Source: Nitrososphaerota archaeon
Lineage (GTDB): Archaea > Thermoproteota > Nitrososphaeria > Nitrososphaerales > Nitrosopumilaceae
DNA length: 32,000 bases
NCBI GenBank assembly: GCA_028867755.1
Contig: JAGWFT010000001.1
Location: 1,131,992-1,163,991 of the forward strand
Direction: 5' to 3'
In this document: one piece after another, positions 1 through 32,000 of the stretch
Position numbering within the stretch: the stretch's first letter is position 1
Layout of the letters: each line of letters begins with the position of its first letter
Made by a program: the position numbers and the translations under genes
Notes under the pieces: model-generated
Databases searched by the model: none
Told to the model about the DNA's origin: nothing
Seen by the model: only the letters and a program-made list of their open reading frames with translations

Positions 1-2131
1 GGCTTCTTGTTATCCTTTCAATTTTCTTTAGTTGGCCTTTCTTGTTTTGAATGAATTTCTTTAGCAATTCAAGTGATTGTACCAGTCCATCTACAGATGT
101 ACTAAGAAGAATTATCTTTGTAAGATTGGAAACTTTGGAGTTAATGTCCACAATCACAGCACTTGCATCTGCCTCAAAGAATTGACCGTCAAGCGTGACT
201 GCTTTATGTCCTTTTTTTGATAGGGCATACGCTGCCTCTGTAGAAGAAGCAAGACCTATGCTTCCAAAGATAAAGTTCTTGAGAGACTCTAATCTTTGAT
301 CGCATTTTATAAAATCAGAGAGAACTCCAAATATTCCATCTTCTTGTTTTATTGTTGGCTTGAAATCTGATACGGCATCTAACGGAATAAGCCTAATTTT
401 TGGGAGTTTCTTTTGCTGAGCAAATTCAGCTATACCAAGAAGTGTGGCAAAGTCATTTACAACAAGAGCTTTTAGCCAGTCAGAACCAACAGATAAAATT
501 GCTCTCTCATATTGTTTGTCCCAAGAAAGCAATTCGTAAACAAGGCCTTGGATTCCCAACCTCTTGGAATCCTCTTTTAGTTTTGCGATAGAATAGTCTT
601 CATGCATCACATCTTTTACAACTTTTATTTTTGCTTCGTATTGTGCAGCAGCTTTGCTTGCTTTTTCAAAAATTATTGTAGTTTCTTCAACATCTTTTTC
701 TATCTTCGCACGCTTGTCACGCAAATCTGATATTCTTGATTTTAATTCATGAATAACAGACTCGTGACCTTCTTGCACTTGCTTGAGTTTTTGTTCAAAA
801 TTGAGCAGTTTTTCTTTTTCATCTGATAATGCTTTTGCCCTCAGTGAGTTTTGATCAACTTTACTTTGAATGTCTAAATGTTCTTGTTCTAACTTTGAGC
901 TGGAAAGTTTTGCTTCACTTAGTGTAGCGGTAAGATTTCTTACTTTTTCATCAACTTTTAGCTTGTTACTTGTAACCTGAGATTGTTGCTTTAAAGTTTG
1001 ATTGATCTCAGAGTCAACAGACGTAAGATCAGTGTTAGTACTCTTTTTTGATTCGTTAACAGCGTTAATAGAATTTTTCAATTCTAAGACTTGAGATTCT
1101 AAAATAGAACGCTTTTCGTGCAGTCCTGTCAGTTCAGTTTGAATTTCTGGCAACCTGGTCTCTATTTGTGCAGTTCTCCTTGCATCTGTAGCCAACTTGC
1201 TATTTGCCGCTTCTGATTGGTGCATTGCAACAGAAAGTTCAGAGTCAATTGAGGCCTTTGCAATATTATACGCATTGACTTCTTCCATGAATTTTTGTTT
1301 CTCTTCTTCGAGTTTTTTTATCTCATCTCTTAACTGGACACGTTGTTCGTCAAGTTTTTTAGATTCAGACTGGATAGCGTTAAAACTTCGTTCTTTTGAC
1401 ACTTTTTGAGTATCAATGTCTCTAAGCTTGTTTGAGGCCTGAATGGCATAGAGTCTCTTTAGTTCACGGTCTAGAAAGTCATATCTTAGTTGGCTGTTTC
1501 TTTCCTCTTCGAGCTCATCAATACGCTTCTTAATCTCATCCATTCTTGCCAGTGCAATCTCCAGTCTTCTATCGGCCTCATCTAGTTGCTTTAACGCCTC
1601 TGTCTTTTTCTCGTCAAAATAGGCAAGCCCTATAATATCTTCTATTATTCGTCTTCGCTCTTCTGCATTAAATTCGGAGATTCTAGTGATTGTACCCTGT
1701 TGTACAATATTCAATTTGTGAATACCGCAATTTGCTATCTCCAAAAGATCTAAAATATGGTTTCTTAGCACCTTTTTTTGGTTCAAATAATAGATATTTT
1801 CCCCTGATTCGTCCATCTCTCTTGTGATTGTTACAGTGTTAGAGTCAACTGGTATCTTTCGATCAAAATTATCAAAGTGACAGCTAACTCGTGCTATCTT
1901 TGCACCATGGTGTGCATTATCTACATCATGTAATAGCGAACGTAATTTGTCTACTCTCATAACCTTTGGTGCATTTTCACCTAGAGCAAACGAGATTGCA
2001 TCAAGAATGTTGCTTTTGCCAGATCCGTTGGCACCAGAAATAGCTACAAGACCGGGTTCAAAGTTAACTATACTGTTTTTGTACCCAAATGATTTGAATC
2101 CAAAGATCTCCAGCTTGCGTATATGAACCAA
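1..2131 (-). CDS. smc: SMC chromosome-segregation ATPase, N-terminal ~710 codons (3' end runs off the window at position 1)
   Basis: Absent from the supplied ORF track (edge-truncated, TTG start at 2131..2129). My own minus-strand translation reads LVHIRKLEIFGFKSFGYKNSIVNFEPGLVAISGANGSGKSNILDAISFALGE (Walker A GANGSGKS). About 400 aa of coiled-coil-like sequence follows, then a hinge-like segment GIQGLVYELLSWDKQYERAILSVGSDWLKALVV. The frame stays open to position 1. Confidence 0.85.
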   Translation of the reverse strand, partial: MVHIRKLEIFGFKSFGYKNSIVNFEPGLVAISGANGSGKSNILDAISFALGENAPKVMRVDKLRSLLHDVDNAHHGAKIARVSCHFDNFDRKIPVDSNTVTITREMDESGENIYYLNQKKVLRNHILDLLEIANCGIHKLNIVQQGTITRISEFNAEERRRIIEDIIGLAYFDEKKTEALKQLDEADRRLEIALARMDEIKKRIDELEEERNSQLRYDFLDRELKRLYAIQASNKLRDIDTQKVSKERSFNAIQSESKKLDEQRVQLRDEIKKLEEEKQKFMEEVNAYNIAKASIDSELSVAMHQSEAANSKLATDARRTAQIETRLPEIQTELTGLHEKRSILESQVLELKNSINAVNESKKSTNTDLTSVDSEINQTLKQQSQVTSNKLKVDEKVRNLTATLSEAKLSSSKLEQEHLDIQSKVDQNSLRAKALSDEKEKLLNFEQKLKQVQEGHESVIHELKSRISDLRDKRAKIEKDVEETTIIFEKASKAAAQYEAKIKVVKDVMHEDYSIAKLKEDSKRLGIQGLVYELLSWDKQYERAILSVGSDWLKALVVNDFATLLGIAEFAQQKKLPKIRLIPLDAVSDFKPTIKQEDGIFGVLSDFIKCDQRLESLKNFIFGSIGLASSTEAAYALSKKGHKAVTLDGQFFEADASAVIVDINSKVSNLTKIILLSTSVDGLVQSLELLKKFIQNKKGQLKKIERITRS

Positions 2132-2212
2132 TGAAATCGGTGGTTTGACATCTGAAATAACAGATTATTGACAAGTTTCATTGACTAGGCTAACAATAAT
2201 TACAATGTGTGT

Positions 2213-3280
2213 CTATTTGTCACGTTTGCCTTCAACAAACTCTGTGAAGGCTTTCTTTGCATCAGTGTACGGCATCTGTATTGGAGGATGCTTGAAGCAG
2301 TAAGATGAGATGCTAGTCATAGGACCTGAGAGATTTCTATCTAATGCTATCTTTAGCCCACGTATAGCATCAATCATTATTCCTGCACTGTTATACGCAT
2401 CAATTACCTTAAGCTTTAGATCTAGTTTAATTGGGATTTTACCAAAGTATTTGCCTTCTATGTTGATATAACAGATTTTTTCATTATCAATAAAGTCAAC
2501 ATAATCGCTTGGTCCTATTCTCATTGGAATATCATAATCAGCCATTGCCTTTACTGCACTTGTCTTGCTTATTCTCTTGTCCTCAAGTCTCTCCTCATCG
2601 AGCATGTTGAAAAAGTCCATATCGCCTCCAATGTTCAATTGATATGTGCCGTCGATGAGTACACCTCTATCTACGAAAAGCTTTACAAGCGTTTTATGTA
2701 CTACAGTAGCTCCAAGTTGACTCATCACGTCATCTCCAGCTAGAGGGAGTTTCTTTTCTGCATACATTTGCTGCCATTTTGGTTCTGATGCGATAAACAC
2801 AGGAATTGCGTTAAGAAACCCGATACCTGCCTCAAGAGCTTGACTTGCATAGTTTCGTACTGCTTCTGTGCTTCCAACCGGAAGATAGTTGACAAGCATC
2901 TCTGCACCTGTATCTTGTAATACTTTTTTGACATTAACCTCAGGCTCTGGGGAAGGCGTTACTATACGGCTTAGATGTCTTCCTAGACCGTCTTTTGTAG
3001 GTCCACGCTGTACAGTTATCCCGGTACGAGGAACCTCTGCAACTGTAATAGTATTATTTGGTCTTGCGTATATTGCCTCAGAGATGTCCTTTCCAACCTT
3101 TGTATCTGCCACATCAAATGCTGCCACGACTTCAATATCTCCTGGCTCATACCCCCCCAAGTTGTAAGCAGTCAATCCTACAATATCATTAGGGTTATCT
3201 GAATAGTATTTTGAACCTTGAATAAGTGCAGAAGCACAATTGCCTACACCGGCTATAGCAATCTTGATCTTCTTTCCCAA
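2213..3280 (-). CDS. myo-inositol-1-phosphate synthase (inositol-3-phosphate synthase, short prokaryotic type)
   Basis: 355-aa ORF with N-terminal dinucleotide-binding motif KIAIAGVGNCASALIQG, the LPLAGDDVMSQLGATVVH core, and a family-typical length. The start codon is TTG. A TATAAT-like box lies ~25 nt upstream in the 127-bp gap. Confidence 0.85.
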   Translation of the reverse strand: MGKKIKIAIAGVGNCASALIQGSKYYSDNPNDIVGLTAYNLGGYEPGDIEVVAAFDVADTKVGKDISEAIYARPNNTITVAEVPRTGITVQRGPTKDGLGRHLSRIVTPSPEPEVNVKKVLQDTGAEMLVNYLPVGSTEAVRNYASQALEAGIGFLNAIPVFIASEPKWQQMYAEKKLPLAGDDVMSQLGATVVHKTLVKLFVDRGVLIDGTYQLNIGGDMDFFNMLDEERLEDKRISKTSAVKAMADYDIPMRIGPSDYVDFIDNEKICYINIEGKYFGKIPIKLDLKLKVIDAYNSAGIMIDAIRGLKIALDRNLSGPMTSISSYCFKHPPIQMPYTDAKKAFTEFVEGKRDK

Positions 3281-3407
3281 CTTGACCGACAGCTACCAAA
3301 TTATACCTACATATTAATTACTTGCCATTCATAAGAGCAGTAGATTTCATATCTCAAACTTGATTCCAGTCATTATCTATTTCTATATTCTAGACTATTT
3401 TCCAAAA

Positions 3408-4133
3408 TTAAATAGTATAGATATTTTTTTGATAAATCTCTTTGAACCCTTGTTTCAAGTAGAAATTAACCAATTCGTCTTTACGATATGTTTCAAGCAT
3501 CAACAATTCCAAGTTTCGTTTCTTTACTTCACTTAGAGCAAAGTCAATTAGAGACATGGCAAGGCCCCTCTTTCTCATACTTGGAATTGTTCCAAGACAA
3601 TAAAGCCCCAACATTGAATCTTTTTCATATAATGCCACGCAAGAACTAGCTGATTCATCAACATAGTACTCTATTGACTGGATGGATTTTTTTACTATCT
3701 TATCCACAGATGTGACCCAATCTTGACAATCATATGCATCACAGAATGTTTTTGACCACAACATAGATTCATCGCTAGATATCATATGAATTTTTGTTGC
3801 TTTTGTAGAGTTGGGTGTTTTTACAAGCACGTGTTGAACATCGTAAAGTTTGAAATTTTTTTTGAGTAATTTGTCTTCAAGATCTGCATAATTTAATGTG
3901 TAGATATATGGGGCTGTACCATATTTGGCAAAAAGTGCCAACGCATCGTCTATCATTTTGTCGTTGATGCATGATATGTTTGTGAGCTTGTCAAAAAAGA
4001 CATCATTTGTGAGATCTTGATTGAAAAACAATGTACCACACTGAAGAGGTATAGAATTTGTCAACAGACCAGTAAAATCAAGGTCTATACCTTCTAGTCG
4101 TGATATTAGGTTGTTATTCCCAGTACCTGACAT
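3408..4133 (-). CDS. GNAT-family N-acyltransferase (241 aa, larger than a minimal GNAT)
   Basis: C-terminal acetyl-CoA motif A (GTIPSMRKRGLAMSLIDFAL) is followed by LELLMLETY...FYLKQGF. About 100 aa precede the recognisable GNAT core. ATG 4133 lies 28 nt inside the 3' end of the upstream ligase gene. Confidence 0.7.
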   Translation of the reverse strand: MSGTGNNNLISRLEGIDLDFTGLLTNSIPLQCGTLFFNQDLTNDVFFDKLTNISCINDKMIDDALALFAKYGTAPYIYTLNYADLEDKLLKKNFKLYDVQHVLVKTPNSTKATKIHMISSDESMLWSKTFCDAYDCQDWVTSVDKIVKKSIQSIEYYVDESASSCVALYEKDSMLGLYCLGTIPSMRKRGLAMSLIDFALSEVKKRNLELLMLETYRKDELVNFYLKQGFKEIYQKNIYTI

Positions 4134-5263
4134 ATTCGTTCAAAATCTCTGTAACTGATATTGCTTCCTGCAATTATCTGGGAGCAAATGTTTTCAAATA
4201 TTTCAATTGCTTTTTGAGAATTAAGATCATCGTCTAATGCAGCAAGAAAATCATCTACTAATTTAGAAATTTCCGAGTCAGTTTTTTCTGATGTTTTTGT
4301 GCCGGCAAGATGGATTTTTTCTAAAAGCTGTTTTTTTTCAGCAATTTTATTTTCATCGAAATTCACATCCTTACGATAATGAGTAGAGAAAAGATAAAGA
4401 CGCAATAGGTTTTGCCCATATTTTTGTATCAGATCTCTCGACCATACAACATTGCCAAGCGATTTGGACATTTTTTCACCATTTGAAAGAACAAGGCCTA
4501 CATACATCCACGCTTTGACCGGATTTTCATCTGTTGAAAACATCTTGTATTGGGCTAAATGCGCTTCGTGATGTGGATATGCAAGCTCCCTTGCACCACC
4601 GTGAATGTCATAATTTGTACCAAAGTTTTCCAATGCAACAGTTGTATCTTGCATGTGCCACCATGGAATGCCTTTCCCAAATTTGCTTTTCCATGAAAAG
4701 TCAAAATCCTCAGAACAGTTCCATAACATTATGTCCTCCTGGTTTTTCTTGCTAGGCCCTATATCCAATCTATGAAGTTGGAGTTGAGCCCTAGACTGCT
4801 TAGATAACATACCGTAGGTGTTAATTTTTGAAGTGTCAAGATAGACATTTCCATTTGCATAATATGCAACTTTTTTATTCAACAATTCAGATATGTGACT
4901 CTCCATATAATCAACATAATCTGAAACGTATGCAAGTCGGTTTATGCTTTTGATGTTCAATAAATTTAGATCTTTTGCAAATTCTTGTGCATAGAATTTA
5001 GCAATTGTAGCATAGTCTTTTGATTCATCTTTTGCCTTGTTGAATACATTTTGATTGATATCTGTCATATTTACTAGTACATCAGTTCTGTATCCTCTTT
5101 CGTGTAAATGTCTGCACAAAAGGTCGTACGTAAGAAAAATTCTTGCATGTCCTAAATGAGTATAATCATACAAGGTAGGTCCACAGATGAATACACGTGC
5201 CATATTTTTCTGAAATGGTTCAAAAGTATCTATAACTGAAGAAAATGAATTGAATATTCTCAT
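4106..5263 (-). CDS. cysS: cysteine--tRNA ligase family class-I enzyme, short form (385 aa) lacking the C-terminal anticodon-binding domain
   Basis: ICGPTLYDYTHLGHAR (CysRS-type HIGH region), DIHGGARELAYPHHEAHLAQ, KMSKSLGN, and a DALR-2-like helix FLAALDDDLNSQKA. It aligns by eye along its full length with my recollection of E. coli CysRS but ends ~75 aa early. Assignment as the housekeeping CysRS versus a paralogue is open (see findings). Confidence 0.75.
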   Translation of the reverse strand: MRIFNSFSSVIDTFEPFQKNMARVFICGPTLYDYTHLGHARIFLTYDLLCRHLHERGYRTDVLVNMTDINQNVFNKAKDESKDYATIAKFYAQEFAKDLNLLNIKSINRLAYVSDYVDYMESHISELLNKKVAYYANGNVYLDTSKINTYGMLSKQSRAQLQLHRLDIGPSKKNQEDIMLWNCSEDFDFSWKSKFGKGIPWWHMQDTTVALENFGTNYDIHGGARELAYPHHEAHLAQYKMFSTDENPVKAWMYVGLVLSNGEKMSKSLGNVVWSRDLIQKYGQNLLRLYLFSTHYRKDVNFDENKIAEKKQLLEKIHLAGTKTSEKTDSEISKLVDDFLAALDDDLNSQKAIEIFENICSQIIAGSNISYRDFERICQVLGITT

Positions 5264-5273
5264 GGCGTAATTG

Positions 5274-5543
5274 CTATCTTCCGCCTTGAGATAATATTGG
5301 CGTTAGTGTTACAGTGGAACGAATCTTTGAGATTCTTCGTATCTTGTAAGTCACTATCTCTTCTAAAATGGCATTCGAGTCAGCTTGAATTTTGACAAGG
5401 ATATCATATATCCCATATGTTCCTCTGACTTCTTTTACTTCTGGAATTTTTGCAAGTTCGCTTATGATTTGCGTTTCCGATCCCAAGTCGCAGTTTATGA
5501 GTATGTATAATGTTTCCATGTACACCAATAATATTTGATGCAT
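5274..5543 (-). CDS. stand-alone Lrp/AsnC-type ligand-binding (RAM) domain protein
   Basis: LINCDLGSETQIISELAKIPEVKEVRGTYGIYDILVKIQADSNAILEEIV matches the beta-alpha-beta-beta-alpha-beta RAM pattern, with no HTH domain. The true start is probably the second Met (METLY, 5519), giving ~81 aa. The stop lies 10 nt upstream of the ligase ATG. Confidence 0.65.
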   Translation of the reverse strand: MHQILLVYMETLYILINCDLGSETQIISELAKIPEVKEVRGTYGIYDILVKIQADSNAILEEIVTYKIRRISKIRSTVTLTPILSQGGR

Positions 5544-5559
5544 AAAATGATATCCATGA

Positions 5560-5566
5560 TTTAAAA
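5560..5566. promoter_or_regulatory. central TTTAAAA TATA-like element in a 45-bp divergent intergenic region
   Basis: It is the clearest TATA-like element between the 5543 (-) and 5589 (+) start codons; an AT-rich CATAAAATGA at 5541..5550 is a weaker alternative. The core TTTAAA is its own reverse complement. Its centre is ~26 nt from GTG 5589 and ~20/44 nt from ATG 5543/5519. Confidence 0.3.
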
Positions 5567-5588
5567 GGATGTAACGGCATGATATTTT

Positions 5589-6302
5589 GTGGATAACGAG
5601 ATAACAATTAGAGAGTTAAAACCAATTAACATAGAAGGCGGATTTGTCATAGATGGTTTTCCTTATGCAGGACTTGCCAACGCAATAGCGACAGAATCTT
5701 TGATAAACACAACATCTCAATTCAAATTGGCAGGTGTTCTTGATTCAGAACTTTTTCCTCCAATTAGTATCATAAGAGATGAAACACCTAATTTTCCTGC
5801 AAGAATATTTGTAAATGAGGATCTCAAGGTTGCGGTATTTTCAGCATATTTAACACCCCATGAATCGCTTCACAGAGAGGTTGCAAGAACCATGTTAAAG
5901 TGGGCAAATGATCACAAATGTTCGCTCATAGTAAGCAGTGCAGCTGTAAAGGCTGAAGAAAAACCGTTTGTCATAGGAGTTGCAAGTACAGAAAATGCAA
6001 AGAAACGATTGACAGATTCAGAAATTCCAATACTTAAGAATGGTACTGTCCCCGGCATTCCCGGAATTTTGTTAAATGAAGGCTCCATCACAAACACCAA
6101 CGTAATTGTTCTTTTATACAAAGGCCAAGAAAACGGGCCAGACTTTAGAGCAGGTGCAGAGATTTGTATGGCAATGTCAAAACTTGTCCCTGGTGCAGCA
6201 TGTGATTTCCGAACCTTGATGAGCGAAGCAGAAAACATAGAGCAAAACATGAAGCAGACAGAGCAAGAAGCAGGTCCACTACGAGATGCAATTTACGGAT
6301 GA
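5589..6302 (+). CDS. PAC2-family proteasome assembly chaperone-like protein (PbaA/PbaB-like)
   Basis: The N-terminal pattern IEGGFVIDGFPYAGLANAIATESLIN...FPPISII...PARIF is typical of PAC2/PF09754 proteins. The C-terminus ...DAIYG is an HbYX-type tail. GTG start. Confidence 0.6.
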   Translation: MDNEITIRELKPINIEGGFVIDGFPYAGLANAIATESLINTTSQFKLAGVLDSELFPPISIIRDETPNFPARIFVNEDLKVAVFSAYLTPHESLHREVARTMLKWANDHKCSLIVSSAAVKAEEKPFVIGVASTENAKKRLTDSEIPILKNGTVPGIPGILLNEGSITNTNVIVLLYKGQENGPDFRAGAEICMAMSKLVPGAACDFRTLMSEAENIEQNMKQTEQEAGPLRDAIYG

Positions 6303-6547
6303 GCTACCAAGAACGAGAAATCTCAAAAGATAGCTTGCCAAAACAACTCAGAGTTTTAGATTCTGACGAAGGAGTAAGAATAGAGAGCGAAACAGGATTT
6401 ATTTTTATCAACAAAACATCTAGACGATATTGTATTGACATATCAAAGAATGGTTCTGACGAGTTTTTCTATATGAATAGTGTTGATGACGTACTGAGTT
6501 TTTTAACAAATAAGATGGACGCGTCATCAAAAATTTTCTCATACTAG
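6299..6547 (+). CDS. hypothetical protein (82 aa), translationally coupled to the PAC2-like gene
   Basis: ATGA start/stop overlap with the upstream gene. Coding-like composition. No motif recognised. Confidence 0.45.
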   Translation: MSYQEREISKDSLPKQLRVLDSDEGVRIESETGFIFINKTSRRYCIDISKNGSDEFFYMNSVDDVLSFLTNKMDASSKIFSY

Positions 6548-6566
6548 TTTACTGCAACATATCTAG

Positions 6567-7184
6567 ATGACACCAATACTAGAATTTGCATTGACTGTAA
6601 TTACAATTTCAGTCTCTGGAGTCATGTCTCCAGGACCTCTTTTTGCAGCAAATGTTGCATATGGTACAAGAGGTGGTTGGAAGACCGGAATTAGAATGGC
6701 ATTTGGACATACAATAGTTGAACTTCCACTTGTGATACTTCTTGGAATTGGTGCAATCTCACTTGTGGTCTTGCCACAATTCAGAGAATACACATCAATA
6801 CTTGGTGCTATCAGTCTCTTTGTTTTTTCAGGACTGCAAATTAGAACTGCGATGATGAAATCTTCATCCAGTCAGTTACCAAAACATGGTCCATTTATCA
6901 TGGGAATTTTGTTGAGTGCATTCAATCCGTTTTTCTTGATTTGGTGGTTCACAATAGGCTTTAAACTAATTTCAGATGCATTACTTTTGTACTCATTTAT
7001 TGGAATAGGGATAATGTTTGGGCTCCACATATGGATGGACTATGCATGGTTAGGTACGGTAGGATTTTTGTCTAGTCGCGGAAAAAAGATCCTCTCAACT
7101 AAAAACTACAAGATTTTCATGATTGCACTAAGTGGGGTTCTTGTCTATTTTGGAATAAATTTCTTGATTCAATCTTGGCATTAA
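6567..7184 (+). CDS. LysE/RhtB-family amino-acid exporter
   Basis: 205 aa with about six hydrophobic helices. N-terminal PGP motif (VMSPGPLFAANVAYG) and family-typical size. Confidence 0.7.
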   Translation: MTPILEFALTVITISVSGVMSPGPLFAANVAYGTRGGWKTGIRMAFGHTIVELPLVILLGIGAISLVVLPQFREYTSILGAISLFVFSGLQIRTAMMKSSSSQLPKHGPFIMGILLSAFNPFFLIWWFTIGFKLISDALLLYSFIGIGIMFGLHIWMDYAWLGTVGFLSSRGKKILSTKNYKIFMIALSGVLVYFGINFLIQSWH

Positions 7185-7420
7185 CCACAATCAAGTATTT
7201 CCAAGCCACCTTTGCACTCATTGTCAAATTTCGATATCTTGTCATTTAATTGTGAACATAACTCAGGATCTTTTGTTTGATCATATTTTTTGAGATCAGA
7301 GTTGATATCAATTTGTTTTACAGGACAAGTATTAACAAACCCGAGATGATACAATGCAACGATTACAGTTATGCCAACTAGTACTATTAGTATTGAGCGC
7401 TTTAGGAACTTGCTAACCAT
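7181..7420 (-). CDS. small membrane-anchored Cys-containing hypothetical protein
   Basis: The ORF track gives 7181..7474, but that would overlap Alba by 62 nt. The internal Met (MVSKFLKRSILIVLVGITVIVALY) gives an N-terminal anchor followed by four Cys (TCPV, ELCS, NECK, LDCG). Confidence 0.4.
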   Translation of the reverse strand: MVSKFLKRSILIVLVGITVIVALYHLGFVNTCPVKQIDINSDLKKYDQTKDPELCSQLNDKISKFDNECKGGLEILDCG

Positions 7421-7700
7421 CTTCAGGTTTAGAAACATCAACTTCAATTGTTGATACGTTTCTCTCTTTTCCATCTTTTGACTCCATCCTTTCGGAAAAA
7501 ATTCTCACACCGCTGACTTTGTAGCCCACCGCATTCATTCTCTTAACTATCATTTGTGATACATCTACTGCTGCTGTTATGCTCTTTCCCCTTGCTTTTA
7601 TTGTCACAGTAGGTTCATTTGCAAGTAGTGTTAACGTGGCGTTCACGTATGTAAGAATTGGTTTTTTACCAATAAAGACAATATTTGGAGGTCTTGGCAC
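7413..7700 (-). CDS. albA: Alba chromatin / RNA-binding protein
   Basis: NIVFIGKKPILTYVNATLTLLANEPTVTIKARGKSITAAVDVSQMIVKRM is the canonical Alba pattern. ~95 aa. GTG start. Confidence 0.85.
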   Translation of the reverse strand: MPRPPNIVFIGKKPILTYVNATLTLLANEPTVTIKARGKSITAAVDVSQMIVKRMNAVGYKVSGVRIFSERMESKDGKERNVSTIEVDVSKPEDG

Positions 7701-7724
7701 AGACCAACTCTTTTTGTGTTTTAT

Positions 7725-7979
7725 TTAATGGTTAAGATTCTTTTTTTCTATGTATTTTTCGAGAATATCATCCATATCTTCAGATTTGGATTGTTTTAGT
7801 TCATCAACAATTTCCTTTTCTTCGATTTCATAACAATTTAAAAGATCATTTTTATCTTTGAAAAAAAGCATTGCCTTGTCTTGGTAAATACAGTAATACA
7901 GCTTGTCGACTTCCATTTTTTCTGGCTGCAGTTTGATTCCTTCTTCTCCTATAGAAACTGGATAATCCACAATATTCAT
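7725..7979 (-). CDS. hypothetical acidic protein (84 aa)
   Basis: ORF with coding-like composition, divergent from dinB. No recognised motif. Confidence 0.4.
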   Translation of the reverse strand: MNIVDYPVSIGEEGIKLQPEKMEVDKLYYCIYQDKAMLFFKDKNDLLNCYEIEEKEIVDELKQSKSEDMDDILEKYIEKKNLNH

Positions 7980-8135
7980 TGAAAAAGACGATATTTAGAT
8001 GTAATTTGAAGAATTTGCCAAAAAGAAAGGTCATAAATGCGTGAGACAAAGCAAAAGGCAAATTAATTCATTTAATGTTTACTGTAAAATTATCTTACAA
8101 TAACGTAATAAATAAAATAGAATAATAAAAAATCC

Positions 8136-9230
8136 ATGCAACAGCGAATTGTATTCCATGTTGATTTTGACTATTTTTTTGCACAATGTGAAGAACTAAG
8201 AAACCCCGAATTGAAGACAAAGCCAGTTGTTGTATGTGTGTTCTCCGACAGGGGCGGAGACAGCGGCGCCATTGCAACTTCCAACTACTTGGCAAGAAGA
8301 TATGGAGTAAAATCTGGAATGCCCATAAAATTTGCAAAAAGAAAGATGGAAGATGTTCCTGAAGCAGTATTCTTGCCTACTGATTTTGACTATTATTCAG
8401 AAATCTCTGAGAATGCAATGAATCTAATTAGGAAATACGCCGATATTTTTGAGTATGTGGGAAGAGATGAGGCGTATCTTGACGTTACAAAAAGAACGGA
8501 AGGAAGTTTTTCAAATGCCGCACATCTGGCTCAGCAATTAAAGAATACCATACGTAGTAATACCAAACTTTCATCAACTGTTGGAGTCTCGACAAACAAA
8601 ATTGTATCCAAGATAGCTTCTGATTTTAAAAAACCTGATGGCCTTACCGTAGTAGAGCCAGGCAAGATTGAGCATTTTCTTGATCCTCTGCCAATTAAGG
8701 TAATACCGGGAATTGGAAAAAAATCAGAAGAAAGGTTTAACGAAATGAAACTTCAAACCATATATGATCTAAAGAAAGTAGATGTATTCTCGCTTAACAG
8801 CATGTTTGGGCGAAAAGTTGGAACCTACATCTACAATGCTGCAAGAGGCATTGATGATGAACCAGTATCGCCAAGAGCAGATCCAATACAATATAGCAGA
8901 ATAATAACATTAAAGCAAGACAGCAAGGATTTTGATTTTTTATCAAAAGATCTAGAACAGTTATGCGTAGATGTGCATGATGCCATTGTAAAAGACAGTA
9001 TTGTTTTCAAGTCGGTGGGAATACAATTTGTGCAAGAAGACCTCTCAAATAGAACAAAGTCTAGAATGTTGAAAAACCCGACATCGAGTCTTGAAGAATT
9101 GAAAAAAACCGCACTTCAACTACTTAGAGAATCTCTTGAGGATCAAAGATTGCTTATCAGAAGGCTTGGGGTTAGAGTGTCTGATTTTTCAGAAGTAGCA
9201 GGACAGGTAGACATTACAAGATTTTTTTAA
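8136..9230 (+). CDS. dinB: Y-family DNA polymerase IV (DinB/Dpo4)
   Basis: VFHVDFDYFFAQCEELRNPELKTKPVVVC (catalytic Asp motif), YLDVT, VGVSTNKIVSKIASDFKKPDGLTVV, and IPGIGKKSEERF (HhH). The C-terminus QVDITRFF is a PIP box. Confidence 0.9.
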   Translation: MQQRIVFHVDFDYFFAQCEELRNPELKTKPVVVCVFSDRGGDSGAIATSNYLARRYGVKSGMPIKFAKRKMEDVPEAVFLPTDFDYYSEISENAMNLIRKYADIFEYVGRDEAYLDVTKRTEGSFSNAAHLAQQLKNTIRSNTKLSSTVGVSTNKIVSKIASDFKKPDGLTVVEPGKIEHFLDPLPIKVIPGIGKKSEERFNEMKLQTIYDLKKVDVFSLNSMFGRKVGTYIYNAARGIDDEPVSPRADPIQYSRIITLKQDSKDFDFLSKDLEQLCVDVHDAIVKDSIVFKSVGIQFVQEDLSNRTKSRMLKNPTSSLEELKKTALQLLRESLEDQRLLIRRLGVRVSDFSEVAGQVDITRFF

Positions 9231-9721
9231 GGCTTTAGCCCTACGTGTGTTGCAAGCCTTTTGTGTTCGTCTTGAGTTATCCATTCTACTTCCAAATAAT
9301 TCATTATCTCGTTGTGTTCCATGCCTAGTCTTTTTGCTTCTTTTACAGCTACAACATAGGCCTCGATTTCAGTAGGTCTATCCACATAAGAATAAGATTT
9401 ATCATACAGGTCAAGGCCCTGTCTTTGTTGTTTTACATGCACAAGCTCGTGTACGATATCAAGATAAAGAATTATCTTATCGGAGTTCTTCAAATGATCA
9501 AGCCCGATTACAATTGTAGCATCTTCGTTTTTTACGTGCATGTATGTACTGCTTGTATCTACAACTACCTTTGTCTTTGAAAAAACATCATCTAGTTCGT
9601 TGCTTGAGCCAAAGATCTGTAGCAAAATTTCAACCTTTCTCAAGCCATCAAAAATATCTTCGATGCGGTATGTTCCAGGATTTATTTCTCTATTGATTTT
9701 TATCGTATTCATGTTTTGCAA
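9227..9721 (-). CDS. small soluble HExxH zinc-metallopeptidase-like protein
   Basis: The motif LDIVHELVHVKQQRQG plus a downstream EIEAY gives a gluzincin-like HExxH...E arrangement. No signal peptide or TM segment. The start lies inside the 3' end of the exosortase-like gene. The stop overlaps the dinB stop (shared TTAA). Confidence 0.5.
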   Translation of the reverse strand: MQNMNTIKINREINPGTYRIEDIFDGLRKVEILLQIFGSSNELDDVFSKTKVVVDTSSTYMHVKNEDATIVIGLDHLKNSDKIILYLDIVHELVHVKQQRQGLDLYDKSYSYVDRPTEIEAYVVAVKEAKRLGMEHNEIMNYLEVEWITQDEHKRLATHVGLKP

Positions 9722-10640
9722 TTTTTACTTCATTTTTTTTTAATCTCTTTGTCTCTACATATGTTACAATGAGCAAAAAGACAAAGAGCCAAGGAAGAAA
9801 CATTATCTCACCTGCAATACCATGAAATGACTCAAATTCATTTACGTTTGTTGACACCTTGAGTACAAACAATGAAAGAGAGAGTATTCTGATTACGTTT
9901 ACTCCAATTGTTCCAATCACTCCTAGCACAAAGTAACCAGCCTTCCTGTTTCTTCGAATGTTCATCTTTAGAAGAAACGCCATCATGACAAGTGAGTAGA
10001 TAATAATACTATGAACGCCTGCCGATGGCCAGAACACTTGAAGTGCGAATGGGCCATGGTCACCACTTAGGAACATAATATTACCGTGTGCACTGGCAAT
10101 TCCCAAATGGAAAGTGGTTATCAAAAAGACATCCAGCTTTACAAGGTACGGTACAACATACTGTAAGGGACCAAGTGAATCATATGGAAAGAACGCATCA
10201 AGTGAGAGAATAATTGCAGTACCTGCGGCATAGATTGGTCCTGCGGGGGATATTCGTATCCATCTCTTGCCAAAAAGTACAGTCAGCGTAGACGTGAAGA
10301 AAATTGCAATTACAATAAAGTCCCACATCCAATCCCATGAATCTAACAATAAAACATGAAACTGAGGTGCAACTGCAGCAAGATAGCTTTTGAGACCAAA
10401 TTCTACAGCCACAAGATATGCAATAGCGACACCTGCTAACGGAATTGCAGCATAGAGTCGCTTCTTTGGAATTTCAAGTTTGATTCCTATCAGCTCAGCT
10501 GCAATAAACGCCATGGCAAAGAGAAATCCCCCTCTGCCTTGATTCCAGCCAAGACTAAAGGTATCTGGAAAGACAGCCAGTGCAAATATTATTGGAGACG
10601 CAATAATGGCTATTGCGATTATTATGCTTCGATTTTGCAA
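9690..10640 (-). CDS. exosortase/archaeosortase-family polytopic membrane protein (thaumarchaeal type), Ser at the expected Cys position
   Basis: 316 aa with ~8 TM helices. The C-terminal third has the family spacing: FWPSAGVHSIIIYSL (compare xCSGxxS), then ~45 aa later GVNVIRILSL (NxxR), then ~25 aa later FHGIAGEIMF (Hx3G). TTG start. Confidence 0.55.
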   Translation of the reverse strand: MQNRSIIIAIAIIASPIIFALAVFPDTFSLGWNQGRGGFLFAMAFIAAELIGIKLEIPKKRLYAAIPLAGVAIAYLVAVEFGLKSYLAAVAPQFHVLLLDSWDWMWDFIVIAIFFTSTLTVLFGKRWIRISPAGPIYAAGTAIILSLDAFFPYDSLGPLQYVVPYLVKLDVFLITTFHLGIASAHGNIMFLSGDHGPFALQVFWPSAGVHSIIIYSLVMMAFLLKMNIRRNRKAGYFVLGVIGTIGVNVIRILSLSLFVLKVSTNVNEFESFHGIAGEIMFLPWLFVFLLIVTYVETKRLKKNEVKIAKHEYDKNQ

Positions 10641-10674
10641 CGATTTAGGTGCAAAGTGCGTTCAATAAAAACTC

Positions 10675-11835
10675 TCAGAAATAATCTTTTATCGATTTTT
10701 GATTTCTTGCTTTTTGTAATTTACTTCTTGCAAGCCATTCTTTCTTGCCCACACTTAGGCCCTTGCATACAAGATCCAAGCCTTGTTCAAAATTTGGCAT
10801 TACAGTTGGTTTTTGTTTTAACGCCATCCTTACTCCTTCTCTAACTTGCCAGACCCCTAGAGGAACTGCATATTCTGGCCTTATCTCGCGAAGCACCATA
10901 ACTCCTGCCTGAACCTTGGCTCTCAAGAGATATTCTGCAACAGCAAGCCGCGATGCAAAATGTGCTCCTGCAGTCTCCGGATAGTGTGAAAGTCCCTTTG
11001 CATCTTCAAAATCTGATCCAAATCCAATGTTACCTTCTTGATCGTACCACGCCTCTTGCATCTCAAACATCCATCTGCGTGGAAACATGATTACGCCGTA
11101 CAAATTTCCAAGGTTTTCATAAGTAAAAATCTGGCAGCAATCAATCTCAGAAAAATTCACAATTTCATCAACAATGGATTTAGAAATTATATCGTCAGTT
11201 GCAGTTATGCTCCATTTCGTAGGTACAAGTTTGCGGTCTTTTCCAAACATTCCTATACTGAAACACTTTTGTATTTTGCTTACCTCTATGCCACGATTAT
11301 AAAGTTCAAAGACTGCATCATACGCCAGAACGTCTTTGTCGTAAAATAATCTCTGAATATTCTTGTCTGATGATGAATTTGAGAACTTGGCAGTTTTTAT
11401 TTCTCCAATGGGGCCAAAAGGGGCATTTTCCCCATCTACAAATAGAGAGGGTTTTGTATTTTTTACAAACTCTACTTCAGAATCAGTAGATCTAGAAGAC
11501 ATTGCAAGCTCTTGTAAGCTTTCGATGTATCTGCCCTGAGGGGCTTTTGCTGTAACTGCTTGTATTCCTCTTACTAGTGATAGTCTATAATTTACAATAT
11601 CTTCCAGGCTCTTGCCTATCCAAGATTCTGGCAAGTCCATAGATAACGTGTTACCATGGATTGGAGGCACCATTGGTCCTACCAGTACCTTTGGATACCC
11701 ATAAGATCCAACAAAGACTGACGGAGGACTAGAACCCTCTACATAATTAGAAGAAAATAGATTGGCGTATTTTGACAGATATTCATTCCAGTTAGATTCT
11801 ATAGCCTTTCGTATATCAGAAGCAGTTCTGGACAC
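10675..11835 (-). CDS. nreA: Nre-family DNA repair protein (NreA-like, DUF650/DUF651)
   Basis: The N-terminal signature SSPPSVFVGSYGYPKVLVGPMVPP, the ~386 aa length, and a C-terminal QKSIKDYF PIP box. GTG start. Confidence 0.7.
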   Translation of the reverse strand: MSRTASDIRKAIESNWNEYLSKYANLFSSNYVEGSSPPSVFVGSYGYPKVLVGPMVPPIHGNTLSMDLPESWIGKSLEDIVNYRLSLVRGIQAVTAKAPQGRYIESLQELAMSSRSTDSEVEFVKNTKPSLFVDGENAPFGPIGEIKTAKFSNSSSDKNIQRLFYDKDVLAYDAVFELYNRGIEVSKIQKCFSIGMFGKDRKLVPTKWSITATDDIISKSIVDEIVNFSEIDCCQIFTYENLGNLYGVIMFPRRWMFEMQEAWYDQEGNIGFGSDFEDAKGLSHYPETAGAHFASRLAVAEYLLRAKVQAGVMVLREIRPEYAVPLGVWQVREGVRMALKQKPTVMPNFEQGLDLVCKGLSVGKKEWLARSKLQKARNQKSIKDYF

Positions 11836-11852
11836 CGTCTCTCAAACGACTT

Positions 11853-12311
11853 TTGCGACTAATAATATCTCTGATGCAAATACTTTTGAGTTATATTCAA
11901 CTATTTTCCAAGCAATATCAAAAATTGTCAGGTGCAGAATCTTTTGGTATTGAAAAAGGATACGGAAAACAAGCAGTAGACTGGATGAATGAAGAGGCAA
12001 AGAATATGGATTGGAAATTTGAAGCAAGGCTATATGATTATGAGATAGATACCAAAAACTTTGGTGCGTTTGAGATGTTTTCATGGATGGGAGACTCAAA
12101 GGCTGCACGTGATTTAGTAGCAAGAGCAAGCAAGAGGTTTAAGATCAAGGTCATAGAAGGAGGATACAAAACAAGACAGTTGATTATTAAAACATCTAAA
12201 AATGAATATGGGATTGTACGAAAGGGAGATCGTGCAATAGGACAGATTGAGTTTACTTCATCTAGATTAACAAATAGCAAGTGGGTTGTAAGCAAAGAAG
12301 AGCGAAAATAG
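11853..12311 (+). CDS. hypothetical protein; 5' end uncertain
   Basis: The maximal ORF starts at TTG 11853, only 17 nt from the divergent nreA start. More likely starts are TTG 11925 or ATG 11985 (MNEEAKNMDWKF...). No motif recognised. Confidence 0.4.
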   Translation: MRLIISLMQILLSYIQLFSKQYQKLSGAESFGIEKGYGKQAVDWMNEEAKNMDWKFEARLYDYEIDTKNFGAFEMFSWMGDSKAARDLVARASKRFKIKVIEGGYKTRQLIIKTSKNEYGIVRKGDRAIGQIEFTSSRLTNSKWVVSKEERK

Positions 12312-12315
12312 AAAA

Positions 12316-12891
12316 TTAGCGTAAAGAACTTAGCTCTGCCTTGGCAAGAATTTGTGCTACACGTAATGGTTCAGGCATGGCTCCTTGTAACGTGAATGTA
12401 TCAAGCAGTTTTTTTGCTTCCTTTAATTCACATCCTTCCACTCTTAGGTATAGATCATGTTTTGTATGCAATGATATCTTGGTCCTAGTGCCAAGGTTCT
12501 GATATTGTTTTATTTTAAATTCATAGGAATTAGGAAAATGATGTCTAATTGCATCTTCCATTCCGTCAGACTCTTCATATGTCACACCAATAATTGGCAT
12601 CTTGACTTTTTTCCATAGTTTTTTGATATCAACGATATTGTATATGGAGATAATCAATCCTGAGACCAGAATGAAGCTAATGTCATCACGATTTAGATTC
12701 TCATACATTGAGATAATTGCATCAGTGGCATCATCACCTCCTATAGTAGCCATCCCAAAAACAAATCCATCAATTACAAAATCTCTTCGCATCACAACTC
12801 CTGCTAATTTTGATTTTAAATCATTCTCGTGGAAGCTTTCTGCTATTGATAGCCCGCGCAGACCTTTTTTCTCAAGTCGTAGATGGTTCAT
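12316..12891 (-). CDS. UPF0215/DUF99-family protein (endonuclease V-like fold family)
   Basis: RGLSIAESF...LAGVVMRRDFVIDGFVFGMATIGGDDATDAII matches my memory of the DUF99 signature. ~190 aa. TTTATAAAAAA box ~25 nt upstream of the ATG. Confidence 0.55.
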   Translation of the reverse strand: MNHLRLEKKGLRGLSIAESFHENDLKSKLAGVVMRRDFVIDGFVFGMATIGGDDATDAIISMYENLNRDDISFILVSGLIISIYNIVDIKKLWKKVKMPIIGVTYEESDGMEDAIRHHFPNSYEFKIKQYQNLGTRTKISLHTKHDLYLRVEGCELKEAKKLLDTFTLQGAMPEPLRVAQILAKAELSSLR

Positions 12892-12999
12892 TTTTATTTC
12901 GAAATTTTTTATAAACTAGCCCAGTTACAACCATAAAAATAGCTGTGATAGTGGACCAAGAGATAATGGCTACAATATCAAAATGAGTCATACAACAAA

Positions 13000-13920
13000 T
13001 TATACAATAATTGGCCCGCTTCCTACTATTCGTATAGTCTGCGACTCGGGTTTTAGAATCACGCATATATCATTTTTTATAAATGCAACTGGTTTGTTAA
13101 GAGAAAGCTTCATGGGGTTAAGAGATACTATTTTTGCAGCTCTTGTCTGCAGACCTATATTTACAAGAAATGTCTGGTTTTCTGCCACTTTGTCCTTGAA
13201 GAATTTGTTTTGTAAATAATCCAATGCAACATCTTGCATCACATGGATTCCATCACCAATGCACAATTGGTCTCCCCTTTGTACATCATCAGATACAACT
13301 CCCTTTACAGCAAGACCGACTCGTGCTGGAGACACAGCTTCTTCCACCGGATCGTCATGCATTTGAATGGATTTTATTATAACCTCGTCTCCTTTGGGCA
13401 ACAGTTTGAGTTTATCATATGCTTTGATTTTTCCTTGTGCTACCTTACCAAGTATAACCGTGCCTACCCCTTTTACATCAAAACAATGATCAATTGGAAT
13501 CCTAGCATCGCCTTCATTTGATACAGGTTCCAAAGAATCCATTTCCTTTTTGAGATCAGATAGTTCTACTAGTTTGTATTGTTCCACAACGGTTCCTTTT
13601 ATCATAAGAAGAAGTTTTTCATGATCTACTTCGTAAGAATGAGTTAGTAATCCCTTATTCTTTTTGAGAACATCAAGTGCAACAATTTGTTCTCCTGTGA
13701 ATTTGTCAAGCTTAGAGACACAAAAAATAACATATTCACCCATGTTTATGGCTTGAAGAAGCGGTTGGATCTTTTCTGGAAAGCCTGTTGGCATGGTCCA
13801 TGTTTTTACAAAGCCTGCATCTTTTTTATCATATATTGTAAGATCAGTAGCAGTGCCTTTTTTGCCAAAATCTTTGGCTATTGATTCATCTCCAAGCAAT
13901 ACATAATTGATTGATTTCAT
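13000..13920 (-). CDS. EF-Tu/SelB/aIF2-gamma-like protein with degenerate G domain (pseudo-GTPase)
   Basis: Clear EF-Tu domain-2 barrel (ARIPIDHCFDVKGVGTVILGKVAQGKIKAYDKLKLLP...VKGVVSDDVQRGDQL). The N-terminal domain lacks GxxxxGK[ST] (VLLGDESIAKDFGKKGT), lacks DxxG-H (TMPTGF) and lacks NKxD. Confidence 0.6.
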   Translation of the reverse strand: MKSINYVLLGDESIAKDFGKKGTATDLTIYDKKDAGFVKTWTMPTGFPEKIQPLLQAINMGEYVIFCVSKLDKFTGEQIVALDVLKKNKGLLTHSYEVDHEKLLLMIKGTVVEQYKLVELSDLKKEMDSLEPVSNEGDARIPIDHCFDVKGVGTVILGKVAQGKIKAYDKLKLLPKGDEVIIKSIQMHDDPVEEAVSPARVGLAVKGVVSDDVQRGDQLCIGDGIHVMQDVALDYLQNKFFKDKVAENQTFLVNIGLQTRAAKIVSLNPMKLSLNKPVAFIKNDICVILKPESQTIRIVGSGPIIV

Positions 13921-14007
13921 TTTATTTGTGAGAACCCATAACTAGTAAAATATCTTGTGGAGACGGTACAAAAATTAACGATGTGTTTGTCAAGTTAAAC
14001 AGAAAGA

Positions 14008-14901
14008 TTAACCTCTAGGATCATTTTTTGTTGCATTCTGACCAAGAATTAGGTCAACTTTATAGTTCAAACTTAATCGTGAATTCATGTTTAACTTCCA
14101 TGGAATAAAGCTTGGTTGGCTTGTTCTTCTAATTAATTTGAATCCAGACTGCCTCAGATACAACCTTAGTTCATCTGGACTTATTTTGGATTTTACAGAT
14201 GCCTTTCCTCGCTCAAAGTCATATGGATCAGATATCATGAGAAACTTTTTGGATTGATGCGAGACAGCCTGCAAAAGCTCACGCGGCTCTACAATATCAA
14301 GCAGGTTTAGGACAACCACCAGATCAAATTTTCTGCTTCCAAAAGGAGAGTTTAATGAGTCTGCCACAATGAAATCCAAATTTTTTCTTTGATGTTTTTT
14401 TGCCTCTAATATAGCATAAAATGATTTGTCTATGCCAAATACGAGAGAATTTTGCTTTGCAAGATGTGCTGTTAGGTGTCCTATAGAGCACCCATGCTCC
14501 AATACAAAATCACATCTAGGTAACTTGTGAACCAAGTTTTTTACATGGACATAGAACTGCGAATGTATACTACGCTTGTAGATTCCAACCCAGTTTCTTT
14601 CAAGTTCAGAAGTGTCTTCTAATACATGTTTTATCTTTCCCAGCATTTCTTTTACAAACAACTTCATTTTGGAAGACTTGGCCATCAGCATCAACTCACC
14701 ACCAAGTGCCATCCTAATTGCAAGATAAGATGAAAAATCTTCCAGCAAAAAAGGCACAGACGATATTACAGGATATCTGTGATTGCATTTTGTGCAACTT
14801 AGAAAACCCTCCTGAACTTCGTCACCACATGTCAATGGCTCAATGGATAATGCAGACTTGCAGATTACGCATCGCAGATATTTAGCAGTGGATTCAAACA
14901 A
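14008..14901 (-). CDS. class I SAM-dependent methyltransferase with N-terminal Trm112-like zinc ribbon
   Basis: N-terminus CVICKSAL...CTKCNHRYPVISSVPFLL (Trm112/DUF343-like). Motif I VLEHGCSIGHL. Post-I/II pattern FDLVVVLNLLD. TTG start. Confidence 0.7.
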   Translation of the reverse strand: MFESTAKYLRCVICKSALSIEPLTCGDEVQEGFLSCTKCNHRYPVISSVPFLLEDFSSYLAIRMALGGELMLMAKSSKMKLFVKEMLGKIKHVLEDTSELERNWVGIYKRSIHSQFYVHVKNLVHKLPRCDFVLEHGCSIGHLTAHLAKQNSLVFGIDKSFYAILEAKKHQRKNLDFIVADSLNSPFGSRKFDLVVVLNLLDIVEPRELLQAVSHQSKKFLMISDPYDFERGKASVKSKISPDELRLYLRQSGFKLIRRTSQPSFIPWKLNMNSRLSLNYKVDLILGQNATKNDPRG

Positions 14902-14943
14902 TGAGATTTTAGAATATGTTGTAGATTAAATTTATACCGTTAC

Positions 14944-15750
14944 TTATTCATGAATTTTACTTTCTTGAAATGAATCAGAATTATACCAACAGTATCTAAA
15001 ATAGTCCAAACACCATTCATGAAATAGAGGATCTTTGCTGTAAAACATTTCACGCATGTCTGCAACACCGTCCAATGTTGGAAATCCAATACATGCCTCT
15101 TTCTCATTTAACACAACAACCACATTTGTGCCTGTTCTCATTTTTCTCTCAACCAGGCCTTTTTCGATTAAATCTTTCATACCTAATTTATTGAGTAAAT
15201 CTTTTCGTCCCTTAGGAACTATGACTGATTCTGAAAAGATGTAATTTAGTTTAACTCCCTGTTTTACTTTGGTTAATAATGGTTCGATTAGATCAAGCGG
15301 AACTTCAGTGAAGATTTCATAGATAAATTCATCCGCATTTTTATAAATTGACTTCCATTGTTCTAGAGATTTGACAAATCCTTTGATTTGTTGCCCCCCA
15401 GCAAGTGCACCTATCCTTTGTATGAATTTCATAGGAACATCACCGAAATCATGATTTTCAAAATATTTTCTATTCTTAGAGAGAAATAACAGAGACGGAA
15501 CTTGGGTGCACATGGTTTTGCCATACGTGGTAAGATCATACAAGCCATCCCTATCTTTTATAACCAATCCTGCATCTGCAAGTCGCTCAAAGTTCCTGTG
15601 AACCTCCTGAACTGTGGCGTGAAGTTCTTTTGCCATATTTGAGATCTTGGATTTTTTCTCTAAAAGTTTGAAGATTATGTTCAGACGTTGTTCGCTTGCA
15701 AGCTCAAGAAAGTCGTCTGCTGCATTTTCATATATGTTATCCATTGACAA
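14944..15750 (-). CDS. winged-helix transcriptional regulator (ArsR-like HTH plus DUF1724-type C-terminal domain)
   Basis: The N-terminal wHTH (RLNIIFKLLEKKSKISNMAKELHATVQEVHRNFERLADAGLVIKD) and the ~270 aa architecture resemble archaeal HTH-DUF1724 regulators. Confidence 0.6.
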   Translation of the reverse strand: MSMDNIYENAADDFLELASEQRLNIIFKLLEKKSKISNMAKELHATVQEVHRNFERLADAGLVIKDRDGLYDLTTYGKTMCTQVPSLLFLSKNRKYFENHDFGDVPMKFIQRIGALAGGQQIKGFVKSLEQWKSIYKNADEFIYEIFTEVPLDLIEPLLTKVKQGVKLNYIFSESVIVPKGRKDLLNKLGMKDLIEKGLVERKMRTGTNVVVVLNEKEACIGFPTLDGVADMREMFYSKDPLFHEWCLDYFRYCWYNSDSFQESKIHE

Positions 15751-15861
15751 TAATGCTTAGAATTATTTATGTAAATCTTTGCTCTATTCAACTATTTTCA
15801 ACAAGCGAGTAACGCGTATCAAATTTTTATTTCACGGTATTAAGATAGGTGTGTACAAAAA

Positions 15862-15888
15862 GGATTAGGTAACTTAGTTAAGTAATCC
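15862..15888. promoter_or_regulatory. imperfect inverted repeat GGATTA-N15-TAATCC upstream of the small wHTH gene
   Basis: GGATTAGGTAACTTAGTTAAGTAATCC ends ~30 nt upstream of TTG 15919, in the 168-bp divergent region between two wHTH regulator genes. Candidate operator. Confidence 0.25.
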
Positions 15889-15918
15889 ATTAAATCAAAG
15901 AAGTGAGATCAAGAAGCA

Positions 15919-16185
15919 TTGGCAGTAACTTTCAATATTAGTGACGAGGTAATGCAAGATCTTTTGTCAGACAAAGTCAGTAGAATGATTTTAGAATCGA
16001 TCAGGACAGTCCCAAAATCTACAAGTCAACTCTGCATAGAATGTAACATACCCACAAGCACTGCTTATAGAAAGATGCAAAAATTGTCAGATTACAAAAT
16101 AATACGTAAGATTGGCACCATAAATGAGGCAGGAAAAAGAGAGATACTCTACAAGAGTACCTTTTCTGTTTTTGAGAAGATTTGA
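15919..16185 (+). CDS. small winged-helix (ArsR/HTH_20-like) DNA-binding protein
   Basis: 88 aa. KVSRMILESIRTVPKSTSQLCIECNIPTSTAYRKMQKLSDYKIIRK is an HTH followed by a wing. TTG start. Confidence 0.55.
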   Translation: MAVTFNISDEVMQDLLSDKVSRMILESIRTVPKSTSQLCIECNIPTSTAYRKMQKLSDYKIIRKIGTINEAGKREILYKSTFSVFEKI

Positions 16186-16238
16186 AAGGAATAAAAGTTT
16201 GTTAAACTAAAATACAGTATCATTTTTGCATATAAGCT

Positions 16239-16607
16239 GTGATTACGGTTAACTGTAGAGATATTCCGTCCATAAAATCGCCACTGGCAGTATATACCTC
16301 AGACCAATTAGGAGCTGTTCCAGCCCTAAAACTTCACGAGTTTGTTCTTGCGCCTATAGAAGATGAAGAGATAGACCCAGCAAATGTAATTACAGCAATC
16401 AAAATGTTCCTAGCATCAATAGGATGTGAAAGGCATTTTGCAGTAATACAAAAGAATGATACAATTTCAGTGGTATCGCTTGATGGATACAAGATAGAGT
16501 CACCCACACAAGGAAAAACAGACCAGTTTTTTTCATGCATCCATTGCGGTCATGTGACCCAATTTGAAACAGTACACAACAATCACATGAAGATTCATTA
16601 TTTATGA
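16239..16607 (+). CDS. hypothetical protein with C-terminal classical C2H2 zinc finger
   Basis: The C-terminus FSCIHCGHVTQFETVHNNHMKIH fits C-x2-C-x12-H-x3-H. GTG start. Co-directional, 53 nt downstream of the small wHTH gene. Confidence 0.5.
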   Translation: MITVNCRDIPSIKSPLAVYTSDQLGAVPALKLHEFVLAPIEDEEIDPANVITAIKMFLASIGCERHFAVIQKNDTISVVSLDGYKIESPTQGKTDQFFSCIHCGHVTQFETVHNNHMKIHYL

Positions 16608-16629
16608 TTTGAATTGTGCCTAGAGATTA

Positions 16630-16914
16630 TTAATTAGCAACTACTTCATAGAAGACTGGTCTTGGCGGGACTTCCATGTATGAATGACCATTTGATTGAA
16701 TTCTGAAATGCTCTTGTGTCTGATGCATTTTTTCAAACTTATCCTGGCTCTCAAACTCTACCAATATAGTATGCTTACCAGTACGTGTTGCCAGTAATCT
16801 TCTGTTAATGAATCCATCAAACTTTGCAAGATCTTTGTTTGATTCGTTTACCCATTTTTTGAATTCTTCTTCCATCCCTTTTTTTAGTTGAATCTCAACT
16901 ACTACCACGAACAT
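16630..16914 (-). CDS. ABM (antibiotic biosynthesis monooxygenase-like) domain protein
   Basis: 94 aa. The ferredoxin-like pattern FVVVVEIQLKKGMEEEFKKW...GFINRRLL...ILVEFESQDKFEKM is typical of ABM/dimeric alpha-beta barrel proteins. Confidence 0.5.
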   Translation of the reverse strand: MFVVVVEIQLKKGMEEEFKKWVNESNKDLAKFDGFINRRLLATRTGKHTILVEFESQDKFEKMHQTQEHFRIQSNGHSYMEVPPRPVFYEVVAN

Positions 16915-17029
16915 AGAATTCTTCGATGATTAATGGATTTAAGAGGATTTCTAATATTCTCATTCTCGGCAAACGAGATTACAGCACACTCAATAATGCT
17001 AAATACGGGATTACTTTCGATCAAAGTAT

Positions 17030-17287
17030 ATGAATGAGAAACTTCTAATATTTGGCGCACTTGCCGCAGCAGTGGTAGTTATGACTACAGCGGTTTTTCC
17101 TTTCTGGAATCTCATTCCTAATACAGTAACCGAAGTAGTTACAGTAAAACAAGCAGACCAAAGCGGTTGCTATGTTGAAACCCATGATCATTTTGTCATA
17201 AAGATACCTCCATGCAATGCACAACCCGGACAGAATATTACAGCAACATTTGATGCAAAAGTAAGAGATCGTGAAAAACAGATCTAA
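17030..17287 (+). CDS. small N-terminally anchored hypothetical protein (85 aa)
   Basis: One N-terminal TM helix (LLIFGALAAAVVVMTTAVFPFW) followed by a ~55-aa domain with two Cys. The stop overlaps the pth2 stop by 4 nt. Confidence 0.4.
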   Translation: MNEKLLIFGALAAAVVVMTTAVFPFWNLIPNTVTEVVTVKQADQSGCYVETHDHFVIKIPPCNAQPGQNITATFDAKVRDREKQI

Positions 17288-17640
17288 AGCAATTTCAAAC
17301 TTTGAGTTACCTTATCAATCATATCTTCAGGTGCAGGGCCTATTGAGATACAAGTTACAGTCCCAGGCGCAATCTGAGTATGACCTGCATCTGTTACCTC
17401 AGACCATGGCAAATTAAGAGAGATGGCGTGTTTTTTTACATCTTCCAACTCAGATAAGCTAGAAACTTTGAGTACTACTTTTTCTTGGCCCAACTCTTCC
17501 CATTCAGTATACCATTCCCTATGGGATTTCCTCACATGTTCTGCACCTAAAACACATGCATGCCCCACTTGAGCTGCAATCTTTCCAGTCCCCATACCGA
17601 GGTCCTTTCGTACTACTATTACTTGCTTAATGTTACCCAT
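17284..17640 (-). CDS. pth2: archaeal-type peptidyl-tRNA hydrolase (Pth2)
   Basis: KQVIVVRKDLGMGTGKIAAQVGHA...KVVLKV...VTDAGHTQIAPGTVTCISIGP is the Pth2 signature. I place the start at MGNIKQ (ATG 17640), not the track's 17718, because the upstream 26 codons are non-homologous. Confidence 0.85.
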   Translation of the reverse strand: MGNIKQVIVVRKDLGMGTGKIAAQVGHACVLGAEHVRKSHREWYTEWEELGQEKVVLKVSSLSELEDVKKHAISLNLPWSEVTDAGHTQIAPGTVTCISIGPAPEDMIDKVTQSLKLL

Positions 17641-17771
17641 ATCAATTTGAAATAATAACCCAGTACATGTTAAACTTTTGAATTGAAAGTATTTTTCACT
17701 GTAAAAAGCAAAATACATTCACAAGATCTTGTTTTGTACAACGTTAGATGTTGATATAAATAAATGAGAAA

Positions 17772-18920
17772 ATGTATCAAAGTGTGGATTACGACGTAGT
17801 TGTAGCAGGTGGAAGCGTTGCTGGGCTTTTGTGTGCAAGAGAAATTGCAGGCAAAGGACACAAAGTTCTGGTAATAGAAGAAGACTATGAGATTGGTACA
17901 CCAGAACATTGTGGAGGACTAGTAAGCATAATGGGCATTGATGATCTTGGAATCATTCCCATGAGAGCGACACTTGATAACAAGATAAGATCAGCACGTC
18001 TGATATCACCATCAGGAAAAAGTGTTACTCTTGATGCAAGACCGCAGCAAGTCATAGTACTTGATAGAAGAGAATTTGATAAGCAAATTGCACATCAAGC
18101 CCAAACTAATGGCGCCGAGATACAAGTGAGAACTTCGCTTAGAGAAATAACCAAGGATGGTGTCAGGACAACTGATGGCAATATCAAATGCAAGATAATA
18201 GTGGACGCAAGAGGTGTGTCATCTTTGATTCACAAGGACCGTACTGGTACCATGCAGTCTGCACAATATGAGGTATATGCCGATTGGATTGACAAGGAAA
18301 GAGTTGAGGTGTACCTTGATCAGGAAAAATACCCTGGCTTTTTTGCATGGATTATACCAACTAGACGCGATGAAGCAAAAGTTGGCGTTGCTGGAAAAGG
18401 AATCAATCCAGCTGTAGTATTAGAAGATTTTTTGAAACAAAAAGGCAGCTATTCTACTGTAAGAAAAATATTTGCGCCCATATGGATAAAAGGTCCAATT
18501 AAGGAATTTGTCACAAAAAATGTAGTAATTGTAGGAGACGCTGCAGGACAAGCAAAGCCTACAACAGCTGGAGGAATTTATTCTTCAGGGCTTGGCGGAA
18601 TACTGGCTGGAAACGCCATATCAAAATTTTTGAAATCAGAGAAAGAAAAAGACTTGCAAGAATATCAGAAAGAATGGTTGGATAGATTTGGTAAAGAGTT
18701 TGAACGGATGCTTCTTGCTAGATCTCTTCTTGAAAGACTTGACAATAAATCAATTAACGTTCTTTTTGAATCAATAACTCCTCAAGTACTAGACGAGATT
18801 TCAAAAGAGGGAAGTTTTGATTTTCATACAACATCAGTTGCAAAACTTTTAGGGGTAAAAGGTTCTGTAAAAGCAATTCAAGCAATTTTAGGAAATGAGT
18901 TGAGACGATTACTAAGTTGA
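17772..18920 (+). CDS. geranylgeranyl reductase-family FAD-dependent oxidoreductase (archaeal lipid saturase type)
   Basis: N-terminal YDVVVAGGSVAGLLCAREIAGKGHKVLVIEE (GxGxxG FAD fold), CGG motif (PEHCGGLV), and VIVGDAAGQAKPTTAGGI. Confidence 0.8.
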   Translation: MYQSVDYDVVVAGGSVAGLLCAREIAGKGHKVLVIEEDYEIGTPEHCGGLVSIMGIDDLGIIPMRATLDNKIRSARLISPSGKSVTLDARPQQVIVLDRREFDKQIAHQAQTNGAEIQVRTSLREITKDGVRTTDGNIKCKIIVDARGVSSLIHKDRTGTMQSAQYEVYADWIDKERVEVYLDQEKYPGFFAWIIPTRRDEAKVGVAGKGINPAVVLEDFLKQKGSYSTVRKIFAPIWIKGPIKEFVTKNVVIVGDAAGQAKPTTAGGIYSSGLGGILAGNAISKFLKSEKEKDLQEYQKEWLDRFGKEFERMLLARSLLERLDNKSINVLFESITPQVLDEISKEGSFDFHTTSVAKLLGVKGSVKAIQAILGNELRRLLS

Positions 18921-18975
18921 ATGCACGTCGATCTATAAGGAAGGTATAAATTCGGTAGAAAAATCAGCTTGTAAC

Positions 18976-19155
18976 ATGTCGTCATCTATTACTTTACCAG
19001 TATGCAGTTCGTGCCATAGACCAATAATGCCTAATGATAAATGTGTAAAATTCAACTGCCCAGACTGTGGCTCTATGCTGCTTTGGCGTTGCGAGAGTTG
19101 CAGAGAGGCAGCCAGAACATACAAATGCAATTCATGCAATTTTGAAGGGCCATAA
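18976..19155 (+). CDS. four-CxxC zinc-ribbon protein (COG2888/DUF1610-like) preceding aEF-1beta
   Basis: Absent from the ORF track because it is 59 aa. My translation: MSSSITLPVCSSCHRPIMPNDKCVKFNCPDCGSMLLWRCESCREAARTYKCNSCNFEGP. It has four CxxC pairs, a TATAAATT box ~31 nt upstream, and ends 5 nt before the EF-1beta ATG. The track's antisense ORF 18933..19139 is rejected. Confidence 0.7.
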   Translation: MSSSITLPVCSSCHRPIMPNDKCVKFNCPDCGSMLLWRCESCREAARTYKCNSCNFEGP

Positions 19156-19160
19156 AGAAA

Positions 19161-19442
19161 ATGCCACGACTAACATTACGAGCAAAGATTTTACCAACAG
19201 GTACGGAGATCGATCTAGATAATGCTGCTAAGAAGATTGGTGCGTCTCTAAAGGATGGTATAGTACTCTCAAAATATACAAAAGAGCCACTTGCTTTTGG
19301 TCTCTACTTTATTAATGCAGAATTCTCCTTAGATGACAAGGAAGGACAAATGGACTCGCTTGAAAATAGTGTACGTTCAGTTGAAGGCATAGGAGAGTTC
19401 GAAGTGCTTGGAGTAAGTCGAGCTTCTGTTGGCGCAAAGTAG
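19161..19442 (+). CDS. translation elongation factor aEF-1 beta
   Basis: 93 aa. The pattern LRAKILPTG...KEPLAFGLYFINAEF...LENSVRSVEGIGEFEVLGVSR is typical of archaeal EF-1beta. Confidence 0.8.
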   Translation: MPRLTLRAKILPTGTEIDLDNAAKKIGASLKDGIVLSKYTKEPLAFGLYFINAEFSLDDKEGQMDSLENSVRSVEGIGEFEVLGVSRASVGAK

Positions 19443-19446
19443 GAGG
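19442..19446 (+). promoter_or_regulatory. Shine-Dalgarno-like GGAGG upstream of the cdc48 TTG start
   Basis: TAGGAGGAGTTCCTTTTG: the GGAGG ends 8 nt before TTG 19455 and overlaps the EF-1beta stop codon. Confidence 0.35.
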
Positions 19447-19454
19447 AGTTCCTT

Positions 19455-21626
19455 TTGGTAAAAAAAGATGAACTGCTTCAGATGCGCGTTGGAGAAGCCA
19501 AGCAAAGAGACGTAGGTAAGAGACGAGCCAGAATAGAACCAGAGGCCATGGAGTTTTTAAAAGTAGAACCAGGGGACATGATAGAGATTATAGGAAAAAA
19601 GTCCAGTTGTGCAATAGTATGGCCAGCAGATGACGACAACAAAGCTCCAGACATGGTTCGAATAGACGGACAGACTAGAAAGAATGTTGGTGTTGGAATA
19701 AACGACTTGGTCAACGTCAAAAAAGTCATTGCAAAACCAGCAAAAAGTGTTGTACTTATGCCAGTCAACGGAAATGTCACAGTAGACAAGGAATTTACAG
19801 ATTTTGTCAAGAATAGGCTAAAGGGTTTACCTCTTTCAGAAGGTGATGAGATATCAGTCATGATTCTTGGAAATTCAATGGACTTTAAGATACACAAGAT
19901 TACACCAAAAAATGTCGTCAAAATAGAGCGCAATACTGCACTTACTATTTTAACCGAAGCATCAGTTGACAAAAAGATTCGAGTTACATACGAGGAGATA
20001 GGCGGCCTCAGAGCACAAATAAACAGAATGCGTGAGATTGTAGAACTCCCCTTAAAACACCCTGAGGTTTTCAATAGATTAAATGTAGAACCACACAGTG
20101 GCATTCTTTTGTATGGCCCTCCAGGATGTGGCAAAACATTGATTGCGAAAGTACTTGCAAGTGAATCAGAAGCTAACTTTTATTCGATAAATGGACCTGA
20201 GATAATGAACAAGTATTATGGAGAGACAGAGGCAAGGCTTAGAGATATTTTCAAGGAAGCAAAAGACAACGCCCCAAGTGTGATATTTGTTGATGAGATT
20301 GATGCAATTGCTCCAAAAAGAGAAGAAGCATACGGAGATGTTGAGAAAAGAGTCGTGGCTCAGCTATTGGCATTGATGGATGGCTTGACAGAGAGAGGCA
20401 ATGTCATTGTACTTGGGGCAACAAATAGACCCGAGAGTGTAGATCCTGCATTAAGAAGACCAGGAAGGTTTGACAGAGAGATTGAGATCTCAGTTCCAAA
20501 TGCAGACGGCAGGCTAGAAATTTTACAGATTCATACACGTGGAATGCCACTTGCAGATGATGTTGATCTAAAACTTTTATCAGCAGAGCTTCACGGATAC
20601 ACTGGTGCTGACATCAAGTCTCTTTGCAGAGAGGCGGCAATGAAAGCTCTTAGAACCTTTTTGCCAGAAATTGAAATGGAAACTGAAAAAATATCTTCAG
20701 AGATATTGCAGAAAATGTCTATACGTCTTCAGGACTTTTACGATGCAACACATGAGATTGTTCCTACTGCCATGAGGGAGTTCTATGTCGAGAGCCCAAA
20801 AATTTGGTGGAAGGACGTGGGCGGATTAGACGATGCAAAAAGAACCCTAAATGATAATTTGATTACAACAATAAAAGAGCCTGCAAAATTTCAAAAGATG
20901 GGGATTAAACCACCTAAAGGTGCATTGCTTTACGGTCCACCAGGATGTGGAAAATCATTGCTTGCAAGAGCGCTTGCAACAGAAAGTGGCGGCAACATGA
21001 TACTAGTAAGAGGAGCAGAAATATTGTCAAAATGGGTAGGTGAATCTGAAAAAGCAATAAGAGAGATTTTCAGAAAGGCGAAGGCGTCGTCACCATGTAT
21101 CATAATTTTCGATGAGCTTGATTCTCTGGCAAGATCAAAGTCACTTGAAGAAGGAGGTGTGGGGGAGAGATTACTCAGCCAGTTGCTTACAGAAATGGAA
21201 GACGGCGGGGCTGCACGAGTAGTAGTAATAGGAATTTCCAACAGACCTGATCTCATAGACCCGTCATTGCTAAGACCTGGACGTTTAGACTTGATACTAT
21301 TCATCCCACCGCCTGAGGAAAAGGGAAGATTAGAGATAATCAAGACACTTACCAGACCAATGCCACTGTCTGGAGATGTAGACTTGAAGGAGATTGCATT
21401 TGCTACAAAGGGATACACGGGTGCTGACTTGGTAGCTGTATGCAGAGAGGCAGCAGTGCAAGCACTGAGAACCAATGCACCAAAAATTAACAGTGTAGAC
21501 TTTGCTGCAGCATTAAAGGTCGTCAAGCCTTCGATTACTAAAGGCGTGGAAGACTGGTATACTTCAATCAAAGACAATATATCATACGCACTACCCAAGC
21601 CCATCGACAAGGCGTTTTATGGTTAG
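19455..21626 (+). CDS. cdc48: Cdc48/VCP/VAT-type double-ring AAA+ ATPase
   Basis: An N-domain is followed by two AAA modules, each with Walker A (GPPGCGKT / GPPGCGKS), Walker B (IFVDEID / IIFDELD) and SRH ([20 protein letters not shown] / [19 protein letters not shown]). The C-terminal tail AFYG is an HbYX motif. The start is TTG 19455, or possibly ATG 19482. Confidence 0.92.
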
Positions 21627-21628
21627 AT

Positions 21629-21946
21629 ATGGCAACAATACCTCTTAGAAACACAATATACGAGATAATAAAAAATGCCGGTGCTATGACAGATTCGGAA
21701 CTCTCAAAGGCATTGACAAAAGCAGGAATTTCTATTCCTGAAGATGAGTTCAACAAGACACTGCTAAATCTTGAGATTTATGGTCTCATCAAAGTGACGT
21801 GGCTAACAAAAGATGAGAGGCGAGTTGAGATTTTTGTAAAAGAAGCAGAAGAAGACGAGATAGAAAAACAAAATAGAGAAAGTCTAGAAAAAGAGTATGA
21901 AGCGGGATTTCCCGGCGTAGAACAAGAAACAGACATCGAAGAATAA
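21629..21946 (+). CDS. hypothetical small protein: wHTH-like N-terminal ~70 aa plus acidic tail
   Basis: Starts 2 nt after the cdc48 stop. IYEIIKNAGAMTDSELSKALTKAGISIPEDEFNKTLLNLEIYGLIKV looks like a winged helix. The C-terminal 35 aa are very rich in Glu/Asp. Confidence 0.45.
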   Translation: MATIPLRNTIYEIIKNAGAMTDSELSKALTKAGISIPEDEFNKTLLNLEIYGLIKVTWLTKDERRVEIFVKEAEEDEIEKQNRESLEKEYEAGFPGVEQETDIEE

Positions 21947-21947
21947 T

Positions 21948-22874
21948 TTATTTTATTACCGGAAAATGAAATGCCGCATCAAGTGCAATTCCTACAAATA
22001 TTATTGTAAGATATGGAGCAGTTACCTTGTAGGCTTTCCATGCAAAGTCCGAAGTTGGGGTTTTTGTTAGTTTGTAATGATATACCAACATCAGACCGCC
22101 TGAAACTACAGCAATTCCTAGATAGACATAACCCAAACCAAATGCCACAAGCGCTATCGAATATGGAAGTAATATCGCGGTGTTAACAAGTATGTACTTT
22201 GATGTCTTTTGCATACCTATCAATACTGGCAACATTGGAACATGTGCTTCTGCATAATCGTCCCTTATTTTCATTGCAAGACACCAAAAATGAGAAGGAG
22301 TCCATGCAAAGACAAGAACGCCTACAAGTGCTCCCAGTATGTCCATTGAGCCAGTAGCAGCAGACCATCCTGCCATAGCTGCACAGCTGCCAGCAAAGCC
22401 ACCAATTACAATATTTGATGAGTTGGTACGCTTGAGCCATGCAGTATAGATTATCACATAGAAGAATATTCCAAGTGCGATGAGAAATGTAGAGATTGGA
22501 TTTAGAGTAAACCATGCATAAATTACAGAGATTGCACTTACAATTATACCATACAACAAAACATTTCTTGCAGACATTCTTCCTGATGGAATTGGTCTCT
22601 TGTTGGTTCGTTTCATCAATGGATCAATATCTCGATCATAATAGTGGTTAAGAGCACTTGAGCCAGCAGAAGACAGCGATCCGGCTATAATTATGTGCAA
22701 TAAACTGACATAGTTAAGTGGGGGACCTATCAGCTTGCTAGCCGCATACATTGATGTTACTGCAGTAATTACAAGTAAAACTACTATACGTGGTTTTGAT
22801 ATTTCCAGTATTTCTTTTAATCCCACAGGCCTTAGCGGGTCTTTTGGGAATTTAATTTCTTCGAAGTTTGCCAC
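21948..22874 (-). CDS. ctaB: protoheme IX farnesyltransferase (heme O synthase)
   Basis: UbiA-family polytopic protein. NHYYDRDIDPLMKRTNKRPIPSG is the Asp-rich prenyltransferase motif characteristic of CtaB/CyoE. GTG start. Confidence 0.85.
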   Translation of the reverse strand: MANFEEIKFPKDPLRPVGLKEILEISKPRIVVLLVITAVTSMYAASKLIGPPLNYVSLLHIIIAGSLSSAGSSALNHYYDRDIDPLMKRTNKRPIPSGRMSARNVLLYGIIVSAISVIYAWFTLNPISTFLIALGIFFYVIIYTAWLKRTNSSNIVIGGFAGSCAAMAGWSAATGSMDILGALVGVLVFAWTPSHFWCLAMKIRDDYAEAHVPMLPVLIGMQKTSKYILVNTAILLPYSIALVAFGLGYVYLGIAVVSGGLMLVYHYKLTKTPTSDFAWKAYKVTAPYLTIIFVGIALDAAFHFPVIK

Positions 22875-22888
22875 TAGAGGTCAAAAGA

Positions 22889-22907
22889 ATTAAGTAGCTC
22901 ACTTAAT
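22889..22907. promoter_or_regulatory. perfect 7-bp inverted repeat ATTAAGT-N5-ACTTAAT centred in the 46-bp ctaB/cupredoxin divergent region
   Basis: Read directly from the sequence. Its centre (22898) is 24 nt from GTG 22874 and 23 nt from ATG 22921. Confidence 0.3.
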
Positions 22908-22920
22908 CGAACTACCACAG

Positions 22921-24018
22921 ATGAGTGACTGGGATCTAATGATGCCTGGCATGGGTTTGACTGCAATAGGTCTTGGAGGAGTGATTTTGTCTTACTTGGG
23001 AATTGCCAATACTTTCCTCACAGGAATGCAGGCACTTTCAGGTTTAACCATGTTTATGGGCATGGTGTTCTTGTCTGCCGGAATTCTAAGCGGTGGTGTT
23101 TCAACTAGTCCAAGAGCCAAAGCAACAACTCTTGTAATATTTGGAATTGCTGGCTCTGTTGGAGCTTATGCAATAAGTCTGAACACAGTCATAACATCAT
23201 TGCCCAGATTCGTAGGAGTTTTAATTATCATAATCATACCAACCGTTGTCATAGCATTTTCAGCTATGAAGGCACAGAAATATTTCAGGCCAATAACTGT
23301 GATATTTTTGGCTGCCATGGCAGTAGGAGTTGGTTCGTTTACAGCGTTTGGATTCATAGGACCTGGTGCTCAATTCTCATTGCATTCACAAAACATGACC
23401 AATGCTACAGAAGCAGCTAGTTCGACTTTACCAACAGCCCCTGTGATAACAGTCAGCATACCAGTAAATGCATCCATCAAAGGAAATCCCAACTTTACAC
23501 CAAATATTGTTACAGTTCCAAAAGGCGACATAATAGAATGGACCAATAACGACACAGTACCTCACACTGTTACAAATGCACCAGATGGTGCAATATTTGA
23601 TTCTAGCCTAATTGCGGCTGGTAAGACATACTCACTTGACACATCAAAACTAAACGCAACAGAATACGATTACATGTGCACGGTACACCCCTTCATGACA
23701 GGTAAGATAGTAATAACTCAGCCAGCTGTTGCAAATGTGACAATCTCAAAAGGAGCATCTACACAAAGTGCTGGACAAAAATACTTTGATCCGGCAAGTC
23801 TTTCTGTCAAAGTTGGAACAACTGTAACTTGGACCAACCAAGACAGTGCAGCACATACTGTTACAAGTGGTGATCCAAGTGCAGGACCCTCTGGTACATT
23901 TGACTCTAGTCTAATCAAACCAGGCAACACATTCAAACATGCGTTTACAACTGCTGGTACAACATCATACTTCTGTACAGTTCATCCATGGATGACTGGA
24001 AAAGTAATAGTAGGATGA
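22921..24018 (+). CDS. membrane-anchored protein with two tandem amicyanin/plastocyanin-like type-1 copper domains
   Basis: Five predicted N-terminal TM helices, then a linker rich in N-x-S/T sequons. Two cupredoxin repeats each have an HTVT His plus a C-x2-H-x2-M site (YMCTVHPFMTGKIVI and YFCTVHPWMTGKVIV). Confidence 0.8.
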   Translation: MSDWDLMMPGMGLTAIGLGGVILSYLGIANTFLTGMQALSGLTMFMGMVFLSAGILSGGVSTSPRAKATTLVIFGIAGSVGAYAISLNTVITSLPRFVGVLIIIIIPTVVIAFSAMKAQKYFRPITVIFLAAMAVGVGSFTAFGFIGPGAQFSLHSQNMTNATEAASSTLPTAPVITVSIPVNASIKGNPNFTPNIVTVPKGDIIEWTNNDTVPHTVTNAPDGAIFDSSLIAAGKTYSLDTSKLNATEYDYMCTVHPFMTGKIVITQPAVANVTISKGASTQSAGQKYFDPASLSVKVGTTVTWTNQDSAAHTVTSGDPSAGPSGTFDSSLIKPGNTFKHAFTTAGTTSYFCTVHPWMTGKVIVG

Positions 24019-24428
24019 CATTACAAAAAAAGATAGTCCTTTCCAAAAATCACATCGATATTCTAAGAAATCACGCAAAACAAAATAAACCCAATGAATC
24101 TTGTGCCATACTTTTTGGAAAAAGTGACAGCAGTCAATTTTTGACATCAGATGTATTTCTAACAAAAAATTCAGAGCCCTCTCCTGTTAATTTTACCATA
24201 TCAAACGATGATCTGATAAGAGCATATGAAGAATCTGAGAAGAGGAATTTAGAAGTCATAGGAATTTTCCACTCTCATCCAGATTCGATTGCTTATCCCT
24301 CCTCCACTGACCGCCAATACATGGAAGTAAATCCAGTTCCGTGGATTATCTATTCAAACACAAAAGATGAGTTTAGAGCATATATTTTAGAATCAGCCAT
24401 CATACCAATAGATGTAACAATCCTTTAG
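24015..24428 (+). CDS. stand-alone JAB1/MPN/JAMM metalloprotease
   Basis: Catalytic Glu (NESCAILFG) and the JAMM motif HSHPDSIAYPSSTD (HxHx7Sx2D). I place the start at ATG 24015 (MTLQKK), forming an ATGA overlap with the cupredoxin stop; the track's 23988 start would overlap by 31 nt. Confidence 0.8.
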   Translation: MTLQKKIVLSKNHIDILRNHAKQNKPNESCAILFGKSDSSQFLTSDVFLTKNSEPSPVNFTISNDDLIRAYEESEKRNLEVIGIFHSHPDSIAYPSSTDRQYMEVNPVPWIIYSNTKDEFRAYILESAIIPIDVTIL

Positions 24429-24430
24429 CA

Positions 24431-24547
24431 TTATTGTTTGTGTATGTTCTTTTTATGTCGCTCAAAATGCTCTTTATCTACAAAGGTTGCACTACAATCC
24501 TTACATTTGAATCCGGATTTTTGGCCCCACACTGACAAGTGATGCAC
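24431..24547 (-). CDS. 38-aa classical C2H2 zinc-finger mini-protein (unlisted small ORF)
   Basis: My codon-by-codon translation: (GTG)MHHLSVWGQKSGFKCKDCSATFVDKEHFERHKKNIHKQ*. FKCKDCSATFVDKEHFERHKKNIH fits F-x-C-x2-C-x3-F-x5-hydrophobic-x2-H-x4-H exactly. It starts 18 nt downstream of the cyclophilin-like gene on the same strand. The start codon (GTG 24547, TTG or GTG slightly downstream) is uncertain. Confidence 0.5.
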   Translation of the reverse strand: MHHLSVWGQKSGFKCKDCSATFVDKEHFERHKKNIHKQ

Positions 24548-24565
24548 GTAAGTTACGTAAAAGAA

Positions 24566-24955
24566 TTACTCTAGCCTAAACGTCGCCTTTGCACCATCAT
24601 GGACTTTTTTCACAAATTCTCCATCAGTTGCACTTGTCTTTCCTATTACATTCACAGGAGAATACGGCTTTATCTCACCCTTTGAGCCAATAGGAGTCGG
24701 CCCAAAAAATAGACATATTGCCTTACCTTGTGGCCAATAAGCTACGTCCATCAAGTCTACTGATGATTTTGAATTTTCTGCACCTACATCTATTGGAGTC
24801 TTGTCTGTGTAAAGTTCTTGCCCCCAGACATTTATTCCAACATCAAGTGGAAGACAACTAAGAAATGATCTAACTGTCTTTGGTGCGATCTTGTCATCCA
24901 ATTCTAGAATAATACTATTGATCTTTGGGAGATCGACCCTCACTTTATGCATCAT
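24566..24955 (-). CDS. cyclophilin-like fold protein (PF04126-type)
   Basis: 129 aa. APKTVRSFL...VWGQELY...DVAYWPQGKAICLFFGPTPI...PVNVIGK resembles the Cyclophil_like family pattern as I remember it. Confidence 0.5.
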   Translation of the reverse strand: MMHKVRVDLPKINSIILELDDKIAPKTVRSFLSCLPLDVGINVWGQELYTDKTPIDVGAENSKSSVDLMDVAYWPQGKAICLFFGPTPIGSKGEIKPYSPVNVIGKTSATDGEFVKKVHDGAKATFRLE

Positions 24956-24977
24956 AATAAAAGCCTGTATGATTTAG

Positions 24978-24986
24978 AATAAATAT
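24978..24986. promoter_or_regulatory. single central TATA-like box AATAAATAT serving a divergent gene pair
   Basis: Its centre (24982) is 27 nt from ATG 24955 (-) and 27 nt from ATG 25009 (+). It is the only strongly AT-rich element in the 53-bp spacer. Confidence 0.35.
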
Positions 24987-25008
24987 CCCTTTTTCACCCA
25001 TCAAAAAC

Positions 25009-25266
25009 ATGGAAATTCACGTATACGACACATATGTAGAAGCAAAGGACGGCCATACGATGCATTTTGATGTCATCACAAGTGTAAAGGATCATCAAAA
25101 GGCAATCCAGTATGCAAGAGAATGGTTAAAGACAATAAACGAGGCAGATGCAAAAGTTACAACCGAAGAGTGTCAATTCTGCCACTCACAAGGTGCACCT
25201 CAGCCAATTGCCAATGAGATCCAGCAGAAAGGATACTTTATCCAGAAGATGGAAGGCTGTCCATAA
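25009..25266 (+). CDS. DUF2024-like small protein
   Basis: 85 aa. IHVYDTYVEAKDGHTMHFDVI...CQFCHSQGA...GYFIQKMEGCP matches my recollection of the DUF2024 family pattern. Confidence 0.45.
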   Translation: MEIHVYDTYVEAKDGHTMHFDVITSVKDHQKAIQYAREWLKTINEADAKVTTEECQFCHSQGAPQPIANEIQQKGYFIQKMEGCP

Positions 25267-25298
25267 ACTATCTTTTTCAATTTTTAAACTCATTATTT

Positions 25299-25526
25299 TT
25301 GAAAACTCTTTTTAGATCGCTCTATCCTCTCGATAGTGTGGCAAAGAATAGCAAATACAACAAACTGACTGTAGAAGGCGACATTCAAACCAAGTGGATA
25401 TGTGGGTGTTTTGAGACTGTTGATGGGTTCTTCAAGTTTTGCACAGAACACACTAATGCAATGAAAAAAACAATAGAGGCTCAAATAGATGAGCTTGACA
25501 TGACATTGATTGTGAATGACAAATAG
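25299..25526 (+). CDS. hypothetical small Cys/His-containing protein
   Basis: 75-aa ORF with a TTG start (possibly GTG 25338). WICGCFETVDGFFKFCTEH could be a metal site. Preferred over the antisense ORF 25293..25484 on composition only. Confidence 0.3.
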   Translation: MKTLFRSLYPLDSVAKNSKYNKLTVEGDIQTKWICGCFETVDGFFKFCTEHTNAMKKTIEAQIDELDMTLIVNDK

Positions 25527-25537
25527 ACTGTGTTATC

Positions 25538-27571
25538 CTACAGAACAAAAATAGCAACAAATGCAGATACGAAAACTATTGCTACTGTGTTTAACAATTT
25601 AATGACAGTGTTTAGCGCAGGTCCTGCGGTGTCCTTGTAAGGATCTCCTATTATATCTCCAACAATTGCTATCTTATGTTCTTCAGTTCCCTTTTGCTTG
25701 TTAATTTCCATGTATTTTTTGGCATTGTCCCACGCACCACCAGTATTTGCCAGATGGAAGGCCAAGAAAATTCCTGTAATTACTGCACCCATTAAAAGTC
25801 CAACTACTGCAGATGGGCCCAGAATTATACCAAGTACTATCGGTGCTGCAATTGTTATTGTTGCAGATTTCCAAAGCTCACGCAATGAAGCTACTGTTGC
25901 GACATCAACACATTTTGCATAGTCAGGTTTTGTCTCGTGGGTCAAAATTCCAGGAGATTCTTTGAATTGTCGTCTTACTTCTTCTACCATTTTAGAAGCT
26001 GCTCTTGCTACTGCAGAAATAAGCTGGCTTGTGATAAAGAACGGCAACAGACCTCCTACAAGTAATCCAATAACTACTGCGGGATTTGAAAGACTATAAT
26101 CAAAAACGTGATGAAATACTTTTCCTGCTTCATATTGAAATGCTTGAATCATAGCTAGCGCAGCTAGACCTGCACTTGCAATTGCAAAACCTTTAGTCAC
26201 AGCCTTTGTAGTATTTCCTACTGCATCAATTTCATCTGTAACTTTACGATTTTCTTCGCCCATACCTGTCATCTCTACAATTCCACCTGCATTGTCACTG
26301 ATAGGACCAAATGCATCTATACTCAACACGATTCCTGCAAGGCTTAGCATTGCCATAGCTGTAAGCGATGTGCCAAATATTCCGTAAAGTGTGGCTTGTG
26401 TAGGATCTGGTGCTGCAGACGATGCCAATACATACGATGTAGCCAGAGCTATAACAATGGCAATCATGAATGGACCTGTTGAGCGCATTCCTTGTATGAT
26501 TCCCATCAGTGTAAGTGATGCATACCCCCATTTTGCAGAGGCCGCAATTTCTTGGACTGGCTTGAATCTATAGCTTGTAAAATAATCTGTAATTCGCTGT
26601 ATTACTGGTACCAGAATAACGCCTATCACAGTACTGCCAAATAACGCATATGCAATCTGGGTATGACCTAGAAAGAAATATGTGAAAACAAAATTAAGTG
26701 CAATTGCTATTGCAGCAGAAACATAAAATGCATTGGCAAGTGGCTTGTTTACGTCTGTCATCTTTCTTGGAGTTATGGTTGCAATGCCGATGATAGATGC
26801 AAATAATCCTGAAGCACCAACTAGCATAGGATAAAACAAGTTCTGAGGAGTTCCAATCAGCCCAGCAATCAGTAACGATGCAAGCATTGTTACAATATAT
26901 GATTCATAAATATCAGACCCCATACCAGCCGCGTCACCTACATTATCTCCCACGTTATCAGCAATCGTTGCGGGGTTTCGCGGATCATCTTCTGGGATAT
27001 TTGCTTCTACTTTTCCTACCAAGTCTGCACCCATGTCTGCAGCCTTTGTGAAGATTCCACCACCAACTCTGATAAACAATGCAATCAAGCTAGCACCTAT
27101 ACCAACTCCAGCAATTGTAATAGGACTTGGAAATGCAAAATAGAGTAAACTCATGCCCAAAAGAGCCATAGCAGGCACGGCAAGACCTACTGTTGCCCCA
27201 CCCCTAAATGCAAGAGCAAAGGTATGTCCAAGGCCTTTCCCAGATGCATTTGCAGCTCTAACTGCTGCCTTTACTGTAATTTTGAGTGCGATTAATCCAG
27301 CAATAGCAGAAAGCCCAGCACCTACAGCAAAAGCAATGCCGTTGGTAGATCCAATTGCAGCACCAATCAAGACTGCAAGACCTATGGCTATAGGAATAAC
27401 AATTCTAAATTCTCTTCTTAAAAACGCCATTGCGCCTACCCCTACCGCATTTGAAATATCCAGCATCTGTTGAGTTCCAGGTTTTTGTTTAGATACCCAT
27501 GTTGCAAGTACTGCTGCAATGATAAAAGATACGATTGACGCACCGACAGGAATCATTTCTTTTAGCGTCAT
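25538..27571 (-). CDS. hppA: membrane-bound H+-translocating pyrophosphatase, K+-independent type
   Basis: 677 aa with ~16 TM helices. Motifs: GGIFTKAADMGADLVGKVE, DNVGDNVGD, GDIIGDPYKDTAGPALN. GNTTKAVTKG has Lys (not Ala) at the position that distinguishes K+-independent enzymes. Confidence 0.92.
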   Translation of the reverse strand: MTLKEMIPVGASIVSFIIAAVLATWVSKQKPGTQQMLDISNAVGVGAMAFLRREFRIVIPIAIGLAVLIGAAIGSTNGIAFAVGAGLSAIAGLIALKITVKAAVRAANASGKGLGHTFALAFRGGATVGLAVPAMALLGMSLLYFAFPSPITIAGVGIGASLIALFIRVGGGIFTKAADMGADLVGKVEANIPEDDPRNPATIADNVGDNVGDAAGMGSDIYESYIVTMLASLLIAGLIGTPQNLFYPMLVGASGLFASIIGIATITPRKMTDVNKPLANAFYVSAAIAIALNFVFTYFFLGHTQIAYALFGSTVIGVILVPVIQRITDYFTSYRFKPVQEIAASAKWGYASLTLMGIIQGMRSTGPFMIAIVIALATSYVLASSAAPDPTQATLYGIFGTSLTAMAMLSLAGIVLSIDAFGPISDNAGGIVEMTGMGEENRKVTDEIDAVGNTTKAVTKGFAIASAGLAALAMIQAFQYEAGKVFHHVFDYSLSNPAVVIGLLVGGLLPFFITSQLISAVARAASKMVEEVRRQFKESPGILTHETKPDYAKCVDVATVASLRELWKSATITIAAPIVLGIILGPSAVVGLLMGAVITGIFLAFHLANTGGAWDNAKKYMEINKQKGTEEHKIAIVGDIIGDPYKDTAGPALNTVIKLLNTVAIVFVSAFVAIFVL

Positions 27572-27596
27572 CTGAAAGTAAAGCCCGGATGGGTTA

Positions 27597-27609
27597 TTTA
27601 TATAAATTT
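27597..27609 (-). promoter_or_regulatory. TATA box upstream of hppA
   Basis: The minus strand reads AAATTTATATAAA, centred ~30 nt upstream of ATG 27571. This implies a very short leader. Confidence 0.4.
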
Positions 27610-27610
27610 A

Positions 27611-27629
27611 TTCTACTTTCTTCGTAGAA
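27611..27629 (-). terminator. hairpin (6-bp stem, 7-nt loop) after a T-rich tract downstream of the SprT-like gene
   Basis: TTCTAC-TTTCTTC-GTAGAA. On the minus strand a T5 run follows the stop codon at 27671 after three nucleotides, and a T4 run follows soon after. Confidence 0.25.
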
Positions 27630-27670
27630 TGTTATAATGACACGGTTTAAAATTACTTTAAAAAGAATTT

Positions 27671-28075
27671 TTACACTCTTTTTTGGTATGGTTTAAAATT
27701 TTTTCCTGCCAAGCCTTGCCTTACAAGCTTGTTGAAGCGCTTTCCATGGCTTAGATAGGGAAATCGAAAATGAATGAGCTCGTGCACTATGGTATTTTCA
27801 AGTGTCTTGTCATCAGGTATCTTCTTAATATTGACAAATACAAGATTGTGCTGCAAATATGACACCCCCAAGTATTTGTAAGCCGAAGTCCTCCTGCCCT
27901 GGGTAACTTCCTTTGGCATGTCAAGAACTTCTCTAGTTGTTAGTAACACTTGGGGTTCTGAAATTCCAAACCTGTTTGAATAGATCCCAACCTTTTCCAA
28001 TATCTTAACTTTCAAGTCTAAATCATGTTTCATTGCTTCAGAATCTTTCGGAAATAGTTTAATTGGAATTGTCAA
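27671..28075 (-). CDS. SprT-like / DUF45-type HExxH zinc metallopeptidase domain protein
   Basis: 134 aa. TIVHELIHFRFPYLSHGKRFNKLV has HExxH plus a downstream His and Phe, as in the SprT/YgjP families. The start is TTG 28075 or ATG 28033. Confidence 0.5.
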   Translation of the reverse strand: MTIPIKLFPKDSEAMKHDLDLKVKILEKVGIYSNRFGISEPQVLLTTREVLDMPKEVTQGRRTSAYKYLGVSYLQHNLVFVNIKKIPDDKTLENTIVHELIHFRFPYLSHGKRFNKLVRQGLAGKNFKPYQKRV

Positions 28076-28131
28076 ATATCGTACAAGAGTTTGTGTATTT
28101 TTCCAAGTTTACCAAAAAAGTGGTTAATTTA

Positions 28132-28190
28132 GGGTCAGAAATCGTGTAGTTTTAATCACTAGTCATACAGCCACCGGATCATCATACCCC
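28132..28190 (-). ncRNA. candidate C/D-box sRNA (2'-O-methylation guide)
   Basis: The minus strand reads GGGGU-AUGAUGA-UCCGGUGGCUGU-AUGA-CUA-GUGAUUA-AAACUACACGAUUU-CUGA-CCC. That is a perfect C box, a 12-nt guide, a degenerate D' box, a 3-nt spacer, a 6/7 C' box, a 14-nt guide and a perfect D box, with GGG/CCC flanks able to form the terminal stem. It starts 3 nt after the dephospho-CoA kinase stop. Confidence 0.4.
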
Positions 28191-28192
28191 AA

Positions 28193-28687
28193 TTAACTCA
28201 TAGAATCCATAATCTTTATCGCCGTATTTCTTATCTGTTCGGTTACCTTCATTACAACTAGGCCTTCATTTGGCTGTCCATACATAATGACAGCATTTTC
28301 TGGAGCATACAAGGCAGCAGGCAGGACTAGCAGATCTTCTTCGCCCTTTACAATTATTCTAACTGGAGCATCTGCGTGAAAGGCCTTTTTTATGGTCTCT
28401 ATACTTTCGTTAGTAATCTCTGCTGCAGGGTTTACACACTCGAGAGTTGTTCTTATTTTTCCTAGAGGTAAATTTCTTTCGTGTCTTTTTTCTAAAGAAT
28501 CTACAATTTGTAAGGATGGGGCTAGTCCAAATTTTATCATCTTTTCAGTTGTTGCATCCCCAACTGTTATTAAGAAAGCATCGTTTGGCATGGTTCGTAA
28601 AATATTCTCTTTTGTTACTTCTGAATCTCTAATCAATAATCCCATAGGTTTTTTGAGACTATCACGTAAACTGTCTGGCAAACGCAC
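28193..28687 (-). CDS. GTP-dependent dephospho-CoA kinase (archaeal DUF359/COG1909 family)
   Basis: LRDSLKKPMGLLI...ITVGDATTEKMIKFGLAPSLQIVDSLEKR...VKGEEDLLVLPAALYAPENAVIMYGQPNEGLVV follows the DUF359 signature. Confidence 0.7.
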   Translation of the reverse strand: MRLPDSLRDSLKKPMGLLIRDSEVTKENILRTMPNDAFLITVGDATTEKMIKFGLAPSLQIVDSLEKRHERNLPLGKIRTTLECVNPAAEITNESIETIKKAFHADAPVRIIVKGEEDLLVLPAALYAPENAVIMYGQPNEGLVVMKVTEQIRNTAIKIMDSMS

Positions 28688-28713
28688 AAGATAATCTTTG
28701 TTTTATTCTATTT

Positions 28714-29796
28714 TTATGTAGCTACTTCTGCCTTCATTTCTTCGCTAAGCTGGCTTGCAATCACGCTGCATCTTGCGGCTACATTTTTTGCCACAGTCAT
28801 AAATGCTTGGGCATTAGGAGAGTTAGGATCGGTAACAAGCACTGGCGTACCACTGTCAGAGCCTGCCATTATTCCAGGATTTAGTGGAATCCCGCCCAAG
28901 AACGGTAGATTATGTTTTTCACCCATTCTTCTTGCACCGTCTTTACCAAAAATATAATGATCAGTATTGCAATTATTACATTTGAAGTAGCTCATGTTTT
29001 CTATCACACCGATAATTGGCACGTTGAGTTTTTGGAACATGCCAAAGGCCTTTACCGCCACATTGCTTGCAACCTCTTGTGGAGTCGTTACAACTACAAT
29101 ACCAGTAATAGGAATGGTTTGAGCCAGTGTCAGTGGAATATCTCCTGTTCCTGGAGGAAGATCTACGATTAGATAATCAAGATCAGTCCAGTTAGTATCT
29201 ACCAAAAATTGTTTTAAAATTCCGGAAATTATGGGACCACGATATATTGCAGCCTGATGTTCTTGATCAGCAAAGAATCCAAATGATACCACTTTTAATC
29301 CGTGCGAGTCTGCTGGTTGTAATTTATTATTTTCAACTTCCATAGCAGCCTTTCCCATTCCTAGCATAAGTGGGACGCTTGGGCCGTAAATATCTGCATC
29401 AAGAATTCCAACTTTAGCCCCAGTTTTTACAAGAGCAAGTGCAAGATTTACAGAAACTGTTGTCTTGCCCACACCGCCCTTTCCGCTTGCAATGCCAATG
29501 ATGTTTTTAACAGTTGGAAGCATCTCATCCATGCTAAGCGCACGTCCTTCCATTACCTTGGCAGTAACTTTGATGTCTGTTTTTGAGATGCCTGAAATTG
29601 TAGATATTGCCTTGCGCACATCCTGTTCTATCTCATCATTGAAAGGGCATGCAGGTGTGGTTAGTTCCAAAGTAAACTTGATGTCACTACCATTAATCTC
29701 TAGATCCTTTATCATTCCCATTGAGACAATGTCTTTTTTGAGATCTGGATCAATTACTGTACTGAGTTTCTGCAAAACCTCGTCAACTGAGACCAT
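28714..29796 (-). CDS. Mrp/NBP35/ApbC-family Fe-S cluster carrier ATPase with N-terminal DUF59 domain
   Basis: N-terminal DUF59 (VIDPDLKKDIVSMGMIKD...TTPACP), deviant Walker A SGKGGVGKTT, and a CxxC (FKCNNCNTDH). Confidence 0.88.
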   Translation of the reverse strand: MVSVDEVLQKLSTVIDPDLKKDIVSMGMIKDLEINGSDIKFTLELTTPACPFNDEIEQDVRKAISTISGISKTDIKVTAKVMEGRALSMDEMLPTVKNIIGIASGKGGVGKTTVSVNLALALVKTGAKVGILDADIYGPSVPLMLGMGKAAMEVENNKLQPADSHGLKVVSFGFFADQEHQAAIYRGPIISGILKQFLVDTNWTDLDYLIVDLPPGTGDIPLTLAQTIPITGIVVVTTPQEVASNVAVKAFGMFQKLNVPIIGVIENMSYFKCNNCNTDHYIFGKDGARRMGEKHNLPFLGGIPLNPGIMAGSDSGTPVLVTDPNSPNAQAFMTVAKNVAARCSVIASQLSEEMKAEVAT

Positions 29797-29894
29797 ACAA
29801 TTAAAAAATTCCTAGTACGATATTTAAACATAGGCAAAAATAGCATACAAGATATCCAAAGATTCATAAATTCAAATTCTGCCAGTTTTTTTGG

Positions 29895-30494
29895 ATGTTT
29901 TCTATATCAACCCTTACTGATGTAGTTAGAATTCCTCCGAAATTATTTGGCGAGTCACTGAAAAAGGCAGCCATTACAATTTTGAGAGAAAAATATGAGA
30001 GCATGATAAATCCTGAATTAGGTTATGTCATAATGATCATGGATACCAAAGTCGAAAAAATGGGAAAAATTATTGCAGGAGATGGCGGTACTTATCACAG
30101 AGTAGAATTCACTGCACTCACATTCCATCCAAAACTTCAAGAGATTGTAAGAGGTGAGATTGTTGAGATTACAGACTTTGGAGCATTTGTAAGAATTGGT
30201 GCAACAGATGCATTACTACACTTGTCACAAATAATGGATGATTATCTAAAAAGCGATGTAAAATCAGGTATGATTTTGGCTAACCAGAGTGGAAGAACGA
30301 TGAAGATAGGTACAACTCTTCGAGCAAGAATCACTGCAGTGTCATTAGGCAAGACTGCTGCAATGAAAGTAGGTATAACTTGCAGACAACCATTCCTTGG
30401 CGCAGACGAATGGATTGAAGAAGAGATAAAGAAAGCAAAAGCCCCTCCAGCACCACAAGCTGAGAAAGTTAAGAAGACCGTAGAAGCCAAGTGA
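29895..30494 (+). CDS. rpo7: DNA-directed RNA polymerase subunit E' (Rpo7) with S1 domain
   Basis: LTDVVRIPPKLFG...LGYVIMIMD...GDGGTYHRVEFTALTFHP...GEIVEITDFGAFVRIGATDALLHLSQIMDD is the Rpo7 N-domain followed by an S1 fold. Confidence 0.88.
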   Translation: MFSISTLTDVVRIPPKLFGESLKKAAITILREKYESMINPELGYVIMIMDTKVEKMGKIIAGDGGTYHRVEFTALTFHPKLQEIVRGEIVEITDFGAFVRIGATDALLHLSQIMDDYLKSDVKSGMILANQSGRTMKIGTTLRARITAVSLGKTAAMKVGITCRQPFLGADEWIEEEIKKAKAPPAPQAEKVKKTVEAK

Positions 30495-30500
30495 TAAAAA

Positions 30501-30689
30501 ATGGTCAGAGAGATGGCATGCCGCAAGTGCAAATGTGTAACCATTGGAAAAGTATGTGCAGTTTGTAAATCAACAGACTTGACACCAGACTGGAGTGGAG
30601 CTGTTCTCATAGTAGATCCGATAAATTCGGTCATTGCAAAATCTTTAGGAATAACTGAAAAAGGAAAATACGCTCTCAAGGTAACTTAG
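30501..30689 (+). CDS. spt4: transcription elongation factor Spt4 (RNA polymerase subunit E'')
   Basis: MACRKCKCVTIGKVCAVCKSTDLTPDWSGAVLIVDPINSVIAKSLGITEKGKYALKV is a zinc ribbon followed by the NGN-binding segment. It lies directly after rpo7, as in most archaea. Confidence 0.85.
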   Translation: MVREMACRKCKCVTIGKVCAVCKSTDLTPDWSGAVLIVDPINSVIAKSLGITEKGKYALKVT

Positions 30690-30690
30690 A

Positions 30691-31518
30691 TTGCACAGTC
30701 GTGCAAAAAAGGCACTAGAAACATTTCTCAAAGAAGACATTGGCAAAGGCGACATTACAAGTAAGCTTCTTCCTCGAAAAGAAATTTCTGCAACCATAAT
30801 TTCTCGCCAAAAAGGCATAGTTGCAGGGACAAAGCATGCCAAAGAAATCTTTACTTTGAGAAATTGTAAGGTCAGAATTTTGAAAAATGATGGCGCAAAG
30901 ATAGGACCTAACGATAAAATAATGACAATCTCTGGCTCGGCATATTCAGTCTTGTCATGTGAAAGGACTGCACTTAACTTGCTATCAAGGATGAGCGGAA
31001 TAGCAACCCAGACAAACATGTTGGTAAGGATCATCAAAAGTGTAAATCCAAAAGTAGAACTCTACTCCACAAGAAAGACTGCACCCGGTTTGCGCATTTT
31101 TGACAAAGAAGCTGTTGAGATAGGAGGCGGTAAAAAACATCGTGTCTCACTTGATCAGATGGTCATGATAAAAGATAATCACCTAATGGTTGCAAAATCA
31201 TTACAAGACTTGGTTCGTGCTGCAAAAAAACGATATAATAGATTTGAGGTGGAAGTTGAAAACCTTGATGATGCAGTAATGGCTGCAAGAGAAGGAGCAA
31301 CAATCATAATGCTTGACAATATGCCACCCAAAAAAATCTCACATATTATTCAAGTCTTAAAATATCTTAGTCTTAGAAAGGGGATAAGAATTGAAGCATC
31401 TGGAGGAATAGATACATCAAATGTAAAGTCATACGCTAGAACTGGAGTAGACATGATCTCTATTGGGAGGTTAACTAGTTCTGCACCTGGATTAGACTTG
31501 AGTCTAGAAGTTAACTAA
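30691..31518 (+). CDS. nadC: nicotinate-nucleotide pyrophosphorylase (carboxylating), quinolinate phosphoribosyltransferase
   Basis: LKEDIGKGDITS, ERTALNLLSRMSGIATQT, TRKTAPGLR, IMLDNM and EASGGI motifs. TTG start 1 nt after the spt4 stop. Confidence 0.88.
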   Translation: MHSRAKKALETFLKEDIGKGDITSKLLPRKEISATIISRQKGIVAGTKHAKEIFTLRNCKVRILKNDGAKIGPNDKIMTISGSAYSVLSCERTALNLLSRMSGIATQTNMLVRIIKSVNPKVELYSTRKTAPGLRIFDKEAVEIGGGKKHRVSLDQMVMIKDNHLMVAKSLQDLVRAAKKRYNRFEVEVENLDDAVMAAREGATIIMLDNMPPKKISHIIQVLKYLSLRKGIRIEASGGIDTSNVKSYARTGVDMISIGRLTSSAPGLDLSLEVN

Positions 31519-32000
31519 TTGCTAACATACGCTCAATAGCCAGCTGTGCTCTTTGCGCAATGTTTTTTGGAACCTTGACTTCGTATTTTTCTTCCTTTAG
31601 TGACGAATGGACCTTGTCAAGTGTTATCATCTTCATGTATTTGCAAACAGCAGAGTCGGACATTGGTATGAATTCTTTTTCTGGGTTTTGTTTTCTCATT
31701 CTGTATAGTATTCCTGTTTCTGTAGCTACAACGAATGTCTTTCCGCTAGAATTCTTTGCATGATTCATCATTCCTTCTGTTGACAAGATCTGGACTTGTC
31801 TATTTCCATAGTCTCCACATGCAACATCATACATGATAGATGATGTGCAGCTACATTCTGGATGAACCAAAAACTCAGCATTGGCATACTGGGCTAGTTT
31901 TTCTTGCACTTCTTGTGGTCGTATGCCTGCATGGACATGACATTCCCCTGCCCAGATGTACATATTTTTCCTATCTGTCATTTTAGCAACATATGATCCA
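31511..32000 (-). CDS. nadA: quinolinate synthase NadA, C-terminal part (5' end beyond the window)
   Basis: WAGECHVHAGI...VHPECS...FVVATETGILYRMRK motifs. The track starts it at Met 31981, but the frame stays open upstream to position 32000 (..GSYVAKMTDRK..), and NadA is ~300 aa. The 3' end overlaps nadC by 8 nt, convergently. Confidence 0.85.
   Translation of the reverse strand, partial: GSYVAKMTDRKNMYIWAGECHVHAGIRPQEVQEKLAQYANAEFLVHPECSCTSSIMYDVACGDYGNRQVQILSTEGMMNHAKNSSGKTFVVATETGILYRMRKQNPEKEFIPMSDSAVCKYMKMITLDKVHSSLKEEKYEVKVPKNIAQRAQLAIERMLAIS

Follow-up and report, generated by a model that had tools for sequence, protein, structure and literature searches.

In the 32,000-nt stretch of AOA DNA analysed here (the window, from a Nitrosotalea organism), a short gene of the CysRS family overlaps a GNAT gene and lies close to a gene for myo-inositol-1-phosphate synthase (MIPS), and the locus raises the question of what such a ligase does beside a putative acetyltransferase. 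The initial annotation proposed a cysteine-inositol (mycothiol-like) thiol module comprising RAM, ligase, GNAT and MIPS proteins, with an aminoacyl-tRNA-dependent transferase or simply the lineage's compact CysRS as alternatives. The reading favoured here, to which we give an even chance of being right, is that of an accessory cysteine-activating ligase and an acetyl-CoA-dependent tandem GNAT, with a small 82-aa protein as their likely partner and with MIPS excluded. The ligase/GNAT/82-aa trio represents an old archaeal gene association that has so far been undescribed.

Table 1. Features of the locus, by position in the window.
Feature	Position	Strand	Evidence
MIPS	2213-3280	-	PF01658, 103 bits
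GNAT-MIPS spacer, 127 bp	3281-3407	-	TATA-like elements
Tandem GNAT, 241 aa	3408-4133	-	weak Pfam GNAT match, residues 150-233 only
Short CysRS-family ligase, 385 aa	4106-5263	-	PF01406, 265 bits
RAM domain protein	5274-5543	-	Lrp/AsnC ligand-binding domain, PF01037, 45 bits
PAC2-family gene, proteasome assembly chaperone-like	5589-6302	+	PF09754, 92 bits; TIGR00161, 105 bits
82-aa conserved protein, fold unassigned	6299-6547	+	homology to ORFs beside short CysRS

The layout first described for the four minus-strand genes proved accurate, as they run in series with the RAM stop codon 10 nt from the ligase ATG, a ligase/GNAT overlap of 28 nt (the ligase TAA, 4108-4106, lies inside a GNAT ORF that starts with the ATG at 4133), and a spacer ahead of the MIPS TTG with its own TATA-like elements, the A/T-rich TTAATAT and GGTATAAT, 20-40 nt upstream of that TTG. 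The RAM gene, with a TTTAAAT element upstream, heads a RAM-ligase-GNAT transcription unit; since the conserved part of its product begins at the second ATG (5519; METLYIL...), this is probably the true start, giving a protein of 81 aa. RAM is missing in close relatives (L001, L002, L004, L006, L007, L010 and L060) and in Nitrososphaera loci, and represents a variable component of the locus, under the favoured reading a lineage-variable regulator. The PAC2 gene diverges from the RAM-ligase operon, in a place upstream of the ligase that is conserved in Nitrosopumilales-type loci; with the 82-aa gene it shares a 4-nt overlap and translational coupling, and it serves as context only.

The true unit within this layout is the ligase-GNAT pair. 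Among 79 related AOA loci, a set that reaches Nitrososphaera at 40% identity and contains no Nitrosopumilus, Nitrosarchaeum or Nitrosocosmicus, the GNAT gene lies downstream of the ligase gene in 73, and because this order recurs the arrangement is not chance; five of the six loci missing the GNAT are truncated contigs. These 73 loci retain the overlap between the genes as well as the GNAT motifs, and N. devanaterra has the identical 28-nt overlap. The pairing extends beyond AOA: two lineages of non-AOA Thaumarchaeota have a homologous GNAT gene after the short CysRS gene, at gaps of 60 nt (BLASTP E 5e-23 and 2e-20), and in a Thermoprotei MAG such a GNAT gene overlaps the short CysRS gene by 35 nt. 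In Bathyarchaeia, the short CysRS and the small protein occur with no GNAT. Enzymes that would make an acceptor are not linked to the pair.

As the initial annotation stated, the ligase is a CysRS-family enzyme from which the C-terminal anticodon-binding domain is absent. The cysS model (TIGR00435) was matched over positions 1-375 of 466 only, at 297 bits against a cut-off of 340, and the protein consists of the catalytic Rossmann, CP and stem-contact folds and the start of the helical bundle, with no DALR_2 or CysS_C anticodon-binding region. Its best sequence and profile match is canonical CysRS (TIGR00435, E. coli 1LI5/1U0B and the archaeal long forms), with which it shares the catalytic core, stem-contact fold and zinc/cysteine pocket, but from which it differs by the loss of ~90 C-terminal residues, comprising the alpha/beta anticodon domain and the larger part of the helical bundle. 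Kinship with MshC, by contrast, was not borne out, as the MshC model (TIGR03447) gave 216 bits against a cut-off of 485, PDB sequences of CysRS scored 224-230 bits versus 157 bits for MshC, and the tree placed the ligase inside an all-short archaeal CysRS clade (62% bootstrap), with MshC branching elsewhere. The clade mates (P0246, P0249, P0254 and P0463) come from Bathyarchaeia, Thermoprotei and non-AOA Thaumarchaeota; they have the same missing domain and the same small-protein neighbour, and P0249, P0254 and P0463 also have a homologous GNAT downstream. The ligase descends from an old archaeal CysRS clade that lost the C-terminal anticodon-binding domain.

Such a pedigree suits a reading in which the ligase is the lineage's compact working CysRS, sole or main, possibly with the 82-aa protein assisting in trans, and the GNAT is an auxiliary (e.g. 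in acetylation regulation or cysteine homeostasis) or a mere conserved neighbour. The nearest short relatives exceed the cysS cut-off and carry the name cysteine--tRNA ligase in MAGs of Bathyarchaeia, Thermoprotei and Thaumarchaeota, and locus L090, where a long CysRS occupies a similar LysE/SMC neighbourhood, suggests positional descent from the ancestral CysRS. HIGH (as HLGH), KMSKS and the equivalents of Cys28, Trp205 and His234 are all kept, the stem-contact fold matches true CysRS in its basic character, and, judged by its motifs and zinc/cysteine pocket, the ligase retains everything required to form cysteinyl-adenylate. However, the short archaeal relatives have only 0-6 changes at invariant positions, whereas the AOA ligases are strongly diverged and apparently accessory, with 14-17 of 67 otherwise invariant positions altered (14 in the window ligase), compared with 15 in MshC and 0-1 in the non-AOA GNAT-linked forms. 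Distances from the AOA ligases to every outgroup are 40-60% above those of other short or long archaeal CysRS. The changes reach the fourth zinc-ligand position, where the equivalent of Glu238 is His, and the neighbouring pocket (R202I, G204W, E208Q and E238H in E. coli numbering); they are unlike those of MshC, which keeps Cys231 and R/G/E at 202/204/208, where AOA ligases have Asp (the archaeal norm) and I/W/Q.

The initial annotation had asked for a second CysRS, and published tables on N. viennensis, N. maritimus and N. franklandus, in which protein families were defined at 35% identity and 70% coverage, supply one for N. viennensis. The window ligase is orthologous to N. viennensis cysS-1 (NVIE_003280), whose neighbours ino/GNAT/lysE/albA are the same as in the window and whose family, FAM001532, occurs in N. 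viennensis only. A different CysS family, FAM000731, is present in all three species and holds Nmar_0967 and NFRAN_0108 (cysteine--tRNA ligase, arCOG00486); N. maritimus and N. franklandus are both without the short type. Given this second family, the GNAT-linked gene is accessory in N. viennensis and the ligase is probably not the housekeeping CysRS. The Nitrosotalea organism would have a second CysRS as well, an extension from N. viennensis that leaves room for the compact CysRS; all told, with the ligase under the curated cut-off, evolving faster and expressed at a low level in N. viennensis (TPM 24-39, position 2271 in the table's rank column), we consider that reading possible but doubtful. 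The AOA ligase appears to be an accessory, fast-evolving paralog beside a separate core CysRS.

An accessory paralog could also be a redundant relic, part of a short CysRS system drifting to loss after a second CysRS was gained or kept, and the patchy distribution (N. maritimus and N. franklandus lack the pair), fast evolution and low expression would all be in keeping with this. Decay is nonetheless an unlikely explanation, for the ORFs are intact, all catalytic motifs are kept over the Nitrosopumilales-Nitrososphaerales split, and the gene overlap and GNAT motifs persist in the 73 loci. Moreover, 13 of the altered invariant positions are common to both AOA orders, and changes that are shared and then fixed point to purifying selection after an initial shift.

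The GNAT is, as first described, larger than minimal and tightly coupled to the ligase. Based on its AF2 model (pLDDT 93.6), it is predicted to consist of an N-terminal pseudo-GNAT and a C-terminal active GNAT, a tandem fold class that includes MshD. The best PDB fold matches are the tandem GNATs 3frm, VipF, MAB_4324 and WecD; MshD follows at ranks 14-15, and no mycothiol-synthase model was matched at E <= 0.01. Together with 4ius, like 3frm an uncharacterised tandem GNAT, these proteins share the domain plan and reach TM 0.6-0.7, but identity is only 8-14%, their substrates are unrelated or unknown and, judged by descriptions, they have no link to an aminoacyl-tRNA synthetase gene. The motifs G-x-YC-x-GT, R-x-x-G-x-[A/G] (the acetyl-CoA pyrophosphate loop) and Y-x-x-x-GF (with the general-acid Tyr) are invariant in all lineages. 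This conservation bears upon the proposal of a GNAT-fold transferase that depends on aminoacyl-tRNA (Fem, L/F-transferase or Sbb17-like) and adds Cys from its partner's Cys-tRNA to a peptide, lipid or metabolite. The tight gene coupling, the resemblance of the two-domain GNAT to Fem/aa-tRNA-dependent synthases, and fold matches to the aa-tRNA-dependent enzymes Sbb17 and Sba18 at ranks 40-48 (E ~2e-5) are compatible with it. The non-AOA GNAT-linked ligases, moreover, are canonical at the invariant positions and above the cysS cut-off, and so the GNAT association arose with a seemingly working CysRS, an origin that a tRNA-linked role fits as well as a small-molecule role. However, acetyl-CoA-dependent tandem GNATs are far better fold matches (E 2e-11 to 2e-7), and Fem-type enzymes are not known to have the pyrophosphate-loop/Tyr signature, making a transferase of this kind most improbable.

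Of similarly slight promise is the mycothiol-like pathway, in which RAM, ligase, GNAT and MIPS would build an N-acetylated cysteinyl conjugate upon a scaffold containing inositol; we judge it very unlikely. In its favour, 63 of the 79 AOA loci, drawn from both AOA orders, have MIPS near the pair, and in 10 loci and in the window MIPS follows it immediately downstream; the ligase, an apparently accessory paralog, resembles MshC in lacking the anticodon domain, and the GNAT has the fold class of MshD. However, an opposite-strand deoxyhypusine synthase (DHS) gene separates GNAT from MIPS in 51 loci, with no DHS anywhere within the 32-kb window, and expression in N. viennensis is discordant, ino (9.4 log2) being ~16-30 times the pair (GNAT, 4.5; cysS-1, 5.4). 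MIPS is found in N. maritimus, which lacks the pair, and non-AOA lineages have the pair with no MIPS nearby. MIPS itself scored 402 bits against TIGR03450 (cut-off, 638), and it is counted among the core lipid-biosynthesis genes of 44 AOA genomes (PMC7490402). It is a conserved neighbour in a separate transcription unit, most likely serving inositol lipid head groups, rather than the module member first supposed. Furthermore, the 32-kb window has no GT4/MshA or LmbE/MshB gene, a review states that neither mycothiol genes nor mycothiol have been reported in archaea (PMC7278568), and the literature names ergothioneine as the candidate thiol of AOA.

What survives of the thiol module is its biochemical logic, not its inositol/mycothiol part, since the evidence ties neither the pair nor the acceptor to inositol or mycothiol. 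A tandem GNAT coupled to an anticodon-domain-less, probably non-housekeeping ligase makes a two-step scheme like that of MshC and MshD possible, and in both systems a CysRS-derived ligase is functionally paired with a tandem-GNAT acetyltransferase. The scheme would have evolved independently, as the branching of MshC outside the archaeal short clade indicates, and the locus differs from the mycothiol system in having no MshA/MshB partners, overlapping genes and a linked third small gene. Under the favoured reading of an accessory ligase-GNAT pair, the ligase would activate cysteine and pass it to an acceptor other than, or in addition to, tRNA-Cys recognised through its anticodon, and the coupled GNAT would acetylate the product with acetyl-CoA, most simply at the free alpha-amine of the transferred cysteine. 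The RAM protein may link expression or activity to amino-acid levels.

A fifth relevant gene, overlooked in the initial annotation, encodes the 82-aa protein. This protein has no Pfam or NCBIfam match and carries the motif LDxDEG[IV]RI...IFI...Y, in which the C-terminal Tyr is invariant. Its homologues include ORFs of 102-112 aa directly beside short CysRS in L083, L085, L087 and L088 (E down to 1e-26), so that the family ranges from 82 to 112 aa. A homologue lies near the ligase in 57 AOA loci, a short CysRS was adjacent in 38 of 40 metagenome loci found via the 82-aa protein, and loci with a long CysRS lack the family. No other gene accompanies short CysRS as constantly across TACK archaea, and the protein is likely the third partner of the ligase-GNAT pair, perhaps acting as a docking or specificity subunit of short CysRS. 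In the window, its gene is directed away from the ligase operon.

The four minus-strand ORFs described by the initial annotation lie at the coordinates it claimed, and both Pfam and NCBIfam models confirm their families, i.e. a myo-inositol-1-phosphate synthase (MIPS), a GNAT-family acetyltransferase, a short CysRS-family ligase and a protein with an Lrp/AsnC ligand-binding (RAM) domain. The spacings are likewise as claimed, with 10 nt between the RAM and ligase genes, an overlap of 28 nt between the ligase (TAA at 4108-4106) and GNAT (ATG at 4133) genes, and a 127-bp spacer carrying TATA-like elements ahead of the MIPS TTG. The conserved portion of the RAM protein begins at the second ATG (5519). 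The window has a GC content of 38 %, and its source, judged from protein similarity, is a Nitrosotalea-like ammonia oxidiser, with a best protein hit of 97 % identity in a Thaumarchaeota MAG and 83 % identity to Nitrosotalea sp. TS. The RAM gene is present in the window and in the related loci L003 and L005, and is absent from L001, L002, L004, L006, L007, L010 and L060, which include several of the closest relatives (80-84 % ligase identity); given this patchiness, the gene has been gained or lost on short time scales. In L002, L004, L006 and L060, a PAC2-family gene lies approximately 95 nt from the ligase start.

Coordinates of the ligase neighbourhood and of other genes in the window
Feature	Position	Strand	Evidence
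MIPS	2213-3280	minus	PF01658 103 bits; TIGR03450 402 bits
GNAT	3408-4133	minus	Pfam/NCBIfam scans and AlphaFold (AF2) model
Ligase	4106-5263	minus	PF01406 265 bits; cysS model 297 bits
RAM	5274-5543	minus	Pfam/NCBIfam confirm assignment
Small protein, 82 aa	6299-6547	plus (opposite direction to ligase)	homology to small ORFs beside short CysRS
LysE	6567-7184		
Archaeal Nre protein	10675-11835	minus	
SelB/EF-Tu-like protein, 306 aa	13000-13920	minus	TIGR00475 selB 73 bits, well under cut-off
Pth2 peptidyl-tRNA hydrolase	17284-17718	minus	PF01981 148 bits
Two-domain cupredoxin/plastocyanin-like protein	22921-24018	plus	
H+-translocating pyrophosphatase	25538-27571	minus	PF03030 758 bits

Within the ligase, the class I CysRS catalytic domain is complete (PF01406), and the HLGH (HIGH) and KMSKS motifs are kept in all members from ammonia-oxidising archaea (AOA). 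In the zinc/cysteine pocket, the equivalents of E. coli Cys28, His234 and Trp205 are retained; the Glu238 position is His in the window ligase and Asp, Ile or Leu in Nitrososphaeraceae, with further changes nearby at 202, 204 and 208. Against the cysS model TIGR00435, the ligase scores 297 bits, with 312 and 293 bits for the AOA representatives P0241 and P0242, all under the equivalog cut-off of 340, and the match covers model positions 1-375 of 466. For the C-terminal anticodon-binding region (DALR_2 helical bundle plus CysS_C), there is no match to PF09190 or PF23493, and only about 60 residues extend beyond the stem-contact fold; the absence of the C-terminal anticodon-binding domain, as originally proposed, is thus borne out. 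Since all AOA orthologs are 385-386 aa long, the short form is a fixed lineage trait. The net charge of the tRNA-facing regions was uninformative for telling CysRS from MshC, the cysteine ligase of actinobacterial mycothiol synthesis. An Asp at the position of E. coli Cys209 was considered as a paralog mark and rejected, as GWHIEDT is standard across all of the archaeal CysRS examined, full-length Methanobacterium enzymes among them.

MshC also lacks the anticodon-binding domain, and the ligase had been likened to it on that basis; the scores and the phylogeny both speak against such an identity. The ligase reaches 216 bits with the MshC model TIGR03447 (cut-off 485), and among solved structures it scores 224-230 bits to CysRS vs 157 bits to MshC. 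In a neighbour-joining tree (177 sequences, 316 columns, 100 bootstraps) that followed a phmmer search of 1.84 billion representatives, the Nitrosopumilales-type AOA ligases form a clade with 100 % support, placed among short proteins of Nitrososphaeraceae, Aigarchaeota and a hot-spring archaeon. The AOA ligases fall within a 37-member clade of exclusively short (350-437 aa) archaeal proteins (62 % support), the sister group of which is the long canonical archaeal CysRS, whereas Mycobacterium smegmatis MshC and MshC-like representatives branch outside it. Among the members of this short clade are Bathyarchaeia, Thermoprotei and non-AOA Thaumarchaeota proteins that score above the cysS cut-off and are named cysteine--tRNA ligase. 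Because a whole clade of archaeal cysteine--tRNA ligases shares the lack of the anticodon domain, that lack is not diagnostic of an MshC-like function, and the tree placement indicates that the domain was lost independently of MshC.

The tight ligase-GNAT arrangement proved to be widely conserved. Across 79 related genomic loci, which span Nitrosotalea, unclassified Nitrosopumilaceae (including a marine NP-iota MAG) and Nitrososphaera, the GNAT follows the ligase in 73, and in five of the six exceptions the contig stops at the ligase; the Nitrososphaera GNATs are only 27-33 % identical. The pair also occurs outside the AOA. In two loci from other Thaumarchaeota lineages, L083 (399-aa CysRS) and L085 (437-aa CysRS with a DALR_2 domain), a GNAT that is homologous to the window GNAT over its full length (E 2e-20 and 5e-23) lies about 60 nt after the CysRS, and in a Thermoprotei MAG a 407-aa CysRS is overlapped by 35 nt by a 259-aa GNAT. 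No GNAT was found at loci with a long (469-471 aa) CysRS in MAGs labelled Thaumarchaeota or Nitrososphaerales. The GNAT family is small, with 284 hits restricted to these archaea.

Based on an AF2 model built from 45 homologs (pLDDT 93.6), the GNAT is predicted to be a compact tandem GNAT, whose best PDB matches are 3frm (function unknown), VipF, MAB_4324, WecD and 4ius. MshD, the mycothiol acetyltransferase, has the same class of fold, a tandem GNAT with an active C-terminal domain, but other tandem GNATs match better, with the MshD structures 2c27 and 1ozp at ranks 14-15 (E 2e-7 and 6e-7, TM 0.58-0.63, 10 % identity). Pfam GNAT matches reach E 2e-5, and the NCBIfam scan (E <= 0.01) returned no model for mycothiol synthase, its only matches being four generic acetyltransferase models with weak scores. 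An alternative raised at the outset was that the GNAT-fold protein is an aminoacyl-tRNA-dependent transferase of the Fem or L/F-transferase type. Aminoacyl-tRNA-dependent enzymes are present among the fold matches (Sbb17 and Sba18), but only at ranks 40-48. The R187-K-R-G190-L-A192 and Y225-x-x-x-G-F motifs are invariant in AOA, non-AOA Thaumarchaeota and Thermoprotei homologs, and the strand G-x-YC-x-GT, the acetyl-CoA loop R-x-x-G-x-[A/G] and Y-x-x-x-GF are invariant in all lineages; hence, an acetyl-CoA-dependent transferase is supported over a Fem-type enzyme. Six cysteines of the GNAT (C32, C55, C131, C136, C165 and C179) are invariant in the 45 AOA homologs (alignment A1); of these, C179 alone is kept in all non-AOA homologs, and it lies in the strand YC-x-GT that immediately precedes the acetyl-CoA loop. 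The conserved cysteines could be a metal or redox site, or could include a catalytic Cys.

A further finding is the association of short CysRS with a small protein across TACK archaea, of which no description was found in the literature searched. ORFs of 102-112 aa that adjoin the short CysRS in L083, L085 and two other loci, L087 and L088, are homologs of one another (E down to 1e-26) and of the 82-aa ORF of the window, sharing the motif LDxDEG[IV]RI...IFI...Y and a C-terminal Tyr that is invariant in every lineage (FSY, FAY, WSY, SIY, WLY, FRY). In AOA, where it was found in 57 loci, the gene is oppositely oriented to the ligase at a distance of about 1 kb and overlaps the stop of the PAC2-family gene by 4 nt, and its 82-aa products are without the insert of about 12 residues seen in other lineages. 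As an independent test, metagenome contigs were scanned from the small protein with a two-sequence query. In 38 of 40 Bathyarchaeia-like loci, a short CysRS of about 410 aa sits tail-to-tail with the small gene, 2-5 nt apart, the other two being contig ends, and no GNAT occurs within 4 kb in any of the 40. These loci represent one lineage, so the weight of the association rests on its recurrence across five deep lineages with differing gene orientations. The small protein has no Pfam or NCBIfam match, and a single-sequence AF2 model (pLDDT 56) was unusable. That it is a split-off C-terminal anticodon domain of CysRS was rejected at the sequence level, with hhalign giving a probability of 3.9 % against the last 125 residues of 167 long CysRS and 1.1 % against their full length. 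For a TACK-archaeal CysRS clade that has no anticodon-binding domain and is invariably accompanied by a small conserved protein, the question becomes how tRNA-Cys is recognised, or whether it is a substrate at all.

Whether the ligase is the housekeeping CysRS is the crux. In the families of PMC12448741 (supplement), NVIE_003280 (cysS-1) belongs to FAM001532, found only in Nitrososphaera viennensis among three species, and Nmar_0967 and NFRAN_0108 (cysteine--tRNA ligase, arCOG00486) belong to FAM000731, which has members in each of the three; the thresholds for family building were 35 % identity and 70 % coverage, and the numbering of families in Abby et al. 2020 differs from that in the biofilm paper. 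By these tables, N. viennensis therefore carries two genes of the CysS type, and the GNAT-linked type is missing from N. maritimus and N. franklandus. Consistent with this, the 79 loci include none from a Nitrosopumilus, Nitrosarchaeum or Nitrosocosmicus genome, in a scan that reached Nitrososphaera at 40 % identity. The AOA ligases are also divergent, with mean distances to E. coli CysRS of 1.39-1.60, where other short forms average 1.06 and long forms 0.91. Out of 67 positions with a conservation of 92 % or more across 54 other archaeal CysRS, 14 are changed in the Nitrosopumilales type and 17 in the Nitrososphaeraceae type, 13 of them common to both; the corresponding counts are 15 for MshC and 0-1 for non-AOA GNAT-linked forms (six for the 399-aa P0254). 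The AOA changes include R202I, G204W and E208Q beside the cysteine pocket, as well as the zinc-ligand position E238, and the divergence and the changed positions suggest a functional shift in the AOA ancestor that was then conserved. The core AOA CysRS (Nmar_0967 type) was not found among the retrieved proteins by NadE context, amino-acid composition or cluster names, and neither the window nor any retrieved locus holds a second CysRS-like region. Long forms labelled Thaumarchaeota derive from other, heterotroph-like MAGs. P0254, labelled Nitrosopumilus sp., was considered as a second AOA CysRS and rejected, as it belongs to a rare lineage (three clusters at >=87 % identity, the next at 47 %) with its own GNAT and small-protein neighbours. 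If the ligase is indeed accessory, soil and acid-habitat AOA have a second cysteine-activating enzyme with a non-housekeeping job, and the automatic label 'cysteine--tRNA ligase' may mislead.

Transcripts of Nmar_0967 are very low (TPM about 4-7, ranks 1673rd and 1699th in two rank columns; PMC12448741 supplement), while its neighbour Nmar_0968 is among the most highly expressed N. maritimus genes; such levels are odd for a sole housekeeping synthetase. In the locus L090 (JGI Ga0315312_1000030, 5001-7081), a 470-aa long CysRS adjoins LysE and SMC/ScpA/ScpB genes; this LysE is 28 % identical to that of the window (E 4e-23), and the gene order recalls the AOA order SMC-ino-GNAT-cysS-1-...-lysE. 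This hints that, of the two AOA genes, the short one stands where the ancestral CysRS did, the core CysRS having arrived later.

The MIPS gene is correctly identified, its product matching PF01658 and the whole of TIGR03450 (positions 1-355 of 355), albeit at 402 bits under the 638 cut-off of that actinobacterial 'mycothiol_INO1' equivalog. Its inclusion with the ligase and GNAT in one module did not hold. In 51 loci, GNAT and MIPS are separated by a deoxyhypusine synthase (DHS) gene on the opposite strand (PF01916, 335 bits in L026); MIPS directly follows the GNAT in ten loci and the window, three loci with room for it have no MIPS, and the non-AOA pairs have none within 10 kb. The window is without DHS anywhere in its 32 kb (spacer 3281-3407 compared with L026 7852-8796), and the DHS-less arrangement is also seen in L012, L013 and L046. 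In N. viennensis, the order ino (NVIE_003260), GNAT (NVIE_003270), cysS-1 (NVIE_003280), lysE, albA matches the window, and the log2 expression values are discordant, at 9.4 for ino, 4.5 for GNAT and 5.4 for cysS-1 (PMC7785015 supplement). The N. maritimus genes for DHS and MIPS are neighbours (Nmar_0648 and Nmar_0649), and neither has a CysS-type gene next to it. With DHS intervening, TATA-like elements of its own and this discordant expression, MIPS is a bystander; across 44 AOA genomes, it is assigned to core myo-inositol biosynthesis for archaeal lipids (PMC7490402 supplement). Candidates for the mycothiol enzymes MshA (GT4) and MshB (LmbE) were sought among the annotated ORFs of the 32-kb window, and none was present. 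One review reports neither mycothiol nor MSH genes in archaea (PMC7278568), the thiol for which AOA acquired genes is ergothioneine according to Abby et al. (PMC7554672), and nothing relevant on mycothiol genes in AOA was found in the literature searched. The absence of GT4 and LmbE genes from the window, the separability of MIPS from the pair and the reported lack of MSH genes in archaea all count against an inositol or mycothiol link, and the MIPS adjacency is not to be read as a mycothiol signal.

What stands of the initial proposal, in part, is a CysRS paralog working with a GNAT, an idea strengthened by the second CysS family in the N. viennensis tables; the inositol/mycothiol part falls, with MIPS a bystander and the ligase not an MshC. 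By its sequence, the ligase appears to be a catalytically equipped cysteine-activating enzyme without an anticodon-reading module; it is tightly coupled to an acetyl-CoA-type tandem GNAT, and the small partner is conserved. The ligase would form Cys-AMP and pass the cysteine to an acceptor, candidates being tRNA-Cys recognised without its anticodon, a small-molecule amine or a protein amine, and the GNAT would then acetylate the product. This would be the two-step logic of MshC and MshD, reached independently, and on this reading a second independent case, after MshC, of a CysRS recruited into a two-enzyme module with a tandem GNAT. The canonical look of the non-AOA partner ligases would suit a tRNA-linked role as well. 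The stand-alone RAM protein, encoded first in the transcription unit of the window, may tie the unit to amino-acid levels. A more far-reaching reading, which we regard as rather improbable, is that the 82-aa protein, the short CysRS paralog and its tandem GNAT together constitute an unrecognised archaeal pathway, evolved from a tRNA synthetase independently of mycothiol, to an N-acetyl-cysteinyl conjugate that would give Nitrosotalea and Nitrososphaera a new low-molecular-weight thiol or cofactor; more broadly, TACK archaea would have a family of CysRS that lack the anticodon domain and work with a small subunit dedicated to them. N. viennensis, which has the module, and N. maritimus, which does not, offer an experimental contrast in cultured strains.

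Several other genes of the window deserve mention. N-acetyl-aminoacyl-tRNAs are classic substrates of Pth enzymes, and the Pth2 gene would matter if the GNAT acted on Cys-tRNA. The SelB/EF-Tu-like protein, in which only domain 2 is detected and the G domain is degenerate, fits the thaumarchaeal aSelBL family, which has been proposed as a possible Cys-tRNA binder (Atkinson et al. 2011, PMC3037878). Its gene lies about 8 kb from the short CysRS; as N. maritimus encodes aSelBL and no short ligase, a specific connection between the two does not follow. The pyrophosphatase, cupredoxin and Nre genes are ordinary content for an acid-soil AOA.
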